Assembly (NCBI RefSeq): GCF_003334335.1
Contig: NZ_QOWQ01000012.1
Source: Escherichia coli
Lineage (GTDB): Bacteria; Pseudomonadota; Gammaproteobacteria; Enterobacterales; Enterobacteriaceae
Strand: one strand, 5' to 3'
DNA: 64,000 nt
Both the position numbers and the translations under genes were made by a program. This document shows positions 1 to 64,000 of the stretch, piece after piece (the first letter of the stretch is position 1; the number at the start of each line of letters is the position of its first letter). The notes under the pieces are model-generated. The model worked only from the letters and a program-made list of their open reading frames with translations, had not been told where the DNA came from and ran no database searches.

Positions 1-408
1 GAAAAACTGGGGATCAACCCTGATTTTTACGAAAAACGTGACATCCACGTCCACGTACCGGAAGGTGCGACGCCGAAAGATGGTCCGAGTGCCGGTATTG
101 CTATGTGCACCGCGCTGGTTTCTTGCCTGACCGGTAACCCGGTTCGTGCCGATGTGGCAATGACCGGTGAGATCACTCTGCGTGGTCAGGTACTGCCGAT
201 CGGTGGTTTGAAAGAAAAACTCCTGGCAGCGCATCGCGGCGGGATTAAAACAGTGCTAATTCCGTTCGAAAATAAACGCGATCTGGAAGAGATTCCTGAC
301 AACGTAATTGCCGATCTGGACATTCATCCTGTGAAGCGCATTGAGGAAGTTCTGACTCTGGCGCTGCAAAATGAACCGTCTGGTATGCAGGTTGTGACTG
401 CAAAATAG
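1..408 (+). CDS. lon: Lon protease, C-terminal end (5'-partial; window starts inside the gene)
   Basis: Frame 1 is open from base 1 to the stop at 408; translation [41 protein letters not shown]...[10 protein letters not shown] matches the Lon proteolytic domain C-terminus; hupB follows as in E. coli. Confidence 0.9.
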
Positions 409-440
409 TGACCTCGCGCAAAATGCACTAATAAAAACAG

Positions 441-478
441 GGCTGGCAGGCTAATTCGGGCTTGCCAGCCTTTTTTTG
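441..478 (+). terminator. Rho-independent terminator after lon
   Basis: GC hairpin ggctggcaggc...gcttgccagcc (442-470) followed by a T7 run (471-477). Confidence 0.7.
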
Positions 479-616
479 TCTCGCTAAGTTAGATGGCGGA
501 TCGGGCTTGCCCTTATTAAGGGGTGTTGTAAGGGGATGGCTGGCCTGATATAACTGCTGCGCGTTCGTACCTTGAAGGATTCAAGTGCGATATAAATTAT
601 AAAGAGGAAGAGAAGA

Positions 617-889
617 GTGAATAAATCTCAATTGATCGACAAGATTGCTGCAGGGGCTGATATCTCTAAAGCTGCGGCTGGCCGTGCGTTAGATGCTATT
701 ATTGCTTCCGTAACTGAATCTCTGAAAGAAGGGGATGATGTAGCACTGGTAGGTTTTGGTACTTTTGCCGTTAAAGAGCGTGCTGCCCGTACTGGCCGCA
801 ACCCGCAGACCGGTAAAGAGATCACCATCGCTGCTGCTAAAGTACCGAGCTTCCGTGCAGGTAAAGCACTGAAAGACGCGGTAAACTAA
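617..889 (+). CDS. hupB: DNA-binding protein HU-beta
   Basis: 90 aa from a GTG start; [32 protein letters not shown]...[12 protein letters not shown] is the HU-beta sequence. Confidence 0.95.
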
Positions 890-1080
890 GCGTTGTCCCC
901 AGTGGGGATGTGACGAAGTTCAAGGGCGCATCTACTGATGTGCCTTTTTTATTTGTATTCGGTGACTTTCTGCGTCTTGTGGGCTGACAATTGCCCCCGT
1001 TTCTTGTCACAATAGGCCTTTGCGCGCATCGATACGTTGCGTGAGGTACACAGTCATCTACAGCGGAGTGTTGTTACACC

Positions 1081-3526
<2,446 letters not shown>

Positions 3527-3567
3527 TGACCTCTGTACTTATAACAACAACGTAAGGTTATTGCGCT

Positions 3568-3966
3568 ATGCAAACACAAATCAAAGTTCGTGGATATCAT
3601 CTCGACGTTTACCAGCACGTCAACAACGCCCGCTACCTTGAATTTCTCGAAGAAGCCCGCTGGGATGGGTTGGAAAATAGCGACAGTTTTCAGTGGATGA
3701 CGGCCCATAACATCGCCTTCGTCGTGGTCAATATCAATATTAACTATCGTCGCCCAGCGGTATTAAGTGACCTGTTAACTATTACCAGTCAGTTGCAGCA
3801 ATTAAACGGTAAAAGCGGCATCTTAAGCCAGGTCATTACACTGGAGCCGGAAGGGCAGGTGGTAGCGGATGCGCTTATTACGTTTGTTTGTATTGATCTT
3901 AAAACGCAGAAAGCATTAGCTCTGGAAGGGGAATTGCGCGAAAAGCTGGAGCAGATGGTTAAGTAA
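3568..3966 (+). CDS. fadM: Long-chain acyl-CoA thioesterase III (hot-dog fold)
   Basis: 132 aa; MQTQIKVRGYHLDVYQHVNNARYLEFLEEARWDG is a 4HBT-type thioesterase N-terminus; length matches FadM/YbaW. Confidence 0.85.
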   Translation: MQTQIKVRGYHLDVYQHVNNARYLEFLEEARWDGLENSDSFQWMTAHNIAFVVVNININYRRPAVLSDLLTITSQLQQLNGKSGILSQVITLEPEGQVVADALITFVCIDLKTQKALALEGELREKLEQMVK

Positions 3967-4017
3967 ACGTTTTGTGGTGCCGGATGCTCAAGCCGCATCC
4001 GGCGACACCCGGAATAA

Positions 4018-4713
4018 TTACCTCAACCCGGTTTTCTGCTTCATCGCTGCCATCACCGTCGGTTTATCGGCCAGATAATGATTCAAACCGTTGGCGCGTA
4101 AATTACATGCCGCACAATGACCGCAACCGTCGCCTTTAAAGCCGTTATAGCAGGTCAACGTTTCGTTACGGACTAAATCCAGTTTGCCGTAATAATCTGC
4201 CAGCGCCCAGGTTTCCGCTTTATCAATCCACATCAGCGGCGTTTCAAAACGAATATCTTTCGCCATGCCCAAACTGACGGCATGGTTTAGTGCTTTCACA
4301 AACTCATCGCGGCAATCCGGGTAGCCGGAGAAATCCGTTTCGCAGACGCCAGTAATTACGGCTTCTGCTTTTACCTGATACGCATATATTGCCGCCAGCG
4401 TCAGGAACAAAATATTACGCCCTGGGACAAACGTATTCGGGATACCATCGGCTTCAGGTTCATAATCAGGCACCGGAATGCTGTCACGCGTCAGGCTACT
4501 GACCGCCAGCTCGTTGAGCAGGGTGACATCCAGCACCTTATGCGCGCGTGCCCCCAGTTTCAGCGCCAGTTCGCGTGCCACGTCGATTTCTGCGCGATGC
4601 CGCTGACCGTAATCGAACGTCACGCAATGGACTTCATCATATTGTTGTAATGCCTGCACCAGACAGGTGGTGGAATCCTGACCTCCACTGAACACAACGA
4701 CAGCACGTTTCAT
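4018..4713 (-). CDS. queC: 7-cyano-7-deazaguanine synthase (queuosine biosynthesis)
   Basis: 231 aa; [20 protein letters not shown]-loop ATPase motif (SGGxDS) and C-terminal Zn-binding cysteines (CGHCAAC). Confidence 0.95.
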
Positions 4714-4777
4714 AGATAATCCTGCTTGAACAATAAAAGCGTTATGGTAACGCCTGCGATTAACCCGGACCAGCTAT

Positions 4778-6478
4778 TCATTGCGATGGCGCGGGAAGCC
4801 AGGCTTCGGTAAATTCAAACCAGCCGCGCGGTGTCAGTCGCACACCGTTCACGCCGGGAGGGGCACTAATGCGATAGTGATAGTTGAACAGCGGCGTCAG
4901 CGTCGCATCTGTCATTAACTGGCTAAAAACCGCTTTCAGGGCATTAAATCGGTTTTCTTCATCAGGCATTATTTGCACGGCATCCAGTGTCGATTGTAGA
5001 TGTGCGTATGCTGGAGCGTCGAAAACATGTGGCCACAGCGGATCGCAGCGCAGCCATTGCTCCAGAGTATATTCCGGTGCTTCGCCAATTAATCTGTCGC
5101 CCATCATGAGGTCTGCGTGTGCCTGTAGGGTCGTGTCGTCCCAGTTTTTTGCGTTATGAAAAATAATTGTGAGTTCACAGCCTTCCGCTGCCAGTGTCGC
5201 CTGTAGGCGTTCTGCCATGGTATGAAGTTCTATCGGTAGGTGATAAACCAGCGTCAAGGTTTTCGGTAGTTTGACTTCATCCGGTACCTGCCAATGCGGA
5301 ATAGTCCAGCCTGGCAGTAATGCATGACTGGCGGTGATCAGGTTTTCTCCGACTTCTAACGTTTGTAATAAACCGGATTGATGAATAATGGAGATCACTT
5401 TTCGCGCCTGCCAGAGGGAGAGTCGGGGACTTTTGCGCAACGTCAAATAGCAAAAACCTAAACTGATGCCGCTACTGACCTGGCTGACCCGTTGCAGCTC
5501 CTCCGGTTTGCCGATGGTGATTTGCACGGGATGCCGACAACTGGTTCCCAAATCTTTTTCGAAAAGCGGCGGAGTTATCCAGTACTCAACCGCTTTAAGC
5601 AGCGGATGACGTAAATGGTAATAATCATGGCTTTCCAGGCGCACCAGCTCTGCTGTGAATTGTGTTAAGCGAAAAGGACCCGTGCCGATCAGTGGGAATT
5701 GCGGATGCGCCAGATGGCTGCAATAGCTCGCCAGCCGGTGCGCAAGCCAGTAATCAGGGCGATGTAAAAAGAAGGTCAGACACTGCGGATGGGTGACTTC
5801 AATACGCTTCACGCTAATAAATAATTGATCCAGTGCTGGCAGTTGTAACAGCATCAATAATCGCTGGTGTAAGTGTGAGGCTTTTACTGCATCGCCGTTA
5901 TGCCAGTGTAGGGTTGAACGAAGATAAAAGTCCCAGCGTAACCCGTCAGTAGAGGTTTCCCAGTGATGCGCTAAATCGCCAATCGGGCGCTGAGTATTAT
6001 TATCGAAGCGGGTCAGGCCGGAAAATATCTGCCCGGCGAGATGCTGCTCGGCACGGCCGGGCAAAAAGCCTGGTTGTAGCGGTTCGAGCGGGCGATAGTA
6101 GGGAATACGCAACGTGGGTGTATCGTTTTGCCATTGTCCGCCCATAAACGGCTGTAACAGAGTGCGCAGCTCACCTGGGGCCAGTTGCGCCAGCTCCAGC
6201 ACATCTTGCTGCTTTCCGGTTTCCAGTGCCTGTTCCATCATCGCATTGCGTAGCGATTCCGGCGTGACCAGAAAGCGTAATTGTCCGCGCTTTCCGCGTC
6301 CTGACTGCGCCTGCCACTCCAGCCATCCCGCCTCCTGTGCCTGACGCAACAGCGTACGAACATGGCGTTCGCTGCAAAAACAGCGTTCGGCCAGTTCGCT
6401 GACGGTGACGGTTTGCGGCTTTCCGGCGGAAGGTTGCCACAGACGTTGATACTGGTTAAGACGGTTGAGCAATCGCAT
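4778..6478 (-). CDS. ybaE: SgrR-like regulator/solute-binding-domain protein (N-terminal HTH, SBP family-5-like C-terminus)
   Basis: Track ORF 4778..6493 (571 aa); I prefer the internal ATG at 6478 (MRLLNRLNQYQRLWQ..., 566 aa), the length I recall for YbaE. Confidence 0.75.
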   Translation of the reverse strand: MRLLNRLNQYQRLWQPSAGKPQTVTVSELAERCFCSERHVRTLLRQAQEAGWLEWQAQSGRGKRGQLRFLVTPESLRNAMMEQALETGKQQDVLELAQLAPGELRTLLQPFMGGQWQNDTPTLRIPYYRPLEPLQPGFLPGRAEQHLAGQIFSGLTRFDNNTQRPIGDLAHHWETSTDGLRWDFYLRSTLHWHNGDAVKASHLHQRLLMLLQLPALDQLFISVKRIEVTHPQCLTFFLHRPDYWLAHRLASYCSHLAHPQFPLIGTGPFRLTQFTAELVRLESHDYYHLRHPLLKAVEYWITPPLFEKDLGTSCRHPVQITIGKPEELQRVSQVSSGISLGFCYLTLRKSPRLSLWQARKVISIIHQSGLLQTLEVGENLITASHALLPGWTIPHWQVPDEVKLPKTLTLVYHLPIELHTMAERLQATLAAEGCELTIIFHNAKNWDDTTLQAHADLMMGDRLIGEAPEYTLEQWLRCDPLWPHVFDAPAYAHLQSTLDAVQIMPDEENRFNALKAVFSQLMTDATLTPLFNYHYRISAPPGVNGVRLTPRGWFEFTEAWLPAPSQ

Positions 6479-6577
6479 ATAAACCCGGAACAATATTATT
6501 TAACTATTCACTATTACTTCCGTATATATCAGGTGATACTCAATCACCATTAACCGTGTCACAGAGTGGAGAAAGAA

Positions 6578-7396
6578 ATGGCTCGTCTGGCAGCATTTGA
6601 TATGGATGGCACTTTATTGATGCCTGACCATCATTTAGGTGAGAAAACCCTCTCTACTTTGGCGCGACTGCGTGAACGCGACATTACCCTCACTTTTGCC
6701 ACGGGGCGTCATGCGCTGGAGATGCAGCATATTCTCGGGGCGCTATCGCTGGATGCGTATTTGATTACCGGCAACGGAACGCGCGTGCATTCTCTGGAAG
6801 GTGAACTTTTACATCGTGATGATTTACCTGCGGATGTCGCGGAGCTGGTGCTGTATCAGCAATGGGATACCCGAGCCAGCATGCATATCTTCAATGACGA
6901 CGGTTGGTTTACCGGGAAAGAGATCCCTGCGTTGTTGCAGGCATTTGTCTATAGCGGTTTTCGTTATCAGATAATCGATGTCAAAAAAATGCCACTCGGC
7001 AGCGTCACCAAGATCTGCTTCTGTGGCGATCACGACGATCTTACACGCTTGCAGATCCAGCTATACGAAGCATTAGGCGAGCGTGCACATTTGTGTTTTT
7101 CCGCCACGGATTGCCTCGAAGTGCTGCCGGTGGGCTGCAATAAAGGCGCTGCATTGACGGTGCTGACCCAACATTTAGGTTTATCGTTGCGCGATTGCAT
7201 GGCCTTTGGTGATGCGATGAACGATCGCGAAATGTTAGTCAGCGTCGGTAGCGGATTTATTATGGGCAATGCGATGCCGCAACTGCGCGCGGAGCTCCCG
7301 CATTTACCGGTGATTGGACATTGCCGAAATCAGGCTGTCTCTCACTATTTGACGCACTGGCTGGACTATCCACATCTACCTTATTCCCCCGAATAA
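6578..7396 (+). CDS. cof: HAD-family HMP-PP phosphatase Cof
   Basis: Track ORF begins at GTG 6566; ATG 6578 with GGAG 8 nt upstream gives the 272-aa Cof protein ([14 protein letters not shown]..., HAD motif DxDGT). Confidence 0.85.
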
Positions 7397-7411
7397 CGAG
7401 ATCCCTTCCAG

Positions 7412-7438
7412 CACCGGGCAATTGCCCGGTTTTTTTTG
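7412..7438 (+). terminator. Rho-independent terminator after cof
   Basis: Perfect hairpin ccgggcaattgcccgg (7414-7429) followed by T8 (7430-7437). Confidence 0.8.
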
Positions 7439-7548
7439 CGTTGAATTTGTCATTTTGTGCCGTGGTGTTTAAACCGCACAGAATAAATTGTCGTGATTTC
7501 ACCTTTAAAATAAAATTAAAAGAGAAAAAAATTCTCTGTGGAAGGGCT

Positions 7549-8007
7549 ATGTTAGATAAAATTGACCGTAAGCTGCTGGCCTTACTGCAGCAGGATTGCA
7601 CCCTCTCTTTGCAGGCACTGGCTGAAGCCGTTAATCTGACAACCACCCCTTGCTGGAAGCGCCTGAAACGGCTGGAGGACGACGGTATCCTTATCGGCAA
7701 AGTCGCCCTGCTGGATCCGGAAAAAATAGGCCTCGGCCTGACCGCTTTTGTGCTGATAAAAACGCAACATCACAGCAGCGAATGGTATTGCCGCTTTGTC
7801 ACGGTGGTTACCGAAATGCCAGAAGTGCTGGGGTTCTGGCGCATGGCTGGTGAATACGATTATCTGATGCGCGTCCAGGTTGCCGACATGAAACGCTACG
7901 ACGAGTTTTATAAGCGTCTGGTAAACAGCGTGCCGGGGCTGTCGGACGTCACTTCCAGCTTCGCGATGGAACAGATTAAATACACCACTTCTTTACCCAT
8001 CGAATAA
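7549..8007 (+). CDS. decR: Lrp/AsnC-family transcriptional regulator
   Basis: Track ORF 7321..8007 is over-extended; ATG at 7549 ([48 protein letters not shown]...) gives 152 aa with an AsnC-type HTH and RAM domain (YbaO/DecR). Confidence 0.85.
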
Positions 8008-8036
8008 ATATCCAGAATCAGGTCAGGACACAACGC

Positions 8037-11583
<3,547 letters not shown>

Positions 11584-11695
11584 ATAGCGCAATATTTCAT
11601 CGTTGGTGCAAAAATGTAACGCACTGTGCACTGTCATAGTGCGTTTTCATTTTCAAACTTCTTAACTTCCTGCTCTCTTTCTCGTTTTTCATTTC

Positions 11696-11711
11696 TGGCA
11701 CACCGCTTGCA
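11696..11711 (+). promoter_or_regulatory. Candidate sigma54 (-24/-12) promoter upstream of glnK-amtB
   Basis: TGGCAC-N5-TTGCA (tggcacaccgcttgca) about 50 bp upstream of the glnK ATG; TGCAC...GTGCG dyad-like elements at ~11615-11660 are possible NtrC sites. Confidence 0.7.
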
Positions 11712-11763
11712 ATACCTTCTTCGTGTAGCAGAACCATTACCGAATTCTGACCGGAGGGGATCT

Positions 11764-12102
11764 ATGAAGCTGGTGACCGTGATAATCAAACCATTCAAGC
11801 TGGAAGACGTTCGTGAAGCGTTATCTTCCATTGGTATTCAGGGCCTGACCGTCACCGAAGTGAAAGGTTTCGGGCGTCAGAAAGGGCATGCCGAGCTGTA
11901 CCGGGGGGCGGAATACAGCGTCAATTTCCTGCCAAAAGTAAAAATTGATGTGGCGATTGCTGATGACCAACTCGATGAAGTGATCGATATCGTCAGTAAG
12001 GCGGCTTACACCGGAAAAATTGGCGACGGCAAAATCTTCGTCGCTGAATTGCAACGCGTCATTCGTATTCGTACCGGCGAAGCCGACGAAGCGGCGCTGT
12101 AA
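11764..12102 (+). CDS. glnK: Nitrogen regulatory protein PII-2
   Basis: Track ORF 11626..12102 is over-extended; ATG at 11764 gives 112 aa MKLVTVIIKPFKLEDVREALSSIGIQGLTVTEVKGFGRQKGH... with the T-loop uridylylation region (RGAEY). Confidence 0.95.
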   Translation: MKLVTVIIKPFKLEDVREALSSIGIQGLTVTEVKGFGRQKGHAELYRGAEYSVNFLPKVKIDVAIADDQLDEVIDIVSKAAYTGKIGDGKIFVAELQRVIRIRTGEADEAAL

Positions 12103-12131
12103 TCTCTGGCACACAGCAACAGGAACGAAAA

Positions 12132-13418
12132 ATGAAGATAGCGACGATAAAAACTGGGCTTGCTTCACTGGCGATGCTTCCGGGACTGGTAATGGCTGCA
12201 CCTGCGGTGGCCGATAAAGCCGACAATGCGTTTATGATGATTTGTACTGCGCTGGTGCTGTTTATGACTATTCCGGGGATTGCCCTGTTTTACGGTGGGT
12301 TGATTCGCGGCAAAAACGTGCTGTCGATGCTGACGCAGGTGACGGTGACATTTGCACTGGTCTGTATTCTCTGGGTGGTTTACGGTTACTCGCTGGCGTT
12401 TGGTGAGGGCAACAACTTCTTCGGCAACATTAACTGGTTGATGCTGAAAAACATCGAACTGACGGCGGTGATGGGCAGCATTTATCAGTATATCCACGTG
12501 GCGTTTCAGGGATCGTTTGCCTGCATTACCGTCGGCTTGATAGTTGGGGCGCTGGCGGAACGAATCCGCTTCTCAGCTGTGTTGATTTTCGTGGTGGTAT
12601 GGCTGACGCTCTCTTACATTCCGATTGCGCATATGGTGTGGGGCGGTGGTTTGCTGGCTTCTCACGGTGCGCTGGATTTCGCGGGTGGCACCGTGGTGCA
12701 CATTAACGCCGCAATCGCCGGTCTGGTGGGCGCGTATCTGATAGGAAAACGCGTGGGCTTCGGTAAAGAGGCGTTTAAACCGCACAACCTGCCGATGGTC
12801 TTCACCGGGACTGCCATTCTCTATATCGGTTGGTTTGGCTTTAACGCCGGGTCAGCGGGCACGGCGAATGAAATCGCGGCACTGGCATTTGTGAATACTG
12901 TGGTCGCAACGGCGGCGGCAATTCTTGGCTGGATCTTCGGTGAATGGGCGCTGCGTGGTAAGCCTTCACTGCTGGGGGCGTGTTCTGGCGCGATTGCCGG
13001 TCTGGTCGGCGTGACGCCAGCCTGCGGCTACATTGGGGTTGGCGGCGCGTTGATTATCGGCGTGGTAGCTGGTCTGGCGGGCTTGTGGGGCGTTACCATG
13101 CTCAAACGCTTGCTGCGGGTGGATGATCCCTGCGATGTCTTCGGTGTGCACGGCGTTTGTGGCATTGTCGGCTGTATCATGACCGGGATTTTTGCCGCCA
13201 GCTCGCTGGGCGGCGTGGGCTTCGCTGAAGGTGTGACGATGGGCCATCAGTTGCTGGTACAGCTGGAAAGCATCGCCATTACGATCGTCTGGTCCGGTGT
13301 TGTGGCATTTATCGGCTACAAATTGGCGGATCTGACGGTTGGTCTGCGTGTACCGGAAGAGCAGGAGCGAGAAGGGCTGGATGTCAACAGCCACGGCGAG
13401 AATGCCTATAACGCGTAA
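12132..13418 (+). CDS. amtB: Ammonium channel AmtB
   Basis: 428 aa; signal peptide then 11-TM Amt/MEP protein; directly downstream of glnK. Confidence 0.95.
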   Translation: MKIATIKTGLASLAMLPGLVMAAPAVADKADNAFMMICTALVLFMTIPGIALFYGGLIRGKNVLSMLTQVTVTFALVCILWVVYGYSLAFGEGNNFFGNINWLMLKNIELTAVMGSIYQYIHVAFQGSFACITVGLIVGALAERIRFSAVLIFVVVWLTLSYIPIAHMVWGGGLLASHGALDFAGGTVVHINAAIAGLVGAYLIGKRVGFGKEAFKPHNLPMVFTGTAILYIGWFGFNAGSAGTANEIAALAFVNTVVATAAAILGWIFGEWALRGKPSLLGACSGAIAGLVGVTPACGYIGVGGALIIGVVAGLAGLWGVTMLKRLLRVDDPCDVFGVHGVCGIVGCIMTGIFAASSLGGVGFAEGVTMGHQLLVQLESIAITIVWSGVVAFIGYKLADLTVGLRVPEEQEREGLDVNSHGENAYNA

Positions 13419-13435
13419 CAAGCACTGCAAAAAAC

Positions 13436-13468
13436 AGCCGGACGGTTTTCACCTCCGGCTATTTTTTT
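13436..13468. terminator. Bidirectional terminator between convergent amtB and tesB
   Basis: Hairpin agccggacgg-ttttcac-ctccggct flanked by A-run (5') and T-run (3'). Confidence 0.7.
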
Positions 13469-14327
13469 AATTGTGATTACGCATCACCCCTTCCTGAACG
13501 GTCGAGGCAACCAGTACGCCGTCTTGGGTATAAAACTCACCGCGCACAAAGCCACGTGCGCTGGACGCCGAGGTGCTCTCCACGCTATACAGCAGCCATT
13601 CATTCAAATTAAACGGGCGATGGAACCACATGGAATGGTCAATGGTGGCAATCTGAATCCCCGGTTCGAGAAAACCGATGCCGTGCGGCTGTAGAGCTAC
13701 CGGCAGGAAGTTAAGATCAGAAGCGTAACCGAGCAGATACTGATGAACGCGCAGGTCATCCGGCACGCTACCATTTGCGCGGATCCACACCTGACGATGT
13801 GGTTCTGCGACGTGACCTTTCAGTGGGTTATGAAACTCCACCGGACGGACTTCCAGCGGACGATCGCAGATGAATTTATCTTTCAGCACTGGCGGCAGCA
13901 GGTGCGCCAGCGATTGGGCGATTTGCGTTTCCGAAGGTAGGCCATCAGGCGCTGGCGCGGACGGCATTGTTTTTTGATGTTCGAAACCCGCTTCTGGTGC
14001 CTGGAAAGAGGCAGTCATATAAAAAATCGGTTTGCCGTTTTGAATAGCAGCAACCCGGCGGGCGCTGAAGCTGTTACCGTCACGCAGCGTTTCGACATCA
14101 TAAATAATCGGCTTCTTACTATCGCCAGGGCGAAGAAAGTAGCTGTGAAACGAATGTACCAGCCGCTCTTCAGGGACGGTCTCTTTTGCAGCATACAAGG
14201 CCTGACCCACGACCTGGCCGCCAAACACCTGGCGTAAACCTAAATCTTCACTCTGGCCGCGAAAGAGTCCTTCCTCAATTTTTTCCAGATTTAACAATGT
14301 CAGTAAATTTTTTAGCGCCTGACTCAT
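13467..14327 (-). CDS. tesB: Acyl-CoA thioesterase II
   Basis: Track ORF 292 aa; internal ATG at 14327 gives the 286-aa TesB ([44 protein letters not shown]...). Confidence 0.9.
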
Positions 14328-14544
14328 ATAACTCTCCAGTAACAAAGCTGCCGCAGCAAGCCAAAGTGAGTTGAGTATAACGCAAATTTGCTACTGGTCT
14401 GATGGGTGCAATGGTCTGAATTACGGGCTAATTACAGGCAGAAATGCGTGATGTGTGCCACACTTGTTGACGTTACTATTTTGTTAACCACTCTTCCGGC
14501 GAGGAAAGTTAGCCCGCTGGTGCATTGATAATAAGGAGAAATGA

Positions 14545-15117
14545 ATGAAACTCGTGCACATGGCCAGTGGTTTAGCGGTTGCGATTGCGTTGGCGGCTTG
14601 CGCAGATAAAAGCGCGGATATTCAGACGCCAGCACCGGCTGCAAATACGTCTATTTCAGCAACACAACAACCAGCTATCCAGCAACCGAATGTCTCCGGT
14701 ACCGTCTGGATCCGTCAGAAAGTCGCACTGCCGCCTGATGCTGTGCTGACCGTGACACTTTCTGACGCGTCGTTAGCCGATGCACCGTCAAAAGTGCTGG
14801 CGCAGAAAGCGGTGCGTACTGAAGGTAAACAGTCACCATTCAGCTTTGTTCTGCCATTTAACCCGGCAGATGTTCAGCCGAACGCGCGTATTCTGTTGAG
14901 TGCGGCGATTACCGTGAATGACAAACTGGTATTTATCACCGATACCGTTCAGCCGGTGATCAACCAGGGCGGAACTAAAGCCGACCTGACATTGGTGCCG
15001 GTACAGCAAACCGCCGTGCCGGTTCAGGCCAGCGGTGGCGCAACGACTACCGTACCTTCGACTTCACCAACTCAGGTGAATCCGTCTTCGGCAGTTCCAG
15101 CTCCTACGCAATATTAA
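14545..15117 (+). CDS. ybaY: Outer-membrane lipoprotein YbaY
   Basis: 190 aa; lipoprotein signal with lipobox LAAC (MKLVHMASGLAVAIALAACADKS); Pro/Thr-rich C-terminus. Confidence 0.85.
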   Translation: MKLVHMASGLAVAIALAACADKSADIQTPAPAANTSISATQQPAIQQPNVSGTVWIRQKVALPPDAVLTVTLSDASLADAPSKVLAQKAVRTEGKQSPFSFVLPFNPADVQPNARILLSAAITVNDKLVFITDTVQPVINQGGTKADLTLVPVQQTAVPVQASGGATTTVPSTSPTQVNPSSAVPAPTQY

Positions 15118-15123
15118 GCGACG

Positions 15124-15150
15124 TTAACCCTCTCCGCCCGGAGAGGGTTA
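15124..15150. terminator. GC-rich palindromic hairpin between convergent ybaY and atl
   Basis: taaccctctcc-gccc-ggagagggtta, a perfect 11-bp inverted repeat; overlaps the atl stop codon. Confidence 0.6.
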
Positions 15151-15537
15151 GTAGTTCCAGCGATAACGCTGCAAGTCGATTTGCCCGCTTCCCGATACCA
15201 TCACACCTTCTGCCAGTAATGCCTGTCGCTGACGCTGTAAATCCGGTCCGGTTAGCGAAATTGTGCCGTGGCGATTAACCACCCGGTGCCAGGGTAAGGT
15301 GCTGCCTTCAGGGAGACGCTTTAACACACCGCCCACCTGGCGCGCGGCGCGGGGCGATCCCGCCAGTTTCGCCACATCACCGTAAGTGGTGACATAGCCT
15401 TCGGGAATAGCGGCGACGATTTGCCAGACGCGTTGGGGAAATGAATCTTCTTTTTCCATCTTTTCTTCCTGAGGTAATTTTTCAGCATAATCTGGAAAAA
15501 CGCCCGAGTGAAGTCGCATTGCGCAAGAAACCAGCAT
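15148..15537 (-). CDS. atl: Alkyltransferase-like DNA-damage recognition protein (MGMT-like, lacks active Cys)
   Basis: Track ORF starts at a TTG (15558); ATG at 15537 gives 129 aa MLVSCAMRLHSGVF...PWHRVVNRHG (PWHRV motif of the O6-alkylguanine transferase-like fold). Confidence 0.75.
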   Translation of the reverse strand: MLVSCAMRLHSGVFPDYAEKLPQEEKMEKEDSFPQRVWQIVAAIPEGYVTTYGDVAKLAGSPRAARQVGGVLKRLPEGSTLPWHRVVNRHGTISLTGPDLQRQRQALLAEGVMVSGSGQIDLQRYRWNY

Positions 15538-15837
15538 CTGGCACGCGATGGGTTGCAATTAGCCGGGGCAGCAGTGATAATGCGCCTGCGCGTTGGTTCT
15601 CAACGCTCTCAATGGGGGCTCTGTTGGTTCTCCCGCAACGCTACTCTGTTTACCAGGTCAGGTCCGGAAGGAAGCAGCCAAGGCAGATGACGCGTGTGCC
15701 GGGATGTAGCTGGCAGGGCCCCCACCCATTTCTGCCTCCCACCGTTTCGTCAAAAAATCCCAACATGGCTAAACTTTAACCACAACTGACGTCGCAAGAA
15801 TTGTCTGGCTGCGCAGTACGCTTCGGAGGTATGTCTG

Positions 15838-16191
15838 ATGAAGTATGTTGATGGTTTTGTGGTTGCCGTTCCTGCCGATAAAAAGGATGCCTATCGGGAA
15901 ATGGCCGCTAAGGCTGCGCCATTGTTTAAAGAGTTTGGCGCGCTTCGTATTGTCGAATGCTGGGCCAGCGATGTACCGGATGGCAAAGTGACCGATTTTC
16001 GTATGGCGGTGAAAGCGGAAGAGAATGAAGAGGTTGTCTTTAGCTGGATTGAATACCCTTCAAAAGAGGTCCGCGACGCTGCTAATCAAAAGATGATGTC
16101 GGACCCACGGATGAAAGAGTTCGGCGAGTCCATGCCGTTTGACGGCAAGCGAATGATCTATGGCGGATTCGAGTCAATCATCGACGAATAG
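15838..16191 (+). CDS. ybaA: DUF1428-family protein YbaA
   Basis: 117 aa; MKYVDGFVVAVPADKKDAYREMAAKAAPLFKEFGALRIVECW...; function unknown. Confidence 0.8.
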   Translation: MKYVDGFVVAVPADKKDAYREMAAKAAPLFKEFGALRIVECWASDVPDGKVTDFRMAVKAEENEEVVFSWIEYPSKEVRDAANQKMMSDPRMKEFGESMPFDGKRMIYGGFESIIDE

Positions 16192-16232
16192 GTAGCGTGA
16201 CGGGCTGTGCGGCGTGCCGTCAGCCCAAAAAT

Positions 16233-17783
16233 TCACAAATGTTGCTCGGCCCAGCGTAAGAAATCTTCTTTCGGTAATGCCTTGCTGTAGAGCCAGCCCT
16301 GACCGTAGTGCACGCCATGCTGGCGTAACCACTCTTCTTGTTTACTGGTTTCGATTCCCTCCGCTACCATTTTCAGTTTCAGTGTTTTTGCCATTTCGAT
16401 GATATGCGGCGTGACATTTTTATATTCCAGCGCATCAACGAAAGATTTATCGATCTTCAGAATGTCGACATCCAGATCCTGTAAATAACTTAAACTTGAA
16501 TACCCCGTACCAAAATCATCAAGATAAATTTCATGGCCCGCCTCCCGGTAGCGAGAAATTATCGGGGCGCTGGTTTTCGGATCGGCAAACTCGCGTTCAG
16601 TGAGTTCAAGCGCGATCTGTCTGGGATTAACCTGATAGTGATTGATCATGTCACGCAGCAATTGCGGGATTTTTTCCGAGGTGAGCACGGGGGATTCAAG
16701 ATTGATCGAAATATGCTGCTGTGGATGCTGACGCAGCCAGTCGCCCATATCTTCAAAGACGCTTCTTATAATCAGTAGCGTCAATGGCTCAGAAAGGCCC
16801 GTTTGCTGTGCCAGCGGAATAAAACTATCTGGTGACAACCAACTACCGTCTGTCTGCGGCCAGCGCGCCAGTGCCTCAGCACCGACAATTTTGCCATTGG
16901 CTAAGGAGACAATCGGCTGATAGTGCACGCAAATATCACGATTTTCGATAGCATCCTGCAGCCGATGATGCGGTGACTGAATACGGCGCAAAATACGCAG
17001 CACAAACATCGCTGCCAGCAGGCCAATCACCAACCCGAGCGGTAACCAAATAAAGACTTGCCGATGCCAGCCTTTCTGCAACATTTTCGTTGAAGCCCAT
17101 GTGATGATCGAAATATTCATCTCCGGTAAGGGCAGGATATCGTAAATGATTCCATTATTTTCGATATGCTCACCGGGTGTTTTTTGTAGCCTGGTAATAA
17201 TTCCCTGAGCAATTTCATCGCTGCTGGTTATGACAACGTTATGGACATTGCCAATAATGGCGGCATCAATTTGCCATGAGCTATAGGGAATGACATCAAT
17301 AAAGGAAGCGGGGTCGATCATGACGACATAATGTGCCGTTCCCATGGCGACCATGTAACGGATAATGCCTAAATCGTTATGCGATGTTAACCAGACACGA
17401 TAACCATCTTTCGAAATTTTACCTGGCTCGGGGAAGGTATCGGGCGGACTTTCATGCTCCAGAGACGAACACTGGGGAACGTTGTTATCGATATAAGCCA
17501 CTTCCTGAATATAGCGATAACTGTAAGATACCCGACGCATTTCCATGAGATGGGCTTCGCTACAGGCAGCGCCTTGCCATCTTTCCAGCTCCTGCAGCGC
17601 ATCTTTCCCTTGTGTCGCCACCTTATTGGCTCGAATAGCGACGCGGGAGGAATAGGTATCCAGCTCTTCAATAAACGATGTTTCTACCTGCTGATGGGCC
17701 AGCCAGATGCTTAAGCCGACAGGCAGCAATACTGAAAGAATCAGTACTCCCGAAATAAGGCCGACCAGATGTCGTGTTCTCAC
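16233..17783 (-). CDS. pdeB: c-di-GMP phosphodiesterase with periplasmic CSS-motif domain and EAL domain
   Basis: Track ORF 518 aa from 17789; I prefer the GTG at 17783 (MRTRHLVGL..., 516 aa). C-terminal EAL motifs (QPIVSL, EALARW, DDFGTGYSSL) read in the translation. Confidence 0.8.
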   Translation of the reverse strand: MRTRHLVGLISGVLILSVLLPVGLSIWLAHQQVETSFIEELDTYSSRVAIRANKVATQGKDALQELERWQGAACSEAHLMEMRRVSYSYRYIQEVAYIDNNVPQCSSLEHESPPDTFPEPGKISKDGYRVWLTSHNDLGIIRYMVAMGTAHYVVMIDPASFIDVIPYSSWQIDAAIIGNVHNVVITSSDEIAQGIITRLQKTPGEHIENNGIIYDILPLPEMNISIITWASTKMLQKGWHRQVFIWLPLGLVIGLLAAMFVLRILRRIQSPHHRLQDAIENRDICVHYQPIVSLANGKIVGAEALARWPQTDGSWLSPDSFIPLAQQTGLSEPLTLLIIRSVFEDMGDWLRQHPQQHISINLESPVLTSEKIPQLLRDMINHYQVNPRQIALELTEREFADPKTSAPIISRYREAGHEIYLDDFGTGYSSLSYLQDLDVDILKIDKSFVDALEYKNVTPHIIEMAKTLKLKMVAEGIETSKQEEWLRQHGVHYGQGWLYSKALPKEDFLRWAEQHL

Positions 17784-17946
17784 CAGCATATCCTTATTAA
17801 CACAGTGTAGGGAAAGTATATCTGATTGTGGAAAAAGGCTGGCTGGAGATAAGGAGGTAGAGCTGGTATTTCATGAAGTGATGGGTGGAAACGATCATTG
17901 TCATTTGACCAGGCGCAGAGCTTTACGCCTGGTATGTAACCCTAAC

Positions 17947-18417
17947 TTAAGATGTTGATTCGGCGCGAGCGAGGGTAAAAATATCGTAAAAAGACAGTTC
18001 ACCTTTACGGACGATCATTTTTTGCAGTTGTTCCTTATGAACATCCGCGACACGCGGAGAGTTCAAGATGGCTTCAACCAGCGCGGCAGGTACAAAGCGC
18101 GTGTTGTACCATTCGCCGTTATAGCAAACGCGGAAATCCAGCACGTCGATATCTTCATAGCGGTAGCGTGGGTAGACATCGAAAAAGAAGAAACCATTAA
18201 GCAGGATAAATAATACAACCAGTAGCCAGACAGAGCCTGACAGCGTTTCGGACTGCAACATCACCGCCAGGGTGGCAAAAAAAGCAACGTACATACCGAT
18301 AAACAGCCCCGGATGTTTACGGATAAAACTGATACTAAAGCGGGGTTTGTTGTCGCGTTTTTCGCGGGTATTCAGAGACTCAATCGTTTCGGTCAGCAGG
18401 CGTTGTATTTCGGTCAT
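17947..18417 (-). CDS. ylaC: Inner-membrane protein YlaC (DUF1449)
   Basis: Track ORF 169 aa; internal ATG at 18417 ([22 protein letters not shown]...) gives 156 aa with two TM helices. Confidence 0.75.
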
Positions 18418-18532
18418 CGTTTGCCTTCGTGGTATCTGCAACTTTCCAGGGAACACCCTATTTTAACGTGGGAATAGTAGAGGGGAAGTAACAGATCTAC
18501 CACAATTTTGCATAACAGTTGCGAAAAACCGA

Positions 18533-19084
18533 TTACAATTTTTTAATTATTCTGGCTGGATTACCGCCCACGACAACGTTGTCCGGGACATCTTTTGTGA
18601 CAACTGCACCTGAGGCTACCACGACGTTATCACCAATGGTCACACCAGGGTTAATGACCGCGCGTCCGCCAATCCAGACGTTATTACCGATGGTGACGGG
18701 TTTCCCCAGTTCAGCACCGCTATTACGTGCTACAGGGTCGATGGGATGTGTTGCCGTGTAGATATGAACGCCTGGTGCCAACATACAGTTATCACCGATG
18801 CGAATAGGGCAGACATCAAGCATCACGCAATCGAAGTTGGCGAAAAAATTATTACCGAGAAAAATGTTATAGCCATAGTCACAGCGAAACGTTGGCTCAA
18901 TATAAGCCTCTGTCACCTGACCGAATAGATCAGCGAGAATTTGCTGGCGTAATGTGTGCTCTTCCGCCAGGGAATGATTGTATCGGTGAATAAGCTGACG
19001 AGCGCGCAGGCGATCGCGAGATAACGTCTCATCTGCCGAGCGATACAACTCACCAGCAATCATCTTTTCTTTTTCTGTGCTCAT
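18533..19084 (-). CDS. maa: Maltose O-acetyltransferase (hexapeptide-repeat acyltransferase)
   Basis: 183 aa; [21 protein letters not shown]... with left-handed beta-helix hexapeptide repeats ([45 protein letters not shown]). Confidence 0.9.
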
Positions 19085-19255
19085 TACTGACCTCCGGTTG
19101 CTGAAAATGCGGCAACACAGTAAGACGAAAAGTCAGTGAAGAGAACGTTCCCATTACATCTGTGTGATAAAGATCACATAGGGTATGTCTTCATGGCGAA
19201 AAAGTATAAAATTCTTAATAAACAGCCGGTTATAGCTCCGAAAGCGAATTATTTA

Positions 19256-19474
19256 TTAGCGAATAAATTTCCATACTGAGGAAGGGATCTTGTCGTACAG
19301 TTTATTCATGGTCAATTCGGCGAGGCGGTGATCTGCGGCTGAGTAAAATACCGCCAGTTCATTATCTGATAATTCGTATTTATTTTTCTCGATAACACGC
19401 TCCAGCGTGTCAATTGTCTGGCAACGACGTAAACGCATTAAATAATCGGTTTTCGTTAAAGGTTTTTCGGACAT
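19256..19474 (-). CDS. hha: Hemolysin expression-modulating protein Hha (H-NS co-regulator)
   Basis: Track ORF 154 aa is over-extended; ATG at 19474 gives 72 aa [72 protein letters not shown]. Confidence 0.9.
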
Positions 19475-19499
19475 ACTTCTACCTATGGTTGTAATAATT

Positions 19500-19874
19500 C
19501 TAACAAGATAAACTCGCAGGATTCTCTTTCGTCGCATTGACAAAACAACGGAATAGTCGATTACCTGACTTCCGCCATTTCTGAAGATCCTGCATATTAA
19601 TACCATAACTACTGAACAACATAAAGGTGTCATCCAGATATTCGTCGATCTGCTCAATGAGCTTATTGTCTTCATTATACTTAATTTTGTAATTAAGTGC
19701 GAAGGTCGCAATATGCTCAATCAGTTCATTCAACTGGAGGTTGATCGCCGAGGTTGGGTCGTTTACCCAGCCATGATTGCTTTCTTCAAGGTTTGCAAGG
19801 CAGTCATGATACAGGGTTTCACAGAGAAACTTAAGCTGTGCGATATCATGTCTTTTGGGTGAGTATTCATCCAT
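19500..19874 (-). CDS. tomB: Hha toxicity modulator TomB (YbaJ)
   Basis: 124 aa; [40 protein letters not shown]...; immediately upstream of and co-oriented with hha. Confidence 0.85.
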
Positions 19875-20375
19875 AACGCGTCCCCTTCTTAGCGGTTGAA
19901 CTAACGGACACCTTTCGGGATGGAAAAAACTTACTGACCTGGACTTGCCCTCTCGTTTGTTAGCTTAACTATAAGCCACTCTTTGCAGGTTTTCATCGCA
20001 TTATTACGAAAAATTACAATTAGGAAGGAAGCGGGACAGGACTCATTTTTTCATACTAGCACTAACCCGCAGCAGGTAAAAGCAGTTTGCTCGAACTATT
20101 CATAACATTTCAGGATTATCGCCAGATGAAATTGGTGACACTAATACCAGGATTGCTCTGAATATGACGTAATAACCGAGGAATGAATAAAGAATTACCG
20201 CAAATAATTAAGAATAGCCTCTAAATGATTATGGATTATTAAATCTATTAGCGCTACTTAATATAAATTAACTAACAATCAGTATTTTTTATGAATTTTA
20301 TCCGTGGTTAATACTGGTTTTCGTATGAGATCCTGAGTTGGTGGTTCAATTACTCCTTAATGTTCGTAGGTTATG

Positions 20376-20402
20376 CATAAAAAAGGCCGCTTACGCGGCC
20401 TT
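20376..20402 (-). terminator. Rho-independent terminator after acrB
   Basis: Hairpin aaggccgc-ttac-gcggcctt preceded on the + strand by an A-run (T-run on the minus strand) just downstream of the acrB stop. Confidence 0.75.
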
Positions 20403-20419
20403 AGTGATTACACGTTGTA

Positions 20420-23572
<3,153 letters not shown>

Positions 23573-23591
23573 TTAACGGCTCCTGTTTAAG

Positions 23592-24785
23592 TTAAGACTT
23601 GGACTGTTCAGGCTGAGCACCGCTTGCGGCTTGCTGGTTATTATCAGCGGTAACTTCTTGTGCTTTTACCTGGACACCAGGACGCACTTTCTGCAGCCCA
23701 CTTATTACTACGCGATCGCCTGCTTTCAGACCTTCTGTCACCAGCCACTTATCGCCAATAGCCTGGCTTGCAACGATCGGACGGGTTTCCACTTTGTCAT
23801 CCGCGCCAACTACCAGTACGGTGGCATCGCCACGCGGCGTACGGGTTACGCCCTGTTGCGGGACTAAAATAGCGTTTGGATTAAGCCCTTCTTCCAGACG
23901 TGCGCGCACGAACATACCCGGCAGCAGAGTGTGATCCGGGTTCGGGAAGATAGCGCGTAGGGTGATAGACCCAGTGGTCTGATCAACGGTAACGTCAGAG
24001 AATTCCAGCGTACCGTCCTGCGGGAACTTAATGCCGTCACTGGTGATCAGTGACACTTTGGCTTTGCCGTTCTCTTGTTTCAGCGTGCCATTCGCCAGTT
24101 CCTGTTTCAGGCGCAGGAAGTCGTTGCTGGACTGGGTCACATCAACGTAGATCGGATCAAGTTGCTGCACGGTTGCCAGCGCAGTCGCCTGACCGTTCTG
24201 TACCAATGCGCCTTCCGTCACGTTCGACTTACCAATGCGACCGCTAATCGGAGAGGTGACTTTGGTGTAAGCCAGATTGATCCGCGCAGTTTCAACGGCA
24301 GCTTTCGCCGCAGTTACCGCAGCATTCGCCTGTTGCGCATCAGCCAGAGCCTGATCGTACTCTTGCTTACTGATGTACTGAGTACCGAGCAGTTTCTGAT
24401 AACGATTCACCGTCAATTGCGCGATATTGGCTGCAGCCTGGGCTTTCGCCAGATCACCTTTCGCACTGTCGTATGTCGCCTGATAGGTCGCAGGATCAAT
24501 CTGATAGAGAGAGACACCTGCTTCGATGTCGCTACCTTCTTTGAAATTACGCTTCAGGATAATCCCGCTAACTTGAGGACGAACTTCTGCGATCCGGTAG
24601 GCACTGGTGCGACCCGGAAGCTCGGTTGTGATCTGCAGAGGTTCAGTTTTGACTGTTACTACGCCAACGGCGGGCATCTGCTGGCCACCTTGTTGGGCCT
24701 GTTTGTCGTCACATCCTGTTAGGGCTAAGCTGCCTGAGAGCATCAGAACGACCGCCAGAGGCGTAAACCCTCTGTTTTTGTTCAT
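23592..24785 (-). CDS. acrA: Efflux periplasmic adaptor (membrane fusion) lipoprotein AcrA
   Basis: Track ORF 409 aa; ATG at 24785 with GAGG SD gives 397 aa MNKNRGFTPLAVVLMLSGSLALTGCDDKQ (lipobox LTGC). Confidence 0.95.
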   Translation of the reverse strand: MNKNRGFTPLAVVLMLSGSLALTGCDDKQAQQGGQQMPAVGVVTVKTEPLQITTELPGRTSAYRIAEVRPQVSGIILKRNFKEGSDIEAGVSLYQIDPATYQATYDSAKGDLAKAQAAANIAQLTVNRYQKLLGTQYISKQEYDQALADAQQANAAVTAAKAAVETARINLAYTKVTSPISGRIGKSNVTEGALVQNGQATALATVQQLDPIYVDVTQSSNDFLRLKQELANGTLKQENGKAKVSLITSDGIKFPQDGTLEFSDVTVDQTTGSITLRAIFPNPDHTLLPGMFVRARLEEGLNPNAILVPQQGVTRTPRGDATVLVVGADDKVETRPIVASQAIGDKWLVTEGLKAGDRVVISGLQKVRPGVQVKAQEVTADNNQQAASGAQPEQSKS

Positions 24786-24874
24786 ATGTAAACCTCGAGT
24801 GTCCGATTTCAAATTGGTCAATGGTCAAAAGTTAATAAACCCATTGCTGCGTTTATATTATCGTCGTGCTATGG

Positions 24875-24898
24875 TACATACATTCACAAATGTATGTA
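24875..24898. promoter_or_regulatory. AcrR operator: 24-bp palindrome in the acrR-acrAB divergent promoter region
   Basis: tacatacattcacaaatgtatgta reads as a perfect inverted repeat (10-bp arms, 4-bp centre) between the acrA start (24785) and acrR start (24927). Confidence 0.85.
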
Positions 24899-24926
24899 AA
24901 TCTAACGCCTGTAAATTCACGAACAT

Positions 24927-25574
24927 ATGGCACGAAAAACCAAACAAGAAGCGCAAGAAACGCGCCAACACATCCTCGATGTGGCTCTACGTCTTTTCTC
25001 ACAGCAGGGGGTATCATCCACCTCGCTGGGCGAGATTGCAAAAGCAGCTGGCGTTACGCGCGGTGCAATCTACTGGCATTTTAAAGACAAGTCGGATTTG
25101 TTCAGTGAGATCTGGGAACTGTCAGAATCCAATATTGGTGAACTAGAGCTTGAGTATCAGGCAAAATTCCCTGGCGATCCACTCTCAGTATTAAGAGAGA
25201 TATTAATTCATGTTCTTGAATCCACGGTGACAGAAGAACGGCGTCGATTATTGATGGAGATTATATTCCACAAATGCGAATTTGTCGGAGAAATGGCTGT
25301 TGTGCAACAGGCACAACGTAATCTCTGTCTGGAAAGTTATGACCGTATAGAACAAACGTTAAAACATTGTATTGAAGCGAAAATGTTGCCTGCGGATTTA
25401 ATGACGCGTCGCGCAGCAATTATTATGCGCGGCTATATTTCCGGCCTGATGGAAAACTGGCTCTTTGCCCCGCAATCTTTTGATCTTAAAAAAGAAGCCC
25501 GCGATTACGTTGCCATCTTACTGGAGATGTATCTCCTGTGCCCCACGCTTCGTAATCCTGCCACTAACGAATAA
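24927..25574 (+). CDS. acrR: TetR-family repressor of acrAB
   Basis: 215 aa; [55 protein letters not shown] (TetR HTH); divergent from acrA. Confidence 0.95.
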
Positions 25575-25701
25575 CCCTGAATCTGACTCCAGGATTTTTC
25601 CTGGACATTTTCGTCGTTGCTATTCTGGTTCACTGCGTCGTGATATTCTTGCGGTTTGACTTTTTCAGGTCGTTCTTCAGGTTCAGAAACCTTCATTCAT
25701 C

Positions 25702-28700
25702 ATGACTATGTTCCAGTATTACAAACGATCACGGCATTTTGTTTTTTCAGCATTTATTGCTTTTGTTTTTGTCTTGTTATGCCAGAACACGGCGTTTGCG
25801 CGGGCGTCATCGAATGGTGATCTGCCGACAAAAGCGGACCTGCAGGCGCAACTTGACTCACTAAATAAACAAAAAGATCTTTCTGCTCAGGACAAACTGG
25901 TGCAGCAGGATCTGACAGATACATTAGCCACCCTCGATAAAATCGATCGCATAAAAGAAGAGACAGTTCAGCTACGGCAAAAAGTCGCTGAAGCGCCGGA
26001 AAAAATGCGCCAGGCGACCGCGGCGTTAACAGCACTTAGCGATGTCGATAACGACGAAGAAACGCGCAAAATTCTGAGCACGCTGTCGTTGCGCCAGCTG
26101 GAAACTCGCGTTGCCCAGGCGCTGGACGATTTGCAAAACGCACAAAACGATCTGGCGTCTTATAACAGCCAGCTGGTTTCGTTACAGACGCAGCCCGAAC
26201 GCGTGCAAAATGCGATGTATAACGCTTCGCAGCAGCTGCAACAAATTCGCAGTCGTCTGGATGGGACTGATGTCGGCGAGACAGCCTTACGTCCCAGCCA
26301 GAAAGTGTTAATGCAGGCCCAGCAGGCGTTGCTGAATGCGGAGATTGACCAGCAGCGTAAAAGCCTGGAAGGGAACACCGTCTTGCAGGATACCTTGCAA
26401 AAGCAACGTGATTACGTGACGGCGAACAGCGCTCGTCTGGAGCACCAGTTACAACTGTTGCAAGAAGCGGTAAACAGCAAGCGCCTGACTTTAACCGAAA
26501 AAACGGCGCAGGAAGCCGTCTCCCCGGATGAAGCCGCGCGTATTCAGGCTAATCCGCTGGTGAAGCAGGAACTGGAAATTAACCAGCAGTTAAGTCAGCG
26601 TCTGATTACCGCGACTGAAAACGGTAATCAGTTGATGCAGCAAAACATTAAAGTCAAAAACTGGCTGGAGCGGGCGCTGCAATCGGAACGCAATATTAAA
26701 GAGCAGATTGCCGTCCTGAAGGGCAGCCTGCTGTTGTCTCGTATCCTTTACCAGCAACAACAAACGCTGCCCTCGGCGGATGAACTGGAAAACATGACCA
26801 ACCGCATCGCGGATTTGCGTCTCGAACAGTTTGAAGTTAACCAGCAGCGTGATGCACTCTTCCAGAGCGATGCGTTCGTCAACAAACTGGAAGAAGGTCA
26901 CACCAACGAAGTCAACAGCGAAGTTCACGATGCGTTATTGCAAGTGGTTGATATGCGTCGCGAATTGCTGGATCAACTCAACAAACAGTTGGGTAACCAG
27001 CTGATGATGGCCATTAACCTGCAAATCAACCAGCAGCAGTTAATGAGTGTGTCGAAAAACCTGAAATCCATCCTGACTCAGCAAATCTTTTGGGTGAACA
27101 GTAACCGTCCAATGGACTGGGACTGGATCAAAGCGTTCCCGCAAAGCCTGAAAGATGAATTTAAGTCGATGAAAATCACGGTGAACTGGCAAAAAGCCTG
27201 GCCCGCCGTTTTTATCGCTTTCCTCGCTGGTTTGCCGCTGCTGTTGATTGCCGGGCTGATCCACTGGCGTCTGGGCTGGCTGAAAGCGTATCAACAAAAA
27301 CTGGCTTCCGCTGTGGGTTCCCTGCGTAACGACAGCCAGCTCAACACACCAAAAGCGATCCTTATCGACCTGATCCGTGCGCTGCCGGTGTGCCTGATTA
27401 TTCTCGCGGTTGGCCTGATTCTGTTGACCATGCAGCTCAACATCAGCGAACTGCTATGGTCGTTCAGCAAAAAACTGGCGATATTCTGGCTGGTGTTTGG
27501 CCTGTGCTGGAAGGTACTGGAGAAAAACGGCGTTGCCGTACGTCACTTCGGCATGCCGGAACAGCAGACCAGCCACTGGCGTCGGCAAATTGTCCGCATC
27601 AGTCTCGCATTGCTGCCTATCCATTTCTGGTCTGTGGTGGCAGAACTTTCCCCGCTGCATCTGATGGATGATGTGCTGGGGCAAGCGATGATTTTCTTCA
27701 ACCTGCTGCTGATTGCCTTCCTGGTATGGCCGATGTGCCGCGAAAGCTGGCGTGATAAAGAGTCGCACACCATGCGACTGGTCACCATTACCGTGCTGTC
27801 GATAATCCCGATTGCGCTGATGGTGCTGACTGCTACAGGCTACTTCTACACTACGCTGCGTCTGGCAGGACGCTGGATTGAAACCGTTTATCTGGTGATC
27901 ATCTGGAACCTGCTGTACCAGACGGTACTGCGTGGCTTAAGCGTAGCGGCGCGGCGTATCGCCTGGCGTCGTGCGCTGGCGCGTCGGCAGAATCTGGTGA
28001 AAGAGGGCGCAGAAGGTGCTGAACCGCCGGAAGAACCCACCATTGCACTGGAGCAAGTTAACCAGCAGACGCTGCGTATTACCATGTTGCTGATGTTTGC
28101 GCTGTTCGGTGTCATGTTCTGGGCAATTTGGTCCGATTTGATCACCGTGTTCAGCTATCTCGACAGCATCACGCTCTGGCATTACAACGGCACTGAAGCT
28201 GGCGCTGCGGTGGTGAAAAACGTCACCATGGGCAGTCTGTTGTTTGCGATTATCGCCTCAATGGTGGCCTGGGCGTTGATTCGCAACCTGCCTGGTTTAC
28301 TGGAAGTGCTGGTGCTCTCGCGACTGAATATGCGCCAGGGCGCGTCGTATGCCATTACTACCATCCTTAACTACATCATTATTGCTGTTGGTGCGATGAC
28401 GGTGTTCGGATCGCTGGGCGTCTCTTGGGATAAACTCCAGTGGCTGGCCGCAGCATTATCCGTAGGTCTTGGTTTTGGTTTACAAGAAATTTTCGGTAAC
28501 TTCGTCTCCGGTTTGATCATTCTATTCGAACGTCCGGTGCGTATTGGCGATACGGTAACCATTGGTAGCTTCTCGGGGACGGTAAGTAAGATCCGTATTC
28601 GTGCGACAACGATTACCGATTTCGATCGCAAAGAAGTGATCATCCCGAACAAAGCGTTTGTTACCGAGCGTCTGATCAACTGGTCGTTGACTGACACTAC

Positions 28701-29064
28701 TACGCGTCTGGTGATCCGTCTCGGCGTGGCCTATGGCTCCGATCTGGAAAAAGTGCGTAAAGTGTTACTGAAGGCGGCGACTGAGCACCCAAGGGTGATG
28801 CACGAACCAATGCCGGAAGTCTTCTTTACGGCATTTGGTGCCAGCACGTTGGATCATGAGCTGCGTCTGTATGTGCGTGAACTGCGTGACCGTAGTCGTA
28901 CTGTCGATGAGCTGAACCGTACTATCGATCAGCTGTGCCGTGAAAACGACATCAACATTGCCTTTAACCAGCTTGAAGTGCATCTGCACAACGAGAAGGG
29001 CGATGAGGTGACGGAAGTAAAACGCGACTACAAAGGCGATGACCCGACGCCAGCGGTAGGGTAA
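25702..29064 (+). CDS. mscK: K+-dependent mechanosensitive channel MscK (KefA/AefA)
   Basis: 1120 aa; signal peptide, long periplasmic coiled-coil region, then multi-TM domain and C-terminal MscS-like domain. Confidence 0.9.
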   Translation: MTMFQYYKRSRHFVFSAFIAFVFVLLCQNTAFARASSNGDLPTKADLQAQLDSLNKQKDLSAQDKLVQQDLTDTLATLDKIDRIKEETVQLRQKVAEAPEKMRQATAALTALSDVDNDEETRKILSTLSLRQLETRVAQALDDLQNAQNDLASYNSQLVSLQTQPERVQNAMYNASQQLQQIRSRLDGTDVGETALRPSQKVLMQAQQALLNAEIDQQRKSLEGNTVLQDTLQKQRDYVTANSARLEHQLQLLQEAVNSKRLTLTEKTAQEAVSPDEAARIQANPLVKQELEINQQLSQRLITATENGNQLMQQNIKVKNWLERALQSERNIKEQIAVLKGSLLLSRILYQQQQTLPSADELENMTNRIADLRLEQFEVNQQRDALFQSDAFVNKLEEGHTNEVNSEVHDALLQVVDMRRELLDQLNKQLGNQLMMAINLQINQQQLMSVSKNLKSILTQQIFWVNSNRPMDWDWIKAFPQSLKDEFKSMKITVNWQKAWPAVFIAFLAGLPLLLIAGLIHWRLGWLKAYQQKLASAVGSLRNDSQLNTPKAILIDLIRALPVCLIILAVGLILLTMQLNISELLWSFSKKLAIFWLVFGLCWKVLEKNGVAVRHFGMPEQQTSHWRRQIVRISLALLPIHFWSVVAELSPLHLMDDVLGQAMIFFNLLLIAFLVWPMCRESWRDKESHTMRLVTITVLSIIPIALMVLTATGYFYTTLRLAGRWIETVYLVIIWNLLYQTVLRGLSVAARRIAWRRALARRQNLVKEGAEGAEPPEEPTIALEQVNQQTLRITMLLMFALFGVMFWAIWSDLITVFSYLDSITLWHYNGTEAGAAVVKNVTMGSLLFAIIASMVAWALIRNLPGLLEVLVLSRLNMRQGASYAITTILNYIIIAVGAMTVFGSLGVSWDKLQWLAAALSVGLGFGLQEIFGNFVSGLIILFERPVRIGDTVTIGSFSGTVSKIRIRATTITDFDRKEVIIPNKAFVTERLINWSLTDTTTRLVIRLGVAYGSDLEKVRKVLLKAATEHPRVMHEPMPEVFFTAFGASTLDHELRLYVRELRDRSRTVDELNRTIDQLCRENDINIAFNQLEVHLHNEKGDEVTEVKRDYKGDDPTPAVG

Positions 29065-29124
29065 AAACGAAAGGGGGCAACATTTAGTTGCCCCGAGATT
29101 GCTAACAAAGTGCGCGTTGTTCAT

Positions 29125-29222
29125 GCCGGATGCGGCGTGACCGCCTTATCCGGCCTACGAAACCGCAAGAATTCAATATATTGCAGGAGCGGTGTAGGCC
29201 TGATAAGCGTAGCGCATCAGGC
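29125..29222. repeat. REP/BIME element (two inverted REP units)
   Basis: gccggatgcggcgtgaccgccttatccggcctac and ggtgtaggcctgataagcgtagcgcatcaggc are typical E. coli REP palindromes. Confidence 0.8.
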
Positions 29223-29275
29223 AGTTTTGCGTTTGCCCGCAACCTTAGGGGACATTTAGCGACCCCATTTATTTT

Positions 29276-29437
29276 TCACTTTTCCGCCTCATCATCGCGC
29301 GTTAATTTCTTTTCATAATCACGCTTTACAATATCCAGCGCGCGCAGCACGGTACTGGCAGGGATCTGATTTTCCTCCAGCAGCACAATCAAATCGACAG
29401 CCAGTTTGACATCGTCAGGGGCATTTTCCAGTGACAT
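29276..29437 (-). CDS. ybaM: Small protein YbaM (DUF2496), 53 aa
   Basis: Not in the ORF track (<60 aa). Hand translation of the minus strand from ATG 29437: [53 protein letters not shown], stop at 29276-29278. Confidence 0.7.
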
Positions 29438-29450
29438 ATTCTCTCCATTG

Positions 29451-29978
29451 CTAGCGGGTTAAACGCGCTAACCTGTTTTCGATTTTTTCCAGCGCATGGC
29501 GGCAGCGTGCCAGGCGCGCTTCATAGGCTTCCACTTCACGATGCAGCGTTTGCTGTTCCACGAGATCGGTCACCCGCGCCAGACGGGCTCTGCGTTCGGC
29601 AACCATCTCACGTAGCCGCCGCTCAAAATCCTGATGCTGAATACGTTTACGCTGCCAGCGGGCAATTTTCGGTGGTGCACTGTCCCACTCGCGCAATGAC
29701 CAGGCGGAGGCTTCACGCGCGATGGCTTCCAGTTGTGCCGCCAGATGTTCCGCCAGCCAGGCCACTTGCGGCAGCTGTTGCTGCTCAACTGCATGACGAA
29801 GCGCAGCCAGATTATCGCCCGCCTCGTCGAGACAAGCCTGTAGTGTTGTCGCACGAGTCTGAAAAAGATGCCTGTCGAAACGAGCACTTAGCGTGGCGAA
29901 CTGTGACACCGGGGCACAACGCTGACGCAGCGTAGCGAGCTGTCCTTCCAGTTTTTCCAGCAGCAGGGCGGTTTTCAC
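29451..29978 (-). CDS. priC: Primosomal replication protein N'' (PriC)
   Basis: 175 aa; [66 protein letters not shown]... Confidence 0.85.
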
Positions 29979-30047
29979 GATAAGACCTCAATGAAAATGA
30001 TAATTGTTATGCTAAAGTAGCCACTCTGTAAGCTGACAACACTCAAT

Positions 30048-40727: not shown

Positions 40728-42404
40728 TTACCCCGTCACCACCTCACCCGCCGGTGGCGTTTCCAGCAGTTCCAGCATGGTACGGGCGATTTCACGCTCG
40801 CCCATCACTACCTGATTCGCACCACGTTCGGTGATATACGCCACTTCATCGTCATAATGGGCGCGGGCAATAATCTCAATATCCGGATTTTTCGCGCGGG
40901 CAGATGCCACAATCTCACCCGCTTCATAACCGTTGGGAATCGTCAGGATCAGCCATTTTGCACATTCCAGATGCGCCAGTTGCATAATTTCTTCGTTCGC
41001 CGCATTGCCCAATACTGCGCGGACCCCGCGCTCTCGCAGCTCATCAACACGGGTTCGTGACGTCTCAATCACCACCAGCGGAATATCAGAGGCGAGCAAT
41101 TTCTCCCCCAGCAGGCTGCCTACACGACCGTAACCCACCAGTAGCGCATGGTTGCAAATATCCACTGGGATCTGCTTCTCTTCTTCGATTGCCTCTTCCA
41201 GCGTCTGCTCTTCCAGCGTTTCGGTCTTCGCCAGATATTTCTCCAGTAGTGCGAACAGTACCGGGTTGAGCATAATCGACAGGATCGCCCCTGCCAGTAC
41301 CAGGTTTTGTCCGGCCTGCGGCAGTAAATTCAATGCCATTCCCAGTCCCGCCAGGATAAACGCGAACTCACCAATCTGCGCCAGGCTGGCGGCGATGGTT
41401 AATGCCGTACGTTGGGAGTGACCAAACAGTCGCACCAGGAAAAATGCGGCTAACGACTTACCAAACAGAATAATCGCCAGCGTCGCCAGCACTGCCAGCG
41501 GTTGCTGAATCAGAATTAACGGATCAAACAACATCCCGACGGAGACAAAAAACAGCACCGCAAACGCGTCGCGCAATGGCAGCGTATCGTGGGCGGCACG
41601 GTGACTCAGTTCAGACTCGTTCAGTACCATCCCGGCAAAGAACGCACCGAGTGCAAAGGAGACATCAAACAGCTCTACCGCACCAAAGGCAACCCCTAAC
41701 GCCAGCGCCAGCACCGACAGGGTAAACAGCTCGCGAGAACCGGTTGCCGCGCTGCGTGCCATAATCCACGGCACCAGACGGCGACCTACCAGCATCATAA
41801 TGGCGATAAATGCGATCACTTTGCCGATGGTGATCCCCATATCGACTGCAAGAGTGGCAAAGCCCACATCGCCCTGTTCCATCATTCCTGCCACTGCGGG
41901 CAGCAACACCAGCGTCAGAACCATTACCAGGTCTTCCACAATCAACCAACCGATGGCGATTTGCCCACGCTGACTGTCAATTAATTGCCGTTCTTCAAGT
42001 GCGCGCAGTAACACCACGGTACTGGCGGTGGAAAGACATAAACCGAACACGATACCGGTCATTAACGACCAGCCCAGCACGGCAGAGAGCGCCATACCCA
42101 GCAGCGTCGCCACGGCTATCTGGGCGATCGCACCGGGAATGGCGATGGCCTTTACCGCCATCAAATCCTTCAGCGAAAAGTGCAAACCGACGCCAAACAT
42201 CAACAGAATGACGCCCAGTTCAGCCAGTTCCGGGGCAAGCTTGGTATCGGCAACAAAGCCCGGAGTGAATGGTCCTGCCAGCACACCCGCTAACAGATAT
42301 CCCACCAGAGGAGAAATACGTAGTTTATTGGCCAGCATGCCGAGGATAAAGGCGAGCACAAGGCCGCCAACAATGGTGGTGATAAGCGGGGTGGCGTGAT
42401 GCAT
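40728..42404 (-). CDS. ybaL: CPA2-family cation/proton antiporter with C-terminal RCK/TrkA-N domain
   Basis: 558 aa; MHHATPLITTIVGGLVLAFILGMLANKLRISPLVGYLLAGVLAGPFTPGF...; Rossmann motif GYGRVGS in the C-terminal domain. Confidence 0.9.
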   Translation of the reverse strand: MHHATPLITTIVGGLVLAFILGMLANKLRISPLVGYLLAGVLAGPFTPGFVADTKLAPELAELGVILLMFGVGLHFSLKDLMAVKAIAIPGAIAQIAVATLLGMALSAVLGWSLMTGIVFGLCLSTASTVVLLRALEERQLIDSQRGQIAIGWLIVEDLVMVLTLVLLPAVAGMMEQGDVGFATLAVDMGITIGKVIAFIAIMMLVGRRLVPWIMARSAATGSRELFTLSVLALALGVAFGAVELFDVSFALGAFFAGMVLNESELSHRAAHDTLPLRDAFAVLFFVSVGMLFDPLILIQQPLAVLATLAIILFGKSLAAFFLVRLFGHSQRTALTIAASLAQIGEFAFILAGLGMALNLLPQAGQNLVLAGAILSIMLNPVLFALLEKYLAKTETLEEQTLEEAIEEEKQIPVDICNHALLVGYGRVGSLLGEKLLASDIPLVVIETSRTRVDELRERGVRAVLGNAANEEIMQLAHLECAKWLILTIPNGYEAGEIVASARAKNPDIEIIARAHYDDEVAYITERGANQVVMGEREIARTMLELLETPPAGEVVTG

Positions 42405-42641
42405 TCCGTCTCCTTTTCCTGGTGGTTATTGTCCATTTTTGGCCGGGAAAACCAAAATTACAGGTAATAGTTTATGACAATTTCATTGATGATGTTCATG
42501 AATAATTATTGAATTTTGCAGAAAAATGGAATTAGCTGCAAAAAAAGCACGGATCGGAAAACAGAAGGCGGTTTAACAGAGGAAAGGCTTATGGCGACTG
42601 TAAAACGATGCAGCCAAAGTTTGCCTTTGGCTGCAATGAAA

Positions 42642-43862
42642 TCAGTCTTTATGCCGGTTATCAGGCAGGAATATGGTCAACATCCCCAATAGTGGCAGGA
42701 AAGCACAGATTTTATAGACTAACTCGATGCTGGTGTGATCGGCGATAAGCCCCAGAACTGCCGCTCCCAGACCTCCCATGCCAAAAGCAAAACCGAAAAA
42801 GAGTCCAGAAACCATACCGATACGTCCTGGAAGCAGCTCCTGAGCGTAGACCAGAATGGCAGAGAATGCCGAAGCGAGGATAAATCCAATAATCACCGTT
42901 AAAACCCCCGTCCAGTGCAGGCTGGCGTAGGGTAAAATCAGCGTAAACGGCGCAACGCCGAGGATAGAGCCCCAAATCACATATTTCCGCCCAATTTTAT
43001 CCCCTACAGGCCCGCCGATCACCGTACCTGCCGCAATGGCAAACAGGAAGGCAAACAGATGAAGCTGAGCATTCTGGATAGATAATCCGAATTTTTGCAT
43101 CAGATAAAAGGTGTAATAGCTGCTGATGCTCGCCATATAGAAATATTTCGAGAAAATGAGGATTAACAGAATGCTGACCGCCAGTACAACTTTATTGCGC
43201 GGCAGTGGATTGATAATCGTCGCTTTGGGTTTTCCTTTATTCATTCGGTGCTGTGCCGAGTACCAACGGCTGATTTGCGCCAACACCACGATCGCCAGCA
43301 GTGCCGCAAGCACAAACCAGGCAACGTTGCCTTTGCCATAAGGCGCGATAATCACCGCCGCCAGCAAGGGTCCCAGGGAACTGCCAAAGTTGCCGCCGAC
43401 CTGAAAGATAGATTGCGCCAGGCCATGCCGCCCGCCGGAAGCCATACGGGCCACGCGAGAAGATTCCGGATGAAAGACCGATGAACCGGTACCGACCAGC
43501 GCCGCCGCCAGCAGAACTGCGCCAAAACTGCCCGCCAGCGCAAGCAGCACCAGACCGCTTAAGGTAAAGCACATGCCAATTGGCAACGACCATGGCATCG
43601 GATATTTATCGGTCCAGTAGCCGACCACTGGTTGCAGTAGCGAAGAGGCGAGCTGGAAGGTGAGGGTTATCATGCCAATCTGCATAAATGTCAGAGAAAA
43701 TTCTGACTGAAGCAGCGGATAAATCGCCAGAATCAGCGATTGGATCATGTCGTTCAGCAGATGTGAGAGGCTGATAGCACCTAAAATACCAAACGATGTT
43801 CGGGCCTTGGTCGTTGACGCAGCCGCGCCCGCCACAGGCTGGGGTTGTTCACTCATTGCCAT
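42642..43862 (-). CDS. fsr: MFS transporter (fosmidomycin resistance protein)
   Basis: 406 aa; 12-TM MFS protein, MAMSEQPQPVAGAAASTTKARTSFGILGAISLSHLLNDMIQS... Confidence 0.9.
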   Translation of the reverse strand: MAMSEQPQPVAGAAASTTKARTSFGILGAISLSHLLNDMIQSLILAIYPLLQSEFSLTFMQIGMITLTFQLASSLLQPVVGYWTDKYPMPWSLPIGMCFTLSGLVLLALAGSFGAVLLAAALVGTGSSVFHPESSRVARMASGGRHGLAQSIFQVGGNFGSSLGPLLAAVIIAPYGKGNVAWFVLAALLAIVVLAQISRWYSAQHRMNKGKPKATIINPLPRNKVVLAVSILLILIFSKYFYMASISSYYTFYLMQKFGLSIQNAQLHLFAFLFAIAAGTVIGGPVGDKIGRKYVIWGSILGVAPFTLILPYASLHWTGVLTVIIGFILASAFSAILVYAQELLPGRIGMVSGLFFGFAFGMGGLGAAVLGLIADHTSIELVYKICAFLPLLGMLTIFLPDNRHKD

Positions 43863-44079
43863 AGGAAAGTCACTTTTTCAGGGTTGCGATGTAAAGAATG
43901 ATCTTATTTGTGATTATTACCAGACTAACATACCTGTATGCGTCGTCTGAAGGAAGTCTCAACGCCGAATACAGAATTTCTAATCTGGATGCAGATTTAT
44001 CTTCACCGGACGCAGACTTGTCTATGATGTCGCGTCATACTATTTTTCAACACGTTGAAATCAGGTCAGGGAGAGAAGT

Positions 44080-45732
44080 ATGAAATTATTGCAGCGGGGC
44101 GTGGCGTTAGCGCTGTTAACCACATTTACACTGGCGAGTGAAACTGCTCTGGCGTATGAGCAGGATAAAACCTACAAAATTACAGTTCTGCATACCAATG
44201 ATCATCATGGGCATTTTTGGCGCAATGAATATGGCGAATATGGTCTGGCGGCGCAAAAAACGCTGGTGGATGGTATCCGCAAAGAGGTTGCGGCTGAAGG
44301 CGGTAGCGTGCTGCTACTTTCCGGTGGTGACATTAACACTGGCGTGCCCGAGTCTGACTTACAGGATGCCGAACCTGATTTTCGCGGTATGAATCTGGTG
44401 GGCTATGACGCGATGGCGATCGGTAATCATGAATTTGATAATCCGCTCACCGTATTACGCCAGCAGGAAAAGTGGGCCAAGTTCCCGTTGCTTTCCGCGA
44501 ATATCTACCAGAAAAGTACTGGCGAGCGCCTGTTTAAACCGTGGGCGCTGTTTAAGCGTCAGGATCTGAAAATTGCCGTTATTGGGCTGACAACCGATGA
44601 CACAGCAAAAATTGGTAACCCGGAATACTTCACTGATATCGAATTTCGTAAGCCCGCCGATGAAGCGAAGCTGGTGATTCAGGAGCTGCAACAGACAGAA
44701 AAGCCAGACATTATTATCGCGGCGACCCATATGGGGCATTACGATAATGGTGAGCACGGCTCTAACGCACCGGGCGATGTGGAGATGGCACGCGCGCTGC
44801 CTGCCGGATCGCTGGCGATGATCGTCGGTGGTCACTCGCAAGATCCGGTCTGCATGGCGGCAGAAAACAAAAAACAGGTCGATTACGTGCCGGGTACGCC
44901 ATGCAAACCAGATCAACAAAACGGCATCTGGATTGTGCAGGCGCATGAGTGGGGCAAATACGTGGGACGGGCTGATTTTGAGTTTCGTAATGGCGAAATG
45001 AAAATGGTTAACTACCAGCTGATTCCGGTGAACCTGAAGAAGAAAGTGACCTGGGAAGACGGGAAAAGCGAGCGCGTGCTTTACACTCCTGAAATCGCTG
45101 AAAACCAGCAAATGATCTCGCTGTTATCACCGTTCCAGAACAAAGGCAAAGCGCAGCTGGAAGTGAAAATAGGCGAAACCAATGGTCGTCTGGAAGGCGA
45201 TCGTGACAAAGTGCGTTTTGTACAGACCAATATGGGGCGGTTGATTCTGGCAGCCCAAATGGATCGCACTGGTGCCGACTTTGCGGTGATGAGCGGAGGC
45301 GGAATTCGTGATTCTATCGAAGCAGGCGATATCAGCTATAAAAACGTGCTGAAAGTGCAGCCATTCGGCAATGTGGTGGTGTATGCCGACATGACCGGTA
45401 AAGAGGTGATTGATTACCTGACCGCCGTCGCGCAGATGAAGCCAGATTCAGGTGCCTACCCGCAATTTGCCAACGTTAGCTTTGTGGCGAAAGACGGCAA
45501 ACTGAACGACCTTAAAATCAAAGGCGAACCGGTCGATCCGGCGAAAACTTACCGTATGGCGACATTAAACTTCAATGCCACCGGCGGTGATGGATATCCG
45601 CGCCTTGATAACAAACCGGGCTATGTGAATACCGGCTTTATTGATGCCGAAGTGCTGAAAGCGTATATCCAGAAAAGCTCGCCGCTGGATGTGAGTGTTT
45701 ATGAACCGAAAGGTGAGGTGAGCTGGCAGTAA
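44080..45732 (+). CDS. ushA: Periplasmic 5'-nucleotidase / UDP-sugar hydrolase
   Basis: 550 aa; signal peptide MKLLQRGVALALLTTFTLASETALA then metallophosphoesterase motifs (ITVLHTNDHHGHF, GNHEFD). Confidence 0.95.
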   Translation: MKLLQRGVALALLTTFTLASETALAYEQDKTYKITVLHTNDHHGHFWRNEYGEYGLAAQKTLVDGIRKEVAAEGGSVLLLSGGDINTGVPESDLQDAEPDFRGMNLVGYDAMAIGNHEFDNPLTVLRQQEKWAKFPLLSANIYQKSTGERLFKPWALFKRQDLKIAVIGLTTDDTAKIGNPEYFTDIEFRKPADEAKLVIQELQQTEKPDIIIAATHMGHYDNGEHGSNAPGDVEMARALPAGSLAMIVGGHSQDPVCMAAENKKQVDYVPGTPCKPDQQNGIWIVQAHEWGKYVGRADFEFRNGEMKMVNYQLIPVNLKKKVTWEDGKSERVLYTPEIAENQQMISLLSPFQNKGKAQLEVKIGETNGRLEGDRDKVRFVQTNMGRLILAAQMDRTGADFAVMSGGGIRDSIEAGDISYKNVLKVQPFGNVVVYADMTGKEVIDYLTAVAQMKPDSGAYPQFANVSFVAKDGKLNDLKIKGEPVDPAKTYRMATLNFNATGGDGYPRLDNKPGYVNTGFIDAEVLKAYIQKSSPLDVSVYEPKGEVSWQ

Positions 45733-45739
45733 TCCGAAA

Positions 45740-45763
45740 GTGCCGGATGTTTGCATCCGGCAC
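45740..45763. terminator. Bidirectional terminator between convergent ushA and ybaK
   Basis: Perfect hairpin gtgccggatg-tttg-catccggcac between the ushA stop (45730-45732) and ybaK stop (45769-45771). Confidence 0.75.
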
Positions 45764-45768
45764 AATGC

Positions 45769-46263
<495 letters not shown>

Positions 46264-46369
46264 TTAAACAAAAAAACGAAGCAAGCATACGCCTGATGGC
46301 GGTCCAAAAAAAAGAGTCATCTTGCCTAAGAGTATTGGCAGGATGGTGAGATTGAGCGACAATCGAGTT

Positions 46370-46453
46370 ACACCGTCGCTTAAAGTGACGGCATAATAAT
46401 AAAAAAATGAAATTCCTCTTTGACGGGCCAATAGCGATATTGGCCATTTTTTT
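46370..46453 (+). ncRNA. chiX: Hfq-dependent small RNA ChiX (MicM/SroB/RybC)
   Basis: ybaK-ybaP intergenic; acaccgtcgcttaaagtgacggcataataataaaaaaatgaaattcctctttgacgggccaatagcgatattggccattttttt matches the ChiX sequence as I recall it, ending in hairpin ggccaatagcgatattggcc plus T7. Confidence 0.75.
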
Positions 46454-47246
46454 AGCGCAACATTTGCGGCAAATTCCCTTCTCCATACAGGTGTAGTGCA
46501 CCGACCGCGACCACATATCGCCCCGGCGGCATGGCGCGTAATTTATCCCGCCAGGCGAGATTTCGCTGATGCATCAGCACATCGTACAGCGACTGACTGA
46601 ACGTATTGGGCAGCGTTATATCATTATTTTGCGGCGGTGCATTCAGCCACCAGCTCATCATTTGTTGCAGCAACCGTGCGTTGGTATGCCAGTGGGTCAG
46701 CGTATCGTCCAGCAGCGCCAGTCCTTTGTCAGGGAGCTGGAGCAACATGGCAATCTGGTTTTCAGCCCCTTCCAGTTCAATCACGGGTTTATGTTGTTGC
46801 TTCGCCGCCTGCAATAGCTGGTAATCGATACCGTATTCTGCCCGCAGCCCCAGTTTTTGTGCCTGCGTCGCCTGAAGAACCATCGCGATTTGCCACAGCG
46901 GTTGGGTAGAAAAGAGTGAGGGAGAAATGCCCATCTCCTGGCTAATGTGCTGCAGGTTTTGGAGTTGCTCCTCGCTAATGCGCTCTTCCAGCGCCTCGCA
47001 GGCAGGCAAATTAGCAAAAGGCGTATCGCTGGTGGAAACATCCGCCTCGACGATCAGCGCATCGGCGTTTTTGAGCTTTTTGAGCAAACGGGTGGGCAGG
47101 GGAGCCATATCGTGGCTACCCATATGAATACTGCCAATCAGATGAAAATGGCGATTGCCGGGGAGGGTGATATCGATGGCAGGCCAGGTGTAATGATTAC
47201 CGCGCAGCGCGGCCCAAAGCGTTTTTACCCGGTACAACAGATCCAT
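46452..47246 (-). CDS. ybaP: TraB/GumN-family protein YbaP
   Basis: 264 aa; MDLLYRVKTLWAALRGNHYTWPAIDITLPGNRHFHLIGSIHMGSHDMAPLPT... Confidence 0.85.
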   Translation of the reverse strand: MDLLYRVKTLWAALRGNHYTWPAIDITLPGNRHFHLIGSIHMGSHDMAPLPTRLLKKLKNADALIVEADVSTSDTPFANLPACEALEERISEEQLQNLQHISQEMGISPSLFSTQPLWQIAMVLQATQAQKLGLRAEYGIDYQLLQAAKQQHKPVIELEGAENQIAMLLQLPDKGLALLDDTLTHWHTNARLLQQMMSWWLNAPPQNNDITLPNTFSQSLYDVLMHQRNLAWRDKLRAMPPGRYVVAVGALHLYGEGNLPQMLR

Positions 47247-47383
47247 ACGACCTCCCTTTGTGAAATATCATGCTAGCGCGCGGTGAGGGATGGCGCAAAT
47301 GGAGTTGGAGACTTGTTTAATGTGTTTGTATGATTCAGTATGTTCTTGCATCGCTATTCACAAGGAAGCAACAGTTAAAAACC

Positions 47384-47725
47384 ATGAAACAGGCAACAAG
47401 AAAACCGACGACACCCGGAGATATTCTTCTCTATGAATATCTGGAACCGCTCGATTTGAAAATCAATGAGTTAGCAGAGTTGCTGCATGTTCATCGTAAT
47501 AGCGTCAGTGCACTGATCAATAACAATCGTAAACTCACTACTGAGATGGCATTTCGTCTGGCGAAAGTTTTTGATACCACAGTCGATTTTTGGCTAAACC
47601 TCCAGGCGGCGGTTGATCTTTGGGAAGTTGAAAACAACATGCGCACCCAGGAAGAATTGGGACGGATTGAAACAGTGGCTGAATATTTGGCACGCCGTGA
47701 AGAGCGTGCAAAAAAGGTCGCGTAA
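47384..47725 (+). CDS. ybaQ: XRE-family HTH protein, HigA-antitoxin-like (no partner toxin adjacent)
   Basis: Track ORF 131 aa; ATG at 47384 gives 113 aa MKQATRKPTTPGDILLYEYLEPLDLKINELAELLHVHRNSVSALINNNRKLTTEMAFRLAKVF (HTH_XRE). Confidence 0.8.
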   Translation: MKQATRKPTTPGDILLYEYLEPLDLKINELAELLHVHRNSVSALINNNRKLTTEMAFRLAKVFDTTVDFWLNLQAAVDLWEVENNMRTQEELGRIETVAEYLARREERAKKVA

Positions 47726-47746
47726 GGCCAAAACATCGCTTCATCT

Positions 47747-48000
<254 letters not shown>

Positions 48001-48040
48001 AAATGCGCCACCCTAAAGCAGCGCATCCGCAATGATGTAC

Positions 48041-50545
48041 TTATTCCTTCGGTTTAAACCGCAGCAACCGGTTGGCGTTACTCACTACGGTAATCGACGA
48101 GAGCGCCATTGCCGCTCCGGCAACTACCGGGTTAAGCAGTGTTCCAGTGAACGGCCACAAAATACCGGCGGCGACCGGAATACCGATACTGTTGTAGATA
48201 AACGCACCGAGCAGGTTCTGCTTCATGTTGTGCAGCGTTGCGCGGGAAATAGCGAGCGCATCCGCAACGCCCATCAGGCTATGGCGCATCAGGGTAATCG
48301 CCGCGGTTTCAATGGCAACATCACTGCCGCCACCCATCGCAATGCCGACATCCGCCTGAGCCAGCGCTGGCGCGTCGTTAATGCCGTCGCCCACCATTGC
48401 CACCTGACGTCCTTCACTTTGCAGATGTTTGATCGCTTCGGCTTTACCGTCCGGCAGCACCCCGGCGATCACCTCATCAATCCCTGCTTCTTTGGCGATC
48501 GCATTGGCGGTGGTTGGGTTATCCCCGGTCAACATCACCAGACGATATCCCGCTTTATGCAGGCGTTGCAGCGCCGCCACGCTATCACTACGCAACGGAT
48601 CGCGTACTGCCAGCAGGGCTACCGCTTTCCCGTCAACCGCCAGCAGCACAGGCGTTGCCCCTTGCGATGCCTGAGCAGTAATCTCCGCTTCGATAGCTTT
48701 GGTACCAACCTGTTGCTCATTTAACAGCGCCTGATTGCCCAGCAATAACGCATGACCTTCAGCTTCACCGCTCACGCCCAGCCCGCGCAATGTGCGGAAA
48801 CCGTTGACCTGCGGTAGCTGCATATCACCTGCTTTATCGAGGATCGCTCGTGCCAGCGGATGGCTGGAACCTTGCTCCAGTGCCGCCGCCAGACGCAATG
48901 CCTGCGCTTCATCAACATCAGCAAATGTTTTCACTGCGACAACCTGCGGCTTCCCTTCAGTCAGCGTCCCGGTTTTATCGAACACTACAGTGTCGAGTGT
49001 ACTGGCGCGTTGCAGCGCGTCAGCGTCCCGCACCAGCACGCCAAACTCAGCCGCCCGCCCGACGCCGGAAATAATCGACATCGGCGTCGCCAGCCCCAGC
49101 GCACACGGACAGGCAATAATCAGTACCGTGGTGGCAATCACCAGGGTATAGACAATCTGCGGTGCCGGACCAAAGAAATACCAGATTGCCGCACTGACAA
49201 GCGCAATAACCACCACTACCGGCACAAATACGGCTGAGATTTTATCCGCCAGCTGACCGATTTCTGGCTTGCTGCTCTGGGCCTGGCGCACCATGCGAAT
49301 GATTCGTGACAGCGTAGTATGGCTGCCAACCGCACTGGCACGAAACAGCACACTGCCGTCCTGTACCACTGTCCCGGCATGGACGCTATCGCCTTCGCCT
49401 TTTTGCTGCGGGATTGGTTCGCCCGTCAGCATCGCTTCATCCAGCCATGCTTCGCCCTGGGTAATCTCGCCATCTACCGGCACGCGATCGCCGGTCGTCA
49501 GGCGCAGCAACATACCTGGCTGCACTTCTGCCAGAGGCACGCTTTTTTCACCTTCGTCAGTAACCAGGCGTGCCGTCGGCGGGGTTAAATCGAGTAACTT
49601 TTCCAGCGCCTTAGAAGAACGCTGGCGTGCGCGCGCTTCCAGCATATGGCCGAGATTGATCAGACCGATAATCATCGCGCTGGCTTCGTAATAAAGATGT
49701 CGCGCTTCCATCGGGAACCACTGCGGCCACAGGTTGACGCTCATCGAATAGAGCCACGCCACGCCAGTACCCAGCGCCACCAGCGTATCCATCGTCGCCG
49801 CACCGTTCAGCAGGCTTTTCCATGCACTGCGGTAAAAATGGCCGCCGGCGAAAACCATCACTGCCAGGGTTATCAGGCCGATAACCAACCACAGGCTGCG
49901 GTTGTCAGCGGTGACCATCATGTTATCGCCGATCATCCCCCAGACCATCACCGGGATACCCACCGCCAGTGCGACAATTGCCTGCCAGCGGAAGCGCTTC
50001 ATCGTAGCGACGGCGGTTTCTTGCTGGCGCTCGCGGCGTTTAGCGTCATCTTCAATCGCTTCCGCGCCGTAGCCCGCTTTTTCCACCGCCTGCACTAAAT
50101 CTTGTGGGGAGGCACTGCCCATCACCAGCGCAGTACGCTCCGCCAGGTTTACCCGTGCCTGAGTGACGCCCGGTACGCTTTGCAGCGCATTTTGTACGCG
50201 GGTGACACAGCTGGCGCAGCTCATGCCGCTCAGCAGCAACTGCTGGCTGTCATCGTCATCGGCGGTCGCTGCCGGAAGCGCCTCAGAAACCGCTGTCAGT
50301 GCTTCCGACGGGATTGATGACTCCGCCAGCGGTTTAGCCTTTGGGTGGCTTACAGATGCGTCATAACCCGCTTGTTTGATGGTTTCGATCAGCTGTTCTG
50401 CACTGGCAGTCCCGGTAACGTGCGCTTCAGTGATAGACACATCCGCCTGCTCAACATCCGGACGCTGTTCAAGACTTTCTTTCACGCGTTTAACGCAGTG
50501 ACCGCAGGACAGGCCGTCCAGGGTCAGGTCGATAGTTTGTGACAT
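48041..50545 (-). CDS. copA: Cu(I)-translocating P1B-type ATPase CopA
   Basis: 834 aa; two N-terminal CxxC metal-binding domains (GLSCGHC, GMSCASC), CPC transmembrane motif, DKTGT phosphorylation site. Confidence 0.95.
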
Positions 50546-50584
50546 AAAACACTCCTTTAAGACAGTTTTGACTGGCTGTGATAA

Positions 50585-50615
50585 AGGTTAAACCTTCCAG
50601 CAAGGGGAAGGTCAA
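50585..50615 (-). promoter_or_regulatory. copA promoter with CueR (MerR-type) operator in a 19-bp spacer
   Basis: Minus strand reads TTGACC (-35, 50610-50615), 19-nt spacer containing the dyad CCTTCC-N7-GGAAGG (50593-50611), then TAACCT (-10, 50585-50590), ~40 bp upstream of the copA ATG at 50545. Confidence 0.8.
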
Positions 50616-50806
50616 GAAATTAATAAACCAGGCGGGTAAAAGTCCGTAAAGATTAAAAAATCGGCTCGATTTGCATCAGGATTAGACATTTATCTCTTTG
50701 TTTTCCTGTAGTTAAGTTGCGGGTGCTAAGTTAAATCAGGATGCCTGAAAATCGGCACCGGGGTGAGGAATTACCTCCCGCATCTATAAAAAGGAGTTAA
50801 CAAAAG

Positions 50807-51739
50807 ATGTTAGATGCAAACAAATTACAGCAGGCAGTGGATCAGGCTTACACCCAATTTCACTCACTTAACGGCGGACAAAATGCCGATTACATTCCCT
50901 TTCTGGCGAATGTACCAGGTCAACTGGCGGCAGTGGCTATCGTGACCTGCGATGGCAACGTCTATAGTGCGGGTGACAGTGATTACCGCTTTGCACTGGA
51001 ATCCATCTCGAAAGTCTGTACGTTAGCCCTTGCGTTAGAAGATGTCGGCCCGCAGGCGGTACAGGACAAAATTGGCGCTGACCCGACCGGATTGCCCTTT
51101 AACTCAGTTATCGCCTTAGAGTTGCATGGCGGCAAACCGCTTTCGCCACTGGTAAATGCTGGCGCTATTGCCACCACCAGCCTGATTAACGCTGAAAATG
51201 TTGAACAACGCTGGCAGCGAATTTTACATATCCAACAGCAACTGGCTGGCGAGCAGGTAGCGCTCTCTGACGAAGTCAACCAGTCGGAACAAACAACCAA
51301 CTTCCATAACCGGGCCATAGCCTGGCTGCTGTACTCCGCCGGATATCTCTATTGTGATGCAATGGAAGCCTGTGACGTGTATACCCGTCAGTGCTCCACG
51401 CTCCTCAATACTATTGAACTGGCAACGCTTGGCGCGACGCTGGCGGCAGGTGGTGTGAATCCGTTGACGCATAAACGCGTTCTTCAGGCCGACAACGTGC
51501 CGTACATTCTGGCCGAAATGATGATGGAAGGGCTGTATGGTCGCTCCGGTGACTGGGCGTATCGTGTTGGTTTACCGGGCAAAAGCGGTGTAGGTGGCGG
51601 TATTCTGGCGGTCGTCCCTGGAGTGATGGGAATTGCCGCGTTCTCACCACCGCTGGACGAAGATGGCAACAGTGTTCGCGGTCAAAAAATGGTGGCATCG
51701 GTCGCTAAGCAACTCGGCTATAACGTGTTTAAGGGCTGA
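50807..51739 (+). CDS. glsA: Glutaminase 1
   Basis: 310 aa; MLDANKLQQAVDQAYTQFHSLNGGQNADYIPFLANVPGQLAAVAIVTCDGNVYSAGD (serine-dependent glutaminase family). Confidence 0.9.
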   Translation: MLDANKLQQAVDQAYTQFHSLNGGQNADYIPFLANVPGQLAAVAIVTCDGNVYSAGDSDYRFALESISKVCTLALALEDVGPQAVQDKIGADPTGLPFNSVIALELHGGKPLSPLVNAGAIATTSLINAENVEQRWQRILHIQQQLAGEQVALSDEVNQSEQTTNFHNRAIAWLLYSAGYLYCDAMEACDVYTRQCSTLLNTIELATLGATLAAGGVNPLTHKRVLQADNVPYILAEMMMEGLYGRSGDWAYRVGLPGKSGVGGGILAVVPGVMGIAAFSPPLDEDGNSVRGQKMVASVAKQLGYNVFKG

Positions 51740-51741
51740 TC

Positions 51742-53034
51742 ATGATGAACACGGAAGGTAATAACGGTAACAAACCTCTCGGTCTATGGAACGTCGTTTC
51801 CATCGGCATTGGGGCAATGGTGGGGGCGGGGATCTTCGCGCTGCTGGGGCAGGCTGCATTGCTAATGGAAGCCTCGACCTGGGTCGCCTTTGCTTTTGGC
51901 GGTATTGTGGCGATGTTTTCCGGTTATGCCTATGCGCGTCTGGGGGCGAGCTATCCCAGCAATGGCGGCATTATCGACTTCTTTCGTCGCGGATTAGGCA
52001 ACGGCGTCTTTTCGCTGGCGCTCTCGTTACTGTACCTGTTGACGCTGGCGGTGAGCATCGCCATGGTCGCCCGTGCTTTTGGCGCTTATGCCGTGCAGTT
52101 TTTGCATGAAGGCAGCCAGGAGGAGCACCTTATTTTGCTCTACGCGTTGGGGATCATTGCGGTGATGACGCTTTTCAACTCCTTAAGCAACCATGCGGTA
52201 GGGCGGCTGGAAGTGATCCTCGTCGGCATTAAAATGATGATCCTGTTATTGCTGATTATTGCCGGTGTCTGGTCGCTGCAACCGGCGCATATTTCCGTCT
52301 CTGCGCCCCCCAGCTCCGGTGCGTTCTTCTCCTGTATTGGGATAACTTTCCTTGCCTATGCGGGCTTTGGCATGATGGCGAACGCGGCGGATAAAGTGAA
52401 AGATCCGCAGGTCATTATGCCACGGGCGTTTCTGGTGGCGATTGGCGTTACCACGTTGCTTTATATCTCGCTGGCACTGGTTTTGCTTAGCGATGTATCG
52501 GCATTAGAGTTAGAAAAATATGCCGATACCGCCGTAGCGCAGGCTGCTTCTCCGCTGCTCGGGCATGTGGGTTATGTGATCGTCGTCATCGGCGCTTTAC
52601 TGGCGACGGCTTCAGCCATTAACGCGAACCTGTTCGCCGTGTTTAACATCATGGACAACATGGGCAGCGAACGCGAACTGCCGAAGCTAATGAATAAATC
52701 CCTGTGGCGGCAGAGTACCTGGGGCAACATTATTGTCGTGGTGTTGATTATGCTGATGACGGCGGCACTGAATTTAGGCTCACTCGCCAGCGTTGCCAGC
52801 GCCACCTTTTTGATTTGCTACCTGGCGGTGTTTGTGGTGGCGATCCGCCTGCGTCATGATATTCACGCCTCGTTGCCGATTCTTATCGTTGGTACGTTGG
52901 TGATGTTGTTGGTGATCGTTGGCTTTATCTACAGTCTGTGGTCCCAGGGTAGCCGTGCGTTGATATGGATTATTGGCTCACTCTTACTCAGCCTTATTGT
53001 GGCAATGGTCATGAAGCGCAATAAAACCGTATAA
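51742..53034 (+). CDS. ybaT: APC-superfamily amino-acid transporter YbaT
   Basis: 430 aa, 12 predicted TM segments; starts 3 nt after the glsA stop, so probably an operon. Confidence 0.85.
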   Translation: MMNTEGNNGNKPLGLWNVVSIGIGAMVGAGIFALLGQAALLMEASTWVAFAFGGIVAMFSGYAYARLGASYPSNGGIIDFFRRGLGNGVFSLALSLLYLLTLAVSIAMVARAFGAYAVQFLHEGSQEEHLILLYALGIIAVMTLFNSLSNHAVGRLEVILVGIKMMILLLLIIAGVWSLQPAHISVSAPPSSGAFFSCIGITFLAYAGFGMMANAADKVKDPQVIMPRAFLVAIGVTTLLYISLALVLLSDVSALELEKYADTAVAQAASPLLGHVGYVIVVIGALLATASAINANLFAVFNIMDNMGSERELPKLMNKSLWRQSTWGNIIVVVLIMLMTAALNLGSLASVASATFLICYLAVFVVAIRLRHDIHASLPILIVGTLVMLLVIVGFIYSLWSQGSRALIWIIGSLLLSLIVAMVMKRNKTV

Positions 53035-53158
53035 CATCTCTCTGTGCGCAGTACTTCCTGTATTATTGTGGTGGCGGTCGATATTCGCACTGGCAAAAAA
53101 ACGTGCTTGAATATCTGTTGAAACCCTTTAACAAAGCACAGGAGGCGTTGCGCGAACG

Positions 53159-53566
53159 ATGAACATCAGCGATGTAGCAAAAATTACCGGCCTGACCAGC
53201 AAAGCCATTCGCTTCTATGAAGAGAAGGGGCTGGTGACGCCGCCGATGCGCAGCGAAAACGGTTATCGCACCTACACGCAGCAGCATCTCAACGAACTGA
53301 CCTTACTGCGCCAGGCACGGCAGGTGGGCTTTAACCTGGAAGAGAGCGGCGAGCTGGTGAATCTGTTTAACGACCCGCAGCGGCACAGCGCCGACGTCAA
53401 ACGGCGCACGCTGGAGAAGGTGGCGGAGATCGAACGACACATTGAGGAGCTGCAATCCATGCGCGACCAGCTGCTGGCACTGGCGAATGCCTGCCCTGGC
53501 GATGACAGCGCCGACTGCCCGATTATCGAAAATCTCTCCGGCTGCTGTCATCATCGGGCAGGGTGA
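53159..53566 (+). CDS. cueR: MerR-family Cu(I)-responsive regulator CueR
   Basis: 135 aa; [26 protein letters not shown] (MerR HTH); C-terminal metal-binding cysteines ([10 protein letters not shown]). Confidence 0.95.
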
Positions 53567-54025
53567 TTAAGACGAGACGGCTCGGATATGTAGGGTTATC
53601 CCTTCTATCGCAATGACTTCAACATGCGTACCTGCACCGAGATCCTCGCTGGCGCTGACAGGCCATGAACTGTCACCGACGCGCATATGACCGCGCCCGT
53701 TGACCAGCGGAGATTCCAGCACAAAACGTCGGCCAATCAGCTGCTGCCCGCGCTGGTTTAAATGACTATCGCTGTGCTTTTGTTCGCGCACCCGCCGCGA
53801 CAACCATTTCCACCACAGCCAGGCGGCGAGCAGCGTCAGGATGGCAAACATTACCCCTTGCCACTCCCAACCCAGCGGCACCAGCCAGACCACCAGGCCG
53901 GTAATCACCGCTGCCACGCCGCTCCACAACAAATAACCATTTCCGCCCAGCATCTCGGCTGCCAGCAGCAAACCGCCGAGACTGAGCCAGAAAATATGTG
54001 GATGAACGACCATTAACTCCATCAT
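53567..54025 (-). CDS. ybbJ: NfeD-like membrane protein (partner of SPFH protein QmcA)
   Basis: 152 aa; N-terminal TM helices and C-terminal OB-fold-like region; overlaps the qmcA stop by 4 nt. Confidence 0.8.
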
Positions 54026-54939
54026 GGCTGAGTCCGTTTGTTGGCGCTGTCTTTCACCAGCTCGGCAATCCCGGCAATCGACCCCATCAGGCTGCTGGCC
54101 TCTAATGGCATCATCACTACTTTGCTGTTACTGGAGGAACCGATCTGCTGTAACGCTTCGGTGTATTTCTGCGCTACGAAGTAGTTCACCGCCTGAATAT
54201 CACCGGAGGCGATAGCTTCAGACACCATTTTGGTGGCGCGGGCTTCTGCTTCGGCGGAACGTTCACGCGCTTCAGCCTGTAAAAACGCCGACTGACGTTC
54301 GCCTTCCGCTTTCAGGATTTGCGACTGTTTTTCACCTTCGGCTTTGAGGATTTCCGCCTGACGGATCCCTTCCGCTTCAAGAATGTAAGCGCGTTTGGTA
54401 CGTTCCGCTTTCATCTGCGCGTTCATTGAAGAGATAAGCTCTGCCGGTGGGCGCACGTCGCGAATTTCAATACGGGTGACTTTAATCCCCCACGGGTTGG
54501 TGGCTTCATCGACAATACGCAGCAGGCGTGAGTTGATGCTGTCGCGCTGAGAGAGCATTTCGTCAAGTTCCATTGAACCCAGCACGGTACGGATGTTAGT
54601 CATGGTCAGGTTGATGATCGCCAGCTCCAGATTGCTGACTTCATAAGCCGCGCGCGGCGCGTCAATCACCTGAATAAAGCACACGGCGTCGATGGTAACG
54701 TTGGCGTTATCTTTCGAGATAACTTCCTGGGAAGGGATATCGAGCACTTGCTCCATCATATTGATCTTGCGACCAATGCGATCCATAAACGGCACCACCA
54801 GACTGAGCCCCGGCTGTAACGTTTTGGTATAGCGACCAAAGCGTTCTACTGTCCACTGATAGCCCTGCGGTACGATTTTGACACCCGCGCCGACAATGAC
54901 CAGCGCGACAAAAATGAGAATCGGGATAAAGATAAGCAT
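54022..54939 (-). CDS. qmcA: SPFH/stomatin-prohibitin-family protein QmcA
   Basis: 305 aa; N-terminal TM anchor [23 protein letters not shown] then band-7 domain and EA-rich coiled coil ([29 protein letters not shown]). Confidence 0.85.
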
Positions 54940-55084
54940 CGGAAAAACCTCCTGTTGTACCGTCCATAATCAGCAAAATTGCTGCTTGATTAAACAAATT
55001 ATACCTGATTACTGAAAGAGAGTTCCCCCTTATTCCTGCGAAGGATAAACTGTTTTTAGTAAAAATCAGAAAAAGGGAACAGCG

Positions 55085-55762
55085 ATGCAGGAAAATAGTC
55101 CTTTGCTTCAGCTACAAAACGTAGGATATCTGGCGGGTGATGCGAAGATTCTTAATAACATCAATTTTTCGCTGCGTGCTGGCGAATTTAAGTTAATTAC
55201 CGGTCCTTCTGGTTGTGGCAAAAGTACGCTGCTAAAAATAGTTGCTTCATTGATCAGCCCAACCAGCGGAACGTTACTGTTTGAAGGTGAGGATGTCAGC
55301 ACACTAAAGCCAGAAATCTACCGCCAACAAGTCTCTTACTGCGCCCAGACACCGACGCTGTTTGGCGATACGGTATACGATAATCTGATCTTTCCCTGGC
55401 AGATCCGTAACCGGCAGCCTGACCCAGCCATTTTTCTCGATTTTCTCGAACGCTTCGCCTTGCCGGACAGCATTTTGACGAAGAATATCGCCGAGCTATC
55501 TGGTGGTGAAAAACAACGCATCTCATTGATTCGTAACCTGCAATTTATGCCGAAGGTTTTATTGCTGGATGAAATAACCAGTGCGCTGGATGAAAGTAAT
55601 AAACATAACGTCAATGAGATGATCCATCGTTATGTGCGCGAGCAAAATATTGCCGTGCTGTGGGTGACACACGATAAAGACGAAATTAATCATGCGGATA
55701 AAGTGATTACACTGCAACCGCATGCCGGAGAAATGCAGGAAGCACGCTATGAACTCGCATAA
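55085..55762 (+). CDS. fetA: ABC transporter ATP-binding protein FetA (YbbL)
   Basis: 225 aa; Walker A GPSGCGKST, signature LSGGEKQR, Walker B LLLDE. Confidence 0.85.
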   Translation: MQENSPLLQLQNVGYLAGDAKILNNINFSLRAGEFKLITGPSGCGKSTLLKIVASLISPTSGTLLFEGEDVSTLKPEIYRQQVSYCAQTPTLFGDTVYDNLIFPWQIRNRQPDPAIFLDFLERFALPDSILTKNIAELSGGEKQRISLIRNLQFMPKVLLLDEITSALDESNKHNVNEMIHRYVREQNIAVLWVTHDKDEINHADKVITLQPHAGEMQEARYELA

Positions 55763-56528
55763 TATTACTAACGAATCATTAGCACTGGCATTAATGCTGG
55801 TGGTGGTGGCAATCTTAATTAGCCATAAAGAAAAACTGGCGCTGGAGAAAGATATTCTCTGGAGCGTCGGGCGAGCGATAATTCAGCTGATTATTGTCGG
55901 CTATGTGCTGAAGTATATTTTCAGCGTGGATGATGCCAGCCTGACATTATTGATGGTGTTATTTATCTGCTTTAATGCGGCGTGGAACGCGCAAAAACGC
56001 AGTAAATATATTGCTAAAGCTTTTATCTCATCGTTTATTGCCATTACGGTCGGGGCGGGAATTACCCTGGCGGTGCTGATTCTCTCAGGGTCGATTGAAT
56101 TTATCCCGATGCAGGTGATCCCTATCGCCGGGATGATTGCCGGTAACGCCATGGTAGCGGTGGGGTTGTGTTACAACAATTTAGGGCAACGGGTCATTAG
56201 CGAACAGCAACAGATTCAGGAGAAACTGAGTCTTGGTGCGACGCCGAAGCAGGCTTCAGCGATATTGATTCGCGACAGTATTCGCGCGGCTTTAATTCCG
56301 ACGGTCGATTCAGCAAAAACGGTTGGCTTAGTGAGTTTACCAGGAATGATGTCCGGGCTGATATTTGCCGGGATTGATCCGGTGAAGGCGATTAAATATC
56401 AGATTATGGTGACCTTTATGCTGCTCTCAACCGCCAGCTTGTCGACCATTATTGCCTGCTATTTAACCTATCGTAAGTTTTATAATTCGCGCCACCAGTT
56501 GGTGGTGACGCAATTGAAGAAGAAATGA
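55749..56528 (+). CDS. fetB: Iron-export ABC permease FetB (YbbM, UPF0014)
   Basis: Track ORF 268 aa; ATG at 55749 gives 259 aa MNSHNITNESLALALMLVVVAILISHKEK...; overlaps the fetA 3' end by 14 nt. Confidence 0.8.
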   Translation: MNSHNITNESLALALMLVVVAILISHKEKLALEKDILWSVGRAIIQLIIVGYVLKYIFSVDDASLTLLMVLFICFNAAWNAQKRSKYIAKAFISSFIAITVGAGITLAVLILSGSIEFIPMQVIPIAGMIAGNAMVAVGLCYNNLGQRVISEQQQIQEKLSLGATPKQASAILIRDSIRAALIPTVDSAKTVGLVSLPGMMSGLIFAGIDPVKAIKYQIMVTFMLLSTASLSTIIACYLTYRKFYNSRHQLVVTQLKKK

Positions 56529-56590
56529 TGCGATGCCGGATGCGCAGCATCGCATCCGGCGTTGTGGTTCATGTGCCGATCAACGGAATA

Positions 56591-57487
<897 letters not shown>

Positions 57488-57505
57488 TTAAGCGCGCGCT
57501 TCAAC

Positions 57506-58315
57506 TCACCCCTGCAATATTTTGTCCATCACGCGCCCCGGCAGCAGGCGCTTAAGCACCATTACCGCCCAGGTCACCAGCGTCACCGGATAGCGCATCT
57601 TCGGCTTCTCGCTAATAAAAGCATGGCGTACTTTGTCCACCACCGCTTCCGGTCCCAACGTAAAGCGGGCGGCGATGCCGGGATTTTCGACTGGTTTATC
57701 ACTTTGCGTCTGGTTGACGTTGTCGGTGAAGCGAGTACGAATGGGACCGGGTTCGATCAGGCTGACTTTAATTCCGCTGTGGCGCAGCTCCATGCGCAGT
57801 GCGTCTGACCACGCCTCCAGCGCATATTTACTGGCCGCGTAAGCGCCACGACCCGGCGTGGAGATTAATCCCATCACCGATGATGTCATCACAATACGCC
57901 CTTCACCGTGCGGTAACATCGCGGGTAACAGGCGCATGGTGAGCTGGTGTGCGCCGAAAAAGTTGGCGGAAAACTGCTGTTCCATCTGCGCACGGCTGAT
58001 GGTGGAAAGGGGGCCATACATGCCGAATCCGGCATTGTTAAAGATCCCATACAGACAATTATCGGTCAGGGCGATCACCTCGTCGGCTGCGCGATCAACA
58101 CTTTCTGGTGAATCCAGATCGATCAACACGCCGGTAAATCCCATGCTGTTCATGCGCTCAACATCATCCGGTTTCCGGCAACCTGCCAGCACATGAAAAC
58201 CCTGGCGTTTTAATTCGAGCGCGCTTTCCAGGCCAATTCCACTGGAACATCCGGTAATTAAGACCGATTTTTGCATAACTTTACCTGTCAGGATCTCCGT
58301 TGCTTTATGAGTCAT
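57506..58315 (-). CDS. ybbO: Short-chain dehydrogenase/reductase YbbO
   Basis: 269 aa; SDR cofactor motif TGCSSGIG and catalytic YxxxK (YAASKYALEAW). Confidence 0.85.
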   Translation of the reverse strand: MTHKATEILTGKVMQKSVLITGCSSGIGLESALELKRQGFHVLAGCRKPDDVERMNSMGFTGVLIDLDSPESVDRAADEVIALTDNCLYGIFNNAGFGMYGPLSTISRAQMEQQFSANFFGAHQLTMRLLPAMLPHGEGRIVMTSSVMGLISTPGRGAYAASKYALEAWSDALRMELRHSGIKVSLIEPGPIRTRFTDNVNQTQSDKPVENPGIAARFTLGPEAVVDKVRHAFISEKPKMRYPVTLVTWAVMVLKRLLPGRVMDKILQG

Positions 58316-58931
58316 GATTTACTAAAGGCTGCAACTGCTTCGCCATCCAGTCGGCAATAAACGGCTGGGCGTCGCGGTTGGGATGAATACCGTCATCCTG
58401 CATCCATTGTGGCTTGAGGTAGACCTCTTCCATAAAAAAGGGCAGCAGCGGAACATCAAACTCTTTGGCGAGTTTGGGGTAAATGGCGCTAAAGGCTTCA
58501 TTATAACGGCGACCATAGTTTGCAGGCAGACGTATTTGCATTAACAATGGTTCAGCGTTGGCGGCTTTGACATCCTGCAAAATCTGGCGCAGCGTTTGCT
58601 CGGTTTGCTGTGGCTGAAAACCACGCAAACCGTCATTGCCGCCCAGTTCAACCAGCACCCAACGCGGCTGATGCTGTTTCAGCAGAGCCGGAAGGCGCGC
58701 CAGTCCTTGTTGCGAGGTGTCGCCGCTGATGCTGGCATTAACTACCGACGTTTTACTCTGCCACTTATCATTCAACAAGGCAGGCCAGGCCGCGCTAGCA
58801 GACATTCGATACCCGGCGCTCAGGCTATCACCCAGAATCAATAACGTGTCCGCTGCGGCGGCACGGAAGGTTAACAGGACCAGGAACAGGAAGGGCAAAT
58901 GCCAGCGGAAAACATTGTTGAAGTTCATCAT
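58305..58931 (-). CDS. tesA: Periplasmic SGNH/GDSL multifunctional acyl-CoA thioesterase I / lysophospholipase L1
   Basis: Track ORF 218 aa; ATG at 58931 gives 208 aa MMNFNNVFRWHLPFLFLVLLTFRAAAADTLLILGDSLSAGY (signal peptide + GDSL motif). Confidence 0.9.
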   Translation of the reverse strand: MMNFNNVFRWHLPFLFLVLLTFRAAAADTLLILGDSLSAGYRMSASAAWPALLNDKWQSKTSVVNASISGDTSQQGLARLPALLKQHQPRWVLVELGGNDGLRGFQPQQTEQTLRQILQDVKAANAEPLLMQIRLPANYGRRYNEAFSAIYPKLAKEFDVPLLPFFMEEVYLKPQWMQDDGIHPNRDAQPFIADWMAKQLQPLVNHDS

Positions 58932-59585
58932 CTTAAGAAGTCCGTCGGTCAGGGGGAGCATGAACTCTCCATCCTCACCGGAGTTGAGCTGGTTGTCAAA
59001 CGTGGCGAGACCATCGCACTGGTGGGCGAGTCGGGATCGGGTAAGTCAACCTTGCTGGCGATCCTCGCCGGGCTTGATGACGGCAGCAGTGGCGAAGTGA
59101 GTCTGGTGGGACAACCGCTACATAATATGGACGAAGAAGCGCGGGCAAAGTTGCGCGCGAAGCACGTCGGCTTTGTTTTTCAGTCATTTATGTTAATTCC
59201 TACCCTTAACGCGCTGGAAAACGTCGAGCTTCCGGCTCTGCTGCGCGGTGAGAGTAGCGCGGAAAGTCGTAACGGGGCGAAAGCGTTGCTCGAACAGTTA
59301 GGGCTGGGTAAACGTCTGGATCATCTTCCGGCACAGCTTTCCGGCGGTGAACAGCAACGAGTGGCGCTGGCACGAGCCTTTAATGGTCGACCTGATGTGC
59401 TGTTTGCCGACGAACCCACCGGCAACCTTGACCGCCAGACGGGCGATAAAATTGCCGACCTGCTGTTTTCCCTCAACCGTGAACATGGCACCACGTTGAT
59501 TATGGTGACCCACGACCTGCAACTGGCGGCACGCTGCGACCGCTGCTTACGGCTGGTGAACGGGCAGTTGCAGGAGGAAGCATGA
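58899..59585 (+). CDS. ybbA: ABC transporter ATP-binding protein YbbA
   Basis: 228 aa; MPAENIVEVHHLKKSVGQGEHELSILTGVELVVKRGETIALVGESGSGKST, signature LSGGEQQR; 5' end overlaps the divergent tesA 5' end. Confidence 0.85.
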   Translation: MPAENIVEVHHLKKSVGQGEHELSILTGVELVVKRGETIALVGESGSGKSTLLAILAGLDDGSSGEVSLVGQPLHNMDEEARAKLRAKHVGFVFQSFMLIPTLNALENVELPALLRGESSAESRNGAKALLEQLGLGKRLDHLPAQLSGGEQQRVALARAFNGRPDVLFADEPTGNLDRQTGDKIADLLFSLNREHGTTLIMVTHDLQLAARCDRCLRLVNGQLQEEA

Positions 59586-61996
59586 TTGCACGTTGGTTCT
59601 GGCGCGAATGGCGTTCGCCGTCGCTATTAATTGTCTGGCTGGCGCTAAGCCTGGCGGTGGCCTGCGTGCTGGCGCTGGGCAATATCAGCGATCGCATGGA
59701 GAAGGGCTTAAGCCAGCAAAGCCGTGAGTTTATGGCGGGCGATCGGGCGTTGCGCAGTTCACGCGAAGTGCCGCAAGCGTGGCTGGAGGAAGCGCAAAAG
59801 CGCGGCCTGAAAGTCGGCAAGCAGCTGACTTTCGCCACAATGACCTTTGCAGGCGACACACCGCAGCTGGCGAACGTCAAAGCGGTGGATGATATCTACC
59901 CGATGTATGGCGATCTGCAAACTAATCCCCCTGGCCTGAAACCGCAGGCGGGCAGCGTATTGCTGGCCCCACGCCTGATGGCACTGCTTAACCTGAAAAC
60001 GGGCGACACCATTGACGTGGGCGATGCCACCTTGCGGATTGCCGGAGAAGTGATTCAGGAACCGGATTCCGGTTTTAACCCCTTCCAGATGGCTCCGCGT
60101 CTGATGATGAATCTGGCGGATGTCGATAAAACCGGAGCCGTGCAGCCGGGGAGTCGGGTCACCTGGCGTTATAAATTCGGCGGCAACGAGAACCAGCTCG
60201 ACGGCTATGAGAAATGGTTGTTACCTCAGCTTAAACCCGAACAACGCTGGTACGGTCTGGAACAGGACGAAGGCGCGCTGGGGCGATCGATGGAACGCTC
60301 GCAACAGTTCCTGCTGCTTTCGGCGCTTCTGACCTTGCTGCTGGCAGTGGCAGCGGTGGCGGTAGCGATGAATCATTACTGTCGCAGTCGCTACGATCTG
60401 GTGGCGATCCTCAAAACGCTGGGGGCAGGGCGAGCGCAACTGCGTAAGCTAATCGTCGGTCAGTGGTTGATGGTGCTGACGCTTTCAGCCGTTACCGGTG
60501 GGGCCATAGGCCTGTTGTTCGAAAACGTGTTGATGGTGCTGCTCAAGCCCGTTCTGCCTGCTGCACTACCGCCAGCCAGCCTCTGGCCGTGGCTGTGGGC
60601 GCTTGGCACCATGACGGTCATCTCGCTGCTGGTGGGGCTACGACCATATCGCTTGTTGCTGGCAACGCAGCCTTTACGCGTATTACGTAATGATGTGGTA
60701 GCGAACGTCTGGCCGCTGAAGTTTTATCTGCCGATTGTCAGTGTGGTGGTTGTGCTGCTGCTCGCCGGATTAATGGGTGGCAGCATGCTGCTTTGGGCGG
60801 TGCTGGCGGGCGCGGTAGTACTGGCTTTGCTGTGCGGTGTGCTGGGCTGGATGCTGCTGAATGTACTTCGCCGCATGACGCTGAAATCGCTGCCTCTGCG
60901 CCTGGCGGTTAGCCGCCTGTTACGTCAGCCGTGGTCAACGTTAAGTCAGCTTTCGGCATTTTCGCTCTCCTTTATGCTGCTGGCACTGCTGCTGGTGTTG
61001 CGTGGCGATCTGCTCGACCGCTGGCAGCAGCAGCTACCTCCAGAAAGCCCGAACTACTTTTTAATTAACATCGCCACAGAACAGGTAGCACCGCTAAAAG
61101 CGTTCCTCGCGGAACATCAGATAGTCCCGGAATCGTTTTATCCGGTGGTGCGGGCGCGGCTGACGGCGATTAACGATAAGCCGACAGAAGGTAATGAAGA
61201 TGAGGCGCTTAACCGCGAACTCAATCTTACCTGGCAAAATACGCGGCCCGATCATAATCCGATTGTCGCCGGTAACTGGCCGCCAAAAGCCGATGAAGTG
61301 TCGATGGAAGAGGGGCTGGCGAAACGCTTAAACGTTGCCCTCGGTGATACCGTGACTTTTATGGGCGATACCCAGGAGTTCCGCGCTAAAGTGACCAGCC
61401 TGCGCAAAGTGGACTGGGAAAGTCTGCGGCCTAATTTCTATTTTATTTTCCCTGAAGGGGCATTAGACGGGCAACCGCAGAGCTGGCTTACCAGTTTCCG
61501 CTGGGAGAATGGCAACGGCATGTTGACACAACTCAACCGCCAGTTCCCGACCATTAGCCTGTTAGATATTGGCGCGATTTTAAAACAGGTCGGTCAGGTG
61601 CTGGAGCAGGTAAGTCGGGCGCTGGAAGTGATGGTGGTACTGGTCACCGCCTGCGGTATGTTGCTGTTGCTGGCACAGGTGCAGGTGGGAATGCGTCAGC
61701 GTCATCAGGAGCTGGTGGTGTGGCGCACACTCGGTGCGGGGAAAAAACTGCTGCGTGCCACGTTGTGGTGTGAGTTCGCCATGCTTGGGTTTGTTTCCGG
61801 CCTGGTGGCCGCAATTGGTGCGGAAACGGCGCTGGCAGTGTTGCAGGCGAAAGTGTTTGATTTTCCGTGGGAGCCAGACTGGCGATTGTGGATTGTTCTG
61901 CCGTGCAGCGGAGCGCTGCTGCTGTCGCTTTTCGGCGGCTGGCTGGGTGCGCGACTGGTTAAGGGTAAGGCGCTGTTCAGGCAGTTTGCGGGGTGA
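59582..61996 (+). CDS. ybbP: ABC transporter permease YbbP (FtsX-like)
   Basis: 804 aa; ATG overlaps the ybbA stop (ATGA); N-terminal TM helix, periplasmic domains and two blocks of TM helices typical of FtsX/MacB-type permeases. Confidence 0.85.
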   Translation: MIARWFWREWRSPSLLIVWLALSLAVACVLALGNISDRMEKGLSQQSREFMAGDRALRSSREVPQAWLEEAQKRGLKVGKQLTFATMTFAGDTPQLANVKAVDDIYPMYGDLQTNPPGLKPQAGSVLLAPRLMALLNLKTGDTIDVGDATLRIAGEVIQEPDSGFNPFQMAPRLMMNLADVDKTGAVQPGSRVTWRYKFGGNENQLDGYEKWLLPQLKPEQRWYGLEQDEGALGRSMERSQQFLLLSALLTLLLAVAAVAVAMNHYCRSRYDLVAILKTLGAGRAQLRKLIVGQWLMVLTLSAVTGGAIGLLFENVLMVLLKPVLPAALPPASLWPWLWALGTMTVISLLVGLRPYRLLLATQPLRVLRNDVVANVWPLKFYLPIVSVVVVLLLAGLMGGSMLLWAVLAGAVVLALLCGVLGWMLLNVLRRMTLKSLPLRLAVSRLLRQPWSTLSQLSAFSLSFMLLALLLVLRGDLLDRWQQQLPPESPNYFLINIATEQVAPLKAFLAEHQIVPESFYPVVRARLTAINDKPTEGNEDEALNRELNLTWQNTRPDHNPIVAGNWPPKADEVSMEEGLAKRLNVALGDTVTFMGDTQEFRAKVTSLRKVDWESLRPNFYFIFPEGALDGQPQSWLTSFRWENGNGMLTQLNRQFPTISLLDIGAILKQVGQVLEQVSRALEVMVVLVTACGMLLLLAQVQVGMRQRHQELVVWRTLGAGKKLLRATLWCEFAMLGFVSGLVAAIGAETALAVLQAKVFDFPWEPDWRLWIVLPCSGALLLSLFGGWLGARLVKGKALFRQFAG

Positions 61997-62011
61997 TGAG
62001 AGTAAATAAGG

Positions 62012-62042
62012 GGCGTTCTGGTTGAATGGAACGCCTTGTTTA
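62012..62042 (+). terminator. Candidate terminator after ybbP
   Basis: Hairpin ggcgttc-tggttgaatg-gaacgcc followed by TTGTTTAAATT. Confidence 0.6.
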
Positions 62043-62425
62043 AATTAATTCTACAATATGTTTCATTGATGATGTTATTGAATTGGTGATTTCCTATCTT
62101 TCTATTGCTGATATTAATCTGAATCGGTGGAGTTTATTGATTTTAAATATAGCCCTACAAAAATAACTCAGACTAATAAAATCATAAATCATATGCGTTG
62201 AATGGATATTATCCATATAGTGAATTTGTTGATGATGAATTCATCTGTGCTAAAAATGTTAGTTTAATAAAATATTGAAAGTGACCTGTAATAACAGTTG
62301 TTGTTGATTGAGAACAAATAAGTTTATGTGAAAAATATATAAATACATTAGCTGGTCTTGTGTGTCATTTTATTTTTTTTGTTGCTAACACAGGGATATG
62401 AACAATAACTAAAAGGGCACTTTAT

Positions 62426-64000: not shown

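Follow-up and report, generated by a model that had tools for sequence, protein, structure and literature searches.

The ybbA–ybbP locus of Escherichia coli encodes an ABC ATPase and a membrane permease beside tesA, the gene of a periplasmic lipase, and it raises the question of what this system acts on and whether the lipase takes part in its work. The locus was examined in the window, a stretch of 64,000 nucleotides from contig NZ_QOWQ01000012.1. The original prediction, made from the sequence alone, placed the pair among the least understood loci of the window, with no assigned substrate; this description has been outdated by the cryo-EM, co-purification, enzymology and simulations published in 2025 for YbbAP–TesA of E. 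coli K-12 (PDB entries 9GE6, 9GE7 and 9GE8; McAndrew et al., PLoS Biol 2025, PMC12646458), which is the same system with the same gene order as in the window. The literature has gone half of the way towards a defined substrate, with a binding partner and a class of candidate substrates assigned (PMC12646458). The locus is already known, and the window adds nothing new on the native substrate or on ATP-driven delivery.

Both open reading frames are intact, and their coordinates match the predicted span of 58899–61996 exactly. On the plus strand, ybbA (58899..59585; ATG start, 228 aa) encodes the ATPase subunit and ybbP (59582..61996; ATG start, 804 aa) encodes a fused double FtsX-type permease with ten transmembrane (TM) helices. 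The curated cut-offs of the respective NCBIfam equivalogs are passed by YbbA (NF007879; 478.8 bits against 336), by YbbP (NF041854; 1457.9 against 999) and by TesA (NF007819; 413.3 against 270). In a megablast search, positions 57400–62300 were found in all but seven of the complete E. coli genomes (5419 of 5426), several of which are identical (100%) over the match, and the RefSeq names across the locus are cnoX, ybbO, tesA, ybbA, ybbP and rhsD. Given these matches, names and models scoring past their cut-offs, ybbA, ybbP and their neighbours are real genes and not chance reading frames. The span is the ordinary ybbA–ybbP pair of the E. coli core genome, a known pair and not a new one, as had been stated. 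YbbA is identical to chain B of PDB entry 9GE6 over residues 1–228 (228/228), and YbbP agrees with chain A at 803 of 804 residues; the sole difference, Ala726 in the window versus Thr in the deposited sequence, is a strain polymorphism without evident consequence.

The two genes meet in the predicted ATGA (59582..59585, plus strand; ...GCAGGAGGAAGCATGATTG...), in which the TG is common to the ybbP ATG (59582–59584) and the ybbA TGA stop (59583–59585), and an AGGAGG Shine–Dalgarno sequence for ybbP lies at 59572–59577. This junction with its Shine–Dalgarno sequence (...GGAGG...ATGAT) is kept in nearly all of the 78 Enterobacterales loci compared, and the overlap suggests that ybbA and ybbP are translationally coupled. 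A scan for terminator-like sites found a hairpin with a weak T tail at 62010..62037 (plus strand), 14 nt past the ybbP stop, as a possible operon terminator; such sites are no more numerous than in shuffled sequence, which leaves the hairpin suggestive only.

YbbA carries a Walker A motif (GESGSGKS, residue 43), a signature motif (LSGGE, 147), a Walker B motif (VLFADE, 167) and an H-loop (THD, 204); its own structure aside, LolD and the ATPase domain of MacB are among its top solved relatives (∼1e-52 to 1e-55; MacB ∼1e-50 to 1e-52). Judged by sequence, it is a LolD/MacB-clade ATPase with intact catalytic motifs. In YbbP, the FtsX domain (Pfam PF02687) is found twice on the plus strand, at residues 247–363 (TM2–TM4; 60320..60670; E = 4.5e-13) and at residues 683–793 (TM8–TM10; 61628..61960; E = 1.4e-10). 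Ten hydrophobic segments stand out in the hydropathy profile, in agreement with ten TM helices. Two non-hydrophobic stretches, each ∼200 aa long, correspond to periplasmic domain 1 between TM1 and TM2 (residues ∼38–239; 59693..60298, plus strand; flanking segments 11–37 and 240–267) and periplasmic domain 2 between TM7 and TM8 (residues ∼480–676; 61019..61609, plus strand; flanking segments 453–479 and 677–704). The FtsX-type topology with large periplasmic domains, on which the original prediction hinged, is present. The two halves of YbbP align with each other (26% identity over 216 residues, E = 0.001), pointing to an internal duplication, and periplasmic domain 2 is homologous to domain 1. 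Searched against the PDB, the YbbP family profile matches LolC, LolF, FtsX, MacB, LolE, YtrF, PsdB and BceB, which, together with the solved relatives of YbbA, bears out the kinship with MacB, LolCDE and FtsEX that had been proposed. A Pfam search returned no match to MacB_PCD in E. coli YbbP itself; the MacB-like fold of the periplasmic domains and their Porter and Sabre subdomains are known from the published structure (PMC12646458). The sequence features of a Type VII system are found together here, namely the PF02687 units, a large extracytoplasmic domain per unit (TM1–TM2) and an ATPase of the LolD/MacB/FtsE clade, and YbbAP is a Type VII (MacB/FtsX-fold) ABC system, the fourth in E. coli.

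The lipase gene tesA (58305..58931, minus strand) encodes the 208-aa precursor of a periplasmic GDSL esterase (thioesterase I/lysophospholipase L1). The GDSL motif lies at residue 34, and S36, D180, H183 and N99 are all present, as are the interface residues N138, R141, R142 and Y143. Periplasmic domain 1 of YbbP carries D145, D148, R235 and R239, the roles of which were taken from the published work, where D145 and D148 contact TesA (PMC12646458); every catalytic and interface residue named there was found in TesA and YbbP of the window. The link to tesA is stronger than the genomic context that had been suggested, as TesA is a physically bound periplasmic partner (PDB entry 9GE8; PMC12646458). 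TesA is also active by itself and is commonly employed in the absence of YbbAP; for catalysis on soluble substrates, the transporter is therefore dispensable.

The cross-genome synteny of the lipase was followed in two sets of loci. Eight distant representatives were taken from an exhaustive representative homologue search, and their synteny was read from contig look-ups with the exact proteins; a divergent GDSL lipase gene lies directly upstream of the ATPase–permease pair in all eight of these diverse homologues (30–54% identity). A profile scan of a genome collection (8-sequence alignment) left 80 loci, all of them from Enterobacterales, and the divergent GDSL gene is also present in every locus of sufficient length. 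The lipase–ATPase–permease cassette is confirmed as ancient and widespread. A literature search on the Pseudomonas aeruginosa locus tags PA2856–PA2858 found nothing. The other neighbours behave differently: ybbO (57506..58315, minus strand), directly downstream of tesA, encodes an NADP-dependent SDR aldehyde reductase (NCBIfam NF005950, 536.8 bits; RefSeq name), and cnoX lies at 56591..57481 (minus strand; RefSeq annotation). Both accompany the cassette throughout Enterobacterales and in one outgroup-like contig (54% identity) and are absent beside it in all seven of the more distant representatives. They are lineage-specific neighbours outside the conserved cassette and consequently weak clues to the function of YbbAP. 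The envelope context that had been drawn from the neighbourhood is sound for tesA and was overstated for ybbO and cnoX.

The published work establishes by cryo-EM a YbbA:YbbP:TesA complex of 2:1:1 stoichiometry, the subunits of which co-purify and which is stable and forms independently of nucleotide (PMC12646458). TesA sits atop the YbbP periplasmic domains with its active site facing YbbP, and its active-site cavity is continuous with the periplasmic cavity of YbbP. In nucleotide-free YbbAP, a hydrophobic pocket on the periplasmic side is open to the outer leaflet and is placed like the lipid site of BceAB, and comparison of the apo and AMP-PNP structures reveals that ATP brings large periplasmic movements. 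Coevolution of YbbP and TesA was reported as well. TesA is active as an esterase within the complex, with the same substrate profile as free TesA, and lysophospholipids and acyl esters form the candidate substrate class. In simulations, lyso-PG entered the YbbP pocket and was partly lifted from the bilayer; evidence for lipid extraction is confined to these simulations, and according to the authors the step still awaits experimental confirmation (PMC12646458).

The reading that we favor, at a probability of roughly 60%, is that YbbAP–TesA uses ATP to extract a lipid from the inner membrane and to deliver it to TesA for hydrolysis. Two YbbA ATPases lie beneath one YbbP, a fused pseudo-dimer of two FtsX-type four-helix units, two linker helices and two periplasmic domains, over which TesA is docked with its active site pointing down into the transporter. 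ATP binding would close the YbbA dimer, and this closure would be passed mechanically across the membrane so that the periplasmic stalk helices zip; the zipping would squeeze the lipid up into TesA, where it would be hydrolyzed, and ATP hydrolysis would then reset the machine. Such a cycle would move no substrate across the membrane. Counting against this reading, free and complexed TesA have the same substrate profile, ATP does not stimulate the esterase activity and deletion strains lack a distinctive phenotype (PMC12646458).

LolCDE, which works with LolA, is likewise of Type VII, with FtsX-type units that carry Porter/Sabre periplasmic domains; LolD chains are among the top solved relatives of YbbA, and the LolD equivalog is its best named NCBIfam match after its own. 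However, LolC and LolE are two separate proteins with four TM helices each, whereas YbbP is one fused chain with ten, and LolA, with which they work, is no hydrolase but a chaperone that differs in fold and in mode of docking. Identity with LolCDE was rejected on the single fused permease gene and on the scores of YbbA, which lie under both LolD equivalog cut-offs (TIGR02211, 254.1 against 307.75; NF008639, 221.2 against 360). The BceAB/PsdAB systems of Firmicutes share with YbbAP the single fused permease of ten TM helices with a separate ATPase, a lipid-binding pocket at the equivalent position and a weak profile similarity to YbbP. In contrast to YbbP, with its two periplasmic domains, BceB has one extracellular domain (TM7–TM8), and BceAB works with a membrane histidine kinase rather than a periplasmic esterase. 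[quoted passage not shown] MacAB–TolC and FtsEX–EnvC share the transmembrane fold, the principle of mechanotransmission and related ATPases. However, in MacB the ATPase and the permease form one chain, and the homodimeric pump depends on an adaptor and TolC, while the periplasmic domain of FtsX is small and the protein controls peptidoglycan amidases via EnvC; neither system binds a lipase.

FtsEX nevertheless supplies the model for the first alternative, in which YbbAP anchors TesA to the membrane and gates it allosterically instead of extracting lipid, the ATP cycle opening or occluding the TesA active site or the transporter holding TesA at the inner-membrane surface. FtsEX, itself of Type VII, steers a periplasmic hydrolase pathway through conformational change alone, as set out in the introduction of the published work, and the large ATP-induced movements and the stability of the complex in whatever nucleotide state would serve a gate (PMC12646458); the deep pairing of lipase and transporter suits gating as well as extraction. 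However, esterase activity was not stimulated by ATP, the effect of which was small in detergent, so that soluble substrates gave no sign of gating, and both the apo pocket opening to the outer leaflet and the cavity running from the TesA active site into YbbP speak against a mere gate (PMC12646458). We regard this alternative as unlikely, if still worth serious weight. A second alternative keeps the extraction and changes its object: the native substrate would be some other membrane-partitioning ester or thioester instead of a lysophospholipid, such as acyl-CoA or acyl-thioester leakage products, by-products of lipoprotein or lipid-A biosynthesis, or xenobiotic esters, and YbbAP–TesA would serve detoxification or salvage. 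The broad spectrum of TesA (p-nitrophenyl esters, acetyl-CoA and nitrocefin), the place of acyl-CoA as the authors' second candidate (PMC12646458) and the position of tesA directly upstream of the aldehyde reductase gene ybbO in Enterobacterales agree with this. However, acyl-CoA is found in the cytoplasm whereas TesA and the pocket lie on the periplasmic side, ybbO stands outside the widely conserved cassette, and no β-lactam resistance phenotype was found (PMC12646458); such a substrate seems distinctly improbable. The idea that YbbAP is a tripartite efflux pump of the MacAB–TolC type or an inner-membrane exporter, with TesA adjacent by chance, draws on the closeness of YbbA to the MacB ATPase domain and on the MacB-like periplasmic fold, but it is effectively refuted and of very low probability, as YbbA fails the MacB equivalog (205.5 bits against 966), its gene is separate, no adaptor ORF occurs within 56000–64000 (ORF list and RefSeq annotation) and no membrane-fusion adaptor gene lies beside any examined homologue in the same orientation, the structures have no transmembrane pore, TesA fills the adaptor position at the top of the periplasmic domains (PMC12646458), and a lipase adjacent in 8/8 distant homologues is not incidental.

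The tesA and ybbA genes are joined head to head by a 33 nt antisense, in-phase overlap of their coding starts (58899..58931), in which YbbA codons 1–11 lie opposite TesA codons 11–1; in the RefSeq version tesA begins at the second ATG and the overlap is 30 nt. At least 74 of the 78 Enterobacterales loci share this geometry, and mean column conservation is 0.93 in the overlap versus 0.85 and 0.66 on its two sides. In ybbA, the conservation of third-codon positions is 0.94 within the overlap and drops to 0.71 just downstream, as expected if both frames are translated; with both ATGs conserved too, an annotation artefact is unlikely. Neither start is followed by an in-frame ATG ahead of the signal peptide that is essential to TesA or of the first β-strand of YbbA. 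A GGAAGGG at 58889..58895 (plus strand), inside the tesA coding sequence, is the likely Shine–Dalgarno sequence of ybbA, and the columns right before the ybbA ATG are strongly conserved in the Enterobacterales alignment. A consensus promoter scan found no σ70-like site in 58300–59600, and its total number of sites equals the shuffle expectation. The promoters and 5′ leaders of tesA and ybbA must lie within the opposing coding sequence, so that mutual tuning of transcription and translation is possible. In transcriptome data, tesA–ybbA has been described as a divergent excludon (PMC12288877); an excludon, if it means mutually exclusive expression, fits poorly with an obligate complex.

That the overlap is a regulatory device and not mere compaction, and may set the ratio of TesA to YbbAP, is a doubtful proposition; antisense RNA, RNase III cleavage or promoter interference could be the routes. 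If it is true, regulation at the overlap would decide what share of TesA is free in the periplasm and what share is docked on YbbAP. ATP-driven delivery of membrane lipid to TesA, if it takes place, would bear on lysophospholipid detoxification and envelope homeostasis.

The ybbA-ybbP pair consists of two ATG-initiated ORFs on the plus strand in the ORF list for 56000-64000, ybbA (58899-59585, 228 aa) and ybbP (59582-61996, 804 aa), whose coordinates match those of the original prediction exactly. In the junction, GCAGGAGGAAGCATGATTG, the TGA of ybbA and the ATG of ybbP are merged into an ATGA, as had been proposed, with a canonical AGGAGG 5 nt upstream. On the minus strand, upstream of ybbA, are the ORFs of tesA (58305-58931, 208 aa from MMNFNN, in an open frame that continues to 58961), ybbO (57506-58315) and cnoX (56591-57481), and the RefSeq order is fetA-fetB-cnoX-ybbO-tesA<>ybbA-ybbP-rhsD. 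Region 57400-62300 was matched by megablast in 5419 of 5426 complete E. coli genomes, several at 100% identity; ybbA-ybbP and its neighbours are core-genome E. coli genes. The encoded proteins agree with those of PDB entries 9GE6, 9GE7 and 9GE8 at 228 of 228 residues for YbbA and 803 of 804 for YbbP, the sole difference being residue 726 (61757-61759), which is Ala in the window and Thr in PDB/K-12. Furthermore, every residue named in the structural study (McAndrew et al., 2025; PMC12646458) was found in the window proteins: D35, S36, N99, N138, R141, R142, Y143, D180 and H183 of TesA, D145, D148, R235, R239, L403 and L754 of YbbP, and S50 and S148 of YbbA. The genes ybbA, ybbP and tesA here are the already known YbbAP-TesA system itself, and the original observation was accurate but ordinary.

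Several details of the surrounding annotation were also recorded. The end of tesA, stop codon included, shares 11 nt with the start of ybbO as annotated (58305-58315; CATGACTCATAA), but numerous tblastn alignments, like the SDR model of NCBIfam, pick up ybbO only from residue ~10-14 (MQKSVLITG, ATG at 58276), so that the true ybbO start, and hence this overlap, is uncertain. For cnoX, the ORF of 296 aa opens at 57481, but its first ATG is unlikely to be the true start, because the RefSeq version begins at 57445 (284 aa) and most cross-genus alignments begin at residue 12-13. Downstream of ybbP, the AT-rich intergenic region 61997-62425 (430 nt; rhsD starts at 62426) has a GC content of 0.43-0.46, compared with ~0.57 in ybbP and 0.64-0.69 in rhsD, and genomic SELEX has located an RpoD constitutive promoter and H-NS binding there (PMC3946193). 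Elsewhere in the window, Rfam gathering-score matches (15622-15718, 32522-32586, 40613-40690, 46370-46453 and 47751-47929) comprise SRP RNA (ffs), the dnaX frameshift element, three naRNA4/REP-type repeats and sroB, all of which are expected in this E. coli region.

YbbA passed the NCBIfam YbbA equivalog model (478.8 bits; cut-off 336) and fell under the cut-offs of the LolD, MacB and FtsE models. Its Walker A (GESGSGKS, residue 43), ABC signature (LSGGE, 147), Walker B (VLFADE, 167) and H-loop motifs are intact, and, apart from YbbA itself, LolD and the ATPase domain of MacB are among its closest solved relatives (E ~1e-52 to 1e-55). YbbP passed its own equivalog model (1457.9 bits; cut-off 999) and contains two Pfam FtsX domains (residues 247-363 and 683-793). 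Its hydropathy profile, with hydrophobic segments at 11-37, 240-267, ~291-334, 372-431 (a 60-residue double), 453-479, 677-704, 727-755 and 769-789 and one more helix (~335-355) under the threshold used, is compatible with ten TM helices, and two soluble stretches of ~200 aa each lie at 38-239 and 480-676. [quoted passage not shown] A profile built from 40 diverse homologues of YbbP detected LolC (6e-14), LolF, FtsX, MacB, LolE, YtrF, PsdB and BceB among solved structures. The predicted MacB/LolCDE/FtsEX-like family and FtsX-type topology are thus both borne out. A single 1037-aa chain with ABC_tran and FtsX domains, 99% identical to YbbP, would be a YbbA-YbbP fusion; it most likely reflects a single-nucleotide error, made in sequencing or assembly, at the ATGA junction, because it is represented by one cluster member only, from a Logan read assembly. 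Such a fused architecture is said to be absent from the superfamily of YbbAP (PMC5985334).

The statement in the original prediction that the pair has no assigned substrate matches pre-2025 reviews, in which YbbAP was listed as of unknown function (PMC5985334), but became out of date with work published in 2025. When 534 periplasmic proteins were screened against YbbP in an AlphaFold 'in silico pulldown', TesA was singled out; residues of YbbP and TesA coevolve, YbbA, YbbP and TesA co-purify, and the complex seen by cryo-EM has a YbbA:YbbP:TesA stoichiometry of 2:1:1 and 10 TM helices (PMC12646458). With AMP-PNP, relative to the apo state, the ATPase dimer is shut, the four stalk helices are zipped and a hydrophobic pocket on the outer-leaflet side is closed, and the structures lack a transmembrane pore (PMC12646458); this is the signature of mechanotransmission. 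In coarse-grained and atomistic simulations lyso-PG enters the pocket and is partly lifted from the bilayer, its phosphate being contacted by YbbP R235 and R239 (PMC12646458). The published lipid-extraction mechanism is the best supported; its probability is put at about 0.6, since both the substrate and the extraction step are inferred. The outer-leaflet-open pocket of the nucleotide-free state would admit a single-chain lipid, ATP-driven closure would squeeze it upward into docked TesA, and ATP hydrolysis would then reset the machine. The complex shows hydrolytic activity on p-nitrophenyl esters, acetyl-CoA and nitrocefin, with the same substrate profile as free TesA according to the authors; deletion gives no distinctive phenotype, and lipid extraction, in their words, 'remains to be experimentally confirmed' (PMC12646458), limits on which the accompanying Primer agrees (PMC12654888). 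ATP does not stimulate hydrolysis by YbbAP-TesA (PMC12646458), which would suit a tether or gate resembling FtsEX-EnvC; set against the lipid-accessible pocket in YbbP, this model is unlikely. Less probable still is the same extraction mechanism acting on a substrate other than a lysophospholipid. A MacAB-like efflux pump is effectively excluded because the adaptor gene and the pore are absent and TesA occupies the adaptor position. For lipid extraction by YbbAP, the most similar way of working is that of LolCDE-LolA, in which an acylated molecule is extracted and passed to a periplasmic partner, although YbbA scores below the LolD equivalog cut-offs and YbbAP has one fused permease where LolCDE has two. 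BceAB shares the fused 10-TM topology of YbbP, but YbbP has two periplasmic domains and YbbAP lacks a kinase partner.

The tesA and ybbA genes overlap head-to-head by 33 nt (58899-58931) between the tesA ATG at 58931 and the ybbA start at 58899; the RefSeq tesA start is the second ATG, giving 30 nt. The frames are exactly in phase, each ybbA codon being antisense to a tesA codon, so that TesA codons 11-1 (MMNFNNVFRWH) oppose YbbA codons 1-11 (MPAENIVEVHH). Among 78 Enterobacterales loci, in genera from Escherichia to Providencia, Morganella and Photorhabdus, the identical 33-nt geometry with ATG at both starts was found in 63, and the first tesA codon is ACG or ATC in 11 more; eight tallied TMNFNNVFRWH variants have ATG as the second codon and hence a 30-nt overlap. 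The geometry is kept in at least 74 of the 78. Across 77 loci (the window and 76 others), column conservation averages 0.93 in the overlap, 0.85 in adjacent ybbA-only coding sequence and 0.66 in adjacent tesA-only coding sequence, and ybbA third-codon positions are 0.94 conserved within the overlap versus 0.71 just downstream. This is the pattern that would be expected if both strands were translated. In homologues examined outside Enterobacterales the counterparts are divergent without overlap, although contig L002, encoding a homologue at 54% identity, may share it. A consensus promoter scan found no promoter in the overlap region. An RNA-seq survey placed tesA-ybbA among 16 divergent 'excludons' present in at least 50% of 58 MG1655 transcriptomes (PMC12288877), and the tesA and ybbAP operons were already said to 'partially overlap' (PMC12646458); only the phylogenetic depth and the in-phase geometry are added here.

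Of 1.84 billion cluster representatives searched exhaustively, 7862 are related to YbbP at E<=1e-3, and 2606 of these at E<=1e-30; full-length matches are 800-890 aa at 30-54% identity. The contigs encoding eight representatives across this identity range all carry an ABC_tran gene and, after it, an FtsX permease gene, with a divergent GDSL lipase gene (PF00657/PF13472) immediately upstream of the pair; the lipase and ATPase starts are 19-121 nt apart. The proposed link to tesA thereby gains cross-genome support. The ybbO-like SDR and cnoX-like thioredoxin-TPR genes adjoin the cassette only in L002, the closest of the eight (54% identity); as lineage-specific neighbours they say little about function, contrary to the context originally suggested. 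In a marine metagenome contig encoding a YbbP homologue at 36% identity, a CBASS-like defence pair of SMODS nucleotidyltransferase and SLATT_4 genes (L004, 9960-11385; L005, 9959-11384) lies ~2.4 kb downstream of the permease gene; a connection with the cassette is improbable. Scanning one genome per species gave 80 loci, all from Enterobacterales (56-99% identity), and wherever the flank was long enough, tblastn found the block cnoX-ybbO-tesA<>ybbA-ybbP complete. Because the GDSL-ABC_tran-FtsX order recurs in all eight distant homologues and in the Enterobacterales block, the lipase-ATPase-permease trio is an ancient, conserved cassette. Its conservation agrees with the physical complex and goes beyond the brief KEGG-based remark in the structural study (PMC12646458).

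What the first reader, a model, noticed from the sequence alone, without database searches (positions are those of the whole stretch)
62040..62425. Sharp compositional boundary: strongly AT-rich 385-bp leader abutting the GC-rich Rhs core
The segment between the ybbP terminator and the rhsD ATG is visibly very AT-rich (long runs of A/T, few G/C), whereas the Rhs ORF that follows is strongly GC-biased. This pattern is typical of horizontally acquired loci with H-NS-type silencing. It matters here because Hha and TomB, which co-regulate with H-NS, are encoded in the same window.
Basis: partly seen in the sequence, partly recalled or inferred. Interest (0 to 1): 0.4.

Follow-up and report, generated by a model that had tools for sequence, protein, structure and literature searches.

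The report
AT-rich H-NS-bound leader of rhsD
The very AT-rich 430 bases in front of the E. coli rhsD toxin gene are real and are the sharpest composition break in the window, but they are an already published H-NS-bound "promoter island" at the edge of a known accessory Rhs element, so the finding is ordinary.

Summary
Observation confirmed. Segment 62040-62425 has 26.4% GC. It is the lowest-GC 386-bp stretch in the 64-kb window (mean 52.5%, sd 5.1). The two largest GC steps in the window flank it: -0.33 at 62022 and +0.40 at 62428. The rhsD part that follows is 65.5% GC.

The sequence is the E. coli ybbP-rhsD spacer, and the RhsD fragment is 100% identical to K-12. Genome comparison shows that everything after the ybbP stop codon belongs to an accessory island. 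That includes the terminator hairpin, the leader and rhsD. About 54% of 5,426 complete E. coli genomes carry it.

The H-NS reading is already in the literature. The spacer is one of 78 published "promoter islands" and maps to window 62041-62344. It is scored as H-NS-bound in all three ChIP-chip data sets compiled there. It also carries a SELEX-mapped RpoD site marked as overlapping H-NS.

- hha and tomB lie 42.6 kb away, are not part of this island, and Hha acts in trans, so their presence in the window means nothing for this locus.
- Predicted curvature is average.
- The excess of promoter-like sites follows from base composition alone.

I found no direct evidence that H-NS represses rhsD. 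Verdict: already known, low interest.

The parts
59582..61996 (+). ybbP (ABC transporter permease), the conserved gene next to the island. Its stop codon is the left boundary of the variable segment.
   Evidence: ORF. RefSeq annotation of matching records. Homology with strains lacking rhsD ends at the stop codon.
62010..62047 (+). Intrinsic-terminator-like hairpin (stem-loop 62010-62037) followed by a T-rich tail. It lies inside the island-specific DNA, not in the shared ybbP flank.
   Evidence: -16.1 kcal/mol, z = -3.86. Absent from the empty-site strains A26 and E2348/69. Invariant in 8 strains.
62038..62425 (.). AT-rich leader of rhsD. GC is 26.4% over 62040-62425 and 28.4% over the whole 429-bp spacer 61997-62425. 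It is single-copy and never annotated.
62041..62344 (.). Published 'promoter island' 522099_304 (U00096.2 coordinates) mapped onto the window. Reported as H-NS-bound in all compiled ChIP-chip studies and as foreign by four predictors.
   Evidence: PMC3661553 Table 1. Mapping is my arithmetic and rests in part on recalled facts that no tool checked: that the v3 genome numbering is shifted by +776 from v2, and that rhsD started at 522,485 in v2. The second step, window = L001 + 58165, comes. The segment has 13 -10-like hexamers against a mean of 1.65.
62264..62292 (+). Sigma-70 promoter proposed from genomic SELEX: TTAATA (62264-62269), 17-nt spacer, TGTAAT (62287-62292).
   Evidence: PMC3946193 Table 3. 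The sequence was located by eye. Invariant in 8 strains. No transcription start site data were seen.
62373..62380 (+). Poly-T tract ending 46 nt before the ATG. It is T8 here and T9 in MG1655, and it varies in length among strains.
   Evidence: A (T)9->10 change was reported in an evolved K-12 strain (PMC11541549).
62413..62428 (+). Shine-Dalgarno-like AAGGG (62413-62417) and the rhsD start codon (62426-62428).
   Evidence: Sequence. The start matches the RefSeq annotation.
62426..64000 (+). 5' part of rhsD (GC-rich RHS core, 65.5% GC). It runs off the end of the window.
   Evidence: 100% identical over 524 aa to K-12 RhsD. Full-length K-12 RhsD scores 2787.7 bits on the NCBIfam RHS_core equivalog, cutoff 2000. 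GC.

Best explanation
The segment is the 5' non-coding leader of the RhsD element. This is an accessory island of about 7.3 kb that fills the ybbP-selU (mnmH) gap in roughly half of E. coli strains. The island is a composition mosaic. The leader is about 27% GC. The RHS core is 57-70% GC. The toxin tip, immunity gene and orphan tips are 28-38% GC. The sharp step at 62426 is simply the junction between the first two modules.

The leader starts with its own terminator, which should insulate rhsD from ybbAP read-through. It then offers about 390 bp of TpA-rich A/T DNA that binds both RNA polymerase and H-NS. The likely working model has three steps. RNA polymerase can bind and open at many promoter-like sites, including TTAATA-17-TGTAAT. 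An H-NS (and probably StpA and Hha) filament nucleated on the leader occludes or traps it. As a result rhsD is kept at very low expression under laboratory conditions.

What is shown: the composition, the island boundaries, and the published H-NS and RpoD occupancy. What is inferred: that H-NS occupancy causes repression of rhsD, that the terminator insulates, and that Hha takes part.
For: Composition statistics.

Island boundaries. Homology with rhsD-less strains stops at the ybbP stop codon on the left and at the last codon of selU on the right.

Linkage. The leader is present in 2,907 genomes and the whole ybbP-leader-rhsD junction in 2,859. The leader is single-copy and is not shared with the rhsA, rhsB, rhsC or rhsE leaders.

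Island mosaic. RHS_core equivalog match over aa 1-1258.

Published occupancy:
- PMC3661553 Table 1 lists ybbP/rhsD as a promoter island bound by H-NS in all studies and flagged foreign by GIST and by the Nakamura, Lawrence and Price predictors.
- Its abstract states that the islands bind RNA polymerase and form open complexes but give little or no full-length RNA.
- PMC3946193 lists an RpoD holoenzyme SELEX site in this spacer, marked HNS.
- PMC2935791 describes the GC-rich core and AT-rich tip architecture and lists this position as a conserved rhs locus.
Against: I found no expression data for rhsD in hns mutants, so silencing is inferred from occupancy. No transcription start site was seen for the proposed promoter.

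The density of promoter-like sites is no higher than in shuffles of the same composition (8 observed against 14.4 +/- 4.3; 2 against 1.8). 'Promoter island' may therefore describe composition rather than a designed element.

Wedge-model curvature is average: 53rd percentile, and not above shuffles. The classical curved-DNA rationale for H-NS nucleation is therefore not supported, though the parameters I used were recalled from memory.

The 65% GC core should block H-NS spreading, so repression would have to act at initiation only.
Confidence: 0.8

Rival explanations
1. The leader is just unconstrained spacer DNA. It drifted to high A+T under the GC-to-AT mutation bias, or is left over from the recombination that placed the element. 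H-NS binding would then be a passive consequence of composition with no regulatory role for rhsD.
For: All sequence-level 'signals' reduce to composition. Promoter-like sites are not enriched over shuffles. Curvature is average. The putative 5'UTR has no unusual fold (z = -0.41). There is no Rfam match. The small ORFs are broken by an indel in half of the strains aligned.
Against: The leader is less diverged than the coding DNA on either side (1.1% against 2.5% and 2.8%), and that is in strains picked as the most divergent leader hits. It is the longest and most AT-rich leader of the four full-length K-12 rhs genes. The proposed -35 and -10 hexamers and the terminator are invariant. RNA polymerase holoenzyme binds the spacer in vitro.
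Confidence: 0.15
2. Hha, with TomB, specifically co-silences rhsD, and the genes are linked in the window for that reason.
For: Genome-wide, 72% of H-NS-bound regions overlap Hha-bound regions in E. coli K-12 (PMC3686432). Hha is therefore probably present on this leader too.
Against: hha and tomB lie 42.6 kb away on the other strand. They are outside the variable ybbP-selU segment, which only about 54% of strains carry in this form. Hha binding depends entirely on H-NS/StpA and acts in trans. Hha/YdgT-dependent repression is associated with H-NS coverage of coding sequence (88%) and not with intergenic-only binding (9%), and the rhsD core is 65% GC. The supplementary gene lists that would settle this were not available.
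Confidence: 0.04
3. The leader encodes something of its own, such as a small protein, an sRNA or a structured cis-regulatory 5'UTR.
For: It is 430 bp, well conserved, and unannotated in every genome. Several 21-40 aa ORFs exist.
Against: No Rfam family matches at E <= 1. The 5'UTR fold is no better than shuffles. A 1-nt indel at window 62109 frameshifts the two largest ORFs in 4 of 8 strains. A MITE interrupts the 62202-62267 ORF in one strain. No similar DNA was found in phages or on genuine plasmids.
Confidence: 0.03

Closest known systems
E. coli 'promoter islands' (Panyukov & Ozoline 2013, PMC3661553): 78 AT-rich regions dense in promoter-like sites, bound by RNA polymerase and H-NS, with little transcription, next to horizontally acquired genes
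   Same: This segment is one of the 78 (entry 522099_304, ybbP/rhsD), which I map to window 62041-62344. It shows the same properties here: 26% GC, 13 -10-like hexamers in 386 bp, and a position next to accessory DNA.
   Different: Nothing differs, because it is the same object. My controls add one point: the promoter-like density is what the base composition alone predicts.
Rhs elements of E. coli (Hill and co-workers; Jackson et al. 2009, PMC2935791): GC-rich core, AT-rich C-terminal tip, downstream immunity gene and orphan tips
   Same: The island shows the classic mosaic. RhsD is a full RHS_core equivalog. The position is 'locus 3' of Jackson et al..
   Different: The passages of the Rhs paper I read (PMC2935791) describe the AT-rich 3' tip and not the 5' leader. 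This leader is specific to the rhsD locus and is not homologous to the rhsA, rhsB, rhsC or rhsE leaders. An rhsD-type core elsewhere follows a VgrG-like gene with only a 67-bp spacer.
H-NS xenogeneic silencing of AT-rich promoter regions. Examples recalled from general knowledge: bgl, proU, and SPI-6 T6SS/rhs in Salmonella; the last is cited in PMC7043789
   Same: AT-rich, TpA-rich DNA upstream of a horizontally acquired toxin gene, with H-NS occupancy. IS1 and an IS5-type MITE have inserted in the leader in some strains, as is classically seen at bgl.
   Different: Only the 0.4-kb leader is AT-rich. The 3.8-kb core is far above genome GC, so H-NS cannot coat the gene as it does typical AT-rich islands. 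De-repression in hns mutants is not documented here.

Membership tests
Promoter island / H-NS-bound xenogeneic AT-rich region | A+T content far above the genome average over about 300 bp or more | tested here: met
   26.4% GC against 52.5%. It is the lowest 386-bp window in 64 kb.
Promoter island / H-NS-bound xenogeneic AT-rich region | Exceptional density of promoter-like sites on both strands | tested here: met
   13 -10-like hexamers against a mean of 1.65 (top 0.1%), and 8 promoter-like pairs against 1.73 (top 0.8%). Caveat: this is not above composition-matched shuffles.
Promoter island / H-NS-bound xenogeneic AT-rich region | H-NS occupancy in vivo | not testable with these tools
   Reported in the literature. 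Code 'A' (all ChIP-chip studies) in PMC3661553 Table 1. An HNS mark in genomic SELEX in PMC3946193. I could not inspect the raw binding profiles.
Promoter island / H-NS-bound xenogeneic AT-rich region | Association with horizontally acquired (accessory) genes | tested here: met
   The leader and rhsD are present in about 54% of 5,426 genomes. Empty and alternative sites were characterised.
Promoter island / H-NS-bound xenogeneic AT-rich region | Repression relieved when H-NS is removed | not tested
   I found no rhsD expression data in hns mutants. Supplements were not held.
Rhs element | Large ORF matching the RHS core with YD repeats | tested here: met
   NF041261 RHS_core at 2787.7 bits (cutoff 2000), plus YD repeats and Rhs_assc_core. 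The window fragment is 100% identical to K-12 RhsD.
Rhs element | GC-rich core joined to an AT-rich tip and downstream genes | tested here: met
   In K-12 locus L001 the core is 57-70% GC and drops to 28-38% after about aa 1258. This part lies outside the window.
Intrinsically curved DNA (classical H-NS nucleation site) | Predicted curvature well above the genomic background | tested here: not met
   Mean curvature is at the 53rd percentile of the window. There is one local peak of about 15 degrees per turn at 62333. The segment is not above shuffles. The wedge parameters were recalled from memory, so this result is approximate.
Hha/YdgT-dependent subset of the H-NS regulon | Up-regulated in the hha ydgT mutant, with H-NS signal extending over coding sequence | not testable with these tools
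   The supplementary tables of PMC3686432 are not held. A 65% GC coding sequence makes H-NS spreading unlikely; this is inference.
Structured cis-regulatory RNA or sRNA | Match to a known RNA family, or a fold more stable than shuffles | tested here: not met
   No Rfam match at E <= 1. The 5'UTR fold has z = -0.41.

The most novel reading that the evidence does not exclude
The leader may be a selected, tunable silencing platform rather than passive AT-rich spacer. Three observations allow this reading. It is more conserved than the coding DNA on both sides. It carries a slippage-prone T8/T9/T10 tract 46 nt before the start codon. It recurrently receives IS1 and IS5-type insertions. Homopolymer length changes or IS insertion could then act as heritable switches that release rhsD from H-NS control, as IS insertion does at bgl.
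Probability: 0.08. Interest if true: 0.4.

Novelty: already known. Interest (0 to 1): 0.12.

Why it matters
The finding matters little beyond annotation. It confirms that a reader working from sequence alone can spot a genuine H-NS target from composition. It fixes the left boundary of the RhsD island at the ybbP stop codon. It also shows that the leader and its terminator travel with the island.

The biology is already published: a GC-rich Rhs core with AT-rich flanks, H-NS on the ybbP/rhsD spacer, and the 'promoter island' label. One open point is mildly useful. Nobody appears to have shown that H-NS actually represses rhsD, or under what conditions this vgrG-orphan Rhs toxin is expressed.

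Tried and rejected
- Rfam scan of 61800-62700 at E <= 1: nothing.
- Fold of the putative 5'UTR 62300-62445: z = -0.41, not structured.
- Small ORFs in the leader: the two largest are frameshifted by an indel in 4 of 8 strains, and one is cut by a MITE. Rejected as coding.
- Curvature by a dinucleotide wedge model: average, not above shuffles. Curvature rejected as the distinguishing feature; the parameters were from memory.
- H-NS high-affinity motif TCGATAAATT at up to 2 mismatches: 2 hits in the leader (62131, 62223), against roughly 0.45 expected from the window-wide rate of 74 in 64 kb. That is unremarkable for DNA this AT-rich. Uninformative.
- Promoter scans against shuffles: no enrichment beyond composition.
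- Homology of the leader to other rhs leaders, plasmids and phages: none. The 'plasmid' hits are 1.3-4.8 Mb or non-mobilizable records, which I read as mislabelled chromosomal DNA.
- Genome-contig scan with the conserved rhs start, intended to survey leaders across species: only 2 loci returned. No general survey was possible.
- Supplementary tables for Hha and H-NS ChIP (PMC3686432, PMC3064808): not held.
- Literature search for rhsD expression in hns mutants or under Rho inhibition: nothing specific.

Full report
**1. The observation**

The sequence and the composition profile show a block of A/T-rich DNA between the end of a long ORF at 61996 and an ATG at 62426. A script gave the following figures.

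| Region | GC |
|---|---|
| Segment 62040-62425 | 26.4% |
| Whole window | 52.5% (sd 5.1 for 386-bp windows) |
| Last 2 kb of the upstream gene | 57.3% |
| Downstream ORF to the window end | 65.5% |

This segment is the lowest-GC 386-bp stretch in the whole 64 kb. With adjacent 300-bp windows, the two largest GC steps anywhere in the window are at 62428 (+0.40) and 62022 (-0.33). The next largest is 0.24.

TpA steps (11.2% against 4.2%) and all-A/T hexamers (59 against 6.8) are also in the top 0.1-0.2% of windows.

**2. What the DNA is**

Megablast against 5,426 complete E. coli genomes identifies the region as ybbP, a spacer, then rhsD. The 524-aa fragment in the window is 100% identical to K-12 RhsD. 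Full-length K-12 RhsD passes the NCBIfam RHS_core equivalog at 2787.7 bits, against a cutoff of 2000.

The window differs from MG1655 in the spacer by one T in a homopolymer.

A hairpin at 62010-62037 followed by a T-rich tail is a good intrinsic-terminator candidate (-16.1 kcal/mol, z = -3.86).

**3. The leader belongs to an accessory island**

- Only 2,859 genomes hold the whole junction. In the others the match stops about 100-107 nt into the query, which is at the ybbP stop codon.
- In strain A26, ybbP is followed by 58 bp and then the convergent mnmH/selU gene.
- In EPEC E2348/69 the same site holds a dinQ-like toxin gene and an IS481 element.
- In K-12 the gap holds about 7.3 kb: leader, rhsD, ybbC, ylbH, ybbD, ylbI and ylbG. 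On the right, similarity resumes at the last codon of selU.

The terminator hairpin and the AT-rich leader are therefore island DNA, not native ybbP flank.

A more sensitive search with the leader alone finds it in 2,907 genomes. It is single-copy, at least 95% identical in all but one of those genomes, and never annotated. It is absent from phages, and I read the few 'plasmid' hits as mislabelled chromosomal records.

The leader is not homologous to the leaders of rhsA, rhsB, rhsC or rhsE. Those are shorter and less extreme: 202-242 bp and 35-37% GC for the three full-length genes.

An rhsD-type core on another contig follows a VgrG-like ORF with only a 67-bp spacer. The AT-rich leader is thus a feature of this vgrG-orphan locus and not of the core itself.

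Across the K-12 island the composition is a mosaic:
- leader, 27% GC
- core, 57-70% GC
- tip, immunity gene and orphan tips, 28-38% GC

This is the architecture long described for Rhs elements (PMC2935791).

**4. What is already published about this spacer**

Panyukov and Ozoline (PMC3661553) list 'ybbP(+)/rhsD(+) 522099_304' among 78 'promoter islands'.
- It is flagged foreign by GIST and by the Nakamura, Lawrence and Price predictors.
- Its H-NS code is 'A', meaning bound in the Grainger, Kahramanoglou and Oshima data sets alike.
This conversion rests in part on recalled facts that I did not verify: a +776 shift between the two genome versions, and rhsD starting at 522,485 in the older one.
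- The paper's abstract states that such islands bind RNA polymerase and form open complexes but yield very little full-length RNA.

Shimada et al. (PMC3946193) report an RpoD-holoenzyme SELEX site in the ybbP>rhsD spacer.
- The site is marked as overlapping an H-NS site.
- The best promoter is given as TTAATA-17-TGTAAT, which I locate at 62264-62292.
- Both hexamers are invariant in eight strains.

**5. Controls on the sequence-level rationale**

- The density of promoter-like sites is high relative to the window. It is not higher than in shuffles of the same composition: 8 observed against 14.4 +/- 4.3, and 2 against 1.8 in the tool's own scan.
- A wedge-model curvature calculation puts the segment at the 53rd percentile of the window. 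There is one local peak near 62333, and nothing exceeds shuffles. The parameters were recalled from memory, so the result is approximate.
- Matches to the H-NS motif TCGATAAATT are unremarkable.
- No Rfam family matches.
- The putative 5'UTR is not unusually structured.
- The small ORFs are not conserved.

What distinguishes the leader is plain A/T and TpA richness. From general knowledge, that is what H-NS is now thought to recognise.

**6. Mechanism**

The best-supported model has four parts.
- The island brings a terminator that should stop ybbAP read-through.
- A 390-bp A/T-rich leader follows, on which RNA polymerase and H-NS compete.
- H-NS nucleates on the leader and blocks productive initiation toward rhsD.
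- The 65% GC core limits H-NS spreading, so control would act at initiation only.

Occupancy is shown by published data. Repression, insulation and Hha participation are inferred. I found no expression data for rhsD in hns mutants, and the relevant supplementary tables are not held.

**7. The Hha/TomB remark**

hha (19256-19474) and tomB (19500-19874) are indeed in the window, 42.6 kb away on the other strand.
- Hha binds the chromosome only through H-NS/StpA and overlaps 72% of H-NS regions genome-wide (PMC3686432). It is probably on this leader too, but it would be there wherever its gene lay.
- The rhsD island is present in only about half of strains, and hha and tomB lie well outside its boundaries. 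Linkage therefore has no apparent functional meaning.
- The same study ties Hha/YdgT dependence to H-NS coverage of coding sequence (88%) rather than intergenic-only binding (9%). A GC-rich gene such as rhsD does not favour that situation.

**8. Verdict**

The H-NS interpretation is correct as far as occupancy goes, and it is already in the literature for exactly this spacer. The Hha/TomB link is coincidental. Novelty: already known. Interest: low.

Three minor open points remain:
- the unexpectedly low divergence of the leader, 1.1% against 2.5-2.8% in the flanking coding DNA, in 5 strains
- the variable poly-T tract at -46
- IS1 and IS5-type MITE insertions in the leader in some strains

Noticed in passing
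window 62373-62380: Poly-T tract ending 46 nt before the rhsD ATG. It is T8 in the window and several strains, and T9 in MG1655 and H19. A (T)9->10 change at this site is reported in a lab-evolved K-12 strain (PMC11541549). It is a slippage-prone site inside the putative 5'UTR.
   Followed up: partly
window 62346-62355 (L010) and 62250-62253 (L011): Mobile-element insertions in the leader in other strains. A 767-bp IS1 sits about 75 bp upstream of the ATG in ETEC1739. A 109-bp MITE with IS5-type inverted repeats (GGAAGGTGCGAATAAGT) and a CTAA target duplication is present in strain 24AR0357. This recalls IS-mediated activation of H-NS-silenced operons such as bgl.
   Followed up: partly
window 61697-62725 compared with L012-L016: In five strains picked as the most divergent leader hits, the non-coding leader differs by 1.1%. 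The last 300 nt of ybbP differ by 2.5% and the first 300 nt of rhsD by 2.8%. The leader is not evolving faster than its coding flanks. Published work reports the opposite general trend for H-NS-bound regulatory spacers (PMC4720273). The sample is small.
   Followed up: partly
window 19906-20480: The second-lowest GC region of the window (minimum 33% GC) is the tomB-acrB spacer upstream of tomB-hha. It is also marked as H-NS-bound in Shimada et al. 2014, Table 2.
   Followed up: no
L002 4100-5730 (EPEC E2348/69, same ybbP-mnmH site): In place of the Rhs element, this strain carries REP-like repeats, a gene annotated as the dinQ-type type I toxin, and an IS481-family transposase. The ybbP-mnmH gap is therefore a recurrent integration hotspot with alternative cargo.
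   Followed up: no
L009 (JALHET010000378.1, 'Lentisphaerae' MAG): A 3.5-kb contig carries an rhsD-type gene start nearly identical to E. coli, directly after a VgrG-like ORF. This is probably Enterobacteriaceae contamination of the MAG bin. It shows the rhsD-type core in a vgrG-linked context without the AT-rich leader.
   Followed up: partly
window 62109 (alignment A1, column 120): A 1-nt T deletion is shared by four of eight strains, together with linked SNPs at 62131, 62137 and 62139. This defines two leader haplotypes. It frameshifts the two longest small ORFs in the leader.
   Followed up: no
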